Shown here in pieces: positions 1 through 64,000 of a stretch of DNA of 64,000 bases; within the stretch, counting starts at the first letter, position 1, and the number at the start of each line of letters is the position of its first letter. Source of the DNA: Escherichia phage vB_Eco_F27; the sequence record OP870146.1; one strand, given 5' to 3'. The notes under the pieces are model-generated. The model worked only from the letters and a program-made list of their open reading frames with translations, made no database searches and had not been told where the DNA came from. The position numbers were made by a program, and so were the translations under genes.

Positions 1-1
1 T

Positions 2-231
<230 letters not shown>

Positions 232-232
<1 letters not shown>

Positions 233-468
233 TGGACGATTTAATTCAAGCTATTAAATCAAACGACCTCGTTGCTACTCGAAAGTTTTTTGAAAGTGCA
301 ATGGCAGAAAAAACGGTTCGTTTGATTGAAGCACGCAAAGCAGAAATCGCTTCTCAATTTTTGATTGAAGGCGAAGAACCTGAAGAAGAAAAGAAAGCTA
401 AAGCTTCGGAAGACGACGCTGATGAAGGCGATGACGACGAAGACGAAGATGATGAGGACGATGAATAA
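232..468 (+). CDS. 67: prohead core protein gp67
   Basis: ORF track 78 aa with poly-acidic C-terminus; position between 20 and 68 as in T4; TAATG coupling to next gene. Confidence 0.85.
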
Positions 469-893
469 TGTATCTTATCCCTGAATCTTATGAATTGGTA
501 CTCGAAAATGTCGAAGCACTTATTCCTGAAGCACAGGGCCGAATCGATGCATTGTCTTCTGCTCTCGATATTGACGATATAAATACTATTATCGAGAACA
601 TGCTTGAAACTGAAACGGATTTAGCTGTTGCAATGGCTTCCATTATTAATGAAGAACAGTTAAATGAGTTTATCGTTAAACATGTTTCTTCTCGTGGTGA
701 AGTCACCCGCACTAAAGACCGTAAAACTCGTGAACGTAACGCGTTCCAAACCACTGGTCTTTCTAAAGCAAAACGTAGACAAATCGCTCGTAAGGTCGTT
801 AAAGCTAAAAAAGCTAACCCTTCAGGCCAAGTTAAAGGCTTGCGTAAGCGTAAAAAGGCTCTTAAACGTCGTAAAGCATTAGGATTAAGCTAA
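468..893 (+). CDS. 68: prohead core protein gp68
   Basis: ORF track 141 aa, basic C-terminus; synteny. Confidence 0.8.
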
Positions 894-1534
894 TGAATAA
901 ACCCGAGTTACTTATTGAAACTTGGGGTCAACCCGGTGAGATTATTGATGGCGTTCCAATGTTGGAATCTCATGATGGAAAAGATTCTGGCTTAAAACCA
1001 GGGCTTTATATAGAAGGTATTTTTCTTCAGGCAGAGGTTGTTAACCGAAATAAACGTTTATATCCTAAACGCGTTTTGGAAAAAGCAGTAAGTGACTATA
1101 TTAAAGAACAAGTCGCAACCAAACAAGCCCTTGGAGAATTAAACCATCCACCTCGTGCAAATGTTGACCCTATGCAAGCCGCTATCATTATTGAAGATAT
1201 GTGGTGGAAAGGAAACGATGTATATGGACGTGCTAGAATTATTGAAGGCGACCATGGTCCCGGTGATAAATTAGCTGCTAATATACGAGCTGGTTGGATT
1301 CCAGGTGTTTCCTCTCGTGGTCTTGGTTCTTTAACCGACACCAATAAAGGGTACCGTATCGTGAACGAAGGATTTAAATTAACCGTCGGCGTAGATGCCG
1401 TATGGGGACCTTCTGCTCCAGATGCTTGGGTTACTCCTAAACAAATATCAGAATCAGAAAATTCGGTGGAAATCACCAAAAACAGTGCTGACGAAGCATT
1501 TAAAGCTCTCGCAGAGAGTTTAAAAGCATTATAA
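893..1534 (+). CDS. 21: prohead core protease gp21
   Basis: ORF track 213 aa; size and position match T4 gp21. Confidence 0.85.
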   Translation: MNKPELLIETWGQPGEIIDGVPMLESHDGKDSGLKPGLYIEGIFLQAEVVNRNKRLYPKRVLEKAVSDYIKEQVATKQALGELNHPPRANVDPMQAAIIIEDMWWKGNDVYGRARIIEGDHGPGDKLAANIRAGWIPGVSSRGLGSLTDTNKGYRIVNEGFKLTVGVDAVWGPSAPDAWVTPKQISESENSVEITKNSADEAFKALAESLKAL

Positions 1535-1537
1535 ATA
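1530..1537 (+). promoter_or_regulatory. T4-type late promoter TATAAATA (gene 22)
   Basis: Exact TATAAATA about 30 nt upstream of the gene 22 ATG. Confidence 0.6.
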
Positions 1538-1567
1538 ATAATGTAATCTAAACCACAGGACACTAAA

Positions 1568-2380
1568 ATGATCAAAGAACAACTTTTGAAAGAAGCTCAG
1601 AATATCGAGACTTCAGTTGCTCTTAATAGTGTTTTCGAATCAGTAGAACTGTCTCCGGACGTTAAAGCTAATTTCAGCACTGTATTCGAAGCCACCGTTA
1701 AGCAGGAAGCAGTCAAACTGGCTGAATCTCATATCAAAGCCATCGCCGAAAAGGCCGAAGAAGAAGTTGAAAAGGCTAAAGAAGATGCTGAAGAGAAAGC
1801 TGATAAAAAATTGGCTGAACAAGCTTCTAAATTCCTAGACCATCTTGCAAAAGAATGGCTCGCAGAAAACCAAATCGCAGTTGATAAAGGCATTAAAGCT
1901 GATTTGTTCGAATCCATGCTTGGTGGTCTGAAAGAACTGTTTGTTGAACATAACGTTGTTGTTCCAGAAGAATCTGTAGATGTTGTAGCAGAAATGGAAG
2001 AAGAGCTGGCCGAACATAAAGAAGAAACCGCTCGTTTGTTCGAAGAAGTTACCAAACGTGATGCATATATCAATTACGTTCAGCGTGAAACCGCTATTAA
2101 TGAAAGCGTAAAAGACCTGACTGAATCTCAGAAAGAAAAAGTTATTGGCCTGGTTGAAGGTATGGATTATTCTGACGCATTTGGTACTAAGTTAACTGCT
2201 ATTGTAGAAATGGTTAAAGGTTCTACTAAAGAAGAAGCCGCTATTACCGAAAGTATAAATACAGTTGACAATGACGCTGCCGGTCTTAATTTTGTTGCCG
2301 AAGCAGTTGACACTACCACAACTCAGGTAGAACAGAATTCTAATGTAAGTTTATATGCGAAAGTCGCATCTCGTTTCTAA
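1568..2380 (+). CDS. 22: prohead core scaffold protein gp22
   Basis: ORF track 270 aa, highly acidic coiled-coil-like; late promoter TATAAATA just upstream; synteny. Confidence 0.85.
   Translation: MIKEQLLKEAQNIETSVALNSVFESVELSPDVKANFSTVFEATVKQEAVKLAESHIKAIAEKAEEEVEKAKEDAEEKADKKLAEQASKFLDHLAKEWLAENQIAVDKGIKADLFESMLGGLKELFVEHNVVVPEESVDVVAEMEEELAEHKEETARLFEEVTKRDAYINYVQRETAINESVKDLTESQKEKVIGLVEGMDYSDAFGTKLTAIVEMVKGSTKEEAAITESINTVDNDAAGLNFVAEAVDTTTTQVEQNSNVSLYAKVASRF
2254..2261 (+). promoter_or_regulatory. T4-type late promoter TATAAATA (gene 23, inside gene 22)
   Basis: Exact TATAAATA about 140 nt upstream of the gene 23 ATG. Confidence 0.6.
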
Positions 2381-2397
2381 TTTAAAGGTTAACACAA

Positions 2398-3966
2398 ATG
2401 ACTACTATCAAAACTAAAGCTCAGCTCGTAGACAAATGGAAAGAACTGCTGGAAGGTGAAGGCCTGCCGGAAATCGCTAATAGCAAGCAGGCTATTATCG
2501 CTAAAATCTTCGAAAACCAGGAAAAAGATTTCGAAGTATCCCCTGAATATAAAGACGAGAAAATCGCTCAGGCATTTGGTTCTTTCTTGACCGAAGCTGA
2601 AATTGGTGGTGACCATGGTTATAATGCTCAGAACATCGCAGCAGGTCAAACCTCTGGTGCAGTAACCCAAATTGGGCCGGCAGTTATGGGTATGGTTCGT
2701 CGTGCTATTCCTAATCTGATCGCTTTTGATATTTGTGGTGTTCAGCCTATGAACAGCCCGACCGGTCAGGTATTTGCTCTCCGTGCAGTATATGGTAAAG
2801 ACCCTATCGCTGCTGGCGCTAAAGAAGCTTTCCATCCGATGTATGCTCCAGATGCGATGTTCTCTGGTCAGGGTGCTGCTAAGAAATTCCCAGCTCTGGC
2901 TGCTGACACTACTACTGTTGTAGGTGATATCTATACTCACTTCTTCCAAGAAACTGGTACTGTATATCTGCAAGCTTCTGCTGTCGTAACACTTGATTCT
3001 GGTGCAACTGACGCATCTAAATTAGATGCCGAAGTTAAGAAACAAATGGAAGCTGGTGCACTGGTAGAAATCGCTGAAGGTATGGCTACTTCTATCGCTG
3101 AACTCCAGGAAGGTTTCAACGGTTCTACCGATAACCCATGGAATGAAATGGGCTTCCGTATCGATAAACAAGTTATCGAAGCTAAATCTCGCCAGCTGAA
3201 AGCTGCTTACTCTATCGAATTAGCACAAGACCTCCGTGCAGTACACGGTATGGATGCTGATGCTGAACTGAGCGGTATTCTGGCTACAGAAATTATGCTA
3301 GAAATCAACCGTGAAGTTGTTGATTGGATTAACTACTCTGCACAGGTTGGTAAATCTGGTATGACCCTGACTCCGGGTTCTAAAGCTGGTGTATTTGACT
3401 TCCAGGACCCGATTGATATCCGTGGTGCTCGTTGGGCCGGTGAAAGCTTTAAATCTCTGTTGTTCCAGATTGATAAAGAAGCAGTTGAAATTGCTCGTCA
3501 AACCGGTCGTGGTGAAGGTAACTTCATTATCGCTTCCCGTAACGTAGTTAACGTACTGGCTTCAGTTGATACTGGTATTTCTTACGCTGCACAGGGCCTG
3601 GCTTCTGGTTTTAATACCGACACTACTAAGTCTGTATTTGCCGGTGTACTTGGTGGTAAATACCGCGTATACATCGACCAGTATGCTAAACAGGATTACT
3701 TCACCGTTGGTTACAAAGGCGCTAACGAAATGGATGCAGGTATTTACTATGCTCCTTACGTTGCACTTACCCCACTGCGTGGTTCCGATCCTAAGAACTT
3801 CCAGCCGGTAATGGGCTTTAAAACTCGTTACGGTATCGGTGTTAACCCGTTTGCTGAAAGTTCCCTGCAGGCTCCAGGTGCTCGCATCCAGTCCGGTATG
3901 CCGTCTATCCTGAACAGCCTTGGTAAGAACGCTTACTTCCGCCGTGTATATGTAAAAGGCATCTAA
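2398..3966 (+). CDS. 23: major capsid protein gp23
   Basis: ORF track 522 aa; translation (MTTIKTKAQLVDKWKELLEGEGLPEIANSKQ...) recognised as T4 gp23; late promoter TATAAATA at 2254-2261 inside gene 22. Confidence 0.97.
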   Translation: MTTIKTKAQLVDKWKELLEGEGLPEIANSKQAIIAKIFENQEKDFEVSPEYKDEKIAQAFGSFLTEAEIGGDHGYNAQNIAAGQTSGAVTQIGPAVMGMVRRAIPNLIAFDICGVQPMNSPTGQVFALRAVYGKDPIAAGAKEAFHPMYAPDAMFSGQGAAKKFPALAADTTTVVGDIYTHFFQETGTVYLQASAVVTLDSGATDASKLDAEVKKQMEAGALVEIAEGMATSIAELQEGFNGSTDNPWNEMGFRIDKQVIEAKSRQLKAAYSIELAQDLRAVHGMDADAELSGILATEIMLEINREVVDWINYSAQVGKSGMTLTPGSKAGVFDFQDPIDIRGARWAGESFKSLLFQIDKEAVEIARQTGRGEGNFIIASRNVVNVLASVDTGISYAAQGLASGFNTDTTKSVFAGVLGGKYRVYIDQYAKQDYFTVGYKGANEMDAGIYYAPYVALTPLRGSDPKNFQPVMGFKTRYGIGVNPFAESSLQAPGARIQSGMPSILNSLGKNAYFRRVYVKGI

Positions 3967-3990
3967 TCTTAATTGATTAAATCTTATTTT

Positions 3991-4008
3991 GGGAGACTTC
4001 GGTCTCCC
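3991..4008 (+). terminator. GGGAGAC-UUCG-GUCUCCC tetraloop hairpin terminator after gene 23
   Basis: 7-bp GC-rich stem, UUCG loop, followed by AUUUUUGGUUUU. Confidence 0.6.
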
Positions 4009-4018
4009 ATTTTTGGTT

Positions 4019-4288
4019 TTATTTCTGTGCAATTTCGATGTAAGTTTTCAAAATATTTTGCCAATTAGGCATACCTTCTTGGACATATGCCGGAGAACCA
4101 TCTTTGTTTTTGAATGATGCAAGTTTATCAGTGGCCCAATAACCTTTAGCTCGAGCTTCAGAATCAACTTTCATCCATACTTTGTTGAAGGCATTACCAT
4201 TAACTTTTGCACCATATTTTTCTACTAACTTAACCGCTTCAGCTTCCAGAACTTTTAAAGTATCTCGTAAGAAACGTGCTTTAGTCAT
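4019..4288 (-). CDS. hypothetical early protein, 89 aa
   Basis: ORF track; own GTTTAC-N18-TACTAT early-type promoter (4319-4348) and hairpin 3991-4008 downstream; occupies the 23/24 intergenic site where T4 carries segD. Confidence 0.55.
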   Translation of the reverse strand: MTKARFLRDTLKVLEAEAVKLVEKYGAKVNGNAFNKVWMKVDSEARAKGYWATDKLASFKNKDGSPAYVQEGMPNWQNILKTYIEIAQK

Positions 4289-4318
4289 TTTGTTTACTCC
4301 TCTGTAGTTGATAAGTCT

Positions 4319-4348
4319 ATAGTATCACATACCAAATACGTTGTAAAC
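4319..4348 (-). promoter_or_regulatory. T4 early-type promoter (GTTTAC-N18-TACTAT) for the 89-aa gene
   Basis: Minus strand reads GTTTACaacgtatttggtatgtgaTACTAT. Confidence 0.55.
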
Positions 4349-4354
4349 AATCTT

Positions 4355-4362
4355 TATAAATA
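4355..4362 (+). promoter_or_regulatory. T4-type late promoter TATAAATA (gene 24)
   Basis: Exact TATAAATA 28 nt upstream of ATG. Confidence 0.6.
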
Positions 4363-4389
4363 ATCTATATCACATAAGGAAAAAATGCA

Positions 4390-5673
4390 ATGAGTAAAAT
4401 CCAAAAATTATTGCGTGAATCTACAACGTCTACTAGCAACTCAATCGGTCGCCCAAATCTCGTTGCTTTGACTCGCGCTACGACTAAATTAATATATTCT
4501 GACATTGTAGCAACACAAAGAACTAATCAACCTGTTGCTGCTTTTTATGGTATCAAATATCTTAACCCAGACAACGAATTAACATTTAAAACTGGTGCTA
4601 CTTATGCAGGCGAAGCTGGATATGTAGACCGAGAAAAAATTACCGAACTCACAGAAGAATCAAAAGTCACATTAAATAAAGGCGATTTTTTCAAATATAA
4701 TAATATCGTCTATAAAGTGTTAGAAGATGCACCATTTGCAGATATTCAAGAAAGTGATCTAGAATTAGCTCTTCAGATTGCGGTCGTTCATTTAAAGGTA
4801 CGGTTATTTTCGGATGCAGCGGTAACAAGCAAATTTGAAAGCTCTGGTAGCGAAATTTCTGATGCAAGATTCCAGATTAATAAATGGCAAACTTCAGTCA
4901 AATCTCGTAAACTTAAAACCGGCCTCACGGTTGAATTAGCGCAAGATTTGGAAGCAAATGGATTTGATGCCCCTAACTTCTTAGAAGATTTGCTTGCTAC
5001 TGAAATGGCTGATGAAATTAATAAAGATATTCTTCAGTCTTTAATTACTGTATCGAAACGTTATAAAGTTACTGGAATTACTGACACTGGATTTATTGAC
5101 TTGAGCTATGCGTCTGCTCCAGAAGCAGGCCGTTCGTTATACCGAATGGTATGTGAAATGGTTTCGCATATCCAAAAAGAGTCAACTTATACTGCAACGT
5201 TTTGCGTAGCTTCAGCTCGTGCAGCTGCTATTCTTGCTGCTTCTGGTTGGTTAAAACATAAGCCAGAAGATGACAAGTATCTTTCACAAAATGCTTATGG
5301 ATTCTTGGCAAATGGATTACCTCTTTACTGCGATACCAACAGTCCGTTAGATTATGTTATTGTGGGTGTTGTAGAAAATATCGGTGAAAAAGAAATTGTA
5401 GGGTCCATCTTTTATGCTCCATACACTGAAGGAGTAGATTTAGATGACCCGGAACATGTTGGTGCTTTTAAAGTTGTAGTTGATCCAGAAAGCTTGCAAC
5501 CGTCTATCGGATTATTGGTTAGATATGCTTTATCAGCAAATCCTTACACAGTAGCAAAAGACGAAAAAGAAGCGAGAATAATTGATGGCGGGGACATGGA
5601 TAAAATGGCAGGACGTTCAGACTTGTCTGTTTTACTCGGTGTTAAATTGCCTAAAATTATTATAGATGAATAA
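4390..5673 (+). CDS. 24: head vertex protein gp24
   Basis: ORF track 427 aa; late promoter TATAAATA 4355-4362; gp23-like fold family by synteny and size. Confidence 0.9.
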   Translation: MSKIQKLLRESTTSTSNSIGRPNLVALTRATTKLIYSDIVATQRTNQPVAAFYGIKYLNPDNELTFKTGATYAGEAGYVDREKITELTEESKVTLNKGDFFKYNNIVYKVLEDAPFADIQESDLELALQIAVVHLKVRLFSDAAVTSKFESSGSEISDARFQINKWQTSVKSRKLKTGLTVELAQDLEANGFDAPNFLEDLLATEMADEINKDILQSLITVSKRYKVTGITDTGFIDLSYASAPEAGRSLYRMVCEMVSHIQKESTYTATFCVASARAAAILAASGWLKHKPEDDKYLSQNAYGFLANGLPLYCDTNSPLDYVIVGVVENIGEKEIVGSIFYAPYTEGVDLDDPEHVGAFKVVVDPESLQPSIGLLVRYALSANPYTVAKDEKEARIIDGGDMDKMAGRSDLSVLLGVKLPKIIIDE

Positions 5674-5681
5674 ACGAAAAA

Positions 5682-5697
5682 GGGACCGTAAGGTCCC
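5682..5697. terminator. bidirectional terminator between gene 24 and rnlB (GGGACC-GUAA-GGUCCC)
   Basis: Hairpin flanked by A5 on one side and T9 on the other. Confidence 0.65.
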
Positions 5698-5707
5698 TTT
5701 TTTTTTG

Positions 5708-6706
5708 TTATGATACTAATTCAATCCATGCAGGACGCAGAACATCTTGCACCATTCGGACTAATTCTTTCTTAACAAGATTCGGATTATCGGATGATGT
5801 TAATACAATACCTTCACGAGAAGTTTCTTCCAGAATATCTTGAACAGTCAATCCCATCACTTTGCCAAAATCTTTTGGCGTTACAGTCCCAATCTTAGAA
5901 ATCACATTATTAACACGATTTAATGTAACATAACAAGCTAGAACATCAAGCAAGTTTTTGTCAATTTCGGTTAATGGAAGCTGAGTTTTAATAGGCTTAT
6001 CAGACTTTTTCTTTTCACTGAATTTAGAGTTCTTGCACTTAATAGCTACACGAGTACCGTTTGGCAGCCATTTAGGGAAACAAGGCTTCAGAACATAACC
6101 TTCTGCTGTATTATCGCCAATAACATTAGCATCAAATACACAATTATTTGCTTCTACAAGGTCTTCTGACGCAGTAGCATTATAAGCGGCTAAAACGGAA
6201 TCAAGGTCATTTGGAATCGCGATAAGAGCATCGAATGTTCCACGTCCGAGCATTGGTGCCATTTTAAAACCGAATTCATTACAGAAATCTTGCATTTCGT
6301 AATCGGTCAAATACGTATTATCACCACTTTCTGTATTGATAAGGATATCGAACACATAAAAATCTTTTTCACCATAGTCAACACCTTTCTGTATTCCACC
6401 ACCAGCGAATTCACCGAATACTTGATATGATACGGCTCGAGCTGTGTACATGAATTCCTGAACGGCTTTAATAGCTTTATCATACTTCTTAAGTACGATT
6501 TCATAACCATAAAAATCTTCTGCTGGAAGAATAGGGCCTGTGCGCTTGGCGCATGTGACGTTGTCACGTTCAATTATTAACGAGAAGTTGGTCCCGTGGA
6601 TTTTCTCACGTGCTACCCAAACACCAGTAGTCAAACCATTAGTGTAGAGTTTTTCAATAAACTTGTTGTTGTAGTGGTTTTCAAGACTGCTGTATTTCTT
6701 AAACAT
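5708..6706 (-). CDS. rnlB: RNA ligase 2
   Basis: ORF track 332 aa; translation ([21 protein letters not shown]...[13 protein letters not shown]...) recognised as T4 Rnl2 with ligase motif I KxHG. Confidence 0.9.
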
Positions 6707-6797
6707 AAATCACCATTATAAATAATAATATCAAAATAATTAGCAGAGACTCTGTCTCCGACCGGATGTTTAATTTGAATGGATAGAACCTAGATTC

Positions 6798-6823
6798 ATT
6801 ATACCATCAAAAAATGTAAAGCA
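6798..6823 (-). promoter_or_regulatory. candidate MotA-dependent middle promoter (rnlB)
   Basis: Minus strand TGCTTTACA (MotA-box-like) followed 11-13 nt later by TATAAT; too close for a sigma70 -35/-10 pair. Confidence 0.4.
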
Positions 6824-6825
6824 TA

Positions 6826-7077
6826 TTAGAACTTGATTTCTATCCAATGTCCGTCACGTTGGTCATGATTAATTTTATACTGAAAGCCGTTATCACGAAG
6901 CCATTGACCGACTTGTTCAGTTATAGTTAAATCGTTCTTTGACGGGTAGTATGTAAATTGTGTCTGGCCTTTGTCAGCGGCTTTCTCTGCCATCGCAGAG
7001 AAGTTAGTAATAAAATCACTCAACAAATTGGCTTTAGTGGCCAGAGCCCTTTCTCTTAATTCCTGTGCAAAACTCAT
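6826..7077 (-). CDS. hypothetical protein (24.2-like position)
   Basis: ORF track 83 aa; synteny between rnlB and hoc. Confidence 0.5.
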   Translation of the reverse strand: MSFAQELRERALATKANLLSDFITNFSAMAEKAADKGQTQFTYYPSKNDLTITEQVGQWLRDNGFQYKINHDQRDGHWIEIKF

Positions 7078-7274
7078 TTCTTCACCTTTTTATTAATCAG
7101 ACGTTTACGGTATACAACTTTTTCTTTTGCTTTAAACTTTGACCGAGCTGTCTCGGCTTTAGTCCATAGTAATCCAACTTCTTTAGGTTGTAAACCGATT
7201 TTTTGAGCAATTTCTACGAATGAAAATCCCGCCTCATGTAATGTATAAACTTCAACTTCAGCTCTCATAATCAA
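7074..7274 (-). CDS. hypothetical protein with HTH-like segment (24.3-like position)
   Basis: ORF track 66 aa; ATGA coupling to downstream ORF. Confidence 0.5.
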   Translation of the reverse strand: MIMRAEVEVYTLHEAGFSFVEIAQKIGLQPKEVGLLWTKAETARSKFKAKEKVVYRKRLINKKVKK

Positions 7275-7349
7275 TCCCGTATTATTTGGTTTGTGCCATT
7301 ATACACATCAATCTCAAGTTGTGTTTTGTATGCTTTAAAAACGAAGAAA

Positions 7350-7363
7350 GGGGCCGAAGCCCC
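7350..7363 (-). terminator. UUCG hairpin terminator after hoc
   Basis: Minus strand GGGGC-UUCG-GCCCC followed by U-rich tract. Confidence 0.55.
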
Positions 7364-7369
7364 TTACGA

Positions 7370-8500
7370 TTACGGATATGTATAGATGATACCAGTTTCC
7401 AAAGCAGTTTTATGGATGATGTATCCATTACGTGATTCTTGAACATCAACTTCCGGATAGTCTTTCATCATCTTCTGAAGAGTGTAACGATGCAGGTAGT
7501 ATTTACTATCTGGATCTTCAGTTTTCCAATCTTTACCTTCTTCAGTCATTTTTTGGATTTCATCCATAACCCACCAACCGCACCAGATGTAAGCTGAAGT
7601 ACGATGTGGAAGAGGATGAACATAAGGTAGTTCACCTTCTGGTTCTGGAGCAACTTTATCAGTCACTTGAACTTGGCCTTCTGCTGTAATAGTTTTGCTA
7701 TCATAGTCATCTGCAGTAACGACGGCAGTCACTTCAATAGTTTGACTTCCAACAGATGAAGTATCAACAGTATATACATTAGTTGACCCTTCTACAGGAG
7801 AAGAATCTTTCTTCCATGAATAAGTAATTTGTGCCGGTTCTGGTGCACCAGTGACATTAGCGGTAAATGTAGCTGAAGCATCTTGCTGAACGTTAATAGA
7901 AGGAGGAGTCAATGTAACCTGTGGATTCATTGTCTTTTTATTAACAGTCAGTGACACTTCATTAGAAGTAACGCTTAGTGCGTCATAATCTGTTGCGGTT
8001 ACTTGGGCTACACATTTAATTCTTTTTACCCCGCTTTCAGCAGGAGTGTAATTGAATGTAGCGTTAGTTGCTTCGCCAACAGGAGAATCATCTACATACC
8101 ATTGATAAGTAGCAGACGCTCCAACCGGTTGAGAAGCTAAGGCCGCAGTAAATTGAACTGGGGTTCCAATTACTCCAGCTGAAGGGCTATTAGGAGTTAC
8201 AGCTAAGGTAGTCGTTTGTGTCTTATTTTTAACCGTGATAGTCGTAGTAATTTCTGCTGTTTCAGCATCAGTATCAGGAATAGTATTTGTTGCAACAACT
8301 TTAATTGTTTTTGTTCCAGCGGGTCCTTTTAACACATAATCAAAAGTTTCTGCCGATCCTACTTGAGGAGCATCGTCTACACTCCATGCATAGGTAATAG
8401 TTCCACCTCCAGTTTCACCACTGGGAGTAGCAGTAAACTGCTTAGTCTCATCTATAACCCCAGTAGGTGTTTTAGGAGTTATATCAACTGTAAAAGCCAT
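7370..8500 (-). CDS. hoc: highly immunogenic outer capsid protein Hoc
   Basis: ORF track 376 aa; translation (MAFTVDITPKTPTGVIDETKQFTATPSGETGGGTITYAWSVDD...) recognised as T4 Hoc with Ig-like repeats. Confidence 0.92.
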   Translation of the reverse strand: MAFTVDITPKTPTGVIDETKQFTATPSGETGGGTITYAWSVDDAPQVGSAETFDYVLKGPAGTKTIKVVATNTIPDTDAETAEITTTITVKNKTQTTTLAVTPNSPSAGVIGTPVQFTAALASQPVGASATYQWYVDDSPVGEATNATFNYTPAESGVKRIKCVAQVTATDYDALSVTSNEVSLTVNKKTMNPQVTLTPPSINVQQDASATFTANVTGAPEPAQITYSWKKDSSPVEGSTNVYTVDTSSVGSQTIEVTAVVTADDYDSKTITAEGQVQVTDKVAPEPEGELPYVHPLPHRTSAYIWCGWWVMDEIQKMTEEGKDWKTEDPDSKYYLHRYTLQKMMKDYPEVDVQESRNGYIIHKTALETGIIYTYP

Positions 8501-8509
8501 AAGTTATCC

Positions 8510-9178
8510 TTATTTTAATGTTACGAAAGAAGAATTACGAGTTTCACGAATTAGAACTGATCCATCGCGATTAATATAATAAATTAAGCTAAATAATGTT
8601 TGGTGAGCAGAAGCGTGCACAAAACTGGTTGGACGAGATTTCCAATCTGGAGTTTCGGCTATCCATTGATAAATCCACCAAGGAACAGTAACATACCCTG
8701 GGCCTTTGCCTAATTTAATGAGTGTAGGACTAAAATTTTCAGGCAGAACAAATTTTACTTCTTTATTTACCTCTGACTCGGGCTCTTTTTCGGATTCAAC
8801 AACCTGAGTAATTGCTTCTTCGAATTTATCGTGGTCGAATTCTTTTTCTTGTTCGACAACTTCTAATACTTCAACTTGTTCTGTTGGAGAATCAAACAAC
8901 AGAATAGCTTCTTCTTTAACTTCTTCGTTGGTGAAATTAACACCGTCTACATCATCTGCGGCAGTAATTAAATCGGTGATAGATAATCCATCAGTTTCAG
9001 GTAATGGTTCATCAGCCAGTGCGTTAAGAGCTTCTTCGATATCAATAACAATATTATCGAATGATTTTGTTTTCTTAACACTAATACCAAATTGTGCCGC
9101 GTATTCAAACAGTTTAGCTTTGGCTTCCTTTTTATCAGAAAGAGCACGTAACTCTTCAATATAGTCTTTATCGATCAT
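8510..9178 (-). CDS. inh: Inh-like protein (inhibitor of prohead protease)
   Basis: ORF track 222 aa; position between hoc and uvsW as in T4. Confidence 0.55.
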   Translation of the reverse strand: MIDKDYIEELRALSDKKEAKAKLFEYAAQFGISVKKTKSFDNIVIDIEEALNALADEPLPETDGLSITDLITAADDVDGVNFTNEEVKEEAILLFDSPTEQVEVLEVVEQEKEFDHDKFEEAITQVVESEKEPESEVNKEVKFVLPENFSPTLIKLGKGPGYVTVPWWIYQWIAETPDWKSRPTSFVHASAHQTLFSLIYYINRDGSVLIRETRNSSFVTLK

Positions 9179-9191
9179 GTTATTTCCTCAT

Positions 9192-9199
9192 TATAAATA
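9192..9199 (+). promoter_or_regulatory. T4-type late promoter TATAAATA (uvsW)
   Basis: Exact TATAAATA upstream of uvsW ATG. Confidence 0.5.
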
Positions 9200-9228
9200 T
9201 AACTATATTTATTACATGGTAATTTGAC

Positions 9229-10743
9229 ATGACTGACATTAAAGTACATTTTCATGATTTTAGTCACGTGCGCATTGAATGCGACGAAAGTACGTTTTAC
9301 GAACTTCGTGACTTTTTTAGCTTTGAAGCCGATGGGTACAAATTCAACCCGCGTTACAAATATGGGAACTGGGATGGTAGAATTCGACTTTTAGATTACA
9401 ATCGTTTGTTACCATATGGACTTGTAGGACAAATAAAAAAGTTCTGTAACAATATGAGTTATTCTGTATGGATTGACCCTAAAATCTTTGAGACCGAAGA
9501 CCTTACCAGGGAAGATTTTGACGCATGGCTTTCTAAACAAGAAATTTATTCCGGCAATGCCAAAATCGAACCACATTGGTATCAAAAAGATGCAGTATAT
9601 GAAGGACTAGTTAATCGTCGTAGAATTTTAAACCTTCCGACATCAGCAGGTAAATCACTAATCCAAGCACTTTTAGCTCGATATTATCTAGAGAACTATG
9701 AAGGTAAAATTCTCATTATTGTCCCTACAACAGCATTGACAACCCAGATGGCTAATGATTTTGTTGATTATCGCTTGTTTAGTCATTCGATGATTAAGAA
9801 AATTGGCGGTGGCGCTGATAAAGCGGACAAATCTAAAAACGACGCTCCAATTATTGTTGGCACATGGCAAACGGTAGTTAAGCAGCCTAAAGAATGGTTC
9901 TCGCAGTTCGGTATGATGATGAATGATGAATGCCACTTAGCAACAGGCAAAAGTATTTCTTCAATCATCTCAGGATTAAATAATTGCATGTTTAAATTCG
10001 GTTTATCCGGCTCATTAAGAGACGGAAAAGCCAATGTAATGCAGTACGTAGGTATGTTCGGCGAAATCTTCCGTCCTGTTAGCACGTCTAAATTAATGGA
10101 AGACGGTCAGGTAACTGAGCTTAAGATTAATAGTATTTTCCTTCGTTATCCAGACGAATTCACTGTTAAATTAAAAGGTAAAACATACCAAGAAGAAGTT
10201 AAAATTATTACCGGACTAAAACGACGTACAAAGTGGATTGCTCAACTTTCAGTCAAATTGGCTAAGAAAGACGAGAACGCCTTTGTAATGTTTAAACACG
10301 TTACACACGGTAAAGAAATATTTGAAGCTATTAAAGAGCTTGGATACGAAAAAGTTTATTACGTATCAGGTGAAGTTGATACTGAAACACGTAACGCGCT
10401 TAAAGTCATGGCAGAAAATGGTAAAGGCGTTATTATTGTCGCATCATATGGAGTATTCTCTACTGGTATTTCAGTAAAGAATCTTCATCATGTTATTTTT
10501 GCCCATGGTGTTAAATCAAAAATTATCGTACTTCAAACCGTAGGTCGCGTGCTTCGTAAGCATGGTTCTAAAGCTGTTGCTACAGTTTGGGATCTCATCG
10601 ATGACGCAGGTGTAAAACCTAAATCATTAAATACTAAAAAGAAGTATACTCATCTTAATTACTTGTTAAAACACGGTATTGATCGTATCCAACGTTACGC
10701 TGATGAGAAATTTAACTATGTAATGAAAACAATTAATTTATAA
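9229..10743 (+). CDS. uvsW: UvsW RNA-DNA/DNA-DNA helicase
   Basis: ORF track 504 aa; helicase motifs (GKS, DECH); translation recognised as T4 UvsW. Confidence 0.92.
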   Translation: MTDIKVHFHDFSHVRIECDESTFYELRDFFSFEADGYKFNPRYKYGNWDGRIRLLDYNRLLPYGLVGQIKKFCNNMSYSVWIDPKIFETEDLTREDFDAWLSKQEIYSGNAKIEPHWYQKDAVYEGLVNRRRILNLPTSAGKSLIQALLARYYLENYEGKILIIVPTTALTTQMANDFVDYRLFSHSMIKKIGGGADKADKSKNDAPIIVGTWQTVVKQPKEWFSQFGMMMNDECHLATGKSISSIISGLNNCMFKFGLSGSLRDGKANVMQYVGMFGEIFRPVSTSKLMEDGQVTELKINSIFLRYPDEFTVKLKGKTYQEEVKIITGLKRRTKWIAQLSVKLAKKDENAFVMFKHVTHGKEIFEAIKELGYEKVYYVSGEVDTETRNALKVMAENGKGVIIVASYGVFSTGISVKNLHHVIFAHGVKSKIIVLQTVGRVLRKHGSKAVATVWDLIDDAGVKPKSLNTKKKYTHLNYLLKHGIDRIQRYADEKFNYVMKTINL

Positions 10744-10757
10744 GGGCTTCGGCCCTT
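10742..10757 (+). terminator. UUCG hairpin overlapping the uvsW stop, immediately before the uvsW.1 RBS
   Basis: AAGGGC-UUCG-GCCCUU then AGGAGAUAAAA-AUG; not followed by a U-tract, so it may be a stability or processing element rather than a terminator. Confidence 0.4.
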
Positions 10758-10768
10758 AGGAGATAAAA

Positions 10769-10999
10769 ATGGTACTTGAATTTAAACAATTTTTATACGA
10801 AGCATCTATTGACGAATTCATGGGTAAAATTGCTAGTTGCCATACCCTAGAAGGGCTTGAAGAATTGGAAGCTTATTATAAGAAACGTATAAAAGAAACG
10901 GAATTAAAAGATACAGATGATATTTCTGTCAGGGATGCCTTAGCAGGTAAGCGTGCCGAACTTGAAGGCGATGATGAGGATGCGGAAGAAGACTTCTAA
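10769..10999 (+). CDS. uvsW.1: UvsW.1
   Basis: ORF track 76 aa directly after uvsW; hairpin plus RBS AGGAG upstream. Confidence 0.7.
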   Translation: MVLEFKQFLYEASIDEFMGKIASCHTLEGLEELEAYYKKRIKETELKDTDDISVRDALAGKRAELEGDDEDAEEDF

Positions 11000-11057
11000 T
11001 TAAAAAAAGGCCCGACCTTTTTGGAAGGGCCAAAAACCATAGGCAAAAAAGGTAACA

Positions 11058-11225
11058 CTATAGTAAAAGTTGGGTTTCGTTCAATTGCTCTTCTGAACTT
11101 TCTGAAACCGGCAATTGTTGGACATAGTTATAACAAGGACCAGGATGTGCTGGGCCTTTGTCTGTTTCAACAACCAATGCAGAATCGATTGGAGTTTTAC
11201 AGACAACACAAATCTTATCTGACAT
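11058..11225 (-). CDS. small Cys-containing protein, 55 aa (uvsY.-2 position)
   Basis: Hand translation MSDKICVVCKTPIDSALVVETDKGPAHPGPCYNY...; GGAGG RBS 6 nt upstream of ATG; not in ORF track (below 60 aa). Confidence 0.45.
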   Translation of the reverse strand: MSDKICVVCKTPIDSALVVETDKGPAHPGPCYNYVQQLPVSESSEEQLNETQLLL

Positions 11226-11257
11226 GATTGCCTCCTAAGTTGAAATTACATATCTAT

Positions 11258-11482
11258 TTATACAACTCTCATATGCATATCAATGCCCATATCTTTAGAA
11301 TAAAAATATTCATCAAGATATCCGGCAAATTTTCCTTTAATATAAAGGACGTCTTCACCACACGGGTGGTCTGCCAGGATACGAATATCCTGACGACGTA
11401 GACGATACTTTTCCATTAAGAATTTAATTTCAGTTTCAAATTCTTCGTCATTATTAAAGGCATCTTCAATTGAATAACGCAT
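11258..11482 (-). CDS. hypothetical protein (uvsY.-1 position)
   Basis: ORF track 74 aa; start overlaps the uvsY stop. Confidence 0.55.
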   Translation of the reverse strand: MRYSIEDAFNNDEEFETEIKFLMEKYRLRRQDIRILADHPCGEDVLYIKGKFAGYLDEYFYSKDMGIDMHMRVV

Positions 11483-11895
11483 TATTGCCCCGCTTCAAAT
11501 TCTCGCATATCCTGGATATGTTTAAGTGCAAAACTACGAGACTTAACTGCGTCAAGTGCACCACTACAGAACTCAAGTAAAATTCCCCAGTATTGTAAAG
11601 TAGTCTCTATTTTAAGCACATCTTTATCTGCAGCCAGGACAGTTTTCATTTCAGATTTCTCGTATCGGTCCATACTGAATTCATCACCGTCACCTCGTCC
11701 CGAGTAGTAGTCTAATCTTGCTTTTAGAGCAGTTTTCTTCTGAGTCTCTATACGCAACATTTCTTTACGAATAAATGAGTGCTTACGTAGCCATTTGCTG
11801 TATAACTTAACATTATTCGCTGTCTCATATTGCAACTTTGTTGTATCAATAGCTAAGTCTGCGTCTAACTCTTCCTGTAAATCTTCCAGCTTCAT
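11482..11895 (-). CDS. uvsY: UvsY recombination mediator
   Basis: ORF track gives 164 aa; real start placed at internal MKLEDLQEEL (137 aa) with RBS; translation recognised as T4 UvsY. Confidence 0.85.
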   Translation of the reverse strand: MKLEDLQEELDADLAIDTTKLQYETANNVKLYSKWLRKHSFIRKEMLRIETQKKTALKARLDYYSGRGDGDEFSMDRYEKSEMKTVLAADKDVLKIETTLQYWGILLEFCSGALDAVKSRSFALKHIQDMREFEAGQ

Positions 11896-11975
11896 AATAT
11901 TCTCTCTTTTAACTAATAATCTCCCGGCTGTATCGGAAGGACCTAAAACCATTATACATAGGTTGCCTTGAAGCA

Positions 11976-12374
11976 TTACACTCTATTGCTTGACGCTAAC
12001 TGAAGTTTAATTTGTTCAATATCGTCAGGGTTGTCTACGACCGAAAATCTAATCTCTACTATAACCGTATAGTCATCATATACTGGCGTTACACTTACAG
12101 AAAGTTTGTCGATGCGTGGCTCATAGTTACGGACAGCTGCCTGGATATTACGCTCAATCGTATCGGCTGTAAGTGGTGTCATGTTCTCGAAAAGTTCGTC
12201 GACCAAATCACATCCAAATTCAGGGTCGAAGGGGCGTGAGCCTTTTCTAGTTGTCACTATGCCAAGAAGACTATTTTTAATAGAACGAAGTCCTACAGAA
12301 CGAGCAACGTCCTTGTTCCAATCCATACGCATTTCTGGGTCGATATCTGAATAAAGTTTATTGATATTAGACAT
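11976..12374 (-). CDS. 25: baseplate wedge protein gp25
   Basis: ORF track 132 aa; translation (MSNINKLYSDIDPEMRMDWNKDVARS...) recognised as T4 gp25. Confidence 0.9.
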   Translation of the reverse strand: MSNINKLYSDIDPEMRMDWNKDVARSVGLRSIKNSLLGIVTTRKGSRPFDPEFGCDLVDELFENMTPLTADTIERNIQAAVRNYEPRIDKLSVSVTPVYDDYTVIVEIRFSVVDNPDDIEQIKLQLASSNRV

Positions 12375-13000
12375 TATAGTAACTCAAAGAATTCTTTGAG
12401 GCCTCGTATTGTGTGAACGTGTGACGCCCCACATTTGGGACATTTAATAGGGGTTGCCAGATAAATCGATGGCGATACCAAAAGATTTTTAATATTGATC
12501 ATGTCATCTTCTGTTATAAGGCCGTAAAGGTCGTTTATTTCTGCTTCAGTTAAATCTTCAACAGGGATGGACTCTCCATTGACAAAAACGGCCTCAATAC
12601 ATGAAGCAATCATTAATGCGATATTTTTATCGTCAAATAATTTAGGTTGACGGAACTTAATTTTAATACCACTAAACGAATACCAGGGATCGGCCTGTTC
12701 ATCTAATTGAGTGTGCAATAAATTCATATAGACTTGAAATGAATGCCCACAGGAACAATTCCAGGTGTGTTCTTGATTCACTTCACCTAATGAGTGTGCC
12801 CAAAGATTTACCAACAATAACTCGGCTTCTTGTTTAGTCAAGTTTTTAGCGTTAGAACAATTAGTGATAATATTGTTCACTGCGGATTCAATAGTACCGG
12901 TAGCCCGCGCACCTATGAGTCCTAAATATTCTTTTAAAGTAAAGGCTCTACAATTCACTTCTTTATCGCCTAAACGTACTGTAAACGTATATTTGTACAT
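12374..13000 (-). CDS. 26: baseplate hub protein gp26
   Basis: ORF track 208 aa; synteny; late promoter on minus strand at 13019-13026. Confidence 0.85.
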   Translation of the reverse strand: MYKYTFTVRLGDKEVNCRAFTLKEYLGLIGARATGTIESAVNNIITNCSNAKNLTKQEAELLLVNLWAHSLGEVNQEHTWNCSCGHSFQVYMNLLHTQLDEQADPWYSFSGIKIKFRQPKLFDDKNIALMIASCIEAVFVNGESIPVEDLTEAEINDLYGLITEDDMINIKNLLVSPSIYLATPIKCPKCGASHVHTIRGLKEFFELL

Positions 13001-13018
13001 GTTAACTCCTTTATTGTG

Positions 13019-13030
13019 TATTTATAAATA
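13019..13030. promoter_or_regulatory. back-to-back overlapping late promoters (TATTTATAAATA) for genes 26 (minus) and 51 (plus)
   Basis: Palindrome-like tatttataaata reads TATAAATA on both strands between the divergent genes. Confidence 0.6.
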
Positions 13031-13047
13031 ATAGAAAAGGAGTAATT

Positions 13048-13800
13048 ATGGCTAATATAATTCGTTGTAAATTACCGGATGGTGTTCATCGTTTTAAGCC
13101 GTTCACTGTGGCGGATTATAGAGACTTTTTACTAGTTAGAAATGATATCGAACATCGTTCGCCGCAAGAACAAAAAGAAATAATTGCCGATCTGATTGAT
13201 GATTATTTTGGCGAGTACCCTAAAACATGGCAACCATTTATATTCCTGCAAGTTTTTGCAGGCTCTATAGGCAAAACAAAAGTTCCCGTTATTTTCACTT
13301 GCCCTAAATGCTCTAAAGAAAAAACTGCACCATTTGAGATATATCAAAAAGAACTAGTCGAACCTGAACTTGATGTTGCTGGTATAAAAATACGTTTTTC
13401 TTTCCCTGAAAAATTTTATGACAACAAGGCATTAATGATAAGTGAAAACATAAAAGAAATATATTATAATAACGAATGGTACCCATGGAATGATTTGACT
13501 GAAGAGAACCAAATCCAAGTAATAGAAGCAATAGACATTGACTCGCTCGAGAAGGTTATTGCTTCTATGAACCCTATTAATTTGACCCTTAGATTAGGTT
13601 GTTGTGAACGTCATGTTAAAACATATACTGATATCTTAGAGGTTTTTAAATTGTTAGTTAACCCTGATGAGATTTTTACATTCTATCAGATAAACCATTC
13701 ACTAGTAAAGAGTCAATACACATTGGATTCTATTATGCAAATGATTCCTGTTGAACGTGGTATTGCTTTAACATTAGTAGAAAAGGACCATAAAAAATGA
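13048..13800 (+). CDS. 51: baseplate hub assembly catalyst gp51
   Basis: ORF track 250 aa; late promoter 13023-13030; synteny. Confidence 0.85.
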
Positions 13801-14969
13801 CAGTATTCCAACGTCCAGGATATCCTAACTTAAGCGTTAAATTATACCAAGATTATTCGGCTTGGCACGAAAATAGATACGTTGAACTCGCAGCAACAAT
13901 AACAACTTTAACCATGCGAGATTCACTATATGGAAGAAATGAAGGGATTCTTCAATTTTATGACACTAAAAACATCCACACTAAAATGGATGGTAGACAG
14001 ATAGTCCAAATCTCTGTTTCAAATTCAAACACACCTCTCCAAGTTAGAACTCGAATTTACGGATGTAGACATTATTCTGTGTCTGTGGACTCAAAAGGTG
14101 ACAATATTATTGCAATTGAGCTTGGAACAATACATTCTATAGAGAACCTTAAATTTGGGCGACCATTCTTCCCAGACGCAGGAGAATCTATACGTGAAAT
14201 GTTAGGTGTCATATATAAAGACCGTACGTTAATTACTCCGCCAATAAACACTATTAATGCTTATGTTCCTGATATTCCTTGGACAAGCACATTTGATGAT
14301 TATTTGGCATATGTCAGAGAATTAGGACTTGCTACAGCGAGTGATAAGTTCGTATTCGTATGGCAAGATATTTTAGGCGTAAACATGATTGACTACGATA
14401 CTCTTATTGGTCAGGAAGGCATTAAGATGGTTGTAGGCGAGCCAAATACCGTAGGTCAGTATATTCAAGAGCTTGAGTATCCATTAGTATGGGATTTCAC
14501 CTGGATGACTAAAGCTAACCAATTTACAAGAGACCCTATTAAAAACGCCACGATATTCGCCCATTCATTTTTAGATACATCTATTCCGGTTATTGTTACA
14601 GGCGATGGTGATAATGCTATTGTTGTGTCAAGATCCGGTGGATATTCCGAAATGACCTATCGTAATGGATTTGAAGAAGCAAGTCGTCTTCAGACAATGG
14701 CTCAATATGACGGATATGCTAAATGCACTACTACCGGTAATTTTAACATAACGCCTGCTACTAAAATTATATTTGTTGACCAAAAGAACCAATTCAAATC
14801 CGAATTTTACGTCGATGAAGTTATTCATGAGTTATCAAATAACAACTCACAAACTCATCTGTACATGTTTACCAACTCAATGGTGTTAGAACCTGTTAAC
14901 CCAGTTAAGGTTAAAAATGAACTTAAATCTGATTCTACCTCTAAAGAAAATAATTCTACCACAGTCTAA
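13797..14969 (+). CDS. 27: baseplate hub protein gp27
   Basis: ORF track 390 aa; ATGA coupling; synteny. Confidence 0.85.
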
Positions 14970-15450
14970 TAAAAAGGTAATGATTCCCAAATTAGGGCTC
15001 AAACATTATAATCTTTTAAAGGACGTTAAAGGCCCTGATGAAAACATGAAAATCTTAGCTGATTCTATTTGTAAAAATATGAGTCCCGCAGATTTTGATT
15101 TTGCATGTCTACACATATTGGAATTTAATAACAAACTTAAGTCTGAAGTTGAAAAAGACGGATTCACTTATAAACTAGACGACGTCTATGTATGCCAACG
15201 AACAGAATTCCAATTCCAAGGCAATACTTTTTATTTTAGACCCCCAGGCAAATTTGAACAATTCGCTACAATCAGTGAAATGCTATCAAATTGCTTAATA
15301 AAAGTTAATGACGAAGAGAAAGAAATTTCTTTCCTTGAGATGCCTGCTTTTGTAATCAAATGGGCAGAAGACCTTTCGACAACTATTGCTATTACAGGCC
15401 CTAATGGTCCTATTAAGGGTATAGCAGAAATTATTGGATTGCTTGAATGA
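14917..15450 (+). CDS. 28: baseplate hub distal protein gp28
   Basis: ORF track 177 aa; RBS before first ATG; overlaps the 3' end of gene 27 by 53 nt. Confidence 0.75.
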
Positions 15451-17219
15451 AACCTGAAGAAATGAAATCCATGCGTAGAAATAAGGTCATTGCCGATAAT
15501 AAACCACAAAAAGTAGCTGCTGTTGCAGCTACCGATTCATTAGAAGCATTGAATAACATTTCATCAAAACTAGACGATGTCCAAGCCGCGTCTGAACTCA
15601 CATCACAAAGTGTAGAAGATAAAGGCAATGGAATCATTGAATCAATTGGAGACTTAAAGAATTCGACAGATAATACTGCTGAAGGCACAGAGCTTATCGC
15701 AGAAGTTATTGAAAAACAAACTGAAGTCACTAAAAGTATAAACGAAGTTTCTAGTGCAATAAGCTCTAAGTTAGACCGATTAGCTACATTATTAGAGCAA
15801 AAATTACAAACATCTACCGCTATTCAAAATACAGGAGGCACCTCTCTTGAAGTAATTGAGAACGCAATACCTGTTAAAGTGGTTGAGAATGAAACTTCTG
15901 ATGAGTTGTTTAAAGCATTCCCTACACCTGAAAAGATTGATAATAAGCCAGACGAAGATTTCTTCCCAGCGCCGGTTCAAGAAAGTGCTAATTCTACTTC
16001 CGATTCTAAAGGCGGAATTAGCTTTAAATTGAGCGATAAAATTGCAATGCTCACCAAAACAGTTCAAACCGGGTTTAATAAATCAATATCAATTTCAGAC
16101 AGAATTGCTGGAATGCTTTTCAAATACACTATAACGGCTGCTATTGAAGCAGCAAAAATGGCCGCACTTATTCTTGGTATTGTTATCGGTATTGATTTAT
16201 TGATAGTCCATTTCAAATATTGGACAGACAAGTTCACTTCTGCCTGGGATTTATTTGATGAAAACTTTACTAAATTCTCCGATGAAGCTAAAGAGTGGGG
16301 TAAATTCTTAAGTGATATATTCACTTCTATTGACTCGATAAAACAAATGTGGGAAGCTGGAGACTGGGGTGGTTTAACCGTTGCTATTGTCAAAGGTGTA
16401 GGAACAGCATTAATGAACTTAGGTGAACTAATTCAATTAGGAATGGCTAAACTCTCTGCGTCTATATTGCGTGCTATAGGTTTTGGCGATACCGCAGACG
16501 AAATAGAAGGACGTGCTTTAGAAGGATTCCAAGAAACTACTGGGAACAAATTAAAGAAAGAAGACCAAGAGAAAGTCGCTAAATATCAAATGAAGCGTGA
16601 CGATGGGGAATTAGGAACCGTTTCTAAAGGTCTTGATATGTTACAACGTGGCAAAACATTCGTTACTAACTGGGTTCGTGGTAATGACAATAAAGAAGAG
16701 TTTAGTACAAGCGATGAGCGTGCTGCGGAATCGGCAAAATTAAAAGAGTTACCTGAAGAGGAGCGTAAAGAGGCGTATATAAAAGCTAATGAAACTCGTG
16801 CGGCACTGGTTAGATTTGAGGATTATATCGATAAAATCGATATGACTAATCCGGAAAATGCTAAAAACGTCGAGAAGTCTTATGCTGATTTAAGTAAACT
16901 TATTAAAGACCCTGAACTTAATAAAACTCCTGTTGTTAAAAAGGAATTAGATGCTAGATTTGAAAAGCTAAATAATAAAATGGCTGAAGCCAAAAAGGCT
17001 CAGACAACAGTTAAGCCTGAATCTTCGTCTAAATCTCCGGAAGCAAAACAAGTTCAGTCAATAGAGAAAGGACGTGCTTCTGAATCTAAACAACAGCAAC
17101 CGGTAGCGGCGATTAGTAACACAAATAATGTCGTCAAAAAGAATACCGTAGTCCAGAATATGACCCCTGTAACAAGTACAACGGCTCCTGGAATTTTCCA
17201 TGCCACCGGTGTTAATTAA
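15447..17219 (+). CDS. 29: baseplate hub / tail length determination protein gp29
   Basis: ORF track 590 aa; synteny and size. Confidence 0.85.
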   Translation: MKPEEMKSMRRNKVIADNKPQKVAAVAATDSLEALNNISSKLDDVQAASELTSQSVEDKGNGIIESIGDLKNSTDNTAEGTELIAEVIEKQTEVTKSINEVSSAISSKLDRLATLLEQKLQTSTAIQNTGGTSLEVIENAIPVKVVENETSDELFKAFPTPEKIDNKPDEDFFPAPVQESANSTSDSKGGISFKLSDKIAMLTKTVQTGFNKSISISDRIAGMLFKYTITAAIEAAKMAALILGIVIGIDLLIVHFKYWTDKFTSAWDLFDENFTKFSDEAKEWGKFLSDIFTSIDSIKQMWEAGDWGGLTVAIVKGVGTALMNLGELIQLGMAKLSASILRAIGFGDTADEIEGRALEGFQETTGNKLKKEDQEKVAKYQMKRDDGELGTVSKGLDMLQRGKTFVTNWVRGNDNKEEFSTSDERAAESAKLKELPEEERKEAYIKANETRAALVRFEDYIDKIDMTNPENAKNVEKSYADLSKLIKDPELNKTPVVKKELDARFEKLNNKMAEAKKAQTTVKPESSSKSPEAKQVQSIEKGRASESKQQQPVAAISNTNNVVKKNTVVQNMTPVTSTTAPGIFHATGVN

Positions 17220-17227
17220 GGATTATT

Positions 17228-18337
17228 ATGATTAGTGTAAAAGAAATAGTAGTAGATGCAAAGGATTTAAATAAAGCAATCCCAGTCTCAGAAAGTGCCG
17301 GGCAAAGCACTAAAACCGAAACAACTACTAAAACTTATGTTGCTCAATTTCCTACAGGAAGAGCAGCCGGAAATGACTCCACAGGAGACTTCCAGGTAAC
17401 AGACCTTTATAAGAATGGATTATTATTTACCGCGTACAATATGTCTGCACGCGATTCAGGATCCCTCAGGAATTTACGTCCGGCGTATGCCGGTACTTCA
17501 TCTAATGGTATCATATCAGATTTAACTGATAATGTGAAAGATGCAGTGACTAAATTCTCAAACGGATTGCTTCCTGCCGGAGCTAATAAGTCTACTATAA
17601 ATAAAACTCCTGTTGCCAATATCCTTTTGCCACGTTCCAAATCTGACGTTGATACAACTTCACATCGTTTTAATGATGTCGGTGATAGCCTTATTACTAA
17701 AGGTGGAGGTACTGCTACAGGTGTTTTAAGTAACATTGCTTCTACTGCAGTTTTTGGTGCATTAGATTCTATTACTCAAGGGCTTATGGCCGATAATAAC
17801 GAACAGATTTATACGACTTCTCGTAGTATGTATGGCGGTGCTGAGAACCGTACTAAAGTCTTTACATGGGATTTAACTCCGCGTTCAACTGAAGACCTTA
17901 TGGCTATTATAAACATTTACCAGTATTTTAACTATTTCTCTTATGGTGAAACTGGTAAATCACAGTATGCCCAAGAGATTAAAAGTTATTTAGACGAATG
18001 GTACCGTTCAACGTTTATTGAGCCTATGACACCAGACGATGCAGTAAAAAATAAGACATTGTTTGAAAAGATTACTGCGTCATTAACAAACGTATTAGTT
18101 GTAAGCAACCCTACAATTTGGATGGTTAAAAACTTTGGTTATACATCTAAATTTGATGGATTAACTGACGTATTTGGCCCGTGTCAAATTCAAAGCGTAC
18201 GTTTTGATAAAACTCCAAATGGACAATTTAATGGTCTCGCTGTTGCTCCTAACTTACCATCAACATTTACGTTAGAGATAACAATGCGAGAAATTATTAC
18301 ATTAAACCGTTCTTCACTTTATGCGGGGACTTTCTAA
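17228..18337 (+). CDS. 48: baseplate tail tube cap gp48
   Basis: ORF track 369 aa; synteny. Confidence 0.85.
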   Translation: MISVKEIVVDAKDLNKAIPVSESAGQSTKTETTTKTYVAQFPTGRAAGNDSTGDFQVTDLYKNGLLFTAYNMSARDSGSLRNLRPAYAGTSSNGIISDLTDNVKDAVTKFSNGLLPAGANKSTINKTPVANILLPRSKSDVDTTSHRFNDVGDSLITKGGGTATGVLSNIASTAVFGALDSITQGLMADNNEQIYTTSRSMYGGAENRTKVFTWDLTPRSTEDLMAIINIYQYFNYFSYGETGKSQYAQEIKSYLDEWYRSTFIEPMTPDDAVKNKTLFEKITASLTNVLVVSNPTIWMVKNFGYTSKFDGLTDVFGPCQIQSVRFDKTPNGQFNGLAVAPNLPSTFTLEITMREIITLNRSSLYAGTF

Positions 18338-19299
18338 TGTACTCTTTAGAAGAATTTAATAACCAAGCTATAAATGCAGATTTCCAACGAAACAATATGT
18401 TTAGTTGTGTATTTGCTACTACCCCATCGACCAAATCATCTTCACTAATTTCGTCAATTGGTAGTTTTGCTTATAATAACTTAGGGTTGGATTCTGATTG
18501 GCTAGGATTGTCTCAAGGTGATATCAATCAGGGCGTAACAACCCTGATTACAGCAGGAACACAGAAATTAATTCGAAAATCGGGTATAAGTAAATATCTG
18601 ATTGGAGCAATGAGCCAACGTACGGTACAAAGCTTGTTAGGTGAGTTCACAGTAGGAGCTTATCTGATAGACTTCTTCAATATGGCATATAATAATACAG
18701 GTTTAATGATTTATTCTGTAAAAATGCCTGAGAACCGATTATCTTATGAAACGGATTTCAACTATAACTCACCGAACATCCGAATTACCGGTCGTGAAAT
18801 GGACCCGTTAGTAATAAGCTTTAGAATGGATTCTGAAGCATCTAACTTTAGAGCAATGCAAGACTGGGTAAACTCAGTCCAAGACCCTGTAACAGGTCTT
18901 CGTGCTTTACCACAAGACGTCGAAGCAGATATTCAGGTTAATTTACATGCACGAAATGGTTTACCACATACCGCTGTCATGTTCACTGGATGTATTCCTG
19001 TTAGTGTCTCTTCTCCTGAGTTAACGTATGATGGTGATAATCAGATAACAGTTTTTGATGTAACATTTGCTTATCGCGTTATGCAATCAGGTGCTGTAAA
19101 TAGACAGGCTGCTTTAGAATGGCTGGAATCAGGACTTATTAGTAGTGTTTCAGGAATGTTTGGAAATAATCAGAATGATTCTGGACTAGGAAGTGCAGTA
19201 TCAAGACTTTCTAGATTAGGTGGGACTGCTGGTGGTGTGTCTAATATAAACACATTGACAGGTGTGGTGAATTCTGCGTCAAGAGTTTTAGGACTATAA
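18337..19299 (+). CDS. 54: baseplate tail tube initiator gp54
   Basis: ORF track 320 aa; synteny. Confidence 0.85.
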   Translation: MYSLEEFNNQAINADFQRNNMFSCVFATTPSTKSSSLISSIGSFAYNNLGLDSDWLGLSQGDINQGVTTLITAGTQKLIRKSGISKYLIGAMSQRTVQSLLGEFTVGAYLIDFFNMAYNNTGLMIYSVKMPENRLSYETDFNYNSPNIRITGREMDPLVISFRMDSEASNFRAMQDWVNSVQDPVTGLRALPQDVEADIQVNLHARNGLPHTAVMFTGCIPVSVSSPELTYDGDNQITVFDVTFAYRVMQSGAVNRQAALEWLESGLISSVSGMFGNNQNDSGLGSAVSRLSRLGGTAGGVSNINTLTGVVNSASRVLGL

Positions 19300-19305
19300 G
19301 AAAAA

Positions 19306-19322
19306 GGGAGACAACGTCTCCC
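19306..19322. terminator. bidirectional hairpin terminator between gene 54 and the alt.-1-position ORF
   Basis: GGGAGAC-AAC-GUCUCCC flanked by A5 and UUUAGGGGUUUAUUU. Confidence 0.55.
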
Positions 19323-19331
19323 TTTAGGGGT

Positions 19332-19625
19332 TTATTTACGGAATGAAAGGAATGCTGGTGCTCGGAATGGAGTATCATCTTTAGAGTATTTAACTAATAC
19401 GACCATTGGTACCTCTGTTTCTAAATGACCTGTCACCACACCGATAAAAATTTGATCAGTGTGCTCAGGGTCACGAAAGTTTTTAAGAGGTTCCATAGCA
19501 ATATGGAATGCACCTGGGAATACTCGATTCAATTCGTCAATCACAGCTTCGTTAAAAGCATCATCCGCCGGGATAGCATCTTCAACTACTAGTTCTTGAC
19601 CGTTAAAGCGAAGCATAGATTTCAT
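19332..19625 (-). CDS. hypothetical protein (alt.-1 position)
   Basis: ORF track 121-aa frame; start moved to internal MKSMLRFNGQ with GAGGA RBS; early-type promoter 19655-19684 lies inside the 3' end of alt. Confidence 0.45.
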   Translation of the reverse strand: MKSMLRFNGQELVVEDAIPADDAFNEAVIDELNRVFPGAFHIAMEPLKNFRDPEHTDQIFIGVVTGHLETEVPMVVLVKYSKDDTPFRAPAFLSFRK

Positions 19626-19654
19626 AACGTTTTCCTCATGTTGTTGATGGGATG

Positions 19655-19684
19655 ATAGTATCACACATCCATGTGTTTGTAAAC
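19655..19684 (-). promoter_or_regulatory. T4 early-type promoter inside the 3' end of alt
   Basis: GTTTACaaacacatggatgtgtgaTACTAT on minus strand. Confidence 0.5.
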
Positions 19685-21771
19685 TATCCTTGGACAAATT
19701 TAAACGGAACTGATTCTAAATCCATTAAAGATGCTAACAATTTCAAACCTTTAGGTGCACTAGTTTTTTCTACAAATGAGGAGAACGATACCGGCTCAAC
19801 TGATTCGATTTCACCCGTCATAGCAACCACCTCGCCTGTTTCCATGAGAACATCACCATCGTAAATGACAGCTTCATCTAACTGGTCTGAGGACATGACT
19901 TCAGCTTGAATAAATTTAAGGTTGGATTCTAAACCTGCACCAGTGTCAGATGACGCATCTGTAATTTTATTTATCTGCAAGAGAATGCCTCTAGGCAAAA
20001 TAATTTCTTGCTCATTAGGGTGATTACTCAACTGTCCCGGATAAATCACGTTAACTTTATGGGCGCCATCAATAGCCCATCCAACGTTAACACGGATTTG
20101 TTCTGGTGCATGCATAGCTGTTCTTACTTGACTAGGAGAAATAGTAACACCTTCGTCATTATTGTCAATGTTAAGCTCTTTGCGAACTTCTTCAGGAGCA
20201 AGTCCAAGGGCAACGTTCTCTTTAAACCCACCGAAAATAATAGGAGCTAGTGAAGTGGAAACATAGTTTCTGAAATAGAATACCTTATTTTTAACCATTG
20301 CTTCGTAAATAGGCATTCTGATAGACTGAGCTCTATATAACGTTAGTCCTTCAGGTAAACGGTCTCCATTTAAAAACGCCGAATCAAGACCATCAATAGC
20401 GCGTTTAACTTCATCTTCATCTGCAACATCGTAAAAATCTGGTTTATAACGACCTAACAACATATTATTGATATCGGTATACGCAGAAGAGGCATATTCA
20501 CGAATAGCTCGTTTTTCAGCAACAGAGTATTGTTTAGGGTCCCGATTCATTGTTATATTAAAGGTGCCTCTAGCCGATTCTCGTGCATAAGTATACATCA
20601 CATTAGACAAGAACGCTGATTTACGTTGTTTCCAAGTTTTTTCAGATACTTCAGCTAAAACATCGTCGGCCAGTTGGAAATTATCACGTCTAAAATCTTC
20701 AAACCATTCGTCTTTAATAGAGTCTGCAATTTCATTTGCAGCTTCAACAAAAGCAGCTAATGCTTTAACAGATGTTGTTTTTTCAGTTTTAATTTTCTTA
20801 GCAAACTTTTCTAAAGTTGGCTTAATAACACTACCATAAGAAACTTCATCAGCAAATCTAAAGGATTCATCAATACGATTATAAATCTTATTTTCGATAT
20901 CAGCAACTAAAGTGCCTTTTGCTGTGGATGATGCTTGGGCCAGTACGATTTCATATGCTTCAGGAAGTAATTCGGCTGTAGCTGGGCCGCTAACTTCTTT
21001 AGCAGAATTTTCGTATTTCTGGAATAACTCACCTTCTTGGCGGTCAGCTTCTAAAGATTGACTTGCTGCAATAGCACGACGAGAAATTTTAGTACGAGCA
21101 ATAACAGGCTTATCTTTACGTTTTTCTTCTACAGCAGCAATAGAACCAGCGATAGCCGTTTCTTTGGTGACCTTTTCGCCGGTCTTTTTACTCACATAAA
21201 CTTCGCCAACATCAGAATCTACTTTCGCGTACAACTCTGTGTTAATGTTAGGGATGCCTTTAATATCTTCAATGTTGGCATTTTTACGAACCATCATCAC
21301 ATAGGTGTGTTTACCTGTGAATTGATACATTGCCGACAATACTTTAAAACGACCACTGGTTTTAGTAGAAACTAAACGAGCAAGAAGAGTTTGAAGCTGC
21401 TGTCCGCGTCCTTTCAATTTCTTGGTAGGGAATCGGAACAGAACCGCATCCATACGAAGAGCTTTAACCTGTTCATACACTGTATTGAAAATGGTGTTGA
21501 TTGCATCAATAGGAGCAGGACCAAGGCCATTTTTCAATTCAGCTAGATTACCCTTTTCAGACAGACTCATAATAACAACATGAGCGTATTTGTCGCCAAG
21601 TTTAACTTGTTTTACAGCGTCGCCTTCGGAAAGGTAAGAGAATAAACGAACTACAATATTTGTATCGATATCACCAATTTTCCAGACTTGTGGAACTTTA
21701 GCTTTAGGGTTCAAATTGACGACAGGAAGACTGCCTTCAGATTCAAACACTTCATTTAATTGTTCAGACAT
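19684..21771 (-). CDS. alt: Alt mono-ADP-ribosyltransferase
   Basis: ORF track 695 aa; ART-type motifs in the C-terminal half (R...STS...E pattern); position next to gene 30 as in T4. Confidence 0.85.
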   Translation of the reverse strand: MSEQLNEVFESEGSLPVVNLNPKAKVPQVWKIGDIDTNIVVRLFSYLSEGDAVKQVKLGDKYAHVVIMSLSEKGNLAELKNGLGPAPIDAINTIFNTVYEQVKALRMDAVLFRFPTKKLKGRGQQLQTLLARLVSTKTSGRFKVLSAMYQFTGKHTYVMMVRKNANIEDIKGIPNINTELYAKVDSDVGEVYVSKKTGEKVTKETAIAGSIAAVEEKRKDKPVIARTKISRRAIAASQSLEADRQEGELFQKYENSAKEVSGPATAELLPEAYEIVLAQASSTAKGTLVADIENKIYNRIDESFRFADEVSYGSVIKPTLEKFAKKIKTEKTTSVKALAAFVEAANEIADSIKDEWFEDFRRDNFQLADDVLAEVSEKTWKQRKSAFLSNVMYTYARESARGTFNITMNRDPKQYSVAEKRAIREYASSAYTDINNMLLGRYKPDFYDVADEDEVKRAIDGLDSAFLNGDRLPEGLTLYRAQSIRMPIYEAMVKNKVFYFRNYVSTSLAPIIFGGFKENVALGLAPEEVRKELNIDNNDEGVTISPSQVRTAMHAPEQIRVNVGWAIDGAHKVNVIYPGQLSNHPNEQEIILPRGILLQINKITDASSDTGAGLESNLKFIQAEVMSSDQLDEAVIYDGDVLMETGEVVAMTGEIESVEPVSFSSFVEKTSAPKGLKLLASLMDLESVPFKFVQG

Positions 21772-21811
21772 AGTGTTTTCCTTTTAGTAATAATTTATAT
21801 TTATGCCAAAA

Positions 21812-21827
21812 AGAGCCCGAAGGCTCT
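21812..21827 (-). terminator. UUCG hairpin between the 62-aa ORF and alt
   Basis: Minus strand AGAGCC-UUCG-GGCUCU followed by UUUUGGCAUAAAUAUAAAUUA. Confidence 0.45.
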
Positions 21828-22015
21828 TAATCCACAATCGGAAGCAAAGTACGATAAACTTCAAAATTAGAGCCTTTTTCGTACTTATCGAAATTGTCCA
21901 TAAAAATATGATAGGAATCGTTATTAGGAAAATCTAATATAATCTGAGAGCAAGAGGTGGAAACATCTCCACCATCCTTCTTAGCTACAATAACTGTTTC
22001 TAAATAAGCTTTCAT
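21827..22015 (-). CDS. hypothetical small protein, 62 aa, coupled to gene 30
   Basis: ATG overlaps the gene 30 stop (TAATG); ORF track frame trimmed to MKAYLETV... Confidence 0.4.
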   Translation of the reverse strand: MKAYLETVIVAKKDGGDVSTSCSQIILDFPNNDSYHIFMDNFDKYEKGSNFEVYRTLLPIVD

Positions 22016-23508
22016 TATAAACCTGTCTGGGACCACGGTCCAAATACGTCTTCAAACGAATCCGCTTCTGTTTTATCAAAACGGAACCCTTTAATAATTG
22101 GGAGGAAAATACCTACAGTGCCTTCACGTCCTTTAGAATGAACCCAACCATTGCATTCACAATCAGCAATACGTCCAATCAATTTACCTTCACGAGCTTC
22201 GGTCATTAATCGTTCACGGTCCAAATCATGTCGCTCATCTAAAGGAATAAGAACCTTTACACCATCAACTGTTTTATGAGTTGTATCTTTAAACCCTGAA
22301 CCACAATCGGTTGTAATACGACGACAACGTGATACGAGTTCGACACCACCTAATTTGTTAGGGTCTTTAGAGTGTTCATAGTATCCTACAACTTCTAAAG
22401 CGATATCAATAACTTCTTTAAATTTAATTAGGTTCTTAGAACGTTTGTTTTCCCAATATGAATCACGGTTTTTAAGGATAATACCTTCAAGACCTTGGTC
22501 AACATATTTTTTATAAACCACTTTAGCTTCGTCAAGATTACGAACTAACTGATTTTCAATTGGCTCAATTCGTTTAAAGCCTTCAGCCATATTTTCAAGA
22601 GCAGCAAAACGAACATCGTATTTCTGACCTTTAATTTTGCCATCAGAATAGACTTCATCTAAAGGAACATAGTCCCAGGCTTGAAGAACCATACCTTCAG
22701 CTTCTTTAGGAGAAATAGTCCCTTGAAGAGATTTATTTGCTAAACCGTTTGAAGTGCTACGGTCTGCAACTTGTACTTCTTCGGATTCTTCATTATCACC
22801 AAATAAGAACGACAGGTCATTTCCTGAGCTCACAGCCTTTTTAATATCGAATGAATGATAAACTAATTCACCGTCGATTAAAACCCCATTAGGGTGTCTT
22901 TCACGAGCTTCTTTAGTCATTTCCATTAGTTCATCCGCTAATAGGGTAAGACCATGGTATTCATTACCAGCACGAGAAAAGAATTGAACACCATCATCGC
23001 GAACTTCAGCGAAACAACGAGCACCATCTGCTTTTAATTGAGCAAATGCAGGCCATTTAATATTTTTAGTAATCAATTTCTCATCATATGCAGATGCTAA
23101 CATCTGTGGTTGCAATTGAATAAGTCCAGGCCACACCTTATTCGCGATAGACACTGAAGCACCTACTTCAAGGTCGCGCATCATTACACGACGAAGGACT
23201 TCTACATCATCGGGTTTACCATCAGCGATATAACCCATGAGCTCTTTAATTGCAGCATTACCAGTGAGTTTACGAGTAGCTAATGTGAACTCAATAAAAT
23301 CCAACATGTCATCTAATTCAAGAAGTCCATACGCTTGAGACCTTTCACCTGGTCCTGGCCATTTCTTAATATAATACTGGATACCACGTGCATATGTTAA
23401 ACGATACACACGTTCAAGTAATTTGTTGTCCTTATTTTTCTTAAGGATTTCTTGTTTTGTTTTAGTAGAACCGATCGCAGCTATTTGGTTTAAAATATCT
23501 AAAATCAT
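22015..23508 (-). CDS. 30: DNA ligase gp30
   Basis: ORF track 497 aa; translation (MILDILNQIAAIGSTKTKQEILKKNKDNKLLERVYRLTYARGIQYYIKK...) recognised as T4 DNA ligase. Confidence 0.95.
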   Translation of the reverse strand: MILDILNQIAAIGSTKTKQEILKKNKDNKLLERVYRLTYARGIQYYIKKWPGPGERSQAYGLLELDDMLDFIEFTLATRKLTGNAAIKELMGYIADGKPDDVEVLRRVMMRDLEVGASVSIANKVWPGLIQLQPQMLASAYDEKLITKNIKWPAFAQLKADGARCFAEVRDDGVQFFSRAGNEYHGLTLLADELMEMTKEARERHPNGVLIDGELVYHSFDIKKAVSSGNDLSFLFGDNEESEEVQVADRSTSNGLANKSLQGTISPKEAEGMVLQAWDYVPLDEVYSDGKIKGQKYDVRFAALENMAEGFKRIEPIENQLVRNLDEAKVVYKKYVDQGLEGIILKNRDSYWENKRSKNLIKFKEVIDIALEVVGYYEHSKDPNKLGGVELVSRCRRITTDCGSGFKDTTHKTVDGVKVLIPLDERHDLDRERLMTEAREGKLIGRIADCECNGWVHSKGREGTVGIFLPIIKGFRFDKTEADSFEDVFGPWSQTGL

Positions 23509-23774
23509 TTGATGTCCTCGATTTTGGTTACGGTTCTATTATAAGCCACTTCATCTAGAAGCGATTTCAGCGTTTTCTGATAAGTGGTAATCCATTTACC
23601 GAGACCTTCAACATAATATTCTGAAATGTAGATGAACCCTTGTTCAACACACTCTTTAAATATTTCTGCGTCTTTTACTGAACGAAACAATGGCCAATCT
23701 CGAAAGAACATGTTAACGTGACCGTAGTCACGCGTTGTGTTTTTGCCATCTGTAATATCATGAACTACAAACAT
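23505..23774 (-). CDS. hypothetical protein (30.1 position)
   Basis: ORF track 89 aa; ATGA coupling. Confidence 0.5.
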   Translation of the reverse strand: MFVVHDITDGKNTTRDYGHVNMFFRDWPLFRSVKDAEIFKECVEQGFIYISEYYVEGLGKWITTYQKTLKSLLDEVAYNRTVTKIEDIK

Positions 23775-23783
23775 AATTAACCC

Positions 23784-24599
23784 TTAACAATTTATAGACC
23801 AAGTCCATTTAGACGAATCTAAAGGAAAGTTTTGAATCGTCCACCATGGCTGCATATCGGTTGGTCCTGGAGTTCGCCAGGTATACGGATTCGACGGAGC
23901 GCCGATTTGATTAGGCCATGCGCCTGGACTTGTTGTACCAGATTCTTTAAGCAAATCCGCCAATCGTTTTAAAAGGTCTTCACGATCTGAATCTGAATTA
24001 TGCTCTGGTGGAACCAAACGAGATTCAATATCATCCCACGTGTGTACACGTTGTGCAGTACGAGGAATGGCATCACGTTCACCACGAGCCAACCAATAAA
24101 TCGGTACATTAAGAATTTCTGCTGCATGGTCACAGTGATGAGCTAAATCGTCAACGTAACAAATCACGTTATATTTTGTTTTAGCTAGTTCGAATAATTG
24201 TTCCTTTGAAGAATCATGACCACACATCATTACTTCAGAGAAAGCGCCTGGGAACAAAGCATTCAAATTAAATTGTCTATTCAATCGAGCATCAATTGAA
24301 TCACCTAGCGCCGTCACAGCTACAAAATTATAGTCTTCTTTTAGTTTATTGATAACTCGAAGAGCATCCGAATAAGGCGCTAAGTAACGAATAAAATCAG
24401 AGCGATTATATTTTTCTATTAATTGTTTACCGAGATTATCGTCGGTATTGAATAGTTTACCAGGAGAAATAAATTTTTCGTCCTGAATCATTTTTAAAAT
24501 ATGTTCTAATGGAAGATTATATTTTTGGGCAAAATAAGGAAGTCCAGATTGCCAGCTTAAACATACACCATCAATATCAGTCAAAATAGTAGGCTTCAT
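23784..24599 (-). CDS. HAD-like hydrolase-fold protein (30.2 position)
   Basis: ORF track 271 aa; N-terminal DxDxV motif (ILTDIDGVCL) typical of HAD phosphatases. Confidence 0.5.
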   Translation of the reverse strand: MKPTILTDIDGVCLSWQSGLPYFAQKYNLPLEHILKMIQDEKFISPGKLFNTDDNLGKQLIEKYNRSDFIRYLAPYSDALRVINKLKEDYNFVAVTALGDSIDARLNRQFNLNALFPGAFSEVMMCGHDSSKEQLFELAKTKYNVICYVDDLAHHCDHAAEILNVPIYWLARGERDAIPRTAQRVHTWDDIESRLVPPEHNSDSDREDLLKRLADLLKESGTTSPGAWPNQIGAPSNPYTWRTPGPTDMQPWWTIQNFPLDSSKWTWSINC

Positions 24600-25063
24600 A
24601 AAGAGTCTCTTAATAGGTTTAACACATCAACAAATTCAGCTTCGGTTAGTATTGTATCATCTTTTGTTAGACCACTAGCCATGCTGTGCTTCAAAATTTT
24701 TCCTTTAGAGGCTTGTAAGGCATCACGAAACCCCTTGTTTTGGATCGCGGCTTCAAAATATGCATTTGTGTATAATTCTTTCCACGCTTCGGAGTATCTT
24801 GAAAATGGAACTCCTAACCAGAAGAGAGTCCCACGGTCCTGAGCTCTTGCATAAGACCTTCCAGCTTGCTGTGCAGCCAATCCAGACAACCTAAATATAC
24901 GTCTTTGTTGTTCAATATTTTTCACCTTACATCCTTGGAGAAATCCTTCAAGACCTCCGAATTGAATACCATCCATAACAAAAGGCCATTGAGCAAAGTT
25001 ACTTAATGCACATGACGGCCATTTGAAATTACTTCTTATTTCTAATTCAGACATCTTTAACAC
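24596..25063 (-). CDS. NADAR/YbiA (DUF1768)-like protein (30.3 position)
   Basis: ORF track 155 aa; motif LSNFAQWPFVMDGIQFGGLEGFLQGCKV resembles YbiA-family SNF...WP...DG...E..Q..K signature. Confidence 0.5.
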   Translation of the reverse strand: MLKMSELEIRSNFKWPSCALSNFAQWPFVMDGIQFGGLEGFLQGCKVKNIEQQRRIFRLSGLAAQQAGRSYARAQDRGTLFWLGVPFSRYSEAWKELYTNAYFEAAIQNKGFRDALQASKGKILKHSMASGLTKDDTILTEAEFVDVLNLLRDSL

Positions 25064-25265
25064 TTATAATTTCAACATCAGCCCAATGTCCGTATCCAGG
25101 TATACGGTCTTCGATAGATAAATTTCTGTCATTTTTAGGCATTTTAATTGACGTAACGTATGGTTCTAAACGGTTTTCCGCGTAATATGGAAAAACGTCG
25201 GTTACACGATAAGTAACTTCAATCATTTCCGTACCAAACAATTTCTGGATTAATTTATTCAACAT
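25047..25265 (-). CDS. hypothetical protein
   Basis: ORF track 72 aa; 30.x cluster. Confidence 0.4.
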   Translation of the reverse strand: MLNKLIQKLFGTEMIEVTYRVTDVFPYYAENRLEPYVTSIKMPKNDRNLSIEDRIPGYGHWADVEIISVKDV

Positions 25266-25452
25266 GTTTCAACCCTTTAATAGGAGATAACTCTTTACCC
25301 ATACGTATGTCAGAAGTCCCATCAACCCATTGAACAGCATACGCTTCATTGATAATTCCAGCGGCAGTTTTAAATTCGTTGAGAACTTTAAAAATCATCC
25401 CAGGGATTCCAACACCTTTTAATTGGACTGTTTGTGCTATTAAAAATTTCAT
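25255..25452 (-). CDS. hypothetical protein
   Basis: ORF track 65 aa; 30.x cluster. Confidence 0.4.
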   Translation of the reverse strand: MKFLIAQTVQLKGVGIPGMIFKVLNEFKTAAGIINEAYAVQWVDGTSDIRMGKELSPIKGLKHVE

Positions 25453-25506
25453 ATTTTTCCACTTACTAAAGAAATCATTATACTCTAATCCGTCCTTGGA
25501 TGTACA

Positions 25507-26121
25507 CTACTTAATGAAATTAATTTCTACCGGATGAACAACAGGTTGAGCAGTGATATATTGAGTAATTGCTTTCATGACTAGAGCTTCAGAGCCAGGA
25601 TTTTTCTCAACGAATTCACGTGCTTGGTTATGAGCTTCAAGTTCACTTAGTAAACCACTTCGTTGACATCCACGGTCTTGAGTACCCTGTTCAGATAAAA
25701 AGGCGACGATGTATTTTTCATCGTCATACGGTTTAGACGGTTGAGCAAATGTTCCTTTACTTCCAAAAGGAGAGTTATGACGCCACATCACGCCGTTAGG
25801 AGTTTCAACCTTCGTATATTCGTGCGGGCCATTTTTCTTAGTTTCTTGATGTGGAACTTCATGGACCTTAGGGTTAGGACATTCAATAAAATGCTCATCT
25901 AAATCAGTCGAGAATATTAAAGTAAAACAATTACTAAATTTACCAACACCTGCCTGATAAATTTTACCTTCAGACGTTCTAATTTCACAAACCGAGCCAG
26001 CATCAGTAACTTCTAAAACTTCAAAAGGCTCGATAAGATCATATGAGAACATGTTTTTAAGGCGTGGAGTAATATCCCCATTTTTAAAATTCATTTTATA
26101 AAAAGTATTAACTTTAAACAT
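25507..26121 (-). CDS. hypothetical protein, 204 aa
   Basis: ORF track frame; start placed at MFKVNTFYK with GAGGAAA RBS directly after a GGGAGC-UUCG-GCUCCC hairpin. Confidence 0.5.
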   Translation of the reverse strand: MFKVNTFYKMNFKNGDITPRLKNMFSYDLIEPFEVLEVTDAGSVCEIRTSEGKIYQAGVGKFSNCFTLIFSTDLDEHFIECPNPKVHEVPHQETKKNGPHEYTKVETPNGVMWRHNSPFGSKGTFAQPSKPYDDEKYIVAFLSEQGTQDRGCQRSGLLSELEAHNQAREFVEKNPGSEALVMKAITQYITAQPVVHPVEINFIK

Positions 26122-26156
26122 AATTTCCTCAGTGGGAGCCGAAGCTCCCAATTAAT

Positions 26157-26522
26157 TTAGATATCAAATTCGTTAAGAACTACATCAAAGATTGCTTCGA
26201 GATGTTCAGGTTTAGCTCGGTTACTCAGGATATGACGAATCCAAGTTTTAACCAGAAGTTTACGATTAACACCATTCCAGCAAGGATGAGTACCTAAATC
26301 ACGCTGACGGAAATCATCATCTAATGCAATTTTAAAATTTGAACCTTCCATCGTGATTGAAACCGTGATACCATTTTCAAATCGCATATAAACGTAATTA
26401 GGAGTCATGCACTGTTCGATTTCACAAACTGTACCGTTTTCGTGTTTCCATAAGCAAATAACTTCAGAAGAACCAGCAATACCGTTAGAAACATATTTAC
26501 GTTCGAAGTTGGTGTAGTTCAT
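26157..26522 (-). CDS. hypothetical protein
   Basis: ORF track 121 aa; early-type promoter 26564-26592. Confidence 0.5.
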   Translation of the reverse strand: MNYTNFERKYVSNGIAGSSEVICLWKHENGTVCEIEQCMTPNYVYMRFENGITVSITMEGSNFKIALDDDFRQRDLGTHPCWNGVNRKLLVKTWIRHILSNRAKPEHLEAIFDVVLNEFDI

Positions 26523-26563
26523 TTTATTCTCCAGATGTTTAAGTTGTTTGTTGGTACAGGTCT

Positions 26564-26592
26564 ATAATAACATAACCTGTACCAAAGTAAAC
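26564..26592 (-). promoter_or_regulatory. T4 early-type promoter
   Basis: GTTTACtttggtacaggttatgtTATTAT on minus strand. Confidence 0.5.
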
Positions 26593-26596
26593 TGGT

Positions 26597-26965
26597 TTAT
26601 GCAACTTTAATCCAATTGTCTAAATTTAAAACACCTTTGGCTTTCATTTTTTCTATCAGGTTATCTGCTGTAATGCGTCCATTTTGATACCATGTAACAT
26701 CTTCAGAGTAACCAGTTTCTTCGTCAACATATGTTTCTGAACGAATTTTACCGGTAATAATAGTTTTTAATTCGTATGTGTCACCTGTGAAAAAGTTTGC
26801 TAACACAATTTTCCAAGAGAAATCATCAGAAGGACCTTCAGGGGTCATACAACCTACGAACTCAAATTGCTCTTTGTATAACATCCACTGGAATTCTTTA
26901 ATTTCGATAGCTTTATAACCATCGTGGTCTTTACATTTGATGTATGAGTTCAGATTGATTTTCAT
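26597..26965 (-). CDS. hypothetical protein
   Basis: ORF track 122 aa; early-type promoter 27028-27056. Confidence 0.5.
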   Translation of the reverse strand: MKINLNSYIKCKDHDGYKAIEIKEFQWMLYKEQFEFVGCMTPEGPSDDFSWKIVLANFFTGDTYELKTIITGKIRSETYVDEETGYSEDVTWYQNGRITADNLIEKMKAKGVLNLDNWIKVA

Positions 26966-27027
26966 TTTGTTCTCCAGGTTGTTTTATTGATTAGATGGTA
27001 CAAGTCTATAGTAACACATCCTACAGG

Positions 27028-27056
27028 AGAGTAAACATCTTTTTAAACTTTTTCTG
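27028..27056 (-). promoter_or_regulatory. T4 early-type promoter
   Basis: GTTTACtctcctgtaggatgtgtTACTAT on minus strand. Confidence 0.5.
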
Positions 27057-27072
27057 CCCTAAACGCACAAAA

Positions 27073-27090
27073 GGGAGACCGAAGTCTCCC
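27073..27090 (-). terminator. GGGAGAC-UUCG-GUCUCCC hairpin terminator after the 30.9-position gene
   Basis: Same 18-nt hairpin as at 3991; followed by UUUUGUGCGUUU. Confidence 0.55.
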
Positions 27091-27095
27091 TAAAA

Positions 27096-27275
27096 TTATG
27101 CAACAACCTTTCCAAAACGAGAAGCATCATCTCGAAGAACTGCACGTGCTCTGCGCATGATCTTCTCAACTGTTTGATTAATACGAGAGTTCGACCCACG
27201 CTTGTATCCAGCGCGTTTAGAGGTACCATCAACTTTCTTTTCAACTGCTTTCTTTGCTTTAGCTTGTTTTGCCAT
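27096..27275 (-). CDS. small lysine-rich basic protein, 59 aa (30.9 position)
   Basis: Hand translation MAKQAKAKKAVEKKVDGTSKRAGYKRGSNSRINQTVEKIMRRARAVLRDDASRFGKVVA; stop followed by UUCG hairpin terminator; the ORF-track call 27059..27244 is a TTG-initiated alternative frame. Confidence 0.5.
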   Translation of the reverse strand: MAKQAKAKKAVEKKVDGTSKRAGYKRGSNSRINQTVEKIMRRARAVLRDDASRFGKVVA

Positions 27276-27569
27276 TATAAATTCTCTTTAAATGAAAATG
27301 CAGGACTTATTGACATTGCCTGCGCAAGCCCTCAATGGGAACATAGGTTTTGGATATTTAACGACAGGATAACCATAAACCCGTCATCATACCAACCACG
27401 ACTTAGACAGATAACCTTTTTCTGACGCGTGATAGTACAAAATACATTCAAGAGGTACACCGTAAAACTGTCGGGGTCTTAAAACTATAATGATTCGCAA
27501 ATCATTAATCAGACAGTTCGACGGCTCCTCGATTTTCTAGCCGCACTAAGGTAGCGAATCACCTAAAAC

Positions 27570-27818
27570 TTATTTAAGGGTAATAACAAAATGACGTACT
27601 GCTTTACGAGCGGCTGAAGCCAGAGGCTTAGCATATTTCAGTTCATCTTTTGCTTCCAGTTCAGAGGCCAAAGCTGCCTGTACCGGGTTCAGATGTTTGA
27701 AATATCGCAGGATTTCCAGTGCTTCGGCTTCAACATCAATCGACGCGCCGTAGTTTTCGTGACCGTTATTCCATGCGTTGCGTTGCAGTTCAAGAGCGTG
27801 TTGTAATTGTTTAATCAT
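27570..27818 (-). CDS. rIII: rIII lysis inhibition accessory protein
   Basis: ORF track 82 aa; translation (MIKQLQHALELQRNAWNNGHENYGASIDVEAEALEILRYF...) recognised as T4 RIII. Confidence 0.9.
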   Translation of the reverse strand: MIKQLQHALELQRNAWNNGHENYGASIDVEAEALEILRYFKHLNPVQAALASELEAKDELKYAKPLASAARKAVRHFVITLK

Positions 27819-27934
27819 TTTAAATTCTCAATTCGAGATAATATTTAGTAGCCACGTTCGTCTGAATTTCACCTTCTTTCGACAAGTCTCTCAGTTGTAG
27901 GCTACCGCTTAGAAGAGTGTTCTCTTCATATAGT

Positions 27935-27942
27935 TATTTATA
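27935..27942 (-). promoter_or_regulatory. late promoter TATAAATA (rIII)
   Basis: Minus-strand TATAAATA downstream of gene 31 stop, upstream of rIII. Confidence 0.5.
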
Positions 27943-28275
27943 TCACTTATAAAGACACGGAATAGCTTTATAGTGGCATGTTACGAATTTCTGTTTAATT
28001 TCTTTAGGTTGTTTAAGTCCTAAAGCCACAAATGGATGTGGAACATTTCGAATTTGACCAACTGGTAGTGGAGTCAAATCACCGACTTCAGCAAAACCTT
28101 CAGGAACATCAGGACCTACAGAATGAACTACACATAGTTCAGGAACTTCACCTTGAACACGTTTACCAATCACAAGTCCTGATTCGGTAACTTCTTCATC
28201 ACCTGCTTGAGCGGGTTCAGAAACCAGAATGACATATTCACCAACAGCACGAATTGGGAGTTGTACTTCAGACAT
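27943..28275 (-). CDS. 31: gp31 head assembly co-chaperonin (GroES-like)
   Basis: ORF track 110 aa; translation recognised as T4 gp31. Confidence 0.9.
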
Positions 28276-28305
28276 CTTATTTCCTTGTTGTTTGACGATA
28301 GATTA

Positions 28306-28330
28306 ATAATACCATACTATTCGTAAAGCA
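28306..28330 (-). promoter_or_regulatory. candidate MotA-dependent middle promoter (gene 31)
   Basis: Minus strand TGCTTTAC, 11 nt, TATTAT upstream of the gene 31 start. Confidence 0.4.
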
Positions 28331-28332
28331 TA

Positions 28333-28641
28333 TTACATAAGAAGCAAACGTTCTACAGGAGTACCATCAACCGAAATTACTTTATCAAGGCGGAAAGAAC
28401 GCCACTGACCTAACTCGGTATCGAATGCTCGAACTGATTCACGAGGTTCAGAACGAACTTCTGTTGATGGGTTACTATTTTCATATTTGACTTCAAGTTC
28501 ATCGCGGGAGGCAAACATCGTACGAACATCACCGTTAGCCTTTTCAAATACAACACAATGAACGCCTACAGACAGAATAGTTTTAATACGTTCACGAAGA
28601 ACCATAGTTTCTTGTTCAGTTAAAATCATATTATTCACCAC
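28333..28641 (-). CDS. hypothetical protein (31.1 position)
   Basis: ORF track 102 aa. Confidence 0.5.
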   Translation of the reverse strand: MVNNMILTEQETMVLRERIKTILSVGVHCVVFEKANGDVRTMFASRDELEVKYENSNPSTEVRSEPRESVRAFDTELGQWRSFRLDKVISVDGTPVERLLLM

Positions 28642-29212
28642 AAAAGTTTCGGATTTGTTCCCAATTCAGAGAACGAAGATTATTACGAGAGTACTGAATT
28701 ACTTCAATACCGGCTTGTTTTAGAATGTCTGCCCAATTTTCAGGAGATCTGTCATATAATTCTGCGTATACAACCTTTTTAATACCTGACTGCGTAATAG
28801 CTTTAGTGCAATCAGGACATGGAGAAAGTGTCGTATACAACGTAGCACCTTCAATAGAATTACCTTTACGAGCTGCAAACAAAATTGCATTCAATTCCGC
28901 ATGGATTTCGTTATTAGCAGACCATGCACTATGAGCAGCCCGATGTTCTTTAGCCAAAACAAAATTATCCACCCGTCCAAATGCTGTAGTGCCTTCTTTA
29001 GGCCCAGCAACGATGACCGGGCTTGGTTTATTCTTCAACCAACCGTTTTCGGATGCATGTTCGCAACAGTTTGTACCACCTGAAGGAGAGCCATTATAAC
29101 CTGTAGAAATAATGCGTCCATCTTTTTCAATGACGGCACCAACTTTCCATGAACAACATTTTGATTCTTGAGAAATCAAATAAGCAATTTGAAGATATGT
29201 GCTAGCTTTCAT
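28631..29212 (-). CDS. cd: dCMP deaminase
   Basis: ORF track 193 aa; zinc deaminase motifs HAE...PCxxC. Confidence 0.9.
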   Translation of the reverse strand: MKASTYLQIAYLISQESKCCSWKVGAVIEKDGRIISTGYNGSPSGGTNCCEHASENGWLKNKPSPVIVAGPKEGTTAFGRVDNFVLAKEHRAAHSAWSANNEIHAELNAILFAARKGNSIEGATLYTTLSPCPDCTKAITQSGIKKVVYAELYDRSPENWADILKQAGIEVIQYSRNNLRSLNWEQIRNFCGE

Positions 29213-30204
29213 TATTGAACCTTATTAATATAAGTTAACAGCTCTTTAGTTTGTTCCCAACTGATGCACGCATCGGTAACGGAAACGCCATAGGACATAT
29301 TATCAGAAATTTTTTGATTTCCTTCATGTAGGAATGATTCTATCATAATTCCTTTGACCAAATCATTAGCTGCTAAATTTTTACCAATACCAATTTGATT
29401 GCTATAATGCCCAGCAGCGTTTGCATGGCTACAGTCAACCATTACATAATGATTCAGACCTACTGCACTTGCTTTGTTAGAAGCTTCTTGAATATCAGAA
29501 GAATGATAGTTCGGGCCGTTAGTCCCGCCACGCAATACGATATGCGTATTCTGATTACCTTCAGCTTCAACAATGCCTACAGTACCATCGACGTCCATAC
29601 CCATATACCGATGAGGCCAGGCGGCACTATACATCGCGTCTGTAGCTACTTTAATAGAACCATTGGTTGCGTTCTTGAAGCCTACGCACATCGGTAGACC
29701 TGAAGCAATTTCACGATGTGTCTGACTTTCAGTCGTACGGGCGCCAATAGCAACCCATGAGAAAATACCAGAAAGATACTTAATCGTGAATGGGTCTAAT
29801 ACTTCAGTTGCTAATGGAAGTCCCATACGTAGAAGTTTACGACACAATGTTCGTGCAACTATAAGACCGTGGTTCATATCAAAACTTCCATCAAGATATG
29901 GATCATTTACAAGACCTTTCCAACCTACGGTAGTTCGAGGCTTTTCAAAATAAACGCGCATCACTAACAGAACATTAGGAAGACGAGTTTGAAGTTCAGC
30001 CAGACGTTTGCCGTATTCAACAGCAGCAATAGGGTCATGAATTGAACAAGGACCTACAACAATAAGTTTGCGTGGGTCTTCACCGTTCATAATCGAATTA
30101 ACTTGTTCGCGATGAGAAGCCACTTGTGATGCGTAAGCTTCCGACAAAGGAATAATCTCAGCCAGTTCTTTTGGAGAAATAAGTTTTCCGACGACAGGTA
30201 ACAT
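29212..30204 (-). CDS. 3-deoxy-D-arabino-heptulosonate-7-phosphate (DAHP) synthase, AroG/F/H-like class I
   Basis: ORF track 330 aa; signature blocks LIVVGPCSIHDP, KPRTTVGWKG, GARTTESQ, CSHANA, ESFLHEGNQ, TDACISWE align with E. coli AroG catalytic/metal residues; ATGA coupling to cd. Confidence 0.85.
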   Translation of the reverse strand: MLPVVGKLISPKELAEIIPLSEAYASQVASHREQVNSIMNGEDPRKLIVVGPCSIHDPIAAVEYGKRLAELQTRLPNVLLVMRVYFEKPRTTVGWKGLVNDPYLDGSFDMNHGLIVARTLCRKLLRMGLPLATEVLDPFTIKYLSGIFSWVAIGARTTESQTHREIASGLPMCVGFKNATNGSIKVATDAMYSAAWPHRYMGMDVDGTVGIVEAEGNQNTHIVLRGGTNGPNYHSSDIQEASNKASAVGLNHYVMVDCSHANAAGHYSNQIGIGKNLAANDLVKGIMIESFLHEGNQKISDNMSYGVSVTDACISWEQTKELLTYINKVQ

Positions 30205-30324
30205 AACAATCCTTAGGAGATATAAACAGATTCTGATTCAACAATACCTTTAACCGGATTAGACAGGCTAAGTTGGTAGTGCTCAGATTTATGACCATTC
30301 TCGATAGTAATGAGATAGCTCTCA

Positions 30325-30561
30325 TTATAGTGTTCCATATACTCGAGTTGCTTCAACTAAACCGTCACTGCCTAATTTAAGGCTAGTAATCTGGTCACCA
30401 TCTTTAGGATTAACAATTATGAGAAAAGAACGTGGAGATTCTTGAATAACTCGTAATGTTGCATCCTGGAAACGTTCAGACACTTTATTGATGAGTGCTT
30501 GAGCAAATTCTTTTACTTTAATCTGAAATTCGTGTACTGTAATTGGGTTTTCACTTAGCAT
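30325..30561 (-). CDS. hypothetical protein (cd.x position)
   Basis: ORF track 78 aa; early-type promoter 30590-30619. Confidence 0.45.
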   Translation of the reverse strand: MLSENPITVHEFQIKVKEFAQALINKVSERFQDATLRVIQESPRSFLIIVNPKDGDQITSLKLGSDGLVEATRVYGTL

Positions 30562-30589
30562 TTCTATTTCCTCATTTGTTGGTAGAGTT

Positions 30590-30619
30590 ATAGTATCACA
30601 ACTCCACCATGTTGTAAAC
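30590..30619 (-). promoter_or_regulatory. T4 early-type promoter
   Basis: GTTTACaacatggtggagttgtgaTACTAT on minus strand. Confidence 0.5.
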
Positions 30620-30621
30620 CA

Positions 30622-30897
30622 TTAAATTGCTTTGCATTCAATTTTTTGTGTACCGAAATTGATATCACATTGGATAACTAAATCGCCGTCAAGATCAAAT
30701 ACCACTATGACGTGCGCAGACCCAGGAAGAAGAGTAATAGCAATAGAATCTACTTGGTCTGGGAGCAAAGCATTGAGTACATGAGTTACTTGAGCATGAA
30801 CTCTGAGTTCGGCTGCATTATCAAGCACTTCAAACATATTATTAGCAATAATCTGACTGAAGACTACCTTTACAATTTCAGAATAAGTTGGGAACAT
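30622..30897 (-). CDS. hypothetical protein (cd.x position)
   Basis: ORF track 91 aa. Confidence 0.45.
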   Translation of the reverse strand: MFPTYSEIVKVVFSQIIANNMFEVLDNAAELRVHAQVTHVLNALLPDQVDSIAITLLPGSAHVIVVFDLDGDLVIQCDINFGTQKIECKAI

Positions 30898-30904
30898 AAT
30901 TACC

Positions 30905-31129
30905 TCAATGCACAGTATTTACTTTAACTCGAACAACAAATCGCTCGGTTGGTTCACCTACAGGAACAAACTCTACATGATATTCACCTTTGTAACGAGT
31001 ATTCAGATCATTACGAATTCCTGCGAGTTTGTTGATTAATGTAGGACTCATATTAAGTCCCACTAGTTTACGAAGCATTTTGTATGCTTCGTCTTCGATT
31101 TCATGATGTTTATCGTACATAGTTTTCAT
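30905..31129 (-). CDS. hypothetical protein (cd.x position)
   Basis: ORF track 74 aa. Confidence 0.45.
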   Translation of the reverse strand: MKTMYDKHHEIEDEAYKMLRKLVGLNMSPTLINKLAGIRNDLNTRYKGEYHVEFVPVGEPTERFVVRVKVNTVH

Positions 31130-31300
31130 TTAACCATTCAATTGCCCGGTCGACGTTATCAAATATACCGCCGTCCAAACGTTCTTCATGCTCATAGTCC
31201 AGCACATCAATACCGAACTGTCCATTTACTAAAGGCCAGGCTACAAACAAATATTCTTTATGCTGTTCGATGGCCTCAATCACTTCATATAATCGTTTCA

Positions 31301-31301
<1 letters not shown>
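31110..31301 (-). CDS. hypothetical protein (cd.x position)
   Basis: ORF track 63 aa. Confidence 0.45.
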
Positions 31302-32387
<1,086 letters not shown>

Positions 32388-32388
<1 letters not shown>

Positions 32389-32687
32389 TATTTTATTCCT
32401 AAGAAAGTTTCAAGAATACGAATGTTATGCTCGCGCCGGTCTTTATTAATTTCAGCAACGTTTTTATTAATTGACGTACTTCTAACGTTTGAAGAAATAA
32501 ATTTAATCATATGACTTTTGAGTTGTTGCAAATCCAACCCTTTTTCTTTAGCAGCTTTACGAAGAGCTTTACCTGCTTCATCTAGTGCCTTTGCTGCATC
32601 TTTGTCATAATTGACAAGTGACATTCCACGGCAGATATCAATATACTCATCAGACCGTTTGATGTAATTCTCTAGTAATGTTTTCAT
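32388..32687 (-). CDS. hypothetical protein
   Basis: ORF track 99 aa; GTTTAC-N18-TATAAT promoter 32716-32745. Confidence 0.5.
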
Positions 32688-32715
32688 TTAGATTTCCTCA
32701 ATTATCCATAGGAGC

Positions 32716-32745
32716 ATTATACTCTGCTCCCGAGAGTTTGTAAAC
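32716..32745 (-). promoter_or_regulatory. T4 early-type promoter
   Basis: GTTTACaaactctcgggagcagagTATAAT on minus strand. Confidence 0.55.
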
Positions 32746-32969
32746 TATTTTACTAAAGATTCAATATACTCATGAAGAGCTTTAGTCGCTACTGCCCACT
32801 TATTCTGATATTCATTTTTCAGATTAGCACGAGACTGAACTAACAAGCGGTCATTAGTCGGAGGCAAAGATTCTAATCGTTGAATCTGGCGTCCATAAAT
32901 CATAGCCGCCATTTCAGATTCATAGATAAGCCCTTTAATGTATTCGTGCTGTTCTTTAGTCATTGGCAT
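32745..32969 (-). CDS. hypothetical protein
   Basis: ORF track 74 aa. Confidence 0.45.
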   Translation of the reverse strand: MPMTKEQHEYIKGLIYESEMAAMIYGRQIQRLESLPPTNDRLLVQSRANLKNEYQNKWAVATKALHEYIESLVK

Positions 32970-33250
32970 TTTTCCTCTTTTAAACTACTACGATAATAAC
33001 ATAACATAGTCTTCTGGTCATGTACATATCTTTTTACGTCGTTTAACCAGATACGAAATTCTTGAGAGTCTTCAAATGGCATTCCAACCCACGGATTACC
33101 ATCAATAACCTTTACTTGCCATTTCTGGTTATATTCAACAATAGATTCAGGCCATGGTGGATGTAAAGTTTCTTTAGGGCTTAAGAGCACATCCTGGGCA
33201 CATCCAGCCAAAATGCCAATAGATAATACAACTGCGGTTAATTTAATCAT
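32960..33250 (-). CDS. outer-membrane spanin subunit (lipoprotein), pseT.2-like
   Basis: ORF track 96 aa; signal peptide with lipobox LAGC; ATGA-coupled downstream of a membrane-anchored coiled-coil protein. Confidence 0.6.
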   Translation of the reverse strand: MIKLTAVVLSIGILAGCAQDVLLSPKETLHPPWPESIVEYNQKWQVKVIDGNPWVGMPFEDSQEFRIWLNDVKRYVHDQKTMLCYYRSSLKEEKCQ

Positions 33251-33603
33251 TCTGAGAGCTTCCTGAGGTCTTCTGCAAAGGAATCGAAGGACCTGTTGAT
33301 TTGTTTTTCGACCAATCCTGGTTTACTTGCCACCACGTTCTTCTTCTTCGAATCCTTACGGAGCTTTTCATTTTCGGCCTTAAGTTGGTCAACTAAAACA
33401 CGGTTCTTATAAGTCATTTCTTCGATTGACTGATATTGAACCTTGAAGTCGTCTAATACTTTAGCATTGTTTTTAGCGGTCTCTTTGACAGAAGCTAATT
33501 CAGTATTCAACGAATCAACTTTGTTGTTTAAGACAACTATTGTTACCGTAGAAACTAGAGCAAAAGCTGCTACTATAGCATAAATCGGATTTACTTTAAG
33601 CAT
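33247..33603 (-). CDS. inner-membrane spanin subunit, pseT.3-like
   Basis: ORF track 118 aa; N-terminal TM helix followed by coiled coil. Confidence 0.6.
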   Translation of the reverse strand: MLKVNPIYAIVAAFALVSTVTIVVLNNKVDSLNTELASVKETAKNNAKVLDDFKVQYQSIEEMTYKNRVLVDQLKAENEKLRKDSKKKNVVASKPGLVEKQINRSFDSFAEDLRKLSE

Positions 33604-34091
33604 GTTTTAATAATCTCAATGATTTCATCTCGGGATAATCCGTTGATAAGAACGGTTTTCAAACCATCACACTGGATTTTGTACGATTCAAACAATACAC
33701 ACAACTCTTCTGCTGTATGATACGGACTTGAAATTCCGAGGCGGTTGAATTTGTCGGTAAGAGGGTCGCAAATAATGTAGAATTTTATACCAGCGATATG
33801 TACGTTTGGTTGACTAATATTAATGAACACATTAGCGTCATATTTAGTCAAATTGTTTTGAAGAAATTCTACCATGGCATTAACTGCTTCCGGCATCGCT
33901 TCGCGTTTCTCTTCAGCGTATCGGGTGGAATACTCTTTTTGTTTTACTTTCTTTTTAAGATTTTTGGCCAGTGTAACACGTAGGTCAGTAAGATAACCAA
34001 CTGGACGTCCTTTCTTAAAGACCCGGATTCCGTCAGTTGTGTCTCCAAAAGCGGTTACGACCATATCGTTAGTAATCAATTGCATATTCAT
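33591..34091 (-). CDS. alc: Alc-like protein (host transcription terminator on dC-DNA), by position
   Basis: ORF track frame; start placed at MNMQLITND with GAGGAG RBS; 166 aa; sits between spanins and rnlA as alc does in T4; early promoter 34122-34151. Confidence 0.5.
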   Translation of the reverse strand: MNMQLITNDMVVTAFGDTTDGIRVFKKGRPVGYLTDLRVTLAKNLKKKVKQKEYSTRYAEEKREAMPEAVNAMVEFLQNNLTKYDANVFINISQPNVHIAGIKFYIICDPLTDKFNRLGISSPYHTAEELCVLFESYKIQCDGLKTVLINGLSRDEIIEIIKTCLK

Positions 34092-34121
34092 AATTTTCTC
34101 CTCGTGTTGTTGATAAAAGCC

Positions 34122-34151
34122 ATAGTAACACCTTCCTTGGTGTTTGTAAAC
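34122..34151 (-). promoter_or_regulatory. T4 early-type promoter (alc)
   Basis: GTTTACaaacaccaaggaaggtgtTACTAT on minus strand. Confidence 0.5.
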
Positions 34152-34153
34152 CA

Positions 34154-35287
<1,134 letters not shown>

Positions 35288-35304
35288 TCAGTTAGTTTTT
35301 TTAA

Positions 35305-35334
35305 ATTGTACCACAATCCTTGTGGTATGTAAAC
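35305..35334 (-). promoter_or_regulatory. T4 early-type promoter (rnlA)
   Basis: GTTTACataccacaaggattgtggTACAAT on minus strand. Confidence 0.5.
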
Positions 35335-35744
35335 TACTTTTTCTTATGTTGGATATTCCAAGGCGGGTTGAACTTTTTGATAAAAAGTGGTTCTTCAAGA
35401 TCCATTGTTGCGATGGTCATTGAACCGAGTTCATTGGTGACTGAAAGGTCAAAACATTGGCGGGCCCAGAATTCAACCTTTTTGCCTTGCATTAAGGCAT
35501 CCAAAATCATAAGTGATTTTCTTGAATCTGAAGTCTGGTCTTTTCGATTTATGGCTGTTCGATAATAGTTAATGCGTTTCTTTAAATTCTTGGTTTTACC
35601 AATATACACAAGTTCGTCATCTATAGCAATAGCGTATATGACATTTTTCTTATTAGGGACATCAACTGTTTTAATTGTTGCATCTTCTAATAGCTCCAAT
35701 TCTGTATATTTAATAAAGGAATATTCGGCGGCAATATCTTTCAT
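35334..35744 (-). CDS. denA: endonuclease II (GIY-YIG)
   Basis: ORF track 136 aa; translation (MKDIAAEYSFIKYTELEL...VIYAIAIDDELVYIGKTKNLKKRINYYR...) recognised as T4 EndoII. Confidence 0.9.
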   Translation of the reverse strand: MKDIAAEYSFIKYTELELLEDATIKTVDVPNKKNVIYAIAIDDELVYIGKTKNLKKRINYYRTAINRKDQTSDSRKSLMILDALMQGKKVEFWARQCFDLSVTNELGSMTIATMDLEEPLFIKKFNPPWNIQHKKK

Positions 35745-35770
35745 AATAAAGTGGGACCGAAGTCCCGTCC

Positions 35771-36949
35771 TTAGAAATATTTTTTGTATGAATTGATTAC
35801 ATTTTGGTCTACATCATTATCAATTTGTGCGACAAGATAAGAGCTGATTTCAACTTCCTGAGGAGCTGCTTGAACTAAATCGGAGTTCAGATATTCACGA
35901 ATCCAAGGATACGGATGCTTGGTCGGAGCATCAGTGATTGGGCATGGCAAACCACACTGTTTCATACGAGACACAGTCAAGTAATCAACAAAAGCACACA
36001 TACTCTGTGTATTGATACCTGGGCATGTACCGTCTTTAAAGAGGTGTGCAGCCCATTCCTTCTCTTGACTATTTACTTCCATAAAAATGTCAACTGCTTC
36101 TTGTTCACATTCTTTAGCAATTTGAACCCACTCATCGCCATCAGTACCAGATTGAAGTTGACGGATAATGTACTGAGTACCCTTGAGGTGGAGTTGTTCG
36201 TCACGAGCAATGAACTTCATAATCTTTGCATTACCTTCCATAATTTCCATATTTTTATGGAAGTTGAAAGTACATGCAAATGATACGTAAAAACGAATAG
36301 CTTCTAAGGCGTTGATAACATGCAAACAGAGGTAAAGAGATTTCATTAGCTCACGCTTCCAATATGTCTCATGCTCAATAGCATCTTCAATAACGTCTTC
36401 GTCTGCATTAATTTCTTTTTGGTATTCGATATCAGCTTTGGCATTTTCCCAATAACGAGCTTTAACCAGAACATCATCATAATATCGTCCGATAGATTCG
36501 GCACGCTTCATAATAGCTTCATCTAATACAATCTCATCAAACACCTTCGATGGATCTGTATAAAGATTTCGCATAATATGAGTATATGAACGAGAGTGAA
36601 TAGTTTCACTGAAAGTCCATGTAGCAACCCATGTATCTAATGAAGGGTCTGAAAGCAATGACATAAGTACCGCAGATGGTGCTCTACCTTGGATAGAATC
36701 TAATAATGATTGATACTTAAGGTTGTTGGTAAAGATGTCCTGTTGGAACTGTGGAAGCTTATTAAACTGGGCCGAATCCAACATCAAGTTTACTTCCTCG
36801 GGACGCCAAAAGAACGAGAGCTGCTTTTCGATAAGCTCTTCAAAAACTTTATGACGCTGAATATCATAACGTGCGAGGCCAAGACCAGAACCAAAGAACA
36901 TCGGTTCATTCAAAACATCGACTTGTTGTGTGTTAAAAACTGTACTCAT
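35771..36949 (-). CDS. nrdB: ribonucleotide reductase small subunit
   Basis: ORF track 392 aa, uninterrupted (no intron). Confidence 0.95.
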   Translation of the reverse strand: MSTVFNTQQVDVLNEPMFFGSGLGLARYDIQRHKVFEELIEKQLSFFWRPEEVNLMLDSAQFNKLPQFQQDIFTNNLKYQSLLDSIQGRAPSAVLMSLLSDPSLDTWVATWTFSETIHSRSYTHIMRNLYTDPSKVFDEIVLDEAIMKRAESIGRYYDDVLVKARYWENAKADIEYQKEINADEDVIEDAIEHETYWKRELMKSLYLCLHVINALEAIRFYVSFACTFNFHKNMEIMEGNAKIMKFIARDEQLHLKGTQYIIRQLQSGTDGDEWVQIAKECEQEAVDIFMEVNSQEKEWAAHLFKDGTCPGINTQSMCAFVDYLTVSRMKQCGLPCPITDAPTKHPYPWIREYLNSDLVQAAPQEVEISSYLVAQIDNDVDQNVINSYKKYF

Positions 36950-37004
36950 TATATTTTCTCACTTAGTTATTAACTCATCCATGAGTAAATTATAATCAAA
37001 AGTC

Positions 37005-39260
37005 TTAAAGCTTACAAGCAGAACAATCTTCAGCTTTAGGTGTTTCTAATTCATAGTCATCTGTACCTGACCCATCACGAGTGTTATGATAGTAGAGGTT
37101 TTTTCCGCCAAAGTACCAGAAGTAAAGCAGATCGTCAAGCATTACTGACATTGGCACTTTACCTTTCTCAAATACTGCAGGGTCATAGTAAGTATTAGCA
37201 GAAGCAGATTGGCACACCCATTTCAACATGATAGCAACTTGGGTCAAATAAGGTTTATTACCTTTCTTAGCAAGTTTCCACGCATAGTCGTAAAGACTCA
37301 TGTTATGTTCGATATTAGGAACAACCTGACGGAAGTTGCCTTCTTTAGATTCTTTAATACTTACTGGACCGCGTGGGGGCTCAATCCCGTTTGTAGAGTT
37401 TGATACTTGACTGCTTGACTCACAAGGCATAAGTGCAGACAACGTTGAGTTACGAATTCCATGTTCTTTGAGTTCAGCTCGAAGTTCTTCCCAGTCACAG
37501 ACGTAGTTCGGGGCTGCGATTTGGTCAATCTTTTTATTGTACCAGTCGATAGGTAATTCGCCTCTAGACCATTTAGTGTCTGAATAATACTCGCAATATC
37601 CTTTTTCTTTGGCGAGTTTGATTGAAGCTTTGATAAGGCCATATTGCAATCTCTCAAACAATTCATGAGTCAAATCGTTAGCGTCTTCGTATGAAGCAAA
37701 GTTAGAAGCTAACCATGCAGCATAGTTCGTAACACCAACACCAAGATTACGACGCTTTTTAGCTTTTAAAGCTTCTGGAACCGGATAATCTTGATAGTCT
37801 AACAGGTTATCAAGTGCACGTACTTGTACTTCAGCAAGTTCATTAATTTTATCTTGGTCTTGCCAATCAAATTTATCTAATACAAAAGCAGATAATGTGC
37901 ATAAACCAATTTCAGCATCAGGACCATTCACATCATTAGTTGGAATAGCGATTTCACAACATAAGTTACTCTGACGAATTGGAGCTTTTTCACGAATAAA
38001 TGGAGTGTAGTTATTCGTGTTATCAACAAACTGTGGATAAATTCGAGCAGTGCCAGAACGTTCAGTCATGAACAATTCAAAGAGTTCTAGTGCTTTGATT
38101 CTTTTCTTTCTGATTGTTGGGTCTTTTTCAGCTTTCTCATAAAGCTCACGGAATTTATCTTGATCTTCAAAGAACGAGTAGTATAGTTCGCCTGACATTT
38201 CATGAGGGCTAAATAAAGTAATATAATCATTTTTACCAAGGCGTTCCATCATAAGGTCATTAATCTGAATTCCGTAGTCCATATGTCGAATACGGTTTTC
38301 ATCCACGCCTTTGTTATTTTTCAGAACTAATAGGTTCTCTACTTCTAAGTGCCACATCGGATAATACGCTGTAGCAGCACCACCACGAATACCACCTTGA
38401 GAACAAGATTTTACTGCAGTTTGGAAATGTTTCCAGAATGGAATAACACCCGTATGTCGAACTTCACCCATACCGATCTTAGAACCTTCTGCACGAAGCA
38501 TACCAACGTTGATACCAATACCAGCCCGTTTAGAAATATATTCAATAATTGATGCTGAAGTTTTGTTAATAGATTTTAACGAATCACCGGCTTCAATAAC
38601 TACACAACTAGAGAACTGGCGAGTTGGAGTACGAGCACCTGCCATAATTGGGGTTGGCAATGAAACTTGATGAGTAGAAACGGCATCATAAAAACGAATA
38701 ATATGTTTCAAACGGTCATGAGTTTCGTCTTGATGTAAGGCCATACCAATAGCCATGATAGCAAACTGTGGAGTTTCATAAATCTTCCCAGTTGTTTTAT
38801 CTTTAACTAGATATTTTTCTTTAAGCTGCATAGCACCAGCATAAGTCAGGTCAAAGTCTCGTTCATGTTTAATCTGTGAATCGAGATAAATGATTTCTTC
38901 TGCTGAATATTGAGACAACAGCTCAGGGTCATATTTGCCTTCATTAACACAATAAGAAATATGGTCGATAAAAGCAGGCGGTTCAAACTGCCCATATACA
39001 TCTTTACGAAGTGCAAACATTAGCCCTTTGGCGGCGACATACTGATAATCAGGTTCTTCGACAGAAATCGAGTTAGCTGCAACTTTAATACAAATCTTCT
39101 GAATATCTTTGGTGCTCATCCCATCGACAAGATGAGTCTTAATTTCTTCGTACAATTCATATGGGTCAATTTGTGTTCCTTCACATTGCCAAGTTAAGAC
39201 TTGAATAATTTTCTGTGCATCAAAATTTTGGGATACACCACTGCTCTTAGTTACTTGCAT
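37005..39260 (-). CDS. nrdA: ribonucleotide reductase large subunit
   Basis: ORF track 751 aa; class I RNR motifs. Confidence 0.95.
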   Translation of the reverse strand: MQVTKSSGVSQNFDAQKIIQVLTWQCEGTQIDPYELYEEIKTHLVDGMSTKDIQKICIKVAANSISVEEPDYQYVAAKGLMFALRKDVYGQFEPPAFIDHISYCVNEGKYDPELLSQYSAEEIIYLDSQIKHERDFDLTYAGAMQLKEKYLVKDKTTGKIYETPQFAIMAIGMALHQDETHDRLKHIIRFYDAVSTHQVSLPTPIMAGARTPTRQFSSCVVIEAGDSLKSINKTSASIIEYISKRAGIGINVGMLRAEGSKIGMGEVRHTGVIPFWKHFQTAVKSCSQGGIRGGAATAYYPMWHLEVENLLVLKNNKGVDENRIRHMDYGIQINDLMMERLGKNDYITLFSPHEMSGELYYSFFEDQDKFRELYEKAEKDPTIRKKRIKALELFELFMTERSGTARIYPQFVDNTNNYTPFIREKAPIRQSNLCCEIAIPTNDVNGPDAEIGLCTLSAFVLDKFDWQDQDKINELAEVQVRALDNLLDYQDYPVPEALKAKKRRNLGVGVTNYAAWLASNFASYEDANDLTHELFERLQYGLIKASIKLAKEKGYCEYYSDTKWSRGELPIDWYNKKIDQIAAPNYVCDWEELRAELKEHGIRNSTLSALMPCESSSQVSNSTNGIEPPRGPVSIKESKEGNFRQVVPNIEHNMSLYDYAWKLAKKGNKPYLTQVAIMLKWVCQSASANTYYDPAVFEKGKVPMSVMLDDLLYFWYFGGKNLYYHNTRDGSGTDDYELETPKAEDCSACKL

Positions 39261-39347
39261 ATATTCCTCAGTATAGGTTGATAGACATTACTCCAAACGG
39301 GATAGTATTTATCCCGTTAATTTATTATACACTTTTAAACTGAAGCG

Positions 39348-39602
39348 TTAATTATCCTCAGCAATAATTTCTTCATATTCTTTAGGTGTCAAGACTGTGA
39401 TATTGAAATAAACCAACGGTTCTTTTTCTATACCGAATCCACCACAGAATTCACGATATTCATAAATTCGTTCATGTGAATAACAAATGAATCGTTCACC
39501 TTTAACTGTGATTTCACTATTCGGTGAAGGGATATCTAGTTCGGTAGGATTTTTCATTTCAAAAATTGTGGTGCCATATGAATTAATAAAACGTAAAATC
39601 AT
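39348..39602 (-). CDS. hypothetical protein (nrdA.x position)
   Basis: ORF track 84 aa between td and nrdA. Confidence 0.45.
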   Translation of the reverse strand: MILRFINSYGTTIFEMKNPTELDIPSPNSEITVKGERFICYSHERIYEYREFCGGFGIEKEPLVYFNITVLTPKEYEEIIAEDN

Positions 39603-39603
39603 T

Positions 39604-39915
39604 TTATACCGCCATTTTAGCTTTGATAGCTGGATGTGATTCGTAATTTTTAAGAACGAAATCAGAATGTGTCATCGTTCCAGTAACCCAGTCCATTTGG
39701 ATTTTTGTAGGCCAATTCTCAAAATTACTAGGCCAATTAATTTCAAGAGAACATAACTCTTTAGGTTCACGACGAAGAACTTCTTTGCATTGTTCTACAT
39801 GATTGCTGTAGATATGCGTGTTGCCGCCTGAGAACACTAAATCACCTGGGATAAGGTTACACATCTTCGCTACAATATGCGTCAAGGCAGCGTACGAGGC
39901 AATGTTGAACGGCAG
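39604..39915 (-). CDS. td: thymidylate synthase, exon 2
   Basis: Translation LPFNIASYAALTHIVAKMCNLIPGDLVFSGGNTHIY... is the TS C-terminus; the ATG in the ORF track (39916-39918) is the last 3 nt of the intron. Confidence 0.9.
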   Translation of the reverse strand: MPFNIASYAALTHIVAKMCNLIPGDLVFSGGNTHIYSNHVEQCKEVLRREPKELCSLEINWPSNFENWPTKIQMDWVTGTMTHSDFVLKNYESHPAIKAKMAV

Positions 39916-40931
39916 CATTATGTTCAGATAAGGTCGTTAATCTTATCCCGGAATTATATCCAGCTGCATGTCACCATGCAGAGCAGACTATATCTCCAAC
40001 TTGTTAAAGCAAGTTGTCTATCGTTTCGAGTCACTTGACCCTACTCCCTAAAGGGATAGTCGTTAGGCATTTATGTAGAACCAATTCCACTTATCAGATT
40101 TTACACGGTAAGTAACTAATCCTGATGAAATTTCAAAATGTCTAGCCGCATCGGCTGCACATTCAAAAATAATCCCATCGCATGAAATCTTTTTGATGTT
40201 AGCTGGCTTTTTGCCTTTCATCTTTTCAGATAGTTTAGTTTTAGTTTTTTCTGAATGTTTGTGATTAAAGAACGGGTTATTTTCACCTGAACGTTTTCGG
40301 CACTTTCCACAAGTATCGGCCGAAGATGGTATGCGAACACCGCATTTACAAAACTTGTGGTTTTCTGGATTCCATCGGCCATTTTTACTTCCGTGTTTAC
40401 CATAAAGAGCTTTCCGACCATCAGGACCAAGCTTAAGCATCTTAGCTTTAACAGTTTCAGCTCGTTTCTTAGCAATTTCTTCTTTTAATGGATGATTTGA
40501 AAGCACATCGCCAAAAGACGCATCAGCAATATTATATCCATTAATTTTAGAATTTAGCTCTTTAATCCAAAAATTTTCTCGTTCAATAATCAAATCTTTC
40601 TCATATGGAATTTCTTCCAGTACAGAGCATTCAAAAACATTACCATGTTTATTAAAAGACCTTTGAAATTTTATAGAAGAGTGAACACCGTTTTCAAGGT
40701 CTTTAAAATGCCTCTTCCATCTTTTCTCAAAATCTTTAGCACTTCCAACATACACTTTACCGTTTAAAGTGTTTTTAATCTGATAAATTCCGCTTTTCAT
40801 AAACACCTCTTTTTATATAGAAGTATTTATTAAAGGGTAGTCCTACAATTTAGCACGGGATTGTCTACTAGAGAGGTCCCCCGTTTAGATAGATTACAAG
40901 TATAAGTCACCTTATACCTAGGCCTAAATTA
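39916..40931 (-). mobile_element. group I self-splicing intron in td (1016 nt) carrying the I-TevI homing endonuclease ORF
   Basis: 5' end UAAUUUAGGCC...GUAUAAGGUGACUUAUACUUGUAAUCUAUCUAAACGGGG and 3' end ...CUUAUCUGAACAUAAUG match the T4 td intron; exon 1 ends ...FLG, exon 2 starts LPFN. Confidence 0.9.
40063..40800 (-). CDS. I-TevI GIY-YIG homing endonuclease (intron-encoded)
   Basis: ORF track 247-aa frame (GTG-initiated); ATG start at MKSGIYQIKNTLNGKVYVGSAKDFEKRWKRH..., 245 aa; recognised as I-TevI. Confidence 0.9.
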   Translation of the reverse strand: MKSGIYQIKNTLNGKVYVGSAKDFEKRWKRHFKDLENGVHSSIKFQRSFNKHGNVFECSVLEEIPYEKDLIIERENFWIKELNSKINGYNIADASFGDVLSNHPLKEEIAKKRAETVKAKMLKLGPDGRKALYGKHGSKNGRWNPENHKFCKCGVRIPSSADTCGKCRKRSGENNPFFNHKHSEKTKTKLSEKMKGKKPANIKKISCDGIIFECAADAARHFEISSGLVTYRVKSDKWNWFYINA

Positions 40932-41480
40932 ACCTAAGAAAACATCGACACTGCGTTGGTACCATTGTAAATCAAGATGTCCATTACGCACATTGAACTG
41001 ATAGAACATATGGCAAGGAGGAAGAGCCATTTGGTCAATTTCGGCCGGGTTCCATGCAGAAACTATTTGACGTCGATCATTAGGAAGAGCTTTAATACGG
41101 TCGATAGTTTTGACCAATTGGTCCACACCACCGAAATCACGCCATTGCTTACCATAAATAGGACCAAGTTCGCCGCTATGATATCCAAGGTCTTTTGCCT
41201 GATTTTCATAGTTGTCGTCCCAAATAGTTTTACCTTGAATAAGACTACCATGAGTACGAATACGCAAATCATTAACATTGGTAGAACCAGACATGAACCA
41301 CAGTAACTCGGCAATACAAGCTTTCCATGCTAATTTCTTAGTTGTTACTGCAGGAAATCCTTTAGTAAGGTCCCATCGCAATTTAGTTCCGAATAGAGCA
41401 ATTGTTCCGGTACCTGTACGGTCGTCTGTTTCATAGCCATTTTCTAAGATATCTTTAATCAAATCTTGATATTGTTTCAT
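40932..41480 (-). CDS. td: thymidylate synthase, exon 1
   Basis: ORF track 183 aa (MKQYQDLIKDILENGYETDDRTGTGT...); continues into exon 2 after splicing to give about 286 aa. Confidence 0.9.
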
Positions 41481-42064
41481 TTATATACGCTCTCAGTAAT
41501 TTCGGTGAGTTCATCGATTCTGTAGTAATGAGATTCTACCATAGAACGTTGAAGCATAATATCCTGGACGAAATCTTTATCAAGTTGAACATCTGAATTA
41601 ACACGACATTTCTTAATGATTTTAGTCATCACAATTTCATCAGCATAAGGCAATGCTTGTTTCAATAAAGCAGGGCCACCAATAACAGATACATCAACAT
41701 GTTCAGTAGAAAGTTTAAACGGTACGTCAGTTGCAGGGCTAAACAGGTTAATTTCAGCACCAGTCACCAGGGTAATAAATTCAGATTGGGTGATATAGAA
41801 ACGCGCAAGTTCGTTGGTTTTGGTCCTAGGCAGTTCTCTGGTCATATCAGTGACAACCACATGAGTACGATCTGGTAGTAGACGAGGTAATGATGCAAAA
41901 GTCTTAGCACCCATAACCATTACAGTGTTTTTAGTGCGAGCAACAAAGTTACTCATATCTTGTTTGATATGCTTCCATGGAAGTCCATCACCTAATCCAA
42001 AAGCATATTCCAGTTTATCATCAACTGTTTTAGTCGGAGCACATGCGAATACTAATTTAAGCAT
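41477..42064 (-). CDS. frd: dihydrofolate reductase
   Basis: ORF track 195 aa; DHFR-like; ATGA coupling with td. Confidence 0.88.
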   Translation of the reverse strand: MLKLVFACAPTKTVDDKLEYAFGLGDGLPWKHIKQDMSNFVARTKNTVMVMGAKTFASLPRLLPDRTHVVVTDMTRELPRTKTNELARFYITQSEFITLVTGAEINLFSPATDVPFKLSTEHVDVSVIGGPALLKQALPYADEIVMTKIIKKCRVNSDVQLDKDFVQDIMLQRSMVESHYYRIDELTEITESVYK

Positions 42065-42066
42065 TT

Positions 42067-42378
42067 TTATTTCCTCAGATTTTTCTTAACAACTTTCCAA
42101 TCAGCTTTAAACGATTCAACATCAGAGTGGTGAATCCAGAATCCTGCACTTTCACCATCTTCGTAGAGTGGACATCCATCACATTCTTCGTTCCAACCCA
42201 TTTCACGTAAAGCTTCTTCAGCTTGTTCAAGGAGTTCAGCGTCTTTACCAACGATGTTGAAGTACCATTTACCTCTAACTTCAGAATCTTTGATGCTCTG
42301 GCGTTGCAATCTCATTTTATTCTCCTTCACTTTTGATTTGATAGGGCTACTATAACATAACCCTATCTGATTGTACAC
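42067..42378 (-). CDS. hypothetical protein (frd.1 position)
   Basis: ORF track 103 aa; start may be internal. Confidence 0.45.
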   Translation of the reverse strand: MYNQIGLCYSSPIKSKVKENKMRLQRQSIKDSEVRGKWYFNIVGKDAELLEQAEEALREMGWNEECDGCPLYEDGESAGFWIHHSDVESFKADWKVVKKNLRK

Positions 42379-42770
42379 TACTTTTTAAAAGTGTTTTGTA
42401 AAAGTTTGATGATTTCGTCGACGTTGGTTTCATCTACGATACAATGGATTTTTGTTACACCTAAAGCTATACCTTCGTTAGTAGGTTGAGGCTTTACTAA
42501 ATCTACCTCAGTAAAGTATTTGAACTCGTCAGGATAAATCTCAAAATAAGTTTCAATTTCACCACCGGCAGAACATACAGTACCATCTTCCATAGTTACA
42601 CTTACTACGTTTGACGTATCGCTATCATAATCAGGTTCCATTCCGTTTACAACAAAACTAGGCCCGTGGAGTTCAATCAATTTTAACATCTTAGCGTTAT
42701 TATGTGGTGCTTCTTGAACAAAGTCATCTTTAAATAAAGGGTTAATGATATAAGATTTTCCGATTTCCAT
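42378..42770 (-). CDS. hypothetical protein (frd.2 position)
   Basis: ORF track 130 aa; early-type promoter 42800-42828. Confidence 0.5.
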   Translation of the reverse strand: MEIGKSYIINPLFKDDFVQEAPHNNAKMLKLIELHGPSFVVNGMEPDYDSDTSNVVSVTMEDGTVCSAGGEIETYFEIYPDEFKYFTEVDLVKPQPTNEGIALGVTKIHCIVDETNVDEIIKLLQNTFKK

Positions 42771-42799
42771 TTTGATTTCCTCATGTTGTTGATAGGTCT

Positions 42800-42828
42800 A
42801 TAGTAACACATCTAGGGAAGAAGTAAAC
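42800..42828 (-). promoter_or_regulatory. T4 early-type promoter
   Basis: GTTTACttcttccctagatgtgtTACTAT on minus strand. Confidence 0.5.
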
Positions 42829-42859
42829 AACTTTTTCAGTAAGTTATAGATACTCAAAA

Positions 42860-42877
42860 GGGAGACCGAAGTCTCCC
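42860..42877 (-). terminator. GGGAGAC-UUCG-GUCUCCC hairpin terminator after gene 32
   Basis: Same 18-nt hairpin; followed by UUUUGAGUAUC. Confidence 0.6.
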
Positions 42878-42883
42878 AATTTA

Positions 42884-43786
42884 TTATAGACCAGCTAACA
42901 GGTCATCGAGGTCGCCATCATCAGAGGATGAGGTAGAGCTCATGAAGTCATCTTCAGTTTTTGCAGAACTAAAGGCTTCCATGTCTTTATCAAAATCGTC
43001 AAGGTCAGAAGCAACTTTATCTGCAACAGAAGCTGCGGCAGCAGCTGCACCACCCAGAGCGGCAGTACCAAGAACCTTAGCGAAAGATTCATTTAATTTT
43101 TCAAAAGATTTGAACTGATCTTTAGCCGTCAAAGTAGTAAGGTCTACCATCTGGTCATATAGTTCTTTCTGGAATGCTTCGTCATTAATACGAGGAATTT
43201 CAGATTGACCCAAGAATTTAGATTCGTCATAGTTGCTAAAACCTGAAACCTGCTTAGCTTTCAGAACGAAGTTGGCACCTTCAAACGGACAAGTAACATC
43301 AACTGGAGTTTCACCCATTTCGGTATCAACAGCAATCATTGCATTGATTTTGTCCCAAATCTTTTTACCGAAACGATATTTAAATACTTTACCTTCGTTA
43401 TCTGGAGCTTGAGGGTCTTTAACAACCAGAATATTAGCCCAATAAGAAGTTTTACGTTTCAGTTGAGAATATTCATTTTTGTTGGTATTGTACAGGTCAT
43501 TTTTACTAATGTACTGACATACAGGACAAGAGTCATAATCACCATGTGTAGAAGAGCAATTTTCAATATACCATTTACCATTTTTCTTGAAACCGTGGTT
43601 AACAAGAATTGCAAATGGTAGTGCATCATCAGTTTTTGCTGGCAAGAAACGAATTACCGCTTGACCATTACCTGATGCATCTAGCTTCAGCTTCCATTCG
43701 CCTTTATCTTCTGAAGAGAAACCTTTGTTACCGTTCAGTTTAGCCATTTGAGCAGCGAGGTCAGCAGTAGATTTACGTTTAAACAT
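42884..43786 (-). CDS. 32: single-stranded DNA-binding protein gp32
   Basis: ORF track 300 aa; translation ([36 protein letters not shown]...) recognised as T4 gp32. Confidence 0.95.
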
Positions 43787-43860
43787 TATATTTACCTTTA
43801 TTTAGATTATTTAATTTATTTACAGTTGGTTGCTACGACACTTATACCTCGTAGCTGGTA
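43787..43860 (-). promoter_or_regulatory. gene 32 5' leader: hairpin/pseudoknot-like element followed by long AU-rich unstructured tract (candidate autoregulatory translational operator)
   Basis: Minus strand GCUACGA-10 nt-UCGUAGC stem followed by AACUGUAAAUAAAUUAAAUAAUCUAAAUAAAGGUAAAUAUA-AUG; T4 gp32 autoregulation is known to use this type of site. Confidence 0.45.
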
Positions 43861-43864
43861 TGAT

Positions 43865-43872
43865 TTATTTAT
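43865..43872 (-). promoter_or_regulatory. late promoter TATAAATA (gene 32)
   Basis: Minus-strand TATAAATA in the gene 32 leader. Confidence 0.5.
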
Positions 43873-43902
43873 AAAGTAATTTTAACACACAAGAAATAAA
43901 GC

Positions 43903-44556
43903 TTAATACTTACATGATTTGATTGTTTCTATGAACAATTTCTTAGCAGCATTTCCATCGATTTGAAGTATTTTTCGATATGCCTTTAATTTGGTAGAAT
44001 AATTTTGCCAGACTAAGTTATCGGTGAGTTCGTCGTGCTTATCTATAATATTCAAAAACGAGTCCAACAATAAGAAAGTTTCAAATGAAATTATATTGCT
44101 TTGTAGCAATTTAAATATGTAGCTCGACTGAACGTTGTTATTATAATCAAATATCTCTTGAAGCGCACTAACTTCAACTTTCTTACTGAAATAGTAGATG
44201 TTACGTACGTCTTCAGCAAACGACTCTTTAGCTTGTTTGAGACGTCCAATATATTCCCTATAGAAAACTAATGCATCAGCGTCCGATATCTCACCAATCC
44301 ATGCGTCTTGGTTAGCAACTAAGTTGCTTATGAATATCAAGGTGAGTTCCTTCAATTTATATTTCTCTGCTAGTTTTTCAAAGAAATATTTATCTCGGCG
44401 TTTTTGATACGCATTATCCGAAACACGCATGCACCAGTTATATTTGATTACGTCATACCGACCACCAAAATGGTTTTTGCACATCAAATATAGTTTATAT
44501 ACCGATTTTCCGTTAATATAACGTTCTCCATCAGGAGGCATGCGTATTTTAATCAT
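43903..44556 (-). CDS. 59: helicase loader gp59
   Basis: ORF track 217 aa; translation recognised as T4 gp59. Confidence 0.9.
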   Translation of the reverse strand: MIKIRMPPDGERYINGKSVYKLYLMCKNHFGGRYDVIKYNWCMRVSDNAYQKRRDKYFFEKLAEKYKLKELTLIFISNLVANQDAWIGEISDADALVFYREYIGRLKQAKESFAEDVRNIYYFSKKVEVSALQEIFDYNNNVQSSYIFKLLQSNIISFETFLLLDSFLNIIDKHDELTDNLVWQNYSTKLKAYRKILQIDGNAAKKLFIETIKSCKY

Positions 44557-44891
44557 AATAAGAAATCTAACGTATTAGTTTTTTCACCACGAGCAACTGA
44601 TGGGCGAAGCATGTTTTCGTCAATTGCTTCGCTTGTAATTTTTTCAACAATTCCTGTAGGAATAAATTTAGCAAATTGTGTTTCCGGAATAGAATTTTCT
44701 TCCAAGAAAGCAGTTGTTGCTTCTAAATAAGACATACCAAATTGTTCAACCATGGATTCGATAATGAATCCGTTTTCTTGTCGGTCAAGCAATTTAGCGA
44801 TATCATCTTTATCGTGTTTTACTGCTAATTCTTGTTCAGATAAACCGGCCTCATCAACCGGTTTAATATCACTTAGTGAAAACTGTGTCAT
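44553..44891 (-). CDS. 33: late transcription co-activator gp33
   Basis: ORF track 112 aa; translation (MTQFSLSDIKPVDEAGLSEQELAVKHDKDDIAKLLDRQENGFIIE...) recognised as T4 gp33. Confidence 0.9.
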   Translation of the reverse strand: MTQFSLSDIKPVDEAGLSEQELAVKHDKDDIAKLLDRQENGFIIESMVEQFGMSYLEATTAFLEENSIPETQFAKFIPTGIVEKITSEAIDENMLRPSVARGEKTNTLDFLL

Positions 44892-45156
44892 AAAGCTCGA
44901 CTACCTCTTCGTTTTCAGCTTCAAATTGGTCACGAGCGTCTTTATGATAAAGAGCTAACAAACGATTAAACATTTTTCCATCGACACCAAGCTCTTCTTT
45001 AGCACGAGTACGAATGTCTTTAATCAGTTCATTATAACCAGAAATTTTAAGTTTGTTATCGGAAGCTTCCTTGACTAGTTTAGCCAGTTCTTCACCATGC
45101 ACATCTTGATTAAATTCAACTGCTTCTTTCTTAGCCATGTTTACCTCAGAATTCAT
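44869..45156 (-). CDS. dsbA: DsbA dsDNA-binding late transcription enhancer
   Basis: ORF track 95 aa; position between rnh and 33. Confidence 0.75.
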   Translation of the reverse strand: MNSEVNMAKKEAVEFNQDVHGEELAKLVKEASDNKLKISGYNELIKDIRTRAKEELGVDGKMFNRLLALYHKDARDQFEAENEEVVELYDTVFTK

Positions 45157-46063
45157 TAATTACACTTGTTAATTTAGAAAGACCAGATTTTACAAAATAT
45201 GAATAAATCTTGCCTTTAGGTTGTTGTTTATATGAGTTATAATACTCTATAATGGTTGAAGCAATATTATCAGGGATATAATCAAAATCAATGAGAACCA
45301 AATTTTCTTGATACCGTTTATATTCTTCTGCACTTAATAATACTTCAGCTTGAGAACGGTCGTTAGCAATTGCTTCAATAATTGATGTTTTCATGCTTGG
45401 AGTTCGTTCACCATCAACTCTGGTAAACCAGAAGTCGCCACGAACTCGAACAGATGCAACACCATCCTTACGGTCACCTTTAAGAATTTTAGTCATGCAA
45501 TCAATTTCAGCAGAACCGTTCTTAATTTTAACCCATTTTTTCTGTGGTGGCGACCACTGTTTAACGTTAGGATATTTGTGTAATTGTGTAAAGTCACCAT
45601 CTGATGCAACAATACATACCTTATGACCAGCTAATGACAAATATTTAGTTAATACACCGATATGGTCATCCGCTTCATACTTGTCAATATCCATTACAAC
45701 GTATGGCATGTATTTCTTAATCTCATCAACAACTTGATGGAGTGCAGTAAAATATCCTTCCCAATCCCACTTTGAAGCTTCACGATCAGTTTTACGATTT
45801 TTCTTGTAATAGTAAGCAAAGTCACGACGCCAATAACCTGAAGTAGCATTATCCATACACAATACAAATTTTGTATAACCTTGCTTACGGAACATCACTA
45901 CGTTTTTACGAATTGAATTCAAGATTACATGGCGAACCATCGGAACAGTAATTTTATCGCCGTCTTCAAAGTTGTTTAATGCGGCTGCCAATGCAATGTT
46001 ACTAAAGTCGGCAAGTGCAATACCTTCTTTGTAATCTTCATCCAACATCATTTCTAAATCCAT
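45146..46063 (-). CDS. rnh: RNase H (5'-3' exonuclease, FEN family)
   Basis: ORF track 305 aa; synteny; early-type promoter 46096-46125. Confidence 0.9.
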   Translation of the reverse strand: MDLEMMLDEDYKEGIALADFSNIALAAALNNFEDGDKITVPMVRHVILNSIRKNVVMFRKQGYTKFVLCMDNATSGYWRRDFAYYYKKNRKTDREASKWDWEGYFTALHQVVDEIKKYMPYVVMDIDKYEADDHIGVLTKYLSLAGHKVCIVASDGDFTQLHKYPNVKQWSPPQKKWVKIKNGSAEIDCMTKILKGDRKDGVASVRVRGDFWFTRVDGERTPSMKTSIIEAIANDRSQAEVLLSAEEYKRYQENLVLIDFDYIPDNIASTIIEYYNSYKQQPKGKIYSYFVKSGLSKLTSVINEF

Positions 46064-46095
46064 ATGAACCTCTTGTTCAGTTAGTCAACTTGTCT

Positions 46096-46125
46096 ATAGT
46101 AACACACTCATTTGAAAGCGTAAAC
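46096..46125 (-). promoter_or_regulatory. T4 early-type promoter (rnh), back-to-back with the gene 34 late promoter
   Basis: GTTTACgctttcaaatgagtgtgtTACTAT on minus strand. Confidence 0.5.
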
Positions 46126-46128
46126 TGG

Positions 46129-46136
46129 TATAAATA
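46129..46136 (+). promoter_or_regulatory. late promoter TATAAATA (gene 34)
   Basis: Exact TATAAATA 30 nt upstream of ATG. Confidence 0.6.
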
Positions 46137-46166
46137 AGTATTATTGAAACAATAAAGGAAAAACGA

Positions 46167-49100
46167 ATGGCCGACATCAAACGTAAGTTCAGAGCCGAAG
46201 ACGGTCTGGACGCCGGTGGCGACAAGATTGTTAACGTAGCATTAGCCGACCGTACAGTAGGTACTGATGGCGTAAACGTTGACTTCCTGGTACAAGAAAA
46301 CACCGTTCAAGTATATGATTCTACGCGTGGATATAACAGAGGATTTGTTGTTCTTTATGACAATCGTTTATATCAAGCAATAAATGATATCGTGTCTCCT
46401 TCCGGGGCATTTAACCTTTTACAATGGCGTGCAGTTCGTACCGATGCACAATGGATAACTGTCGCTTCTGGGACTTATCAACTTTCTTCAGGTGAATCGA
46501 TTTCGGTTAACACTGGTGCCGGCAATGATATGGTTTTCACATTGCCAAATACACCGGTTGATGGTGATACTGTTGTTTTGGCTGATATTGGCGGAAGAAC
46601 CGGGACAGTTAAAGTACAGATTAACGCGTCTGTGCAGAGTATTTTAAACTTTAGAGGTGAACAAGTTCGTACAGTTTTAATGACGCGCCCACGTTCACAA
46701 CTATTGTTTGTGTTTAGTAATCGTTTGTGGCAGATGTATATTACCGATTATGGTAAAGAATCAATCACTGTTACACCTGCGACACCATATCAAGCACAAG
46801 CAAATGATTTTATCGTTCGTCGTTTTACTAGTGCAGCACCAATCAACATTACACTTCCACGTAATGCTAACAATGGTGATATAATCAGCCTAGTCGATTT
46901 AGATAGATTAAACCCACTGTATCATACAATTGTTAAAACATTTGATGATACAACGTCTATTGGTGAAGTCGGGACTCATATTGCCGAAGGCAGAAATGAC
47001 TCTGACGCGTTTTTTGTTTTTGATGCTGCAAATAGTTTATGGCGTATATGGGAAGGCGACCAGAAATCGCGTCTTCGTATTATCCGTGCGGATTCAAATA
47101 TTCGTCCAAATGAAGAAGTTCTTATTTTTGGCACAAATAACGCTACAGCCGGAACTATTAATCTTACGCTGCCTACCGGAATTTTGAGTGGTGACACTGT
47201 TAAAATTTCAATGAACTACATGCGTAAAGGCCAAACAGTAAAAATTAAAGCTGCCGAAGGTGATATAATTGCTTCTTCTGTTGCATTGCTTCAGTTCCCT
47301 AAACGTTCTGAATATCCACCTGATGCTCAATGGGTCTCTGTTACTGAACTAGAATTCAATGGCACTACTTCATATGTTCCTGTATTAGAATTAGCGTATA
47401 TCGAAGACACCGTTGCTGGTACAAGTTATTGGGTTGTTCAACAAAACGTCCCAACTGTAGAACGTGTCGATGCTGGAACTGATACAACTAGAGCTCGTGT
47501 AGGTGTTATTGCTCTTGCAACTCAGGCACAGGCAAATGTTGATTTTGAAAATTCTCCGGCTAAAGAAGTTGCTATTACTCCTGAAACGTTGGCAAATCGT
47601 ACAGCAACTGAAGCTCGACGTGGTATCGCTAAAATTGCTACAACAGCACAAGTTAACCAGAATTCCACAGCAGCATTTGTGGACGATACTATTGTTACGC
47701 CTAAAAAACTAAATGAGCGTACAGCAACTGAAACTCGTCGCGGACTTGCTGAAATTGCTACTCAGGTTGAAACCGATGCTGGTCTTGATGACACAACGAT
47801 TATTACACCTAAGAAATTGCAGGCACGTCAGGGTTCTGAAACACTGTCCGGTATAGTTAAATATGTATCAACTACTTCTGCTACTCCGGCTGCATCTCGT
47901 GGAACTGCAGGTACTAATGTTTATAATAAAGACACAACCACGTTAACTATTTCTCCTAAAGCCCTTGACCAATATAAAGCAACTTATGCTCAACAAGGTG
48001 CAGTAATTTTAGCTGTTGATAGTGAAGTAATTGCTGGTCAATCACAAGCAGGTTATTCTCACGCTGTAGTAACTCCTGAAACACTACATAAGAAAACTTC
48101 TACTGATGGACGTATTGGTTTAATTGAAATTGCTACGCAAGCAGAAACTAATGCTGGGACTGATTATACACGTGCAGTAACGCCTAAGACGTTAAATGAT
48201 AGGAAAGCTACGGAAGGATTATCCGGCATAGCCGAAATTGCTACGCAAGTTGAATTTGATACTGGAACTGATGATACTCGTATCTCGACTCCACTGAAAA
48301 TTAAAACTCATTTTGATTCTTCTGACCGTACCAGTGTTAATTCTGATTCCGGACTTATTGAAGAAGGAACCTTGTGGAACCATTATACTCTTGATATTTC
48401 TAAAGCAAATGAAACACAACGTGGTACACTTCGAGTAGCGACTCAGACAGAATCTAATGCAGGAACTTTAGATGATGTTCTTATTACTCCTAAAAAGCTT
48501 TTAGGGACTAAGTCCACTGAAACGTCTGAAGGCGTAATTAAGGTTGCTACTCAGGTTGAAACTGTAACAGGAACTTCTGCTAATACTGCTGTATCTCCTA
48601 AGAATTTAAAATGGATTGTCCAGTCTGAACCAACATGGGCTGCTACTACGGCGCTTCGTGGATTCGTTAAAACTTCATCTGGTTCTATTACATTCGTTGG
48701 TAATGATACAGTTGGTTCAACACAACCTTTAGAATCATATGAAAAAAATAGCTATGCTATATCTCCATATGAATTAAACCGTGTACTTGCTAACTATTTG
48801 CCATTAAAAGCAAAAGCTGCTGACGCAAATTTATTAGATGGCCTAGATTCATCTCAGTTCATTCGTAGGGACATTGCACAGACGGTTAATGGTTCACTAA
48901 CCTTAACCCAACAAACGAATCTGAGTGCCCCTCTTGTATCATCTAGTACTGCTACGTTTGGTGGTTCAGTTTCGGCAAATAGTACATTAACTATTTCTAA
49001 CTCTGGAACAGCTACTCGTCTGATTTTTGAAAAAGGACCTCAAACTGGAACTAACCCAGCACAGACGATGACTATCAGAGTTTGGGGAAATGAATTTGGT

Positions 49101-50042
49101 GGTGGTTCAGATAAAACACGTTCTACTGTATTTGAAGTTGGCGATGAAACATCTAATCACTTTTATTCTCAACGTAATAAAGCTGGGAATATAACGTTTA
49201 GTATCAATGGTACTGTGATGCCAATAAATGTTAACGCTTCAGGCACGTTAAATGCGAATGGCGTTGCAACATTTGGTCGTTCAGTTACAGCCAATGGTGA
49301 ATTCATTAGCAAGTCTGCAAATGCTTTCAGAGCAATTAGTGGTGATTACGGATTCTTTATTCGCAATGATGGAGGCAGCACATATTTTATGCTTACTGCA
49401 TCAGGTGATCAGACTGGTGGATTTAATGGATTACGTCCATTATCAATTAATAACCAATCCGGTCAAGTTACGATTGGTGAAAGCTTAATCATTGCCAAAG
49501 GTGCTACTATAAATTCAGATGGTTTGACTGTTAACTCGAGAATTCGTTCTCAGGGTACTAAAACATCTGACTTATATACTCGTGCGCCAACATCTGATAC
49601 TGTAGGATTCTGGTCAATTGATATTAATGATTCAGCCACTTATAACCAGTTCCCTGGTTATTTTAAAATGGTTGAAAAAACTAATGAAGTGTCTGGACTT
49701 CCATACTTAGAACGTGGCGAAGAAGTTAAATCTCCTGGTACATTGACTCAGTTTGGTAATACACTTGATTCACTTTACCAAGATTGGATTACTTATCCAA
49801 CAACTCCAGACGCACGTACCACTCGCTGGACACGTACATGGCAGAAAACTAAAAATTCTTGGTCAAGTTTTGTTCAAGTATTTGATGGTGGAAACCCTCC
49901 TCAACCTTCTGATATTGGTGCTTTACCTTCTGATAATGCAACAATCGGAAACTTGACAATAAGGGATTTCTTAAGGATTGGTAACGTCCGCATTATTCCA
50001 GACCCTGTGAATAAATCTGTTAAATTCGAGTGGATTGAATAA
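46167..50042 (+). CDS. 34: long tail fibre proximal subunit gp34
   Basis: ORF track 1291 aa; late promoter TATAAATA 46129-46136. Confidence 0.9.
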   Translation: MADIKRKFRAEDGLDAGGDKIVNVALADRTVGTDGVNVDFLVQENTVQVYDSTRGYNRGFVVLYDNRLYQAINDIVSPSGAFNLLQWRAVRTDAQWITVASGTYQLSSGESISVNTGAGNDMVFTLPNTPVDGDTVVLADIGGRTGTVKVQINASVQSILNFRGEQVRTVLMTRPRSQLLFVFSNRLWQMYITDYGKESITVTPATPYQAQANDFIVRRFTSAAPINITLPRNANNGDIISLVDLDRLNPLYHTIVKTFDDTTSIGEVGTHIAEGRNDSDAFFVFDAANSLWRIWEGDQKSRLRIIRADSNIRPNEEVLIFGTNNATAGTINLTLPTGILSGDTVKISMNYMRKGQTVKIKAAEGDIIASSVALLQFPKRSEYPPDAQWVSVTELEFNGTTSYVPVLELAYIEDTVAGTSYWVVQQNVPTVERVDAGTDTTRARVGVIALATQAQANVDFENSPAKEVAITPETLANRTATEARRGIAKIATTAQVNQNSTAAFVDDTIVTPKKLNERTATETRRGLAEIATQVETDAGLDDTTIITPKKLQARQGSETLSGIVKYVSTTSATPAASRGTAGTNVYNKDTTTLTISPKALDQYKATYAQQGAVILAVDSEVIAGQSQAGYSHAVVTPETLHKKTSTDGRIGLIEIATQAETNAGTDYTRAVTPKTLNDRKATEGLSGIAEIATQVEFDTGTDDTRISTPLKIKTHFDSSDRTSVNSDSGLIEEGTLWNHYTLDISKANETQRGTLRVATQTESNAGTLDDVLITPKKLLGTKSTETSEGVIKVATQVETVTGTSANTAVSPKNLKWIVQSEPTWAATTALRGFVKTSSGSITFVGNDTVGSTQPLESYEKNSYAISPYELNRVLANYLPLKAKAADANLLDGLDSSQFIRRDIAQTVNGSLTLTQQTNLSAPLVSSSTATFGGSVSANSTLTISNSGTATRLIFEKGPQTGTNPAQTMTIRVWGNEFGGGSDKTRSTVFEVGDETSNHFYSQRNKAGNITFSINGTVMPINVNASGTLNANGVATFGRSVTANGEFISKSANAFRAISGDYGFFIRNDGGSTYFMLTASGDQTGGFNGLRPLSINNQSGQVTIGESLIIAKGATINSDGLTVNSRIRSQGTKTSDLYTRAPTSDTVGFWSIDINDSATYNQFPGYFKMVEKTNEVSGLPYLERGEEVKSPGTLTQFGNTLDSLYQDWITYPTTPDARTTRWTRTWQKTKNSWSSFVQVFDGGNPPQPSDIGALPSDNATIGNLTIRDFLRIGNVRIIPDPVNKSVKFEWIE

Positions 50043-50050
50043 GAGGTATT

Positions 50051-51178
50051 ATGGAAAAATTTATGGCTAAGTTTGGACAAGGATACGTCCAAACGCCATT
50101 TTTATCGGAAAGCAATTCAGTACGATTTAAATTAAGCATAGCGGGCTCTTGCCCGCTATCAACATCTCCTGCTTATATTAAGTTCCATGATAATCCACTT
50201 GGGTCCCAGGTTTTTTCCGTTGGATTAAATGTTCGTGTAATAAATCCTACAACAGGTGCAGTAGTTGAATCTAAGTCATATAATTTCTCTACTGAAAACG
50301 ACGCCACGTCAAGTGCATTTGTTACTTTCATGGACACACATGCTTCAAATTTTATATTTGCTCTTGTTACTAACGCTAAAACAAACTTTCCACCCGAAGT
50401 TCTTGCATGGTTTACTAAAGCTGGGAGTTCTGCTATTCCATTAGCTCAACAAGTTTTAAATATAGTGGACATTTCTTATTCTGCATTTTATATTTCTGGT
50501 AAGAATGCTATAGCACTAGAACATATTAAGTATAGTAATAAGAAAACTTCAACCGACTATAGTACACCACTTGATGTTGTGTACGACACGATCGATGATA
50601 TTGGTGCTACCGGCTTCCCTAGTCGTACGTACGAATCGACAGACACATTTTTATCTGCTGTTGGAGGTACTAATAATGAAATTAAAAGGATGCCTACAAC
50701 ATCCCTTATTACACCTCTCACTGGGTATAAATTGAAGCCTGGAGATTTCCTTTATATGAAATTCCAACTAATGGCCGATGCTGATTTGTTAGCACAAGGG
50801 ACGACACGACTTTCTATTCGTTTCTTTAAATCTCCTTCTACTTCACCTATTTCATTTAAGGATATAAACTTTGATGGGGACGCAGGTGAATGGAAAATAT
50901 ATGAAGACTACATAGAAATTCCTGCTGGTGCTGACGGGTTCACGATTTATTGTTATCGTACAGCTCCAGTCGGGCAAGGTGGATTAAGAAACGTTATATT
51001 CACTGAAGTATCATGTAACGGAAGCGTTTCAAAACCTGCTGAGTTTGGTATAAATGGTATTCGTGTAAATTATGTTTCAGAATCTTTAAGTGCCCCGGAC
51101 ATAATGACATTACCTACTCAATCTTCAACTGATACTGGTAAGGTATTTGGACAAGAATTTAAAGAAGCATCAGAATAA
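50051..51178 (+). CDS. 35: long tail fibre hinge protein gp35
   Basis: ORF track 375 aa; synteny. Confidence 0.85.
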   Translation: MEKFMAKFGQGYVQTPFLSESNSVRFKLSIAGSCPLSTSPAYIKFHDNPLGSQVFSVGLNVRVINPTTGAVVESKSYNFSTENDATSSAFVTFMDTHASNFIFALVTNAKTNFPPEVLAWFTKAGSSAIPLAQQVLNIVDISYSAFYISGKNAIALEHIKYSNKKTSTDYSTPLDVVYDTIDDIGATGFPSRTYESTDTFLSAVGGTNNEIKRMPTTSLITPLTGYKLKPGDFLYMKFQLMADADLLAQGTTRLSIRFFKSPSTSPISFKDINFDGDAGEWKIYEDYIEIPAGADGFTIYCYRTAPVGQGGLRNVIFTEVSCNGSVSKPAEFGINGIRVNYVSESLSAPDIMTLPTQSSTDTGKVFGQEFKEASE

Positions 51179-51183
51179 ATTTA

Positions 51184-51201
51184 GGGAGACTTCGGTCTCC
51201 C
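51184..51201 (+). terminator. GGGAGAC-UUCG-GUCUCCC hairpin terminator after gene 35
   Basis: Same 18-nt hairpin; followed by AUUUUUG and then the gene 36 late promoter. Confidence 0.6.
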
Positions 51202-51207
51202 ATTTTT

Positions 51208-51215
51208 GTATAAAT
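51208..51215 (+). promoter_or_regulatory. late promoter TATAAATA (gene 36)
   Basis: Exact TATAAATA after the gene 35 terminator hairpin. Confidence 0.6.
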
Positions 51216-51240
51216 ATGGTATACATATAAGGAGACAACT

Positions 51241-51906
51241 ATGGCCGATTTAAAAGCTGGTAGTACAACTGGCGGTGCCGTTATATGGCATCAAGGTAAT
51301 TTCCCTTTAATGCCAGCAGGTGATGACGTCCTGTATAAAACGTTTAAACTCTATTCAGAATATAATAAACCACAAGCTGCTGATAACGATTTCGTTTCTA
51401 AAGCTAATGGTGGTACTTACGCTTCAAAGGTAACATTTAACAGTGGCGTGCAAATACCATATGCTATAAACAATACAAACCAAAGCGGTATTTTTCCTGG
51501 TAACGGTGATGCAGCTACTTTTGTTACAGCAAATATTGATATTGTTTCATGCTATGGTATTGGTTTTAAATCATCACAAGGAACAGCGGGTAGAACTGTA
51601 GTAATCAATACACGTAATGGTGATATTAATACAAAAGGCGTTGTGTCTGCTTCAGGACAAGTAAGAAGCGATATGACTGCTCCTATAGCAGCAAATGATC
51701 TCACAAGAAAAGATTATGTTGATGGACGAATAAATATTGTTACGGATAACGCAAATTCCCGTGTATTGCGTTCTGGCGATACCATGGCTGGTACTTTAAC
51801 AGCACCAAACTTTTTCTCACAGAATCCGGCGTCTGAGGCTAATCATGTTCCTCGTTTCGACCAGATTGTAATTAAAGATTCTGTTCAAGATTTCGGCTAT
51901 TATTAA
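51241..51906 (+). CDS. 36: long tail fibre distal connector gp36
   Basis: ORF track 221 aa; late promoter 51208-51215. Confidence 0.85.
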
Positions 51907-51914
51907 GAGGACTT

Positions 51915-54900
51915 ATGGCTACATTAAAACAGATACAATTTAAAAGAAGCAAAGTAGCAGGAGTTAATCCTACTGCAGCACAATTAGCCGAAGGCGAATT
52001 AGCGATAAACTTAAAAGATCGAACTCTTTTTACCAAAGATGACCTCGGTAATATTATTAGCCTAGGCTTTGCTAAGGGCGGGGATATTAACGGTAATGTA
52101 ACTCATGTAGGTAACTATACTCAGACAGGTACATTTAATTTAATAGGCTCACAAAATGTTGCATCTGGTGGATATATCGAATTTGCTTATAAGGCCACCG
52201 GAGTTGGTTCTTGGGCCGGTCAACACACGGCAAAAGCCCCTATTTTCATGGATATTTCCGCATCAACCGCTACTTCAGAATATAACCCGTTAATTAAGCA
52301 ACGTTATAAAGATGGTACTTTCTCATTAGGGACCTTAGTTAATGAAGGCTCAATGAAGATGCATTATATTGATGAAACAGGCACTTCGAAATATTGGACC
52401 TTTAACCGTAATGGTAATTTTCAAGTTGATTCCGGAAATTTATTAGTAGCTAATGGATATTTAGTTACTCAAAGTAATATTGAAACTAAAGCTGGTTCTT
52501 TAATTGGTCCTAAAGTTATTACCAAAAATATCAATGTGAGCACTAAATCTTGGGACACTAATATTGATACTGCATATGATTTAGTTTCATTACCGACTTG
52601 GCAGTATACTCCAACCGAAACGGATTTGGATACTAATGGTATAAACTACCTTCGTAAATTCCGCGGACATGTTTCTTCTGCTATTTTCCATGAAATTGCC
52701 GATGCTCGTTCAGGTAAACCACAGAATATTTCATATTGGACTGGACGCAATGCTGAAGTTTATCAATGGTCTTATACCACCGACGGGCGTATGTCTGTTG
52801 CTAATTCGATAGGTGTAGGTCTTGCCGATGTCGGCTCCCAAGGGCGTTATCCTTTGGCAACATTTGGTAAAGGTATTGCAATTGGTGATAATGACACTGG
52901 TGTTAAATGGGTTCGTGACGGTGTTATTGATTTGGTTGCTAATGGCATTTCGGCGGGTACAATAAACAGCAATGGTATTAACAGTACTAAAAAATTGATG
53001 GTTGGTTATAGCCGTGATTCCGGAACTACATGGGATTACCCAAATAACAACCAAGCAATGTTTACTGCGCGTACCGATGTTGATGGTAATAATAATGGTG
53101 ATGGTCAAACTCATATCGGTTATAGCAGTAATTCTAAAATGTATCACTATTTCCGTGGCACGGGTCGTATGTCCATTAGTATGGGTGATGGGCTTCTTGT
53201 TGAGCCTGGCATTTTAGATATTAAAACCGGTTCAAATTCGTTAAATTTGCGTGCTGATGGTACCATCGCTTCTGTTCAAACATTAAAACTTAATAATGGA
53301 TTATATTTTAATGGTGATGGAACTAATGCTTCTCTAGTTTTTAAAGCAGCTTCAGGTATTGATGGCACTAAGCAAATTTTGTGGGAAGGCGGTACTCGTG
53401 CTGGTCAGAATAAAAGCTATGTAACTGTTAAAGCATGGGGTAATTCATTTAACGCATCTGGCGATCGTAATCGTGAAACGGTTTTTGAAGTATCAGATGG
53501 GCAAGGATATTATTTTTATTCACAGCGTGTGGCTCCAAGTGGCTCTGAAACTACTGGGCCTGTTGTAACGCAGTTCAATGGACAAGTTAATGCTAGAGGA
53601 AGTATTATTACTGACGGAAGTTTTAAAGTTAATGGATTAAGCACTTTAAATGGTGCAGTTACCATGAGCAATGGACTTAATTTAACAGGCGGTTCTTCTA
53701 TCACAGGTCAAGTTAAAATTGGTGGAACAGCAGATGCATTAAGAATTTGGGATGCTGAATATGGTGCTATTTTCCGTCGTTCTGAAGATAAATTTTATAT
53801 AATTCCGACCCCAAAGGACGCTGGCGGAACTGGTGGTATTTCCAACCTTCGTCCATTTACCATGACTCTTAGTACTGGTAAAATGGAATTTAAACATGAT
53901 GTTGGACTTGGTGATAACGGCTCCGGCGGAAGCATATTATTTGTAGATAACACTAACAAAGCCACTACTAATAATGGTCGTTTATACGTTAATATGTCAA
54001 GTGATGCTATAGTGCTTAATGCTCCTACACAAGAAACATCTAACTTTATCCAAGGACGCAAAGCTAACGTCACTAAATGGTATGTTGGTATTGGCGACAG
54101 CGGTGATTCTGTTCGTATGCATAGTTATGCATATTCCCACGGCTTGGTATTAAGTGCTAACTCCGTTGATATTACTAAACCTCTTAAAGTCGGAAATGCT
54201 CAATTCGGTACTGATGGTAATATCACCGGTGGTTCTGGTAATTTTGCTAACTTGAATACCACAATAAATAACCTTAAGACGGATATTGTCTCAAGTTATC
54301 CTATTGGTGCTCCGATTCCTTGGCCTACTGATACACCTCCTGAAGGTTATGCCATAATGGAAGGTCAAACATTTGATGCTGGCTTGTATCCTAAGTTAGC
54401 TGCGGTGTATCCTTCCGGCGCTCTGCCTGATATGCGTGGTCAAACTATCAAGGGTAAACCATCTGGGCGTGCTGTATTGAGTACAGAAGCAGACGGTGTT
54501 AAGTCACATAGCCATAGTGCAAGTGCATCAAGCACAGATTTGGGTACTAAGACCACTTCTAGTTTTGATTACGGTAGCAAAACGACTTCAAGCTTTGATT
54601 ATGGTACTAAGACCAGTAATACCACTGGCAACCATAACCATACAGTGAGTGGTAATACTAGCGCAGCAGGTAACCACCAGCACTCACAGACCGGTCCAAG
54701 GGGTCCTAATAACCAACCGACCGGGATATTTCCTAATGGGGCTACTCTAATTAGTGGAACCCAGGTTGTTGGTTTTGGCCTAAGCAACGGTGTCGTGCCT
54801 GGTTCAAGCCAATATATTGCAAAGTCATCGACAGAAGGTAACCATACCCACTCTTGGTCAGGAACTACTAGCGCTACGGGTAACCATGCCCACACCGTTG

Positions 54901-55055
54901 GTATTGGTGCCCATACACATACTGTAGGTATTGGTGCCCACTCTCATTCGGTAGCGATTGGTTCCCATGGACATACAATAACTGTAAATGCCACAGGAAA
55001 TACAGAAAACACAGTTAAAAACGTTGCTTTTAACTATATCGTTCGTTTAGCATAA
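51915..55055 (+). CDS. 37: long tail fibre distal subunit gp37 (receptor-binding)
   Basis: ORF track 1046 aa; C-terminal His-x-His repeats ([53 protein letters not shown]) typical of the metal-binding tip. Confidence 0.9.
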
Positions 55056-55060
55056 GGAGA

Positions 55061-55080
55061 AGGGACTTCTGTCCCTTTTT
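55061..55080 (+). terminator. hairpin terminator after gene 37 (AGGGAC-UUCU-GUCCCU-UUUUU)
   Basis: Stem-loop plus U-tract immediately after the gene 37 stop. Confidence 0.55.
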
Positions 55081-55085
55081 ATAAT

Positions 55086-55637
55086 ATGAAACTCTATCAC
55101 TATTATTTTGACACTAAAGAATTTTACAAAGAAGAAAATTATAAACCATTAAAAGGCGTAGGATTTCCGGCTCATTCGACACCAAAAAAACCTTTAGACC
55201 CTAAAGAAGGCTATGCTGTTGTATTTGATGAACGCGAACAAGAATGGGTGTATGTTGAAGACCATCGTGGAAAAACAGTATGGACTTATGATAAGCAAAA
55301 AATTGTTATTGACACTCCAGGTGCTCTTCAAAATGTTACTACAGAAGAACCTGGTGAATTTGACATTTGGACCGACGACGGGTGGAAGGAAGATGAAGCA
55401 TATAAACGCGTAGTTCAACGTGATAAGAAAATTCATGAACTCTATAAATTATTCAGTGTTTTAAGTTCTCTTATTGACGCAGAGGTTGCTAATAGAGAAG
55501 AAAAACTAAAATTTAAAGAGCTCAAAAAATTCTTTGCCCTTTTAGAAAAACATGAACATCTTGGCGGCGAATTCCCTAAATTCCCTGACCTTGAAAACAA
55601 ATCTATTGTCAAAGCGATTATAAATATCTTTAAGTAA
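55086..55637 (+). CDS. 38: tail fibre assembly chaperone gp38 (T4 type)
   Basis: ORF track 183 aa; translation recognised as T4 gp38. Confidence 0.85.
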   Translation: MKLYHYYFDTKEFYKEENYKPLKGVGFPAHSTPKKPLDPKEGYAVVFDEREQEWVYVEDHRGKTVWTYDKQKIVIDTPGALQNVTTEEPGEFDIWTDDGWKEDEAYKRVVQRDKKIHELYKLFSVLSSLIDAEVANREEKLKFKELKKFFALLEKHEHLGGEFPKFPDLENKSIVKAIINIFK

Positions 55638-55646
55638 GGAGGTATT

Positions 55647-56306
55647 ATGGCAACACCAAAAGTATCATTTTCGCCTAGTGATATTCTATTTGGGTTGCTA
55701 GATCGTATTTTCAAAGATAACGCTACTGGAAAGGTTTTAATGTCCCGAGTAGCGGTAATTATTCTTTTGTTCCTAATGGCACTAATATGGTACAAAGGAA
55801 GTATTTTGCTGGATTATTATGTAAGAGCTAAGTATGATACTTATACTGAAATAATCCAAAAAGAACGAGCTTTACGTTTTGAATCTGCGGCTCTAGAACA
55901 ACTGCAAATAGTTCATATCTCATCTGGTGCAGATTTTAGTGCTGTGTATTCTTTCAGACCTAAAAACTTAAATTATTTTGTCGACCTTATAGCTTATGAA
56001 GGCAAACTACCTAGCACAATTTCTGAAAAGTCCCTTGGCGGATTCCCGGTGGATAAAACGGCCAATGAATATATAATTCATTTAAGTGGCCGTCATTTCT
56101 CATCTAAATCAGAATTTGCATTTTTGCCTACAAAATCTAAGACTGCCGAACTTTCTTATATGTATAGTTGTCCATACTTTAATTTGGATAACATCTATGC
56201 CGGAACTGTAACGATGTATTGGTATAAGGGGAATAATATACTTGAGGAAGACCGCTTAGCGGCTATATGCAACCAAGCGGTCCGAATACTAGGAAGGGCT
56301 AAATAA
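55647..56306 (+). CDS. t: holin T
   Basis: ORF track 219 aa; single N-terminal TM plus large periplasmic domain; translation recognised as T4 holin. Confidence 0.9.
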   Translation: MATPKVSFSPSDILFGLLDRIFKDNATGKVLMSRVAVIILLFLMALIWYKGSILLDYYVRAKYDTYTEIIQKERALRFESAALEQLQIVHISSGADFSAVYSFRPKNLNYFVDLIAYEGKLPSTISEKSLGGFPVDKTANEYIIHLSGRHFSSKSEFAFLPTKSKTAELSYMYSCPYFNLDNIYAGTVTMYWYKGNNILEEDRLAAICNQAVRILGRAK

Positions 56307-56579
56307 TTAGTTGTTAGAATACATCGCTAAATGACGATAAATATTTTCAAAACCTTCATTGAATTCACTAATCAGTGTTTTCTTTTCTTCGGCAGTTAAA
56401 TTTGTAATTAGTTTTCTAAAAGAATTCTGATTTAGCTGCCGACCATCTTTTTTAATTCCAATCTCATTCAAGAATCCGATGAAACTTGCTCGGTCTTCAA
56501 CAATATCTTCCCTAGAGAATTTAATCAAAATAGAAGCAATAGTAATAATTTCACGTACGATTTCAATGTCTTTATTCAT
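56307..56579 (-). CDS. asiA: anti-sigma70 factor AsiA
   Basis: ORF track 90 aa; translation (MNKDIEIVREIITIASILIKFSREDIVEDRASFIGFLNEIG...) recognised as T4 AsiA. Confidence 0.9.
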   Translation of the reverse strand: MNKDIEIVREIITIASILIKFSREDIVEDRASFIGFLNEIGIKKDGRQLNQNSFRKLITNLTAEEKKTLISEFNEGFENIYRHLAMYSNN

Positions 56580-56625
56580 AACGTTTTATTCATTCCACTT
56601 AGTTGATATGGATATAGTACCATTA

Positions 56626-56787
56626 TCAGTGTTGATTGTAAACGGCTTTTTCTACGCTTTTAACGTAATCAATGTAGTCTTCCTGTTCGTACGAGTGTAA
56701 GGCCAAGAACTGAACTAATAGTTCATTATAGACTAAAGCCTCACGCTCACGTTCGGCCTCTACTACGTTCTGAAGATTATGACTCAT
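56626..56787 (-). CDS. hypothetical small protein, 53 aa
   Basis: ORF track frame; start placed at MSHNLQ with AAGGAA RBS. Confidence 0.4.
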   Translation of the reverse strand: MSHNLQNVVEAEREREALVYNELLVQFLALHSYEQEDYIDYVKSVEKAVYNQH

Positions 56788-57076
56788 ATCGTTCCTTATA
56801 ACTATCAATATAGTCCTGTATGTCGAAAAACGACATTTCATATTCTAGGGCGTTAAGAGCCCGTTCTTCAGTATAGTCAGAACCAAAGACGATAGTGATT
56901 TCACCAGGCTTCATGTGATTGAAATCGACACTAAAAGGAATACGAGAACATACTTCGTCTGCCATATCTACGATAACACTACGACACACTTCTCGGTTAA
57001 CCTGATAAAGCTCTGCAAGTTCTTCACATCGAATAACAAGTTCAGTGGCAGGATTTTCTTTGATTTTAGTAAGCAT
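56777..57076 (-). CDS. acidic protein, possibly Arn-like (anti-restriction), by position and composition
   Basis: ORF track 99 aa, strongly acidic; lies in the asiA-motA interval where T4 has arn. Confidence 0.35.
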   Translation of the reverse strand: MLTKIKENPATELVIRCEELAELYQVNREVCRSVIVDMADEVCSRIPFSVDFNHMKPGEITIVFGSDYTEERALNALEYEMSFFDIQDYIDSYKERYES

Positions 57077-57150
57077 AGTCTTTACCCTTATGTTTTTGTT
57101 TACGTTTAGATTGAAGTTCTGATTTCTTCTTGTCCTTATGGACGGAAGCC

Positions 57151-57378
57151 TTATTGAAATCGTGTTTTGCTACAAGATTGTTCATAATGCTTTATAACCT
57201 CGTTTAAACATTTATCGGTAAAAGAAAACTTTTTAGCCACAGAACATTCGATAATGTGCTCTTTCAAATCTTTAGAGTCGGTATAACCCATCTCAGTAAT
57301 AAAGTGGCGAATTAAAGCTTTATTCTTATCATTAACAGAATTAAAATAATCTGCTTTAGAATCAATTATTCTCATCAT
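57151..57378 (-). CDS. hypothetical protein
   Basis: ORF track 75 aa. Confidence 0.45.
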   Translation of the reverse strand: MMRIIDSKADYFNSVNDKNKALIRHFITEMGYTDSKDLKEHIIECSVAKKFSFTDKCLNEVIKHYEQSCSKTRFQ

Positions 57379-57643
57379 CTAATTTCCTTAATTGATATTG
57401 CAACGAGCTAATAATTTCTTCGTTCATTTTAATATACATGTCGCGCAAGAAAGGTTTTAACCCATCACGAATAATTGCTAACGTATCACCTTTACATAAA
57501 TTAACCAAATAAGGATGGTCTAAAGCATCCCAACCAGGCTGATTAGCATACATACCATAATTTTCTTCCATCATATGATTAAGACGTTTGATATCTTGGA
57601 TACGTGATTCAATAGCATCTTTCTGGAGTTGTTTAATATTCAT
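57362..57643 (-). CDS. hypothetical protein
   Basis: ORF track 93 aa. Confidence 0.45.
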   Translation of the reverse strand: MNIKQLQKDAIESRIQDIKRLNHMMEENYGMYANQPGWDALDHPYLVNLCKGDTLAIIRDGLKPFLRDMYIKMNEEIISSLQYQLRKLDDENN

Positions 57644-58104
57644 TAGTAAAGGTCCTCTGAATAAAGTTCTTTCTCACTTCCACCACGTTCAATACGTACC
57701 TGTCCAGCATATGTTGCAATAATCATTGCTTCTTCACGTGTCCAGTAATTAGAGTATTGGTCAATAAAGCCTTGGTCGTCGCCACAAACTTGTTGTGAGA
57801 CTAATTGAGGACCAACTATATCAAGTACTTCAGCCATATCTTTAGAGTAATGACGAACTCCAGGAATAACCAGAGTTCCACCGCTCTTCAATTTAAACCT
57901 ATTAGCTGCACATACTATAACACGTTGAACTTTTTGGTCATTGTTCCAATAGCACGTTTGCCAACAGATTTCAGGAACTTCATTCATTACATCATCAGCA
58001 GAATAATTATAACAGTAGGACTGGAATTTTTCTGCTAGACTTTCAGGAGTCTCACGAGACAAGGCCAAATCTAATAGCTCTAAACGTTCTTTAAATGATT
58101 TCAT
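57643..58104 (-). CDS. hypothetical protein, 153 aa
   Basis: ORF track; ATGA coupling. Confidence 0.5.
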
Positions 58105-58430
58105 TTAAACCATTCCTTAATACGTTGCCAAATAGATTTTTGTGCTTGTTTATTTACACCAATCGAACGAATAACCGGTTGTGACTGCTGGTATTCTTTA
58201 TAATCTTCTTTATAGATTTCGTAAGCTGCATCAACAAATGAACTGATCGCTGCCATGTAGTTTTTATGAAGGCCAAATGGCGCGTCATTATTTTCACGAA
58301 TAACCATATATTGGCCTGCTTTAATCTTTACAATTGTCCCTAAATAAGCCCCGTGGTACCAAATATCCCATCCTTCCTGAGTAGGTTCTGCGCATTTACG
58401 AAGTTCGTTAATAATATTCAGCTTATTCAT
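58101..58430 (-). CDS. hypothetical protein (motA.1 position)
   Basis: ORF track 109 aa. Confidence 0.5.
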
Positions 58431-58440
58431 TATGTATTCC

Positions 58441-59073
58441 TCACAGTACGTTAGTTACAAGGGTAATGATTTCTTTGGACACATTAGGGAAGTCAATGTA
58501 AGTATATTTACCACCGATCTTAATCTTAACATCATTTTCAAGAGAAGTAAACAGCTTTGATTCAGTTTCTGACATGTTGTATGCAAAGATTCTAAGAGAA
58601 CCATCTCGACGAATTTCGATTTGGCGAATACCTAGAACTCGTTTTGCAAATCGAACTTCCAAGTTACTACGGTTTTCACCAATTTCCTTAACTTCAACTT
58701 TATCTTTAATATTTTCAAAAACAAAGTTTGCTAGTTCATGCATTTCAGGAGTAACTCCACGTGCTTTTCTAGTGTTACGTTTCTGAAGAAGTTCTGGAGC
58801 ATTTTCTTGGGCAAAGAGGTCTGCAGCTTTTTGGATAATATCCATTGCTTCGCCTGTTGCTACAAGTCCATCACCGGATTTTTCGACTAAACCTTTCTTA
58901 ATCAATACACCAATGTTAGAGTTAACAACCGATGCATTGTATTCCGCTTCCAGAGCTTCACGGACATTGGCAGCAGTGGTGAAGTTGTTCTTAATGATAT
59001 AAACCATTATTGCAGCAGTTTTTTCATTCAGAGCGTTTTCAGAAGCTTTGATGATGTAAGTAACTTTAGACAT
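58441..59073 (-). CDS. motA: MotA middle-transcription activator
   Basis: ORF track 210 aa; translation start MSKVTYIIKAS recognised as MotA; early promoter 59114-59141. Confidence 0.88.
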   Translation of the reverse strand: MSKVTYIIKASENALNEKTAAIMVYIIKNNFTTAANVREALEAEYNASVVNSNIGVLIKKGLVEKSGDGLVATGEAMDIIQKAADLFAQENAPELLQKRNTRKARGVTPEMHELANFVFENIKDKVEVKEIGENRSNLEVRFAKRVLGIRQIEIRRDGSLRIFAYNMSETESKLFTSLENDVKIKIGGKYTYIDFPNVSKEIITLVTNVL

Positions 59074-59113
59074 TTTATTTCTCCAATTTGGTTGTTTTGT
59101 TTTGATAGGTCTA

Positions 59114-59141
59114 TAATATCATGTTTGAAGCACATGTAAAC
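59114..59141 (-). promoter_or_regulatory. T4 early-type promoter (motA)
   Basis: GTTTACatgtgcttcaaacatgaTATTAT on minus strand. Confidence 0.5.
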
Positions 59142-59166
59142 TGTTTTGTGAGAAAAATGCACAAAA

Positions 59167-59182
59167 GGGAGCCGAAGCTCCC
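59167..59182 (-). terminator. UUCG hairpin terminator after gene 52
   Basis: Minus strand GGGAGC-UUCG-GCUCCC followed by UUUUGUGCAUUUUUCUC. Confidence 0.55.
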
Positions 59183-59258
59183 TAATCATGTTTGTCCAAC
59201 CAATACAGCCAAATCACTAGTGCAGCTATTGCACTGAGAAATCCTAAGGCTAGGGCAC

Positions 59259-60584
59259 TCAAAGTGCCTCCAAGTCTTTAGTGTACTCTGTCACAACATC
59301 AGTAGACTTCCAATACTCATTTTCTTCTTTCTTAGCTTTAGCTTCTTCTGCCAGTTTACGCGCTTCGTCGGAAGTGATATGGAAGATGTTAAGACCTACC
59401 AGTTTATCGACATGTTCTTTATACATTTCGATTTGTGCTAGCTCTTCAGTCAAAGCTTTACGGGTCTTGCCCTGAATCACAATTTCGCCACTGATAACTT
59501 TTTTGATGAAGTGTGCCTTAGCAAAAGCAAGTTTAAATGCTTTTTCAGATTCAAGGATTTTGTTGTCAATACGTTTCTGAACGTAAGTCTTACGGACTTC
59601 AACAAAATCTTTGATTAAGTCCACTACGTTATCGTAGACCGCTAATTTACCCTTTTCATTAATCACTGTGATGTTTTGTGAACGACGTTCGATGAGACTA
59701 AAATCTTTCATGATTTTTTCATGACGTAGCTCTTCATCATCAGGAAGCGAGTACTCTTTACGGAACTTCACCTTAAATCCAAAGCCGTGTTCACCACAAT
59801 CATCTTCCCATGAGATTAGACCTTTGTCTTCCAACGGGTCAAGAACCTTACTCACATACGTTTCACGGTCGAATTTATATGGGATTTCAGTTATCTGCAT
59901 TTGAGTGCGAGATGTGAACTTATATGTTCCGTGAATCTCATAACGCCCATCAACTTCATGCACTTCACCACGGAATTCCGGGAATTCAACTTTTGGCTTA
60001 GTGACATTTTTACCTTGAAGAGCTTGTAATACAGCCTTTTTTACCGATTTAAAACTATGAGGCAGAATATTTGTTGCGTAACCGGTTGCAATACCAGAGA
60101 CGCCATTCAAAAGAACTGTCGGAATAATAGGAAGATAGAATTTTGGTGGAATGTGTTCTTTATCTTCATGAGCTGGAGCATATTCAGTATCTTTATATAC
60201 GTTATAGAAATTTTTACTTACACGAGCAAAAATATAACGAGATGCTGCAGCTTTTTGGACTGTTCTAGAACCAAAGTTGCCTTGGCCATCTAACAGTGGA
60301 TAGTTGTTGTTCCATGTGTTAGCCATTAATGCACCTGCATCTTGTGCAGAAGATTCACCATGATGATAACCTAAATCTGCAACACCGCCTGCAATTGACG
60401 CAAGTTTATGAAATTTTTCTTTATTACCACGAGCCAAATCTAACGCACGATGGACCACAAAACGTTGAACCGGCTTAAATCCATCAATCATGTTTGGGAT
60501 TGCACGGTTTTCAACGGTGTACATCGCATATGCTAAGGCTTCGTTATCAATAATACTTTTTAGATTACGAGAATTCAATTGCAT
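59259..60584 (-). CDS. 52: DNA topoisomerase II medium subunit gp52
   Basis: ORF track 441 aa; translation recognised as T4 gp52. Confidence 0.95.
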   Translation of the reverse strand: MQLNSRNLKSIIDNEALAYAMYTVENRAIPNMIDGFKPVQRFVVHRALDLARGNKEKFHKLASIAGGVADLGYHHGESSAQDAGALMANTWNNNYPLLDGQGNFGSRTVQKAAASRYIFARVSKNFYNVYKDTEYAPAHEDKEHIPPKFYLPIIPTVLLNGVSGIATGYATNILPHSFKSVKKAVLQALQGKNVTKPKVEFPEFRGEVHEVDGRYEIHGTYKFTSRTQMQITEIPYKFDRETYVSKVLDPLEDKGLISWEDDCGEHGFGFKVKFRKEYSLPDDEELRHEKIMKDFSLIERRSQNITVINEKGKLAVYDNVVDLIKDFVEVRKTYVQKRIDNKILESEKAFKLAFAKAHFIKKVISGEIVIQGKTRKALTEELAQIEMYKEHVDKLVGLNIFHITSDEARKLAEEAKAKKEENEYWKSTDVVTEYTKDLEAL

Positions 60585-60588
60585 ATTT

Positions 60589-60729
60589 TCACCATATTAA
60601 TGAACGAATAACCATTATAACATCTGAAATGAAAAGCACTACTTGGATTAGGCCGAACATCACACCGTAGTACAGAACCGTAAGCAACAACAAGAGCCCG
60701 AAGGCTCCTGCTAAGATTTTCTTAATCAT
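60589..60729 (-). CDS. small hydrophobic membrane peptide, 46 aa
   Basis: Hand translation MIKKILAGAFGLLLLLTVLYYGVMFGLIQVVLFISDVIMVIRSLIW; TAATG coupling to upstream peptide; below ORF-track size cutoff. Confidence 0.45.
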   Translation of the reverse strand: MIKKILAGAFGLLLLLTVLYYGVMFGLIQVVLFISDVIMVIRSLIW

Positions 60730-60875
60730 TATTCGCCTTTTAACACGTTAAGAAGAGCTAAGATCGCTAAGGTGCCTTGTGATACGGCCTGTTGAAATAC
60801 CGTTGTTTCGCCTGTAACTAAAGTGTTAACGAATAAAAACGACCAACACAACAATGCAATAATCCATGATACCAT
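60729..60875 (-). CDS. small hydrophobic membrane peptide, 48 aa
   Basis: Hand translation MVSWIIALLCWSFLFVNTLVTGETTVFQQAVSQGTLAILALLNVLKGE; GAGGT RBS. Confidence 0.45.
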   Translation of the reverse strand: MVSWIIALLCWSFLFVNTLVTGETTVFQQAVSQGTLAILALLNVLKGE

Positions 60876-60927
60876 TTTAATTACCTCAAAAATAAATTAA
60901 AGGCCTAACTTAATAGGCCTGTATAAA

Positions 60928-61374
60928 TTAGTAACTCTGCAGAATGAATTTGAAGTTATCAGCCAGAAGACGGTTCATTTCAGTGAGTGTTTGATATTCT
61001 GATGTATGGTTGCGAGTGAATGCCAGAGCCAATTGACCTTTACCATAACCAGTGGTCAGTGGTTTCATGTTCTTAGCTGCAACAAAGATTACATCATATT
61101 CAATATTGTTAGTGCCCATGGTACGGGCTAGTTGCGAACGGCCTTGACGAATGTGAGAAAGAATTGCATCCAACCCTTGTTTAGAACGTTGACGTCCTAC
61201 AAAGAATCGTGCTGCTACTTGTCGCCAATCAGATGAACCTTTAACGAAGAAGTAAAAACCTTCACGAGAACGAAACTCTTTAGAAACTTCAGAACCGTAT
61301 TCGCCATTACGAACTACTGCAACAACTTCACCGCCAACTGCCAGAAGGTCTTTACGAGTTAAATATTTGGACAT
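60928..61374 (-). CDS. ndd: nucleoid disruption protein Ndd
   Basis: ORF track 148 aa; motif [25 protein letters not shown]...[22 protein letters not shown] recognised as T4 Ndd. Confidence 0.85.
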
Positions 61375-61428
61375 GCTAATTTCCTCAATTGATTAATGTT
61401 TTTGTAATCCATGAGAGCATTATACTCT

Positions 61429-61448
61429 GCTCTCAAGAGTTTGTACAA
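61429..61448 (-). promoter_or_regulatory. early-type promoter (ndd), variant -35 TTGTAC
   Basis: TTGTACaaactcttgagagcagagTATAAT on minus strand. Confidence 0.4.
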
Positions 61449-61450
61449 TT

Positions 61451-61651
61451 TTATTCGGCTATATCAGAACGTTCAAAAAGCTCTTCAACAGTTAAACATT
61501 CAGTGTCATCTTCAATAAAGAATCGAGTCCAACACGTTGGGGCGATACAGTTATGAGTTTGTCCGGCGATAGAAGCTACACGAATAAGCTGCTGACCATT
61601 ATTCAGAACAAATTTTTCACCAATTTCAACATCTTTAAAAAGCTTAGCCAT
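61451..61651 (-). CDS. hypothetical protein (ndd.x position)
   Basis: ORF track 66 aa; early promoter 61680-61709. Confidence 0.45.
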   Translation of the reverse strand: MAKLFKDVEIGEKFVLNNGQQLIRVASIAGQTHNCIAPTCWTRFFIEDDTECLTVEELFERSDIAE

Positions 61652-61679
61652 TTTGTGTTCCTCATGTTTCAGTAGGACT

Positions 61680-61709
61680 ACTATACCATAATCCTACCTT
61701 GTTGTAAAC
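61680..61709 (-). promoter_or_regulatory. T4 early-type promoter
   Basis: GTTTACaacaaggtaggattatggTATAGT on minus strand. Confidence 0.5.
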
Positions 61710-61711
61710 AA

Positions 61712-61822
61712 TTAAATTACATTAAAATATGTTAAAGCCAACCATGTTCCAGTGAACGAACATGCGATGTAAAACCACGCATCACAAATTGTTCTTAGTA
61801 CAATAAGAAGTGCATTTTTCAT
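61712..61822 (-). CDS. hydrophobic micro-peptide, 36 aa
   Basis: Hand translation MKNALLIVLRTICDAWFYIACSFTGTWLALTYFNVI; ATGA overlap with upstream peptide. Confidence 0.4.
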   Translation of the reverse strand: MKNALLIVLRTICDAWFYIACSFTGTWLALTYFNVI

Positions 61823-61905
61823 AAGTACCTCAACACAATTGAAAATATTATACAAATCATTGGGATACTAAGCAACCATATTCCTATCCACATTTTAGAG
61901 CTCAT
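61819..61905 (-). CDS. hydrophobic micro-peptide, 28 aa
   Basis: Hand translation MSSKMWIGIWLLSIPMICIIFSIVLRYL; ATGA overlap with the stop of the 87-aa ORF. Confidence 0.4.
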   Translation of the reverse strand: MSSKMWIGIWLLSIPMICIIFSIVLRYL

Positions 61906-62165
61906 ATCTCAACTTCCGCGAGTTCCATATATCCTTTGTTGATAACCTCTTTAAGGTCTTTAGAAAGAATAATGTTAAAATGGTCGTTCATATGTCCGTT
62001 AACTAAACGAGTTATTTCGGCTTCAGATGACATATAAGGCACGTCTGAGTCCCAATGAGATAGACCCAAATGGGTATAAATCATCCCTTCGTCATCTGCA
62101 GTGTTGTACATTGAAACAAATTCGCCTGTTACTTTATGTTTTGCGTAGAAAAATTTAAATTTCAT
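61902..62165 (-). CDS. hypothetical protein (ndd.x position)
   Basis: ORF track 87 aa; early promoter 62202-62221. Confidence 0.5.
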   Translation of the reverse strand: MKFKFFYAKHKVTGEFVSMYNTADDEGMIYTHLGLSHWDSDVPYMSSEAEITRLVNGHMNDHFNIILSKDLKEVINKGYMELAEVEI

Positions 62166-62201
62166 GATGTTATCCTCTTTTAGATAGGACTACTATATCA
62201 T

Positions 62202-62221
62202 AGTCCTACTTAGTTGTAAAC
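62202..62221 (-). promoter_or_regulatory. T4 early-type promoter
   Basis: GTTTACaactaagtaggactatgaTATAGT on minus strand. Confidence 0.5.
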
Positions 62222-62233
62222 ACTTTTATGAAA

Positions 62234-62791
62234 TTAAAGATGAAGATACCACCCGTTGTAGTTGCTCTTGCGGACGATTTTCTTTAGGTCTTCATGGTCT
62301 CCCACGAACTTTATAGAATAAGAGAAGACGTCAGGTGAGGTTTCTTTGACATCTAATATAATAATGCAATCTGCGACTCGATGGTTCAAGAAGGGCCCTA
62401 TATTGATTCCATTACCACCCGGATAATCACCACTGTATCCTGTGGTAACCGAAATCCATTTAGAATCTATCTGGTGCGTCTTGACTTCGACACGCAACCC
62501 ACAGTATTTAGGATGAGCTAAAACGTCCCATGCATACGTGTACGGGTCTTCTACGTCTTCATTACCTTTATTAACATATCCGTCTAGCCAATTTGCTACT
62601 ACATACTCTGCAAAGACTGCAACCTTACAACGTCGAACAACGTCTTCTTTTATTTGACCTGGATCTTGTTTCAACGAATACCGAGCAGTGTCAGCAATCT
62701 TCACCTTCATTTCACTAGTCAAAAACTCATTCGACAGGATAAATGTCGGAAGACTCTTCAGCCTCAACAGCCCCAAGTTCGTCTTTACCAT
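62234..62791 (-). CDS. denB: endonuclease IV (DenB)-like
   Basis: ORF track 206-aa frame; start placed at MVKTNL (GAGGT RBS) giving 185 aa; identified by size, position next to rIIB and partial recall of sequence. Confidence 0.55.
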   Translation of the reverse strand: MVKTNLGLLRLKSLPTFILSNEFLTSEMKVKIADTARYSLKQDPGQIKEDVVRRCKVAVFAEYVVANWLDGYVNKGNEDVEDPYTYAWDVLAHPKYCGLRVEVKTHQIDSKWISVTTGYSGDYPGGNGINIGPFLNHRVADCIIILDVKETSPDVFSYSIKFVGDHEDLKKIVRKSNYNGWYLHL

Positions 62792-63014
62792 AGATACCTC
62801 TGATGTGTAGTTCGCCAAAATAAATGCGGTCACCTTCTTCAAGATATTCTGCATCTACCGGTGGGATTTCAATAACAACTTCGTCGCATTCTAACCAGCC
62901 GTAGTGTGCATCACCAGGATGTTTTACCAATTTAGCGCAATAAACTGATTTGCACTTATGATGACCACGAAGATTAGCGATTTTGGATTCTGATACGTCA
63001 AATGGATGAATCAT
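62727..63014 (-). CDS. hypothetical Cys/His-containing protein, 95 aa (denB.1 position)
   Basis: ORF track frame; start placed at MIHPFDV directly after the rIIB terminator; segment HHKCKSVYCAKLVKH. Confidence 0.45.
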   Translation of the reverse strand: MIHPFDVSESKIANLRGHHKCKSVYCAKLVKHPGDAHYGWLECDEVVIEIPPVDAEYLEEGDRIYFGELHIRGIYGKDELGAVEAEESSDIYPVE

Positions 63015-63034
63015 AATTACCCCTAAAGAAAAAA

Positions 63035-63050
63035 AGGGGACCGAAGTCCC
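63035..63050 (-). terminator. UUCG hairpin terminator after rIIB
   Basis: Minus strand GGGGAC-UUCG-GUCCCC followed by U8. Confidence 0.65.
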
Positions 63051-63056
63051 CAATTA

Positions 63057-63983
63057 TTATTCTGCAAATAATTCAGTAACGTCTGAAATTACTTCGTAAC
63101 GACAAGTACGCATCTTAGCATCGCCATAGTCAACTGGGATAGATACAACATCACGTGGATGAACTTTAACCTTAACAACTTTATCTGAGCTTGAACCAAA
63201 GTGGCGAATATAAGATTTAGCACAAACATGTAGACCACGGGAGCAGGTTTGAGTATCATCATCGTTAACTCGAGTACGAGGCATTGAAACAACTTTACCA
63301 GGCGAGTTATCAAATGTACCGCTATAACAATCTAAATAGTCTTTACGAACTACTTTCCACGCGTAGAAATGCCCATCTTCAGTGATTTCAATATCATTTG
63401 CAACCAAGAAGTCGAATAAACGTTGTACAGCTTTTTCGCTCGGGTTTTCTAGCAGGTTTTCAAGGAACGGCAGATAGAATTTAAAGTCTTCACCTTTTTC
63501 CATTGAATCAATAATACGGTTAACCAGTCCTGAACGAATCTCTATACCTTGATAAAATAAACTACCACCTTCAATAACAACATTACCGTCAACAAACTTA
63601 CTAATAGCTTTCTTGATGTTAATAAGTTCGACAGCTTTACTAAGGTTTCCTGCGACCAGATTAGCTTTAATTTCTTCAAAATTTGCATGACTTGATGGAG
63701 TCGCATTGTATGCTACGCGTCCTTCAATAATTGAAATAAATTTAGATGACGCATTCCATACGATTTCAGGACGATGGCCGCCGATAATAGGTTCATCATT
63801 TTCTTGAACTTCTTCAACTTTCGAAGTCTCATCTTCGGCTTTAAAATTCTTAACAATCTTACGAAGAGTATCTGTTGAAATGTCGAAGTAATCAGCAATT
63901 TCCCGACGGGTCCATTGACCTGATTCAACCAGTCTGTAAGCTTCTAACTGTTCTTCTTTGGACAAGCATTTGATATTGTACAT
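63057..63983 (-). CDS. rIIB: rIIB protein
   Basis: ORF track 308 aa; translation (MYNIKCLSKEEQLEAYRLVESGQWTRREIADYF...) recognised as T4 rIIB. Confidence 0.9.
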   Translation of the reverse strand: MYNIKCLSKEEQLEAYRLVESGQWTRREIADYFDISTDTLRKIVKNFKAEDETSKVEEVQENDEPIIGGHRPEIVWNASSKFISIIEGRVAYNATPSSHANFEEIKANLVAGNLSKAVELINIKKAISKFVDGNVVIEGGSLFYQGIEIRSGLVNRIIDSMEKGEDFKFYLPFLENLLENPSEKAVQRLFDFLVANDIEITEDGHFYAWKVVRKDYLDCYSGTFDNSPGKVVSMPRTRVNDDDTQTCSRGLHVCAKSYIRHFGSSSDKVVKVKVHPRDVVSIPVDYGDAKMRTCRYEVISDVTELFAE

Positions 63984-64000
63984 AATGTTTCCTTATTTGG

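Follow-up and report, generated by a model that had tools for sequence, protein, structure and literature searches.

A conserved 89-residue gene behind a predicted early promoter occupies the antisense slot between capsid genes 23 and 24 of RB69-like phages

The DNA analysed here, which we call the window, is a stretch of 64,000 nucleotides from Escherichia phage vB_Eco_F27 (record OP870146.1), a Mosigvirus, that is, an RB69-like T-even phage related to T4. At the locus of interest the gene order is gp21, gp22, gp23, an 89-aa ORF, gp24, rnlB, 24.2/24.3, hoc and inh. In the ORF list, gp23 (2398-3966) and gp24 (4390-5673) are plus-strand genes and rnlB, beyond gp24, is on the minus strand. An earlier note on this DNA had described an 89-aa minus-strand ORF between the two capsid genes. 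We found it at 4019-4288 with an ATG start, and every other sequence feature listed in that note proved to be present at the coordinates it gave. Positions 3900-4450 are 99.3-99.6% identical to many Mosigvirus genomes (PhAPEC2, ST0 and APCEc01, for example), and positions 3960-4400 are 95.5% identical to RB69. With the empty slot of the Tequatrovirus RB3 setting the limits, the whole cassette, comprising promoter, 5′UTR, ORF and a short 3′ tail, covers 4010-4354 on the minus strand.

The ORF is an intact homologue of RB69ORF188c/189c and aligns with the phrog_6003 profile end to end (E = 2.1e-45, residues 1-89 on profile positions 1-90 of 90). RB69ORF188c/189c (NP_861878/NP_861879), JS98 gp173, VR7 gp190, PhAPEC2_170 and phrog_6003 all stand for this gene in this slot, and the PhAPEC2 annotation calls it 'similar to RB69ORF188c'. 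The RB69 reference has the gene split into two short ORFs, whereas the window carries the intact 89-aa form. The split is caused by +1 and -1 indels at NC_004928 109291-109531 (L014 589-829), which divide the gene into ORF188c and ORF189c, and a cluster of mismatches adjoins them; it reflects either true pseudogenisation or a sequence error of the early 2000s. A literature search on RB69ORF188c, its accession numbers and phrog_6003 found no paper.

Is the ORF a gene? A Shine-Dalgarno sequence, GAGGAG, lies at 4297-4302 on the minus strand, with its GGAG core, at 4300-4297, 8 nt upstream of the ATG and an A-rich tract following. GGAG occupied -10 to -12 in 10 of the 10 T4-like loci examined, and the Shine-Dalgarno sequence and start codon are conserved across the compared loci. 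Synonymous sites approach or exceed saturation when the major clades are compared with one another (pS 0.58-0.93), and many pairs give no dS estimate; we therefore took dN/dS from within-clade pairs only. Pairwise Nei-Gojobori (NG86) dN/dS was 0.04-0.14 in those pairs with dN below 0.3 that yielded an estimate. The least saturated pair, L003-L004, had a dS of 0.32 and an omega of 0.136; the ratio was 0.116 between the window and L016 and 0.12 between the window and L012. These ratios indicate that the ORF encodes a protein, and it remains intact and full-length down to 30% identity across genera. We conclude from the substitution pattern that the 89-aa ORF is a genuine gene whose protein product is under purifying selection. 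Its composition (GC 35.6%, GC3 24.4%) matches that of gp24 and the neighbouring genes, and the likeness in GC3 argues for a long-resident gene, not a recent import.

A predicted early sigma-70 promoter at 4312-4348 faces the ORF on the minus strand. The site had been read as GTTTAC-N18-TACTAT, and this reading holds: the -35 element GTTTAC occupies 4348-4343 (4348-4342 when written GTTTAC(A)), 18 nt follow, and the -10 element TACTAT lies at 4324-4319, with a TG at 4327-4326. By the reading of a promoter scanner, this site is TTTACA-N17-TACTAT and has an extended -10 (TG). Transcription is predicted to start near A4312, and the initial transcribed motif, AGACTTATCAAC, is common to other early promoters in the window. 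A generic sigma-70 scan was uninformative in this region, returning 2 sites where 2.4 were expected by chance. The pattern GTTTAC-N17-19-TAYTAT-nGAC had seven matches in the window, every one of them on the minus strand, where 0.00 were expected. A looser pattern gave 14 matches, again all on the minus strand, at 59141, 56643, 46125, 42828, 35334, 34151, 32745, 30619, 27036, 26592, 20169, 19684, 7195 and 4348 (first base of the -35). Most of these are followed by a Shine-Dalgarno sequence and an ATG within 20-45 nt, and in many of them the initial transcribed motif is AGACYTATCAAC and the Shine-Dalgarno sequence is of the GAGGA type. From the strict and loose counts together, we conclude that the promoter-like site of the ORF is a regular member of the early promoter family of this phage. 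Between loci, its spacer sequence diverges, but the hexamers, the distance between them and the extended -10 are conserved. One of the 14 sites, at 7195-7166, lies inside a 66-aa ORF (7074-7274) that has the position of the 24.3-like CDS of PhAPEC2; given this location, it may be an internal promoter.

T-even early promoters carry GTTTAC at -36 to -31 (PMC1524935), and the window site combines this element with a TAnnnT -10 at the right spacing and faces an ORF. For RB69, Nolan et al. (2006; PMC1524935) had predicted the early promoter Pe:109605 (109555-109605, minus strand, score 29.9; their supplement 2), the late promoter Pl:109573 (supplement 4) and a TransTerm terminator at 109234-109251, labelled '23-><-RB69ORF188c' (supplement 5). 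These three map to window positions 4312-4362, 4330-4372 and 3991-4008, respectively. The proposal that this is an independently regulated, early-type gene is thus supported by a promoter of the early family that had also been called in RB69. We found no Mosigvirus transcriptome in the literature; promoter activity and immediate-early timing are predictions.

The slot is bounded on both sides by signals of the late genes. At its upper end, the gene 24 late promoter, TATAAATA, lies at 4355-4362 on the plus strand, 27 nt before the gene 24 ATG. It stands back-to-back with the early promoter, as had been noted, 6 nt from the -35 hexamer. This arrangement, TATTTATA-5/6 nt-GTTTAC, is conserved in occupied slots, and the reversed TATAAATA box takes the position of an A/T-rich UP element of the early promoter. 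At the lower end, the stem-loop TGGGAGAC-TTCG-GTCTCCCA, followed by TTTTTGG (3990-4009, plus strand), is the intrinsic terminator of gene 23. The hairpin itself, GGGAGAC-TTCG-GTCTCCC at 3991-4008, has a folding energy of -13.5 to -16.8 kcal/mol (z about -4.1 to -4.7) and is conserved in both empty and occupied slots. The earlier note had the ORF reading into this UUCG hairpin. The hairpin is indeed there, but as a terminator it serves gene 23, on the plus strand, only: read on the ORF strand, its loop is CGAA and its tail is AAAAUAAG, with no U-run, and the scanner called a terminator on the plus strand alone. Judged by these signals, the ORF of the window phage is without a canonical terminator of its own. 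The hairpin may nevertheless stabilise the 3′ end of the minus-strand mRNA.

What occupies the slot varies among phages. Three Tequatroviruses, RB3, G28 and T4, have near-identical gp23/gp24 flanks and differ in slot contents. The RB3 slot is empty, an 83-nt stretch consisting of the hairpin, 17 nt and TATAAATA, with no sigma-70-like site; most Tequatroviruses sampled have a slot like this one and no ORF. The G28 slot contains the hairpin, the ORF, its 5′UTR, the -10 and the -35, and then TATAAATA. T4 has segD between genes 23 and 24 on the minus strand, as the earlier note had stated, and both T4 and T6 carry segD behind a promoter-like sequence homologous to that of the ORF. With flanks so nearly identical, the comparison of RB3, G28 and T4 argues that the early promoter comes and goes with the cargo. 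The T4 site, TTTACA-N17-TATTAT with a TG extended -10 (10/12 consensus matches), is positionally homologous to the window early promoter and lies on the minus strand at L006 2754-2782 (NC_000866, about 107,253-107,281). Edgell et al. (2010; PMC2988022) reported that no segD-specific promoter could be identified, and segD is not mentioned in the T4 omics paper. The promoter-like site suggests that, contrary to the published review, T4 segD has a promoter after all.

The two cargos can also coexist, as a tandem in the Dhakavirus phage 04086 (L004, OR842557) demonstrates. There, an unannotated 223-aa SegD-like GIY-YIG ORF (3271-3942, same strand as the family ORF; 57% identity to T4 SegD) starts 3 nt downstream of the family ORF. 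In the same record, gp23 is annotated as a truncated CDS of 1110 nt; the full 519-aa ORF is at 4002-5561. The supposed insertion hotspot is thus a plastic slot that exists in empty, ORF, segD and ORF+segD versions. A repeat search found no terminal, direct or inverted repeats flanking the cassette, which argues against a transposon. The most economical account would be that phages exchange the cassette through homologous recombination, within its conserved flanks and the promoter repeats. A further variation at this locus concerns gp24, the capsid vertex protein: L002, L003, L009 and L012 (Gaprivervirus, Dhakavirus and metagenomic T4-like phages) have two tandem gp24 paralogues, and Mosigvirus and T4 have one.

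The earlier note had called the gene an orphan, and this did not survive the searches: it has about 240 homologues, in four T-even genera and in rV5-like phages, and is an orphan by function only. A tblastn search returned 239 phage records, of which 119 were at least 90% identical, one (the frameshifted mogra copy) was 80-90% identical and 119 were below 60%; this last group had about 30-38% identity among the matches listed. The ORF is conserved in the antisense 23/24 slot in Mosigvirus, Dhakavirus, Gaprivervirus and one Tequatrovirus, G28, which has T4-like flanks and a JS98-type copy of the ORF. Diverged copies occupy the same antisense slot in Gaprivervirus VR20, in Dhakavirus WG01 and 04086 and in metagenomic T4-like contigs. 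One protein of the family (P0006, 90 aa, L012 4001-4273) was named 'NADPH-dependent curcumin reductase CurA' by JGI, an evident mis-annotation of a phage protein. Another, P0021, had no other record above 60% identity in the phage collection and, as the sole query, found no related loci in IMG/VR.

Copies outside the slot were found at L008, L017, L029 and L031 and in ABPH49. Relatives at about 35% identity, namely ABPH49 and three further metagenomic contigs (36-141 kb), lie in an rV5-like context, within long runs of small co-directional ORFans of the kind typical of early regions; the L017 copy heads another small-gene cluster. The record called 'Acinetobacter phage ABPH49' (L007, MH533020) is a 150-kb member of the Vequintavirinae in which consecutive small hypothetical genes surround the family member. 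Hence, the gene crosses phage families. An exhaustive HMM search of 1.84 billion representative proteins recovered only family members apart from two repeat-protein artefacts, so the family is phage-restricted and narrow. The artefacts were two giant repeat proteins, P0022 and P0024 (Big_2/LRR_5; filamin-like), which reached E = 5e-15 and 2e-06 against the family profile. We rejected them because these scores sum 8-11 weak repeat matches, and the case is a caution for repeat-summed HMM scores in general. Broken copies of the ORF, through frameshift or truncation, occur in RB69, mogra and 310Ecol104PP. Since the gene is broken in these phages and absent from most Tequatroviruses sampled, we consider it dispensable.

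The encoded protein is basic and soluble, with a pI of about 9.6 and a net charge of +6; the pI is 9.3-9.9 in 11 of 12 family members and ranges from 8.0 to 9.9 in the family. Its predicted topology is helix-helix-hairpin-helix (helices 3-25 and 31-48, a beta-hairpin at 52-60/66-70 and a helix at 76-88). Residues N30-G31-N32, N35 and Q70 are invariant. AF2 modelled the window protein with a pLDDT of 93.0 and a member of 35% identity with 94.2, both models having the same topology, and the BFVD model of a Dhakavirus family member superimposed with a TM of 0.85. The fold prediction is confident and reproducible, and the modelled fold has no informative structural neighbour outside its own family: fold searches of PDB and BFVD found no neighbour of known function, and a sequence profile search of PDB found nothing below E = 0.025. 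The earlier note had held that the protein is not a GIY-YIG endonuclease, and in agreement with this a Pfam scan found no match to such a domain, no nuclease motif, no catalytic family and nothing above threshold. The nearest Pfam candidate, DUF4859, scored 17.9 bits against a cut-off of 22.6 and was matched by 3 near-identical members of 15; being sub-threshold and confined to near-identical members, we attribute it to chance. Homology searches and structure prediction have therefore supplied a family and a fold with no relative of known function, and the Pfam, NCBIfam, PADLOC, PDB, HMM and Rfam searches together gave no functional lead.

How might these observations fit together? We favour, with a probability of about 65%, a self-contained early cassette, made up of a sigma-70 promoter, a GGAG ribosome-binding site and the 89-aa ORF, that would be transcribed by the host enzyme early in infection and would encode a non-enzymatic binder conferring a conditional advantage. 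The cassette fills the space from the gene 23 terminator to the gene 24 late promoter and would be transcribed against the late genes, by unmodified host RNA polymerase, during the first minutes after infection. RegB targets GGAG in early translation initiation regions (PMC3014915), and the GGAG of the ORF is a possible cleavage motif. The mRNA would then probably be short-lived, although GGAG is also a common T4 Shine-Dalgarno sequence, which weakens this point. The product would be a small basic protein with the compact fold described above that works stoichiometrically as a binder of either a nucleic acid or an acidic protein, the partner most likely being one of the host. We propose such partners because the positive charge is conserved, which is the only physicochemical hint. 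The advantage would lie in host takeover or counter-defence and would not amount to an essential function, and co-infecting phages would pass the cassette on to one another when they recombine homologously within the conserved flanks and the promoter sequences.

Within this reading, an anti-defence role is possible. Perhaps, more narrowly, the protein is a specific inhibitor of one bacterial anti-phage defence system? The gene has an early-type promoter, small size and a patchy distribution; it is dispensable, sits in a plastic slot and has been swapped between genera and phage families. Such traits are the usual hallmarks of counter-defence genes such as those for T4 Arn, Dmd, TifA and Acb. 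However, the protein had no profile or fold match among known anti-defence and defence families, and scans with NCBIfam and PADLOC returned no significant family and no defence-library signal. The strongly acidic surface expected of a DNA-mimic anti-restriction protein is the reverse of what we see (net charge +6, pI 9.6), and the conserved basic charge argues only against a mechanism of this Ocr/Arn type. The protein is also near-invariant in Mosigvirus, where 117 of 120 records are at least 95% identical, a poor fit with an arms-race target. We therefore regard the specific inhibitor as unlikely, though it is the alternative that fares best.

A functional tie to the SegD-type homing endonuclease, with the ORF as its partner, its modulator or passenger DNA spread by homing, is suggested by segD of T4 and T6, which shares the slot, orientation and promoter context, and by phage 04086, in which the ORF is immediately followed by the SegD-like gene. 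However, none of the other family loci inspected had a segD-like neighbour, segD occurs in T4 without the ORF, and the rV5-like relatives have no neighbouring endonuclease. Such a tie is quite improbable.

The lack of a U-run on the ORF strand means that read-through antisense to gene 23 is possible. Could the functional product then be an RNA or the act of transcription, either as an 'anti-late' antisense to gene 23 or as interference with the gene 24 late promoter, the ORF being incidental? The missing intrinsic terminator on the minus strand and the 6 nt that separate the early from the late promoter would suit this idea. Against it stand the strong purifying selection on the protein sequence, the conserved Shine-Dalgarno sequence and start codon, and the retention of the same protein in unrelated genomic contexts. 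In Gaprivervirus VR20, moreover, the equivalent hairpin has T-runs on both sides, including the ORF strand, and an Rfam scan found nothing near gathering scores. We consider this explanation highly improbable.

The location between genes 23 and 24, together with a chance-level PHROG match to an 'internal virion protein' family (E = 0.09), might point to an accessory protein of head morphogenesis acting with these two genes. This is hard to credit for a gene with an early-type promoter and no TATAAATA late promoter upstream of it on the minus strand; the gene is missing from most Tequatroviruses sampled, although their gp23 and gp24 are homologous, and the rV5-like copies lie among early-type small ORFs, far from head genes. 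Finally, AT-rich phage DNA gives many spurious ORFs of 40-160 aa on both strands, but a chance ORF is effectively refuted by the dN/dS of 0.04-0.14, by its intact, full-length state at 30% identity across genera and by the confident, reproducible predicted fold.

The early cassette that we favour resembles several known systems. The T4 segD cassette shares its slot, antisense orientation, TTTACA-N17-TATTAT with TG beside the reversed TATAAATA, and a homologous downstream hairpin; it differs in its unrelated cargo, SegD being a 223-aa GIY-YIG nuclease and the window product an 89-aa protein without a nuclease motif. T4-type phages also carry PeSL (promoter-early stem-loop) cassettes (Arbiol et al., 2010, PMC2839356; Comeau et al., 2014, PMC4122927). 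PeSL promoters are repeated genome-wide with variable ORFans and supply the homology on which modular shuffling can draw, also at those loci of the core genome that are plastic and non-essential (PMC4122927). The window promoter, TTTACA-N17-TACTAT, fits the T4/PST PeSL consensus TTTACW-N17-TAYWAT (PMC4122927). In PeSL cassettes, however, a stem-loop directly precedes the promoter, whereas the window promoter is preceded by the gene 24 late promoter. A scan upstream of it found no stem-loop, only the late promoter and the start of gene 24. The sole stem-loop in the cassette slot is downstream of the ORF and belongs to gene 23.

Classical lambdoid morons, as described by Juhala and Hendrix, are expressed in the prophage state and come with a terminator of their own. 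Like them, the cassette is an extra gene with its own predicted promoter within a late operon, absent from relatives with the same flanks; unlike them, it belongs to a strictly lytic phage, has an early lytic promoter and lacks its own terminator on the ORF strand. In size class, predicted early timing and apparent dispensability, the product also resembles small T4 early effectors such as AsiA, Arn, Dmd, Alc and Acb2/Vs.4. We conclude that the architecture is that of a known class of T-even early ORFan cassettes: moron-like, with a PeSL-type promoter, in a slot shared with a free-standing homing endonuclease.

Part of this picture was already known: the gene is annotated as RB69ORF188c/189c, and the predictions of its regulatory signals in RB69 date from 2006. 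What is new is modest, namely the breadth of the family, the evidence for selection, the series of empty, ORF, segD and ORF+segD slots, the fold without an informative neighbour and the T4 segD promoter-like site. Apart from the hint about segD, nothing conceptually new is added. A bolder interpretation, which we offer tentatively as possible but doubtful, is that the protein is the first member of a family of early effectors with a new structure, binders that serve counter-defence or host takeover, whose cassette is traded among T-even and rV5-like phages. The 23/24 gap would in that case be a conserved 'expression slot' with a resident early promoter that is reused by unrelated cargos (the ORF, segD or both).

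T-even phages carry dozens of small early genes, and several of these have proved to be host-takeover or counter-defence factors. The family described here lends itself well to study, since its protein is short, conserved and dispensable and has a confident predicted fold, and natural 'empty', 'ORF', 'segD' and 'ORF+segD' versions of its slot are available for comparison.

What the first reader, a model, noticed from the sequence alone, without database searches (positions are those of the whole stretch)
23784..25063. HAD-like hydrolase plus NADAR/YbiA-like protein pair immediately upstream of DNA ligase and the Alt ADP-ribosyltransferase
The 155-aa ORF (24596-25063) carries the YbiA/NADAR-like signature LSNFAQWPFVMDGIQFGGLEGFLQGCKV; this family includes enzymes that process ADP-ribose adducts and N-glycosidic bonds. 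It is ATGA-coupled to a 271-aa ORF with a HAD phosphatase motif I (TDIDGV). The pair sits in the same early transcription unit as ligase and the packaged ADP-ribosyltransferase Alt. A NADAR-like enzyme could reverse nucleic-acid or protein ADP-ribosylation (for example counter-acting host DarT-type toxins) or trim phage-made ADP-ribose adducts; the HAD partner could dephosphorylate the product. This is inference from motifs only.
Basis: inference. Interest (0 to 1): 0.55.

Follow-up and report, generated by a model that had tools for sequence, protein, structure and literature searches.

The report
Known anti-DarT NADAR plus uncharacterised phosphatase
The two genes are real: one is the already-characterised T-even phage enzyme AdfN, which strips toxic ADP-ribose off phage DNA, and its neighbour is an uncharacterised nucleotidase-like phosphatase that published data and gene order suggest works independently of it.

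Summary
The window is an RB69-like T-even coliphage (closest listed relative with a taxonomy line is a Mosigvirus). Both ORFs exist on the minus strand and overlap by ATGA.

**The 155-aa ORF is T4 gene 30.3.**
- Its start is better placed at ATG 25054, giving 152 aa.
- It is 95% identical to T4 gp30.3, which is AdfN, a published NADAR-family DNA ADP-ribosylglycohydrolase that defeats the DarTG1 defence system.
- I confirmed the NADAR fold, the catalytic Glu36, Lys43 and His123, and an intact C-terminal helix. RB69 itself carries a frameshift there.

**The 271-aa ORF is T4 gene 30.2.**
- It is a genuine HAD-superfamily phosphatase with all four motifs conserved, a C1 cap and an NT5C-like (deoxyribonucleotidase-like) character.
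- It has a hypervariable, disordered tail, and its substrate is unknown.

**The proposed partnership is not supported.**
- A published T4 transposon screen shows 30.2 is dispensable against DarTG1. Only 30.3 and 30.4 score.
- RB69 carries a 99% identical 30.2 yet is DarTG1-sensitive.
- 30.2 adjoins 30.3 in only 14 of 34 lineages, but adjoins DNA ligase in 30 of 34.

Overlapping gene junctions are the norm in this cluster. Overall this is an ordinary, largely explained locus.

The parts
24596..25054 (-). Gene 30.3 = adfN: a 152-aa NADAR-family DNA ADP-ribosylglycohydrolase (anti-DarT1 factor).
   Evidence: Pfam PF08010 at E=2e-68. 95% identity over 152 aa to T4 gp30.3. AF2 model pLDDT 95.3. The top three Foldseek PDB hits are the NADAR structures 2b3w, 8bau and 8bat. 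Function taken from PMC11825919.
24926..24949 (-). Catalytic segment of AdfN, from the Glu36 codon (24947-24949) to the Lys43 codon (24926-24928), within the EGFLQGCK motif.
   Evidence: Codons verified. E36 is invariant and K43 nearly invariant across 45 family members. E36A and K43A impair T4 AdfN.
24686..24688 (-). His123 codon. This is the last-strand residue that marks the phage (gp30.3) NADAR clade, in place of the Glu or Asp of other NADARs.
   Evidence: Invariant in A2 and A3. The clade feature is described in PMC11125620.
24596..24640 (-). Codons for the last 14 residues of AdfN plus its stop codon, lying within the C-terminal helix (model helix 138-151). This segment is intact here. 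RB69 has a +T frameshift that the paper says truncates the protein 15 residues early.
   Evidence: The DNA alignment shows the extra T only in RB69. The model has helix 138-151. Truncation reduces activity.
23784..24599 (-). Gene 30.2: a 271-aa HAD-superfamily phosphatase with a C1 cap, NT5C-like, substrate unknown.
24000..24599 (-). HAD catalytic core plus cap (residues 1-200). Motif I is D8/D10 (24570-24578), motif II T96 (24312-24314), motif III K132 (24204-24206) and motif IV D150/D151 (24147-24152). The helical cap spans roughly residues 13-88.
   Evidence: Invariant or near-invariant columns in A1 and A5. Codons verified. Secondary structure.
23784..23999 (-). C-terminal extension of gp30.2 (residues 201-271). 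It is rich in Trp, Pro and Gly, and the model is low-confidence (pLDDT below 50) over residues 225-271. It is hypervariable between phages and absent in many.
   Evidence: pLDDT below 50 for residues 225-271. The alignment shows no conservation after about residue 200, and many homologues are only 200-220 aa. It diverges from T4 but is identical to RB69.
24596..24599 (-). ATGA overlap of the 30.3 stop with the 30.2 start.
   Evidence: The same overlap occurs in T4.
25047..25054 (-). ATGTCTGA overlap of the 30.3 start with the 30.4 stop, a possible translational coupling of adfN to 30.4.
   Evidence: T4 has the same 8-nt overlap.

Best explanation
These are two adjacent but functionally independent accessory genes of an RB69-like T-even phage.

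**Gene 30.3 is adfN.**
- It is a stand-alone NADAR-fold glycohydrolase.
- The host DarT1 toxin ADP-ribosylates guanine in replicating phage DNA. AdfN cuts the ADP-ribose off the base and so restores a replicable template.
- Glu36 and Lys43 contribute to catalysis and contact ADP-ribose by analogy with the PnNADAR structure. His123 is the clade-specific residue at the last-strand position that other NADARs fill with a catalytic Glu or Asp. The C-terminal helix is needed for full activity.
- This is shown for the T4 orthologue and inferred here from 95% identity. Because the allele is intact, this phage should resist DarTG1, unlike RB69.

**Gene 30.2 encodes a Mg2+-dependent, aspartyl-phosphate-forming HAD phosphomonoesterase.**
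- It has a closed helical C1 cap, which points to a small-molecule substrate.
- The substrate is most likely a (deoxy)nucleoside monophosphate, as in NT5C-type 5'(3')-deoxyribonucleotidases.
- The fold and motifs are shown here. The substrate is an inference.

The ATGA overlap reflects the generally compact packing of this gene cluster, not a dedicated two-gene module.
For: **30.3**
- Pfam Phage_30_3 at E=2e-68.
- 95% identity to T4 gp30.3 with E36, K43 and H123 retained.
- The profile hits YbiA 2b3w at E=0.0017.
- 10 of 45 family members also hit Pfam NADAR.
- AF2 pLDDT is 95.3. The only strong Foldseek PDB matches are the three NADAR structures 2b3w, 8bau and 8bat.
- There is no RB69-type frameshift.
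- Published biochemistry and genetics of AdfN support the function. An independent T4 transposon screen gives log2FC -7.25 on DarTG1 hosts.

**30.2**
- D8, D10, T96, K132, D150 and D151 are conserved in 39 close homologues. D8, D10, K132 and D151 are invariant and T96 nearly invariant in 53 distant ones.
- The AF2 core is confident.
- 19 of 53 distant family members hit Pfam NT5C, best E=1.5e-9.
- The family profile's best PDB hit is 3bwv, a putative 5'(3')-deoxyribonucleotidase, at E=9.9e-6 over its full length.
- There is a precedent for a phage NT5C-like dNMP phosphatase, Dtm of phage PBS1.

**Independence of the two genes**
- 30.2 insertions are neutral on DarTG1 hosts, and only 30.3 and 30.4 are significant genome-wide.
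- RB69 has a 99%-identical 30.2 yet is DarTG1-sensitive.
- 30.3 lies within 6 kb upstream of 30.2 in 14 of 34 non-redundant 30.2 lineages. 30.2 neighbours the NADAR in 5 of 35 NADAR lineages.
- In several T4-like genomes the NADAR lies about 55 kb away, between 57B and e.6.
- No HAD-NADAR fusion was seen among the ten longer-than-typical hits scanned.
Against: - The window's gp30.2 itself does not reach any Pfam or NCBIfam gathering score. HAD_2 scores 15.5 bits against a cutoff of 23.8, so the HAD and NT5C assignments rest on profile, motif and fold evidence.
- 30.2 has no phenotype in any screen condition I could read (LB, M9, DarTG1), so its role is untested.
- The two genes do stay adjacent across several divergent T4-like genera. 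One distant contig (L111) carries a HAD and a NADAR about 0.7 kb apart in the opposite order. A weak functional link therefore cannot be excluded.
- AdfN is reported to need an unidentified T-even factor for full activity.
- No assay was done on this phage.
Confidence: 0.8

Rival explanations
1. One reading: 30.3 and 30.2 form a two-enzyme module. The NADAR removes ADP-ribose adducts and the HAD phosphatase processes the released product, for example ADP-ribose or ribose-5-phosphate. On this view gp30.2 could be the unidentified T-even factor that AdfN needs.
For: - The ATGA overlap and same-strand adjacency occur here and in T4.
- Adjacency or near-adjacency is retained in 14 of 34 30.2 lineages, including distant T4-like genera.
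- One distant contig has a HAD and a NADAR within 0.7 kb.
- AdfN is reported to need a T-even-encoded helper.
Against: - T4 30.2 insertions give log2FC -0.12 (p=0.61) on DarTG1 hosts, against -7.25 for 30.3. Only two genes, 30.3 and 30.4, are significant genome-wide.
- RB69 carries a 99%-identical 30.2 and is still DarTG1-sensitive.
- In 20 of 34 30.2 lineages no NADAR lies within 6 kb. In 30 of 35 NADAR lineages no 30.2 lies nearby.
- No fusions were found among the ten longer-than-typical hits scanned.
- Overlapping junctions are generic in this cluster.
Confidence: 0.05
2. gp30.2 works with DNA ligase rather than with AdfN. It would be a DNA-end or nick 'healing' phosphatase (3'-phosphatase) that prepares ends for gp30, or it would remove a nucleotide by-product or inhibitor of ligation.
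For: - Ligase lies within 3 kb downstream of 30.2, usually less than 400 nt away, in 30 of 34 non-redundant lineages. This is far more conserved than the 30.3 adjacency.
Against: - gp30.2 has a C1 cap of about 75 residues. From general knowledge of HAD enzymes, such caps usually go with small-molecule substrates, whereas polynucleotide phosphatases are capless.
- T4 already encodes Pnkp.
- Ligase is essential but 30.2 is fully dispensable, with 72 of 72 TA sites hit.
- Conserved synteny around core genes in T4-like genomes can be historical rather than functional.
Confidence: 0.07
3. gp30.2 is a counter-defence or pool-editing nucleotidase. It would destroy a host-made nucleotide, such as a signal, a chain terminator or a non-canonical dNMP, or it would bias dNMP pools, as the PBS1 dTMP phosphatase does.
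For: - NT5C-like family membership is suggested.
- A phage precedent exists in Dtm_PBS1.
- The gene sits in an accessory early-gene cluster beside a proven anti-defence gene.
- It is dispensable on K-12 in LB and M9, which fits a conditional role.
Against: - No phenotype is known in the conditions I could read.
- No PADLOC or anti-defence annotation was found.
- This overlaps the best explanation, which already assumes a nucleotide substrate, and differs only in the biological purpose assigned.
Confidence: 0.12
4. AdfN's main job is to trim phage-made ADP-ribose adducts laid down by Alt, ModA or ModB, rather than host-made DNA adducts.
For: The only support is co-orientation within about 3 kb of alt.
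Against: - The tested NADARs, including the T4 enzyme, hydrolysed guanosine-linked ADP-ribose on DNA and not thymidine-linked ADP-ribose.
- adfN is dispensable without DarTG1 and becomes essential with it.
- alt insertions are neutral on DarTG1 hosts.
- In many T4-like phages the NADAR sits far from alt.
Confidence: 0.03

Closest known systems
AdfN (T4 gp30.3), anti-DarT factor NADAR (Johannesman et al., Nat Commun 2025, PMC11825919)
   Same: - 95% amino-acid identity over the full 152 aa.
- Same position between 30.4 and 30.2, with the same 8-nt and 4-nt overlaps.
- E36, K43, H123 and the C-terminal helix are all present.
   Different: - It sits in an RB69-like (Mosigvirus-type) genome.
- The type phage RB69 carries a frameshifted, poorly active allele, whereas this one is intact.
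- Activity was not assayed for this allele.
DarG1-type and other NADAR enzymes (G. lovleyi NADAR 8bat, P. nicotianae NADAR 8bau, E. coli YbiA 2b3w; Pfam PF08719)
   Same: - YbiA fold. Foldseek gives TM 0.66 to 2b3w and probability of at least 0.99 to 8bau and 8bat.
- It shares the SNF...DG...E..FQ..K motif.
   Different: - It lacks the N-terminal extension of the DarT1-linked antitoxins.
- His replaces the Glu or Asp of the last strand.
- It is not encoded next to a DarT.
- The T4 orthologue cannot act as an antitoxin in uninfected cells.
- The window protein does not itself hit PF08719 at E<=1.
NT5C-family 5'(3')-deoxyribonucleotidases (cdN and mdN; S. epidermidis 3bwv; Pfam PF06941) and the phage dTMP phosphatase Dtm_PBS1
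   Same: - HAD core with DxD, T, K and DD motifs.
- Helical C1 cap.
- The DGV..[FW].SGL stretch after motif I aligns with cdN.
- The family profile hits 3bwv over its full length at E=9.9e-6.
   Different: - Sequence identity is only about 15-19%.
- The window protein itself is below every Pfam threshold.
- It has a hypervariable C-terminal tail of about 70 aa that is absent from NT5C enzymes.
- No substrate is known.
T4 Pnkp (PseT) 3'-phosphatase domain

Membership tests
NADAR superfamily (YbiA fold, PF08719) | YbiA/NADAR three-dimensional fold | tested here: met
   The AF2 model has pLDDT 95.3 and pTM 0.90. Foldseek against the PDB gives 2b3w (E=6.3e-5, TMq 0.66), 8bau and 8bat as the top three hits. 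Everything else has E>3.
NADAR superfamily (YbiA fold, PF08719) | Significant sequence-profile relationship to PF08719 or YbiA | tested here: met
   The window protein alone gives only PF08010, with no PF08719 hit at E<=1, and phmmer to YbiA gives E=0.39. However, the family profile hits YbiA at E=0.0017, and 10 of 45 family members hit PF08719, best E=3.4e-6.
NADAR superfamily (YbiA fold, PF08719) | Conserved catalytic Glu and Lys of the E..FQ..K motif, plus a charged or His residue in the last strand | tested here: met
   E36 and H123 are invariant and K43 is at least 90% conserved in 45 sequences. Codons were verified.
NADAR superfamily (YbiA fold, PF08719) | Hydrolysis of guanine-linked ADP-ribose on DNA | not testable with these tools
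   Shown in vitro for T4 gp30.3 by two groups. Inferred here from 95% identity.
AdfN (T-even anti-DarT1 factor) | Orthology to T4 30.3: high identity, same locus, full length including the C-terminal helix | tested here: met
   145 of 152 residues are identical. The flanking genes and overlaps are the same. There is no RB69-type +T frameshift.
AdfN (T-even anti-DarT1 factor) | Confers resistance to DarTG1 during infection | not testable with these tools
   Shown for T4 and T2 by deletion, complementation and a transposon screen.
HAD superfamily phosphatases | Rossmannoid HAD fold | tested here: met
HAD superfamily phosphatases | Four catalytic motifs: I DxD, II T/S, III K, IV DD. The second Asp of motif I marks phosphotransferases rather than dehalogenases. 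| tested here: met
   D8, D10, K132, D150 and D151 are invariant and T96 is at least 90% conserved in 39 homologues. D8, D10, K132 and D151 are invariant in 53 distant relatives.
HAD superfamily phosphatases | Reaches a curated family threshold (Pfam or NCBIfam) | tested here: not met
   HAD_2 scores 15.5 bits against a cutoff of 23.8. TIGR01428 scores 12.7 against 125.4. This is a divergent member, so membership rests on fold and motifs.
NT5C 5'(3')-deoxyribonucleotidase family (PF06941) | Profile-level membership | tested here: inconclusive
NT5C 5'(3')-deoxyribonucleotidase family (PF06941) | (d)NMP phosphatase activity | not testable with these tools
   No biochemical data exist. No paper in the searched library contains 'gp30.2'.

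The most novel reading that the evidence does not exclude
gp30.2 is a previously unrecognised phage nucleotidase whose conserved partner is DNA ligase, not AdfN. Ligase is adjacent in 30 of 34 lineages. On this reading gp30.2 removes a nucleotide that would otherwise poison ligation or replication, or a nucleotide made by a host defence. That would make it a new conditional counter-defence or DNA-metabolism function in T-even phages.
Probability: 0.12. Interest if true: 0.55.

Novelty: already known. Interest (0 to 1): 0.22.

Why it matters
The main biological idea in the finding, a phage NADAR that reverses DarT-type DNA ADP-ribosylation, was published in 2024-2025. The finding therefore adds no new mechanism.

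Three points remain useful:
- This RB69-like phage carries an intact adfN. It should resist DarTG1, unlike RB69 itself, which matters for host-range prediction in the Mosigvirus group.
- gp30.2 can now be annotated as a catalytically intact, NT5C-like HAD phosphatase rather than 'hypothetical'. It is a widespread, ligase-linked T4-like gene that still lacks a substrate.
- The obvious guess that the HAD is AdfN's missing helper can be set aside. This narrows the search for that factor.

Tried and rejected
- **Single-sequence searches were too weak to decide either assignment.** 30.3 against YbiA gave E=0.39, 30.2 against cdN gave E=0.52, and the close-homologue 30.2 profile against the PDB gave E=0.19. 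Family profiles and fold searches were needed.
- **NCBIfam and PADLOC gave nothing useful**.
- **Rfam found no RNA family** in 21500-27500 on either strand.
- **The short plus-strand ORFs** inside both genes have no support and were ignored.
- **HAD-NADAR fusions or other informative domain fusions** were sought among ten longer-than-typical 30.2-like proteins. None had a second Pfam domain.
- **A conserved neighbour of phage NADARs** was sought as a candidate for the 'missing factor'. No neighbour occurs in more than 5 of 35 lineages.
- **The 'same early transcription unit as Alt' claim could not be tested.** The sigma-70-like and terminator scans were at shuffle level. No TATAAATA late-promoter match lies on the minus strand between 27935 and alt. 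Only co-orientation is shown.
- **A literature search for 'gp30.2' returned no paper**.
- **One supplement look-up was wasted** on a phrase that did not match.
Full report
**Identity of the window.** The 1.9-kb region matches 678 T-even phage records. The best is Escherichia phage vB_EcoM_G2469 at 98.9% identity. vB_EcoM_SA79RD, at 98.4%, is classified as Mosigvirus, the RB69 group. The gene order on the minus strand is 30.5, 30.4, 30.3, 30.2, 30.1, 30 (DNA ligase), alt.1, alt. This matches T4 and RB69.

**Observation check.**
The ATGA overlap at 24596-24599 is real.
T4 annotates the equivalent of ATG 25054, giving 152 aa. That start overlaps the 30.4 stop by 8 nt and makes the published catalytic residue numbers E36 and K43 fit exactly.
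- The overlap is not a special mark of a module. The six junctions from 30.5 to alt.1 are -11, -8, -4, +9, -4 and -1 nt.

**Gene 30.3 is adfN.**
- The protein hits Pfam Phage_30_3 at E=2e-68. It is 145/152 identical to T4 gp30.3.
- T4 gp30.3 was renamed AdfN (anti-DarT factor NADAR). It removes ADP-ribose from DarT1-modified DNA in vitro and is necessary for T4 to resist DarTG1. Expressed ectopically, it restores plaquing of RB69 on DarTG1 hosts. E36A and K43A mutants give only partial rescue, and E36A served as the catalytically inactive control in vitro. A truncation lacking the C-terminal helix is also weakened (PMC11825919).
- An independent study showed guanosine-ADP-ribose hydrolysis by the T4 protein. 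It also noted that phage NADARs carry His where other NADARs carry Glu or Asp in the last strand (PMC11125620).
- A T4 transposon screen found 30.3 insertions lost on DarTG1 hosts, with log2FC -7.25 (bioRxiv 10.1101/2025.11.20.689424).

**Membership re-tested here.**
- The window protein alone does not hit Pfam NADAR. A 9-sequence family profile hits E. coli YbiA at E=0.0017.
- A profile search finds 3135 relatives, and 10 of 45 sampled members also hit PF08719.
- E36, H123 and the SNF and D28 positions are invariant, and K43 is nearly so.
- The AlphaFold model is very confident, with pLDDT 95.3.
- Its only meaningful PDB matches are the three NADAR structures 2b3w, 8bau and 8bat. These are the same three reported for T4 AdfN.

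**A local point of interest.** RB69, the type Mosigvirus, has an extra T that frameshifts adfN and leaves RB69 sensitive to DarTG1. The three-way DNA alignment shows that the window lacks this insertion and reads through like T4. This RB69-like phage is therefore predicted to be DarTG1-resistant. That is an inference.

**Gene 30.2 is a HAD phosphatase.**
- Direct library hits are sub-threshold. HAD_2 gives E=0.019 at 15.5 bits against a 23.8 cutoff, and TIGR01428 gives 12.7 bits.
- In 39 homologues from diverse T4-like phages, D8 and D10 (motif I), K132 (motif III) and D150/D151 (motif IV) are invariant. T96 (motif II) is nearly invariant.
- In 53 relatives at 19-36% identity, D8, D10, R108, K132 and D151 remain invariant.
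- The AlphaFold model has pLDDT above 90 across most of residues 1-190. A helical insertion of about 75 residues between motifs I and II forms a C1 cap. The tail is low-confidence (pLDDT below 50) over residues 225-271.
- The DxD form of motif I indicates a phosphoryl-transfer enzyme rather than a dehalogenase. This follows from established HAD knowledge.

**Subfamily of gp30.2.**
- 6 of 39 close relatives and 19 of 53 distant relatives hit Pfam NT5C, best E=1.5e-9.
- The broad family profile's best PDB hit is the putative 5'(3')-deoxyribonucleotidase 3bwv, at E=9.9e-6 over the full length. Other nucleotide phosphatases follow.
- cdN and mdN give the lowest rmsd values in Foldseek.
- A phage precedent exists: the PBS1 dTMP phosphatase is NT5C-like (PMC12697855).
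- The C-terminal 70 residues are hypervariable or absent in relatives. They differ from T4 but are identical to RB69.

**Are the two genes partners?** Four lines of evidence say no.
1. In the T4 transposon screen on DarTG1 hosts, the sheet header reports exactly two significant genes. They are 30.3 (log2FC -7.25) and 30.4 (-1.79, adjusted p=0.014). 30.2 is neutral (-0.12, p=0.61), as is alt (-0.01). 30.2 is also dispensable on K-12, with 72 of 72 TA sites hit, and neutral in minimal medium.
2. RB69 encodes a gp30.2 that is 269/271 identical to this one. Yet RB69 is DarTG1-sensitive, and AdfN alone rescues it.
3. Gene order argues against a module.
   - Among 34 non-redundant 30.2 lineages with adequate flanks, a 30.3 homologue lies within 6 kb upstream in 14 and directly adjacent in 7. 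DNA ligase lies just downstream in 30.
   - Among 35 non-redundant NADAR lineages, 30.2 is a neighbour in 5, and no other neighbour is conserved in more than 5.
   - In several T4-like genomes both genes are present but about 55 kb apart, with the NADAR between 57B and e.6.
4. No HAD-NADAR fusions appeared among the ten longer-than-typical relatives scanned.

Residual evidence for a link is weak. Adjacency persists in several divergent genera, and one distant contig has a HAD and a NADAR 0.7 kb apart in reverse order.

**Link to Alt.** Only co-orientation is shown. Promoter and terminator scans are at background level. The tested NADARs hydrolysed guanosine-linked but not thymidine-linked ADP-ribose on DNA. 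alt is irrelevant to the DarTG1 phenotype.

**Verdict.** The NADAR/anti-DarT reading is right but already published. The HAD reading is right at the fold and motif level. The 'pair' hypothesis is not supported. The remaining unknown is the substrate and role of gp30.2, a widespread, ligase-adjacent, NT5C-like phosphatase of T4-like phages.

Noticed in passing
window 25047-25265 (-), gene 30.4, a 72-aa ORF: In the published T4 transposon screen on DarTG1 hosts, only two genes are significant genome-wide: adfN and this small upstream gene 30.4 (log2FC -1.79, adjusted p=0.014). Its stop overlaps the adfN start by 8 nt. The signal may therefore reflect polarity or translational coupling, or 30.4 may be the unidentified T-even helper of AdfN. 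No 30.4 match was found next to the relocated NADAR in the eleven loci checked by tblastn.
   Followed up: partly
window 24596-25054 compared with RB69 (L160:6268-6681): The window is an RB69-like phage but lacks RB69's single-T insertion that truncates AdfN. It should differ from RB69 in DarTG1 sensitivity.
   Followed up: yes
window 22015-24599 and loci L003-L078: 30.2 is followed by DNA ligase, usually less than 400 nt downstream, in 30 of 34 non-redundant T4-like lineages. This is much tighter than its link to 30.3. It is unclear whether this is functional or just conserved synteny.
   Followed up: partly
window 23784-23999 (-), C-terminal tail of gp30.2: The tail is rich in Trp, Pro and Gly, is modelled with low confidence, and is hypervariable. 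It is unrelated to T4's tail, identical to RB69's, and missing in many phages. It could be a lineage-specific docking peptide.
   Followed up: partly
window 24691-24918 (-): T4 annotates an internal out-of-frame gene 30.3' inside 30.3. The equivalent frame here has no ATG and contains an internal stop, so 30.3' is not conserved and is probably not a real gene.
   Followed up: yes
window 25507-26151 (-), a 214-aa ORF: T4 has 30.6 at this position. This phage instead has an unrelated 214-aa protein (phrog_17531, no Pfam hit), which is also present in SA79RD. This is a hyperplastic spot in the cluster.
   Followed up: no
window 29212-30204 (-), a 330-aa ORF upstream of cd: The close relative SA79RD annotates the gene at this position as a Tyr-sensitive DAHP synthase (phospho-2-dehydro-3-deoxyheptonate aldolase), an apparent auxiliary metabolic gene absent from T4 here. 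I did not check the window ORF itself against any library.
   Followed up: no
L111:4736-6456 (IMGVR_UViG_2786546475_000015): A distant phage contig carries a 190-aa 30.2-like HAD (26% identity) about 0.7 kb upstream of a gp30.3-like NADAR. This is the reverse of the T4 order, with two small ORFs between them.
   Followed up: partly
loci L121, L147, L139, L136, L158, L124, L116, L103, L138: In these T4-like genomes the NADAR gene sits in the variable region downstream of 57B. In eight of the nine loci e.6 lies further downstream, and in L124 gene e does instead. This is far from 30.2, so adfN behaves as a mobile accessory gene.
   Followed up: yes

Follow-up and report, generated by a model that had tools for sequence, protein, structure and literature searches.

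Introduction

DAHP synthase (3-deoxy-7-phosphoheptulonate synthase [DAHPS]) commits carbon to aromatic biosynthesis, as its entry enzyme and feedback-controlled valve. The KPRT motif binds the phosphate of erythrose-4-phosphate (E4P) and separates DAHPS from KDO8P synthase. The carbon-metabolism genes of cyanophages (talC, CP12, and zwf/gnd) illustrate how a lytic phage with a flux-controlling host-type enzyme reprograms metabolism. Feedback-resistant forms of AroG have been engineered, among them P150L and S180F (PMC9529685), D146N, and variants at Q151; Q151 and S180 contact the main chain of the inhibitor (PMC9529685).

A DAHPS gene in T4-like phages is already known. It is annotated in more than 100 phage genomes, often as DAHP synthase or aroF and by product name only, and some GenBank records call the same protein hypothetical. 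An earlier description of the locus, made from the letters alone (here, the sequence-only reading), implied more novelty than is warranted for a protein named in many GenBank phages and collected in PHROG 5045. It had added that interest would drop if close relatives were already characterized; they are annotated. Two genome papers mention phage DAHP synthase at the annotation level, and our search for experimental work on it found only such mentions. Because the gene is already catalogued, the discovery value lies only in its regulation and physiology. New in this analysis are the clade structure, the inhibitor-site substitutions with N-terminal loss, and the polymorphism of the cassette that carries the gene.

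The window, meaning the whole stretch of DNA analyzed, is 64,000 nucleotides of Escherichia phage vB_Eco_F27 (OP870146.1), an RB69-like T4-type coliphage; over the 5 kb searched, its identity to Mosigvirus genomes is 97 to 98%. Features of the locus are collected in Table 1. The DAHPS gene lies on the minus strand, which corrects the earlier description.

Table 1. Features of the DAHPS locus, in window positions
Feature	Position	Strand	Basis
cd, dCMP deaminase, 193 aa, directly downstream of DAHPS	28631..29212	-	PF00383 (2e-26), syntenic APCEc01 annotation
1,113-bp cassette (Cd.2' relic plus DAHPS gene)	29209..30321	-	Pairwise alignment with RB69
TAATG stop/start of DAHPS and cd, 1-nt overlap	29210..29214	-	Sequence and ORF ends
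DAHPS CDS, 330 aa (ATG at 30204, stop at 29214-29212)	29212..30204	-	ORF calling, PF00793, TIGR00034, PHROG 5045, catalytic residues, AF2/Foldseek
Shine-Dalgarno AAGGA, 5 nt upstream of the DAHPS ATG	30210..30214	-	Read from sequence
41-aa ORF (47 aa from TTG at 30356)	30213..30338	-	DUF7320 positions 43-76, phrog_15876
Resident cd.2 (DUF7320), 78 aa, first gene after the promoter-like site	30325..30561	-	PF24005 (8e-36)
T4-type early promoter-like site GTTTACA-N17-TACTAT, extended -10 TG	30590..30618	-	Consensus scan
pseT, polynucleotide kinase/phosphatase, upstream edge of the variable interval	31301..32200	-	ORF, syntenic annotation

A complete class I DAHP synthase

The ORF encodes a full type I-alpha (class I) DAHP synthase. 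Its scores exceed the cutoffs of the NCBIfam profiles TIGR00034 (aroFGH; 427 bits, cutoff 173.2, residues 6 to 327) and NF009395 (454.8 bits, cutoff 343) and of PF00793 in Pfam (E = 7e-75, 251.8 bits, cutoff 25.5), and with its metal and PEP ligands intact it bears out the identification made in the sequence-only reading. Residues 1 to 330 match positions 8 to 337 of the 341 in the PHROG 5045 profile at 604 bits. In alignments the protein is 51, 47, and 43% identical to E. coli AroF, AroG, and AroH, respectively, and the best sequence match among solved structures is E. coli AroF (353 bits). All six motifs quoted earlier (LIVVGPCSIHDP, KPRTTVGWKG, GARTTESQ, CSHANA, ESFLHEGNQ, and TDACISWE) are found in the translation.

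The metal ligands C53, H260, E289, and D311 correspond to AroG Cys61, His268, Glu302, and Asp326. Loss of these ligands had been named beforehand as an observation that would speak against the assignment; the alignment retains all four, and the tetrad is unchanged in 127 of 127 sequences surveyed. The PEP ligands R83, K88, G154-A155-R156, K177, and R225 stand at AroG Arg92, Lys97, Gly163-Ala164-Arg165, Lys186, and Arg234, and the KPRT motif (K88-P89-R90-T91, inside EKPRTTVGWKG) is invariant. Metal ligands, PEP ligands, and KPRT are kept in phage copies of five genera and in 29/29 phage-clade sequences. An AF2 model (pLDDT 94.2, pTM 0.92) shows a (beta/alpha)8 barrel extended at the N-terminus and bearing a beta6a/6b hairpin, the extra strands falling at residues 198 to 203 and 209 to 214. 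Foldseek compared this model with the DAH7PS structures 4HSO, 1GG1, and 1KFL from Neisseria meningitidis and E. coli at a TM score of 0.96 and an rmsd of 1.4 Å. We predict that the phage protein carries out the metal-dependent conversion of PEP and E4P to DAHP and Pi.

KDO8P synthases also belong to PF00793, and arabinose-5-phosphate is made by relatives of this phage, which lends something to the idea that the substrate has shifted to arabinose-5-phosphate or another phosphosugar, with a KDO8P-like product. We regard such a shift as highly improbable, given that all the best NCBIfam matches are to DAHPS models, that KPRT and the E4P, PEP, and metal residues are invariant, and that the active site carries no clade-specific substitution. 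Identity as a KDO8P synthase, or as some other PF00793 protein, was itself rejected: the NCBIfam matches comprise four DAHPS models and no KdsA, and KPRT and the catalytic residues are kept.

Inhibitor site and feedback control

Both termini are shorter than those of AroG, as the sequence-only reading had noted. The segment before the conserved Pro is 8 residues shorter than in AroG and 9 shorter than in AroF, the C-terminus falls about 5 residues short of that of AroG, and two internal deletions remove 5 and 2 to 3 residues. Gone with the missing 8 to 9 N-terminal residues are the contacts made by AroG Asp6/Asp7 and AroF Asn8. A longer N-terminus was considered and rejected, because there is no in-frame upstream start before the preceding stop and all phage orthologues begin M-L-P-V-V.

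Fixed differences between the phage clade and bacteria number only seven. Five are inhibitor-site changes (P150I, Q151K, D155G, S180P, and F209Y in AroG numbering), each at a position published for inhibitor contact or feedback resistance (hypergeometric P = 3e-7, or 2e-5 without D155). The window protein has I141, K142, G146, and P171 at AroG Pro150, Gln151, Asp155, and Ser180, as do 97 to 100% of the phage clade. The signature P-I-K-P-G combined with an N-terminus of 8 to 12 residues occurs in the phage clade only. Among the 95 bacterial hits compared, P-P-Q-S-G is the reading in 87, the remaining eight depart from it at between one and three of the five residues, and every N-terminus has at least 16 residues; E. 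coli AroG reads MPQSS and AroH MGQSS. The inhibitor pocket of the feedback isoenzymes, built from N-terminal acidic or polar residues of the partner subunit plus Pro150/Gln151/Asp155/Ser180, is not found in the phage protein.

From the inhibitor-site substitutions and the missing N-terminus, we predict that the phage enzyme is insensitive to Phe, Tyr, and Trp. The earlier guess of altered allosteric control is strongly reinforced, with the N-terminal contacts missing and P150, Q151, D155, and S180 replaced in all phage copies.

An alternative hypothesis is that the effector site has been rewired, leaving an enzyme that is still allosteric but answers to another ligand that matters in infection (for instance a nucleotide, chorismate/prephenate, or another metabolite). 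The regulatory scaffold (the beta0 segment and the beta6a/6b hairpin) is kept, and with the changed pocket residues nearly invariant, a repurposed ligand site fits as well as an abolished one. These residues (I, K, G, P, Y, and A) are 97 to 100% fixed across genera sharing only 57 to 77% identity, whereas drift at pocket positions would be expected under simple loss of function. However, the hypothesis lacks a candidate ligand, and the pocket taken as a whole does not significantly exceed random residue sets in conservation (P = 0.08). The changed residues also sit at the dimer interface, and structural constraint may be what fixes them. We consider a rewired site unlikely. The reading that we favor, and think reasonably probable, is a catalytically competent DAHPS with its active site kept, its inhibitor pocket rebuilt, and feedback lost, which would put entry into chorismate in the hands of the phage.

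Phage clade and cassette polymorphism

A homology search and phylogeny, proposed earlier as a way of telling a host-derived gene from a phage lineage, gave a separate phage clade. The phage copies are monophyletic in 200/200 bootstraps, and no bacterial enzyme is more than 53% identical to them. GC3 of the DAHPS gene is 0.29, compared with 0.25 to 0.32 in neighboring phage genes and 0.50 to 0.57 in E. coli aroF/G/H; its composition is fully ameliorated. Recent capture from an E. coli host was rejected on the identities to AroF/G/H, the GC3 gap, and the monophyly of the phage clade. The neighbor-joining (NJ) sister of this clade is bacterial (P0108/P0118, signature PAGPG); we draw no conclusion on the donor lineage, because the shared S180P may attract these sequences.

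DAHPS was found in 212 phage records, 139 of them at ≥95% identity. Among the matches listed, the phage p000y protein is 100% identical and other Mosigvirus records are 97.9 to 99.7% identical, and copies from Kanagawavirus, Winklervirus, Marfavirus, and Bragavirus are 58 to 77% identical. The gene occupies the same pseT-cd position in all five genera and in a metagenomic T4-like contig. The phage clade is restricted to T4-like phages of Enterobacterales.

In pairwise alignment, RB69 lacks the cassette, which is cut clean. An imperfect direct repeat, ATAATGA(G/A)AGCTA(T/G)C(T/A)CAT, flanks it (17/20 matching), and after excision in silico the cd.2|cd junction is that of RB69 but for 2 mismatches in 100 nt. 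About 139 records have the cd.2-cd junction split in two places (cassette present), and 11 Mosigvirus-level records have it intact; near-identical Mosigvirus isolates are polymorphic for the presence of the cassette. Because the cassette is missing from RB69 and from about ten further Mosigvirus records, the DAHPS gene is accessory; these phages propagate without DAHPS, and any benefit is therefore conditional. At the upstream end of the cassette, the 41-aa ORF has its best alignment with Cd.2 of the Kanagawa/Marfavirus type (SYLITIE...VESxSVY) and is a relic of a foreign Cd.2 homologue, namely of its C-terminal half. The resident Cd.2 is 97% identical to that of RB69.

The cd-pseT comparison across T-even genomes called for in the sequence-only reading finds DAHPS at one position in several genera and missing from T4 and RB69, in keeping with its view of an auxiliary gene gained in this interval. 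It had also given T4 only small cd.x ORFs at this position; the absence of DAHPS from T4 stands, with the correction that the interval holds cd.1 to cd.5 and that cd.1 sits in the equivalent slot.

The gene could also be a neutral passenger without a role in infection, since near-identical Mosigvirus isolates differ in having it and the hyperplastic region is known for variable small ORFs. A neutral passenger is, in our judgment, most improbable: dN/dS is 0.14 to 0.21, the active site is invariant, the position is syntenic in at least five genera, the composition is fully ameliorated, and records with the cassette far outnumber those with an intact junction (about 139 versus 11).

Expression context

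DAHPS lies between pseT and cd in the early region of a Mosigvirus, in agreement with the earlier placement in the early nucleotide-metabolism region of a T4-like phage. The promoter-like site falls in the cd.3-cd.2 intergenic region and aligns with the T4 region carrying the annotated early promoter Pe133295. A generic promoter/terminator scan was not enriched over shuffles (18 sites versus 21 expected), and the homologue of Pe133295 was the only promoter site retained. By homology with T4, DAHPS is probably transcribed early from this counterpart, on a cd.2-DAHPS-cd message. The junction with cd had been described as a 4-nt ATGA overlap; it is really TAATG, in which the last A of the DAHPS stop (TAA) also begins the cd ATG, and through it the two genes may be translationally coupled.

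The setting among nucleotide-metabolism genes invites another hypothesis, that the enzyme is a sink for E4P and/or PEP and directs flux to pentose phosphates for nucleotides or arabinosyl DNA modification and not to aromatics. An arabinose-5-phosphate isomerase is also present in many of the genera that carry DAHPS. Co-occurrence is not strict, however: RB69 has arabinosylation genes without DAHPS, Acinetobacter phage records number 57 for the isomerase and 4 for DAHPS (the two listed are 13- to 24-kb contigs from a single metagenomic phage bin, 45 to 48% identical), and Klebsiella phages have 25 DAHPS records while Klebsiella falls outside the top ten isomerase-hit genera. Draining E4P would, we reason, also be stoichiometrically wasteful for pentose synthesis. 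We find such a sink quite unlikely. An obligatory link to arabinosyl-5-hydroxycytosine modification, with DAHPS belonging to the arabinose supply or supporting it, was tested by co-occurrence with the isomerase (RB69p055) and, among the matches listed, rejected as a necessary one on the RB69, Acinetobacter, and Klebsiella mismatches; a statistical DAHPS-isomerase association may exist.

Discussion

We postulate that T4-like phages of enterobacteria evolved a DAHPS lineage of their own, whose feedback site was rebuilt and then frozen, so that the enzyme is either deregulated or tuned to a new infection-specific effector and the phage controls entry into chorismate, an account that we hold to be somewhat more probable than its negation. 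The infected cell would stop expressing its own aroF/G/H, and the phage DAHPS, not shut off by Phe, Tyr, or Trp, would keep the committed, flux-controlling step to chorismate open. Chorismate could then flow to aromatic amino acids and to cofactors made from it, folate and quinones among them, and DAHPS would act as auxiliary metabolic genes usually do. The other shikimate enzymes have to be the host's and could limit flux, a point against a chorismate-supply model.

If this account is true, the auxiliary metabolic gene idea would extend from marine cyanophages to T4-like phages of gut and sewage, and chorismate-derived metabolites would seem to be limiting during infection. The phage clade would then also be a source of natural feedback-resistant DAHPS variants for shikimate-pathway engineering. 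The naturally cassette-plus and cassette-minus Mosigvirus phages provide an easy experimental handle. Natural pairs that differ in this way are mogra/moskry versus moha, JK45 versus JK36/JK42, and mar005p1 OZ035759 versus LR027383.

Compared with known systems, the phage enzyme is closest to E. coli AroF (Tyr-sensitive; PDB 6AGM/6AGL) and bacterial AroF-type enzymes, with which it shares the metal, PEP, and E4P residues, Pro at AroG position 147 and Gly at 211, and a TIM barrel with beta0 and beta6a/6b additions. Unlike AroF, it is without nine N-terminal residues including Asn8, has the replacements Pro151 to Ile, Gln152 to Lys, Asp156 to Gly, and Ser181 to Pro (AroF numbering), two short internal deletions, a shorter C-terminus, and a GC3 of 0.29 versus 0.50, and is encoded by a lytic phage. 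With E. coli AroG (Phe-sensitive; PDB 1KFL/1GG1) it shares 47% identity and the same catalytic machinery. PHROG 5045, the GenBank "phospho-2-dehydro-3-deoxyheptonate aldolase" of Mosigvirus and relatives, is the same gene, with nothing of substance different. With the cyanophage genes it shares a concept; pathway, hosts, and enzyme family differ, and the analogy is functional only. Like the engineered feedback-resistant AroG forms, phage DAHPS is changed at feedback-resistance positions, here by nature; unlike them, its changes are multiple, fixed across a clade, and joined to an N-terminal truncation, and its resistance is a prediction.

The DAHP synthase gene and its neighborhood

The ORF on which this analysis centers (DAHPS) encodes a DAHP synthase, the entry enzyme of aromatic amino acid synthesis. 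Profile searches gave 251.8 bits against Pfam DAHP_synth_1, 427 bits against NCBIfam TIGR00034 aroFGH (cutoff, 173), and 455 bits against NF009395 (cutoff, 343), bearing out the 330-aa enzyme proposed in the sequence-only reading; the top relatives of solved structure were E. coli AroF (6AGM, 353 bits), N. meningitidis DAH7PS, and E. coli AroG. The motifs quoted in that reading are all present in the translation, and the neighboring gene is indeed that for dCMP deaminase (cd). Its observation and interpretation were correct except for one detail: the overlap with cd was given as ATGA, whereas the DAHPS stop and the cd start share TAATG, a 1-nt overlap.

Features of the DAHPS locus (window coordinates)
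Feature	Position	Strand	Remarks
Early promoter-like site, GTTTACA-N17-TACTAT	30618..30590	minus	cd.3-cd.2 intergenic; aligns with T4 Pe133295 region
41-aa ORF, phrog_15876	30213..30338	minus	homologue of Cd.2 (DUF7320) C-terminal half; upstream cassette end
DAHPS cassette, clean 1,113-bp insertion	29209..30321	minus	from alignment with RB69 (NC_004928, 15743..16503)
Shine-Dalgarno, AAGGA	30210-30214	minus	5 nt upstream of DAHPS ATG
DAHPS ORF, 330 aa	29212..30204	minus	ATG at 30204
dCMP deaminase gene (cd)	28631..29212	minus	directly downstream of DAHPS
Gene 31.1 homologue	28333..28641	minus	WYL_2/SH3 beta-barrel domain (PF10902, 4.5e-10)

The sequence places the phage in Mosigvirus, among the RB69-like T4-type coliphages, and the 5 kb around DAHPS share 97 to 98% identity with many genomes of Escherichia and Shigella phages. 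The gene order, all on one strand, is pseT (polynucleotide kinase/phosphatase), four small ORFs, cd.2, the 41-aa ORF, DAHPS, cd, 31.1, 31, and rIII. Several related GenBank records wrongly label the gene 31.1 homologue “tail fiber protein.” The T4 pseT-cd interval holds cd.5 to cd.1 without DAHPS, matching the statement in the sequence-only reading that T4 has only small cd.x ORFs there. T4 early promoter Pe133295 is annotated between cd.3 and cd.2, and the homologous intergenic sequence is kept in both the window and RB69. Because the promoter-like site aligns with this T4 region, cd.2, DAHPS, and cd are likely transcribed early. A generic promoter scan showed no enrichment over shuffled sequence.

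An intact active site and a rebuilt inhibitor site

Phage proteins from five genera were aligned with E. coli AroG, AroF, and AroH, and residues were mapped in AroG numbering. All four catalytic metal ligands (C61, H268, E302, and D326, corresponding to C53, H260, E289, and D311 in the window protein) are present, sustaining the claim of a DAHP synthase. These ligands, the PEP ligands (R92, K97, G163-A164-R165, K186, and R234), and the KPRT motif are kept in the phage proteins and invariant across all 127 homologues surveyed. An AlphaFold2 model from a 56-sequence alignment (pLDDT, 94.2; pTM, 0.92) matched solved type I-alpha DAH7PS structures with a TM score of 0.96 and an rmsd of 1.4 Å.

Every phage copy starts 8 to 9 residues later than AroG and AroF and therefore lacks AroG Asp6/Asp7 and AroF Asn8, residues that, in the AroG-Phe structure, contact the inhibitor from the partner subunit. 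AroG positions 150, 151, 155, and 180 are Ile, Lys, Gly, and Pro in phage copies. Among the 127 sequences, the signature PIKPG (positions 147/150/151/180/211) together with an N-terminus of 8 to 12 residues occurred only in the 29 phage-clade proteins. PPQSG was found in 87 of 95 bacterial hits, and the remaining eight depart from it by one to three residues; the E. coli signatures are MPQSS in AroG and MGQSS in AroH. In no bacterial sequence is the conserved Pro preceded by fewer than 16 residues.

A fixed-difference scan (thresholds of at least 90% in phage and at least 85% in bacteria) returned only seven positions: P150I, Q151K, D155G, L156I, S180P, F209Y, and T223A. Five of the seven coincide with positions published as inhibitor contacts or as sites of feedback resistance (chance of this overlap, ~3e-7; 2e-5 with D155 left out). 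P150L, S180F, and also F209A/S yield feedback-resistant AroG; the main chain of the inhibitor is held by Q151 and S180, and a salt bridge formed by D155 stabilizes the pocket (PMC9529685). None of the seven is a clade-specific change in the active site. Because the changes strike inhibitor positions and spare the active site, we predict that feedback inhibition by Phe, Tyr, and Trp is lost in phage DAHPS; the short N-terminus and these substitutions thus support, at the level of prediction, the altered allosteric control suggested in the sequence-only reading. Re-purposing of the former pocket as an effector site is a live alternative, since the phage enzyme retains the beta0 and beta6a/6b scaffold and its replacement residues hardly vary between genera.

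An old phage lineage

Whether the gene is host derived or belongs to a phage clade was decided by phylogeny for the latter: phage DAHPS proteins were monophyletic in 200 of 200 neighbor-joining (NJ) bootstraps. The nearest bacterial sequences reach no more than 53% identity and come from mixed taxa (Planctomycetota, Kiritimatiellota, Pseudomonadales, and enterobacterial AroF); identity to E. coli AroF, AroG, and AroH is 51, 47, and 43%. GC3 is 0.29 in DAHPS, 0.25 in cd, and 0.32 in pseT, versus 0.50 to 0.57 in E. coli aro genes. The same pseT-cd slot is used in Kanagawavirus Entb_45, Winklervirus X20, Marfavirus PhiKpNIH-6, Bragavirus PM2, and one metagenomic T4-like contig. Together these observations rule out recent capture from the host. 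Monophyly, GC3, the common slot, and a dN/dS of 0.14 to 0.21 versus relatives (dS being saturated in distant pairs) mark DAHPS, on sequence grounds, as a gene long resident and under selection in enterobacterial T4-like phages.

Two metagenomic contigs carry a divergent phage-clade member (cluster P0022; signature PPKPG, 12-residue N-terminus) in a T4-like context not adjoining cd, which suggests an intermediate or relocated form. A bacterial DAHPS on a JGI contig (cluster P0118), amid uvrY-uvrC-pgsA, has the unusual pocket signature PAGPG, also with Ser180 replaced by Pro. NJ places it beside the phage clade, which may be convergence or a pointer to the donor lineage. Homologues 35 to 38% identical to the window protein in unrelated phages (OQ594355.1, Aeromonas phage HJ05, 79 kb; MT837410.1 and MT838377.1, human fecal phage contigs) probably reflect separate gains of this enzyme.

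A polymorphic cassette

Comparison of the cd-pseT interval across T-even genomes agreed with the earlier suggestion of a gene gained there: DAHPS is absent from RB69 as well as T4, and in RB69 cd.2 directly adjoins cd. Removing the cassette in silico yields the RB69 junction with 2 mismatches in 100 nt, and the cassette ends carry a direct repeat (17/20 match) around TAATGA. The 41-aa ORF overlaps the 3' end of cd.2 (30325..30561), is kept open by an out-of-frame ATG inside the resident cd.2, and is closer to Kanagawa/Marfavirus-type Cd.2 than to the resident copy. It is a relic of a foreign Cd.2/DUF7320 protein and marks the upstream recombination junction. Such a relic at the cassette end indicates, we infer, import from another T4-like phage with the order cd.2-DAHPS-cd via short homology at the cd 5' end.

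A junction probe found the cd.2-cd junction intact in 11 Mosigvirus-level records, which thus lack DAHPS there (RB69 [two records], ECO111 5-P, JK36, JK42, moha, and five mar005P1 records), and split in ~139 Mosigvirus records, the cassette carriers. Close cassette-plus and cassette-minus relatives therefore exist in nature, even inside one named species, mar005p1.

In the RB69 reference, cd (15743..16252) is annotated as 510 nt (169 aa), shorter than the 582 nt (193 aa) of the window and T4 genes, and a 76-nt gap separates it from gene 31.1; a frameshift or a sequencing error in that reference may be the cause. Errors of this kind have been reported for other RB69 genes (PMC13326640).

Possible function and relation to known phage genes

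The most economical reading of these sequences is that DAHPS is a deregulated committed-step enzyme produced early in infection. It would sustain carbon flow to chorismate, independently of aromatic amino acid levels, once host aroF/G/H expression or derepression stops. In phages of this kind, ribulose-5-P is drawn off into NDP-arabinose to make DNA with arabinosylated 5-hydroxycytosine (PMC13326640), so DAHPS might be tied to arabinosylation or be an E4P sink. Arabinose-5-P isomerase and DAHPS co-occur only in part: RB69 has the isomerase and no DAHPS; the isomerase is present in 57 Acinetobacter phage records, whereas just 4 Acinetobacter records match DAHPS, weakly and on short metagenomic contigs; and Klebsiella Marfavirus-type phages have DAHPS, Klebsiella not being one of the top isomerase-match genera. 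We therefore reject an obligatory link; DAHPS may have a general flux-redirection role. Two contigs of a metagenomic bin labeled “Acinetobacter phage MD-2021a” (CAKLQH020000056.1 and CAKLQH020000043.1; 13 to 24 kb), with two aroF-like genes at 45 to 48% identity, look like mis-binned bacterial sequence.

DAHPS is a phage auxiliary metabolic gene that has been annotated before. The protein was found by tblastn in 212 phage records (139 at ≥95% identity), phage p000y having one 100% identical copy, and in many records its product name is already DAHP synthetase, aroF, or phospho-2-dehydro-3-deoxyheptonate aldolase. PHROG 5045, a family classed as “moron, auxiliary metabolic gene,” gives a profile match of 604 bits. 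A 99% identical protein cluster (P0001) labeled “[Escherichia coli]” by NCBI lies on a 170,875-bp contig that is a Mosigvirus genome inside a bacterial assembly. Passages of two genome papers mention the phage gene as DAHP synthetase (PMC11845039 and PMC8022965); our full-text literature search turned up no work on the biochemistry, expression, or fitness effects of any phage DAHPS. Two things are new relative to the searchable literature: the feedback pocket has been rebuilt at specific sites throughout the clade, and the cassette is a clean presence/absence polymorphism. They give a clear testable prediction, though a modest surprise.

Follow-up and report, generated by a model that had tools for sequence, protein, structure and literature searches.

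Gene 37 of Escherichia phage vB_Eco_F27 ends in a tandem decapeptide repeat that is followed by an array of H-x-H motifs. The question raised by this locus is whether the repeats have expanded to lengthen the fibre and to vary its host range, as a sequence-only reading of the DNA had proposed, or whether they are structural parts of a conventional fibre tip. The window analysed here is a 64,000-nt stretch of sequence record OP870146.1, to which all positions refer, and features lie on the + strand unless described as antisense. I found that gene 37 probably encodes an ordinary T4-type needle tip in the eight-site form that is also seen in lambda, with the repeats acting as matched spacers and the head setting host choice.

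Gene 37 and its chaperone

The entry for gene 37 in the list of open reading frames spans 51915-55055 and encodes 1046 aa plus a stop codon. In a phmmer search against the PDB, aa 768-1046 of the protein matched residues 2-242 of the T4 gp37 crystal chain 2xgf_A (E = 2.6e-87), and this homology covers the collar, the needle, and the C-terminus. Together with the gene order g34-g35-g36-g37-g38-t, the match bears out the earlier assignment of the protein as gp37, the distal subunit of the long tail fibre. Identity to T4 gp37 is 51% over the whole protein, while Mosigvirus NBG1 gp37 shares 98.8% nt identity across 94% of the gene. The Pfam domains gp37_trimer, Gp34_trimer, and Collar (PF07484, at aa 798-845; E = 3.6e-11; 43.3 bits, cut-off 24) were found in the protein, as were PF03335 Phage_fiber repeat in six stretches (25 bits, cut-off 20), and phrog_295 tail fiber (E = 5e-112). 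Judged by its sequence, region 51915-55055 of OP870146.1 is the gene of a T4-type gp37 that bears the receptor-binding tip of a Mosigvirus-like phage. An antisense 98-aa open reading frame at 54599-54895 was rejected as a gene, as it lies wholly within the conserved gp37 frame and has no support.

Downstream, gene 38 (55086-55637) encodes a tail-fibre assembly chaperone of 183 aa with 68% identity to T4 gp38 (E = 2e-92), a Caudo_TAP match, and a match to phrog_105 'tail fiber assembly' (E = 2.6e-49). The earlier description of gp38 as a T4-type chaperone and not an adhesin is thereby confirmed, and folding of the gp37 tip would be expected to require it. Between the two genes lies a terminator-like hairpin, GAGAAGGGAC-UUCU-GUCCCUUUUU (55057-55080), with an MFE of -15.9 kcal/mol and z = -3.76. 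The homologous place in NBG1 is annotated 'terminator', although a consensus terminator scan of F27 made no call after g37 despite the strong hairpin there.

Layout of the tip and its H-x-H array

The path of the chain through the F27 tip was derived by homology to T4 gp37 (PDB 2XGF). It begins at the collar domain (aa 798-845; 54306-54449), which was delimited by PF07484 and the 2xgf alignment and is equivalent to part of T4 domain D10, using the D10/D11 boundaries of PMC6957217. The outgoing strand would leave the collar with H-x-H no. 1 (KSHSHS, aa 865-867; 54507-54515), which aligns to T4 His883/885, and run through a 42-aa His-free spacer that holds three tandem decapeptide units (aa 877-906; 54543-54632). 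H-x-H nos. 2 (HNH, aa 907-909) and 3 (HQH, aa 921-923) follow 14 aa apart (54633-54683), and the latter aligns to T4 H929/H931, an essential iron site (PMC6957217). The chain would then form the variable head, or tip domain (aa 924-976; 54684-54842), which is predicted to be the cassette that contacts the receptor. On the way back, the returning strand would carry H-x-H nos. 4 (HTH, aa 977-979) and 5 (HAH, aa 991-993), again 14 aa apart (54843-54893), and then the three nonapeptide units GIGAHTHTV, GIGAHSHSV, and AIGSHGHTI (aa 996-1022; 54900-54980), which contain H-x-H nos. 6-8 and were detected by both Tandem Repeats Finder and PF03335. The last H-x-H lies 29 residues before the end of the protein. 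The remainder is a conserved C-terminal segment of the T4/lambda type (54981-55052) that is near-invariant in alignments and is expected to rejoin the collar, since its T4 counterpart, residues 1010-1026, is part of D10 (PMC6957217).

The array thus comprises eight H-x-H motifs, three before the head and five after it, starting at aa 865, 907, 921, 977, 991, 1000, 1009, and 1018 (nt 54507, 54633, 54675, 54843, 54885, 54912, 54939, and 54966). All 16 His of the last 186 residues fall into these eight pairs, while the first 860 residues contain 10 His and not a single H-x-H. An earlier count of 'seven or so' was accurate for the interval 54535-54990 that it described, but it overlooked KSHSHS, which starts 28 nt upstream of that interval. 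The earlier statement that H-x-H motifs are iron ligands in the T4 needle agrees with the literature, which reports seven such sites (PMC6957217, PMC12609058). In a trimer, each H-x-H level would present six His to one metal ion, so that eight iron sites are predicted in F27 gp37 as opposed to seven in T4.

The repeats compared with T4 and lambda

The tandem repeat of about 30 nt that had been noticed near the C-terminus is real and encodes three 10-aa units. At the nucleotide level, the repeat search placed a family of three 30-nt copies at 54537-54626, with 73% and 70% identity to the reference copy, and the best tandem identity of 23/30 exceeded the maximum of 19 obtained in 2000 shuffles. 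Tandem Repeats Finder did not call the decapeptide repeat in gene 37 because the copies are too diverged; the sole array that it reported in the gene was the 27-nt × 2.9 array of GIGAHxHxV units at 54900-54976. Thr, Ser, Asp, and Tyr abound in the decapeptides, which are strongly conserved in sequence.

F27 gp37 is, as had been proposed, about 20 residues longer than T4 gp37 (1046 versus 1026 aa), and an alignment of the two showed how this difference arises. Upstream of the first H-x-H, F27 is 18 aa shorter (865 versus 883), and from there on it is 38 aa longer, made up of +10 in the spacer, +19 in the head, and +9 in the returning repeats. T4 lacks one of the decapeptides and one of the GIGAHxHxV units, and repeat number, His array, and length all differ between the two proteins. 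The spacing between successive H-x-H motifs is 42, 14, 56, 14, 9, 9, 9 in F27 and 32, 14, 37, 14, 9, 9 in T4, while lambda Stf has 42, 14, 48, 14, 9, 9, 9. The 42/14/x/14/9/9/9 pattern was found in lambda Stf and in five of the five T4-type Mosigvirus gp37 proteins examined. On this comparison of sequences, the layout of three decapeptides plus three nonapeptides is ancestral and widespread and not a recent or phage-specific expansion.

Coupling of the two repeats

Across 227 distinct homologous tips, many of which are related prophage Stf proteins with far fewer than 227 independent indel events, the spacer between H-x-H nos. 1 and 2 measured 12+10n residues (±1) in 226, where n is the number of terminal 9-aa gaps. 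Most tips had n = 3 (109 tips) or n = 2 (92), followed by n = 1 (16), n = 4 (7), and n = 5 and n = 6 with one each; F27, with a spacer of 42 and n = 3, fits the rule. The number of FDY-type decapeptides climbed with n, and the outgoing and returning strands had the same number of 14-aa gaps in every tip (0/0 in 107, 1/1 in 119, and 2/2 in 1). One tip, P0081, had a 16-aa instead of a 14-aa gap but was otherwise normal at 32 / 2×9. The sole exception to 12+10n was L010 (IMGVR_UViG_3300030021_000020), which has a spacer of 42 aa but just two 9-aa units, one unit having been lost by a clean in-frame 27-nt deletion. Provided that this record is neither misassembled nor derived from a defective genome, imbalance in the needle may thus be tolerated.

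In T4 and Bas63, the chain reverses direction at the head, so that the needle has six strands (PMC12609058, PMC9659904), and the near-universal 12+10n relationship suggests that the two repeats pair up as rungs in the hairpin of the needle. The decapeptides and nonapeptides would then be the two sides of shared rungs, in which each added 9-aa unit on the returning strand needs ~10 more residues on the outgoing one, and the pair would be a module of needle length rather than a hypervariable host-range element. An AlphaFold2 monomer model of the last 251 aa, built from a 30-sequence alignment as a single chain of a trimeric protein, was unusable (mean pLDDT 49, pTM 0.20). The register of the hairpin strands and the eighth metal site are consequently inferred from homology to T4 and from length covariation.

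A more general proposal can be put forward only tentatively, and I would not yet favour it over its opposite: that both repeats make up a single, obligate length module of two strands, with ~10 His-free residues out and 9 residues with one H-x-H back, contributing one iron site each, which has been gained and lost as a pair repeatedly across T4, lambda, and Stf tips (n = 1 to 6) and sets the length of the needle. It has been put forward before, in general terms, that the length of the needle increases with the number of H-x-H motifs (PMC12609058), while no statement of an explicit paired-indel rule was found in the literature searched. Needle length may, for its part, be adapted to how deep a surface layer, such as O-antigen or capsule, the head has to cross in order to reach its porin.

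Head cassette and probable receptor

Comparison with close relatives located the variation in gene 37 to the head. Across 54667-54846, F27 differed from NBG1 and AV110 by 11-22 mismatches per 30 nt, whereas most flanking bins had 0-4 mismatches and a few had up to 8. Towards JK42 and SSE1, the same head region showed merely 0-5 mismatches per 30 nt (0-3 in the head bins of SSE1). Nucleotide identity to NBG1 was ~100% from 51840 to ~54400 and again past 54850 but fell to 35-56% at 54660-54870, where JK42 was 88-93% identical, and the boundaries in identity are sharp and coincide with H-x-H nos. 3 and 4. NBG1 and AV110 gp37 thus represent the shaft type of F27, with a different head allele in NBG1, while SSE1 and JK42 represent its head type, at 96.8% aa identity (SSE1) and 94.4% nt identity (JK42) over the last 251 aa. 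The JK42 shaft departs from that of F27 in a number of blocks, where nt identity in 100-nt windows drops to as little as 41-60%. All four relatives have eight H-x-H motifs, like F27.

The exact combination of an NBG1-like shaft with a JK42/SSE1-like head was absent from every phage-collection record, and at the sequence level F27 gp37 is a new mosaic of the two. The head cassette is probably swapped among phages by recombination within the conserved His-box flanks. Relative to the near-identical gene of NBG1, the differences are concentrated between H-x-H nos. 3 and 4, which contradicts the earlier view of the repeats as the site of host-range variation. The part of that view that invoked slippage survives in a reduced form: changes in repeat number by slippage appear to be real but rare, as in the 27-nt deletion of L010.

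Host specificity is accordingly predicted from the sequence comparisons to be set by the head cassette and not by the repeats, and the head is the receptor-specificity region of T4-type gp37 (PMC6957217, PMC10844046, PMC9659904). The primary receptor of F27 is probably OmpC, judged by the class of its tip: the Mosigviruses AV117 and AV118, which have T4-type gp37, need OmpC experimentally (PMC10844046), and 17 of 17 Straboviridae assigned to OmpC have a T4-type Gp37 tip with a highly variable D11 tip subdomain (bioRxiv 10.64898/2026.04.02.716166; see also PMC8594841 for the inference at class level). The F27 head is dissimilar to those of T4, AV118, and lambda, and is a different allele from those with tested receptors.

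Alternative explanations

The length difference from T4 could in principle reflect a recent, slippage-driven expansion, with changes in repeat number actively varying the host range. T4 does have exactly one 10-aa and one 9-aa unit fewer, repeat number spans 1 to 6 across the family, and L010 shows a clean loss of one unit. Short nucleotide repeats are also available, namely an exact 14-nt repeat at 54900/54927, which is the longest within the tip, and a 28-nt pair with 82% identity at 54528/54588; in 1996 Tetart et al. reportedly described host-range mutants of T4 in which the C-terminal region of gp37 carries duplications. The +20 aa, however, is a net figure (-18, +10, +19, +9), and the 3+3, eight-H-x-H layout is shared with lambda Stf, the five Mosigvirus proteins, and 109 of the 227 tips. 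Moreover, decapeptide copies 1 and 2 are identical at 9/10 residues, of which five are encoded by differing synonymous codons, near-identical relatives vary in the head and not in repeat number, and unbalanced repeat numbers are almost absent (1/227). I therefore consider a recent expansion unlikely as a general account and, for F27, already largely refuted.

It is a little less likely still that the decapeptides are themselves a binding surface, for instance for lateral contacts of the shaft with LPS or O-antigen sugars, whose number would tune affinity. Their conserved, Thr/Ser/Asp/Tyr-rich composition would suit this role, and both LPS and OmpC are ligands of the T4 fibre (PMC6957217; in part PMC5221442), but the receptor-contact residues of T4 map to the tip subdomain (residues 929-959), whereas those of the stem are important for folding (PMC6957217). 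A binding surface would also not account for the almost exact numerical match between the spacer and the returning units, and the near-invariance of the decapeptides across differing heads and hosts (E. coli, Shigella, Salmonella, and Klebsiella prophages) is the opposite of what a specificity element would show. That the repeats and the His array are a functionless product of chance in a segment rich in Gly, Thr, Ser, and His can be dismissed almost completely. The missed call by Tandem Repeats Finder and the 70-73% nt identity of the copies would be compatible with chance, but shuffling the tip 20,000 times produced 1.3 H-x-H motifs on average and never more than 6, against the 8 observed, and the tandem identity likewise exceeded its shuffled maximum. 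The motif positions are conserved in hundreds of homologues and in a solved structure, and the 2xgf match, the comparison of 227 tips, and the shuffles together refute it.

Implications and comparison with known fibres

The preferred reading, a T4-type needle tip with matched spacers, makes the F27 tip itself a routine adhesin, whose main use lies in the prediction of receptor class and host range, and F27 is just one n = 3 example of the paired-module rule. If that rule is true, fibre engineering could exchange head cassettes at the His-box flanks but should alter needle length only by adding or removing one outgoing decapeptide and one returning nonapeptide together, and each paired change should shift iron stoichiometry by one ion per trimer.

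Compared with the T4 gp37 tip (2XGF; D10 and D11), F27 has the same domain order of collar, outgoing strand, head, returning strand, and a C-terminus that returns to the collar, as well as the H-x-H motifs, the 15-residue C-terminal ending, and the downstream gp38 chaperone. It differs in one additional decapeptide and one additional GIGAHxHxV unit, in having 8 versus 7 H-x-H motifs, in a head with 19 additional residues and no sequence relationship to that of T4, and in the remaining fibre, which is only ~51% identical with many indels. Lambda Stf, whose chaperone is Tfa, is slightly closer over the last 251 aa (62.7% aa identity versus 59% for T4) and has an identical module architecture with eight H-x-H motifs and the shared decapeptide repeat, but it differs in its head (48 versus 56 residues from H-x-H no. 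3 to no. 4), its N-terminal fibre, and its siphovirus context. The Pfam entries PF03335 'Phage tail fibre repeat' and PF07484 'Phage Tail Collar Domain' are generic descriptors of these same gp37 elements and mark no difference.

Fibres of the T2/T6 type resemble F27 in locus and overall fibre, but their gp37 is without needle and head and is capped by a ~260-aa glycine-rich, hypervariable gp38 adhesin (PMC3157838). Such a fibre with a separate gp38 adhesin was considered for F27 and rejected: gp38 is of the 183-aa, T4-chaperone-like type, and gp37 retains the complete needle and head, so that the adhesin of F27 is gp37 itself.

Identity and layout of the gp37 tip

The feature occupies the final 520 nt of the 3141-nt gp37 ORF (51915-55055, plus strand, 1046 aa in the ORF list), which is adjoined by ORFs for gp34 (1291 aa), gp35, gp36, gp38 (183 aa) and holin t. 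The gene shares 98.8% DNA identity with gp37 of Escherichia phage vB_EcoM_NBG1 (Mosigvirus; NBG1 hereafter), and several Mosigvirus genomes are ~97% identical over the 20-kb stretch upstream of gp37; the window therefore derives from a Mosigvirus-like T-even phage. The sequence-only reading that the feature is the gp37 tip was borne out: the crystallised T4 gp37 tip (2xgf) matches the C-terminal 279 residues with E = 2.6e-87, and Pfam assigns gp37_trimer and Collar to the protein. PF03335 ('Phage tail fibre repeat') exceeds the cut-off when the tip is searched alone. A minus-strand antisense ORF of 98 aa (54599-54895) lies wholly within the tip coding region; it found no support as a gene and probably arises incidentally from codon composition in the Gly/Thr/His-rich gp37 frame.

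The tip carries eight H-x-H motifs (H1-H8, at residues 865, 907, 921, 977, 991, 1000, 1009, and 1018) that account for 16 of its 16 histidines, and no H-x-H occurs among the first 860 residues. Seven had been counted earlier, and seven do lie within the interval then singled out (54535-54990), but KSHSHS at nt 54507 had been overlooked. The tandem 10-aa repeat proposed near the C-terminus was recovered by repeat search as three decapeptides (aa 877-906, nt 54543-54632, plus strand). Shuffled tips never attained eight H-x-H motifs or the observed tandem identity of 23/30.

Decapeptide copies 1 and 2 are identical at 9 of 10 residues, but their codons differ synonymously at five positions (7/30 nt), and the longest exact nucleotide repeat within the tip is 14 nt. 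The triple decapeptide and the eight-motif spacing also occur in lambda Stf (42,14,48,14,9,9,9) and in gp37 of the Mosigvirus phages NBG1, JK42, AV110, AV118, and SSE1. The arrangement is old and selectively maintained rather than freshly slipped, and the longer eight-motif form is not special to the window phage.

Comparison with the T4 tip

Full-length alignment of window gp37 with T4 gp37 gave 51% identity with indels throughout. Up to the first H-x-H (residue 865 versus 883 in T4) window gp37 is 18 residues short of T4, and beyond that motif it exceeds T4 by 38 aa: +10 aa from an additional decapeptide on the outgoing side, +19 aa from the head, the variable tip domain between H3 and H4 (56 versus 37 residues), and +9 aa from an additional GIGAHxHxV unit on the returning side. 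The motif spacing is accordingly 42,14,56,14,9,9,9 as opposed to 32,14,37,14,9,9. An excess of about 20 residues had been taken as consistent with repeat expansion: the net +20 aa and the added units of 10 and 9 aa stand, but the upstream deficit of 18 and the head gain of 19 do not fit, and the resemblance to 'two repeat units' is coincidental. The motifs do bind iron in the T4 needle, as noted earlier, where seven sites have been seen (PMC6957217; PMC12609058); set against the T4 spacing, the eight motifs of the window tip predict eight iron sites instead of seven.

Proposed paired modules across the tip family

The T4 chain runs outward along the needle, through the head and back to the collar, so that the trimer needle is six-stranded (PMC12609058, PMC9659904); tip domain limits were taken from PMC6957217. 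On the outgoing strand, a long segment devoid of His holds the decapeptides; the GIGAHxHxV nonapeptides, with one H-x-H apiece, belong to the returning strand beside the collar. I compared 120 close homologues, 148 cluster representatives, 62 IMG/VR loci and fetched phage genes, yielding 227 distinct tips, many of them related prophage proteins, with independent events far fewer than 227. With n as the number of terminal 9-residue gaps (1-6), the His-free H1-to-H2 spacer equals 12+10n (+/-1) in 226/227 tips: 22-23 aa for n=1 (16 tips), 32 aa for n=2 (92), 41-42 aa for n=3 (109), 52 aa for n=4 (7), 62 aa for n=5 (1), and 73 aa for n=6 (1). The 14-residue gaps are equal on both strands in all tips (0/0, 1/1 or 2/2), and the FDY-type decapeptide count increases with n.

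On the simplest reading of this length covariation and the published T4 topology, one decapeptide and one nonapeptide would form one hairpin rung with one metal site, and the two units would come and go only together. A monomer AlphaFold2 model of the window tip was unusable, with a pLDDT of 49. The sole unbalanced tip, L010 (IMGVR_UViG_3300030021_000020; ~1900-2034), comes from a Mosigvirus-like metagenomic contig of 10.5 kb; the gp38 on that contig and that of the window are nearly identical. In L010 a clean in-frame 27-nt deletion removes one nonapeptide unit, which marks either a rare variant produced by slippage or an artefact of assembly. The paired-module rule is the one mildly new point, and it belongs to the family rather than to the window specifically.

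More distant IMG/VR tips (L039-L042 and one further locus) are symmetric in other ways. In one type, an additional H-x-H sits next to the collar and the last gap measures 13 aa (11,34,14,41,14,9,9,13); one locus spaces its motifs at three 12-aa intervals on the way out and three on the return (12,12,12,35,12,12,12,14). These layouts again suggest strand-matched modules, of a different period. Several tip-bearing database proteins (P0057, P0065, P0068, P0074-P0076, P0097) carry the source annotation 'terminase large subunit', 'tape measure protein' or 'short-chain fatty acid transporter'; they seem to be prophage tail-fibre ORFs that were mis-annotated or fused.

Exchange of the head

Window gp37 is ~100% identical to NBG1 from 51840 to ~54400 and near-identical again past ~54850, while identity drops to 35-56% at 54660-54870. 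Counted per 30-nt bin, mismatches change abruptly at H3 (54675) and H4 (54843): head bins (54667-54846) have 11-22, flanking bins mostly 0-4 and in a few cases up to 8. JK42 and SSE1 differ from the window head by just 0-5 mismatches per bin; over the last 251 aa, SSE1 shows 96.8% protein identity and JK42 94.4% DNA identity. On this pattern, the head cassette has been swapped between conserved His-box flanks, a known behaviour of the family (Tetart et al. 1996, 1998, as cited in PMC3157838), and gp37 head variability is described in PMC10844046. The combination of an NBG1-type shaft (the fibre upstream) with a JK42/SSE1-type head was found in no record of the phage collection searched. The shaft itself is mosaic relative to JK42 (52081-52420, 53221-53680, 53821-54220): stretches of 41-75% nucleotide identity are interleaved with others of 96-100%. 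To NBG1 the shaft is ~100% identical throughout.

Host range had been placed at the repeats, a view that does not hold given that variation relative to NBG1 is concentrated between H3 and H4; the head is the variable part and the one predicted to determine host range. The repeats are not a hypervariable or recently expanded region; they would be paired structural modules of the needle.

Receptor, gp38, and relation to known adhesins

An OmpC link has been tested experimentally for the Mosigvirus phages AV117 and AV118, which have T4-type gp37 (PMC10844046), and in a 2026 preprint (bioRxiv 10.64898/2026.04.02.716166) 17/17 OmpC-specific Straboviridae carry a T4-type Gp37 tip, its D11 tip subdomain being highly variable. 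This association makes OmpC the likeliest primary receptor here, although the head allele differs from those experimentally tested for OmpC.

A strong hairpin, GAGAAGGGAC-UUCU-GUCCCUUUUU (55057-55080; -15.9 kcal/mol, z = -3.8), follows the stop of g37 and precedes the start of g38. The homologous place in NBG1 is annotated as a terminator, and a consensus terminator scan did not flag the window hairpin. The downstream gp38 (55086-55637, plus strand, 183 aa) shares 68% identity with T4 gp38 across 179 residues and has hits to Caudo_TAP and to phrog_105 'tail fiber assembly', in agreement with its earlier assignment as a T4-type chaperone and unlike the adhesin-type gp38 of T2/T6 (PMC3157838). 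The feature is a real but ordinary gp37 tip: the adhesin is well characterised and comes here in its common eight-H-x-H, lambda Stf-like form, as a new mosaic allele.
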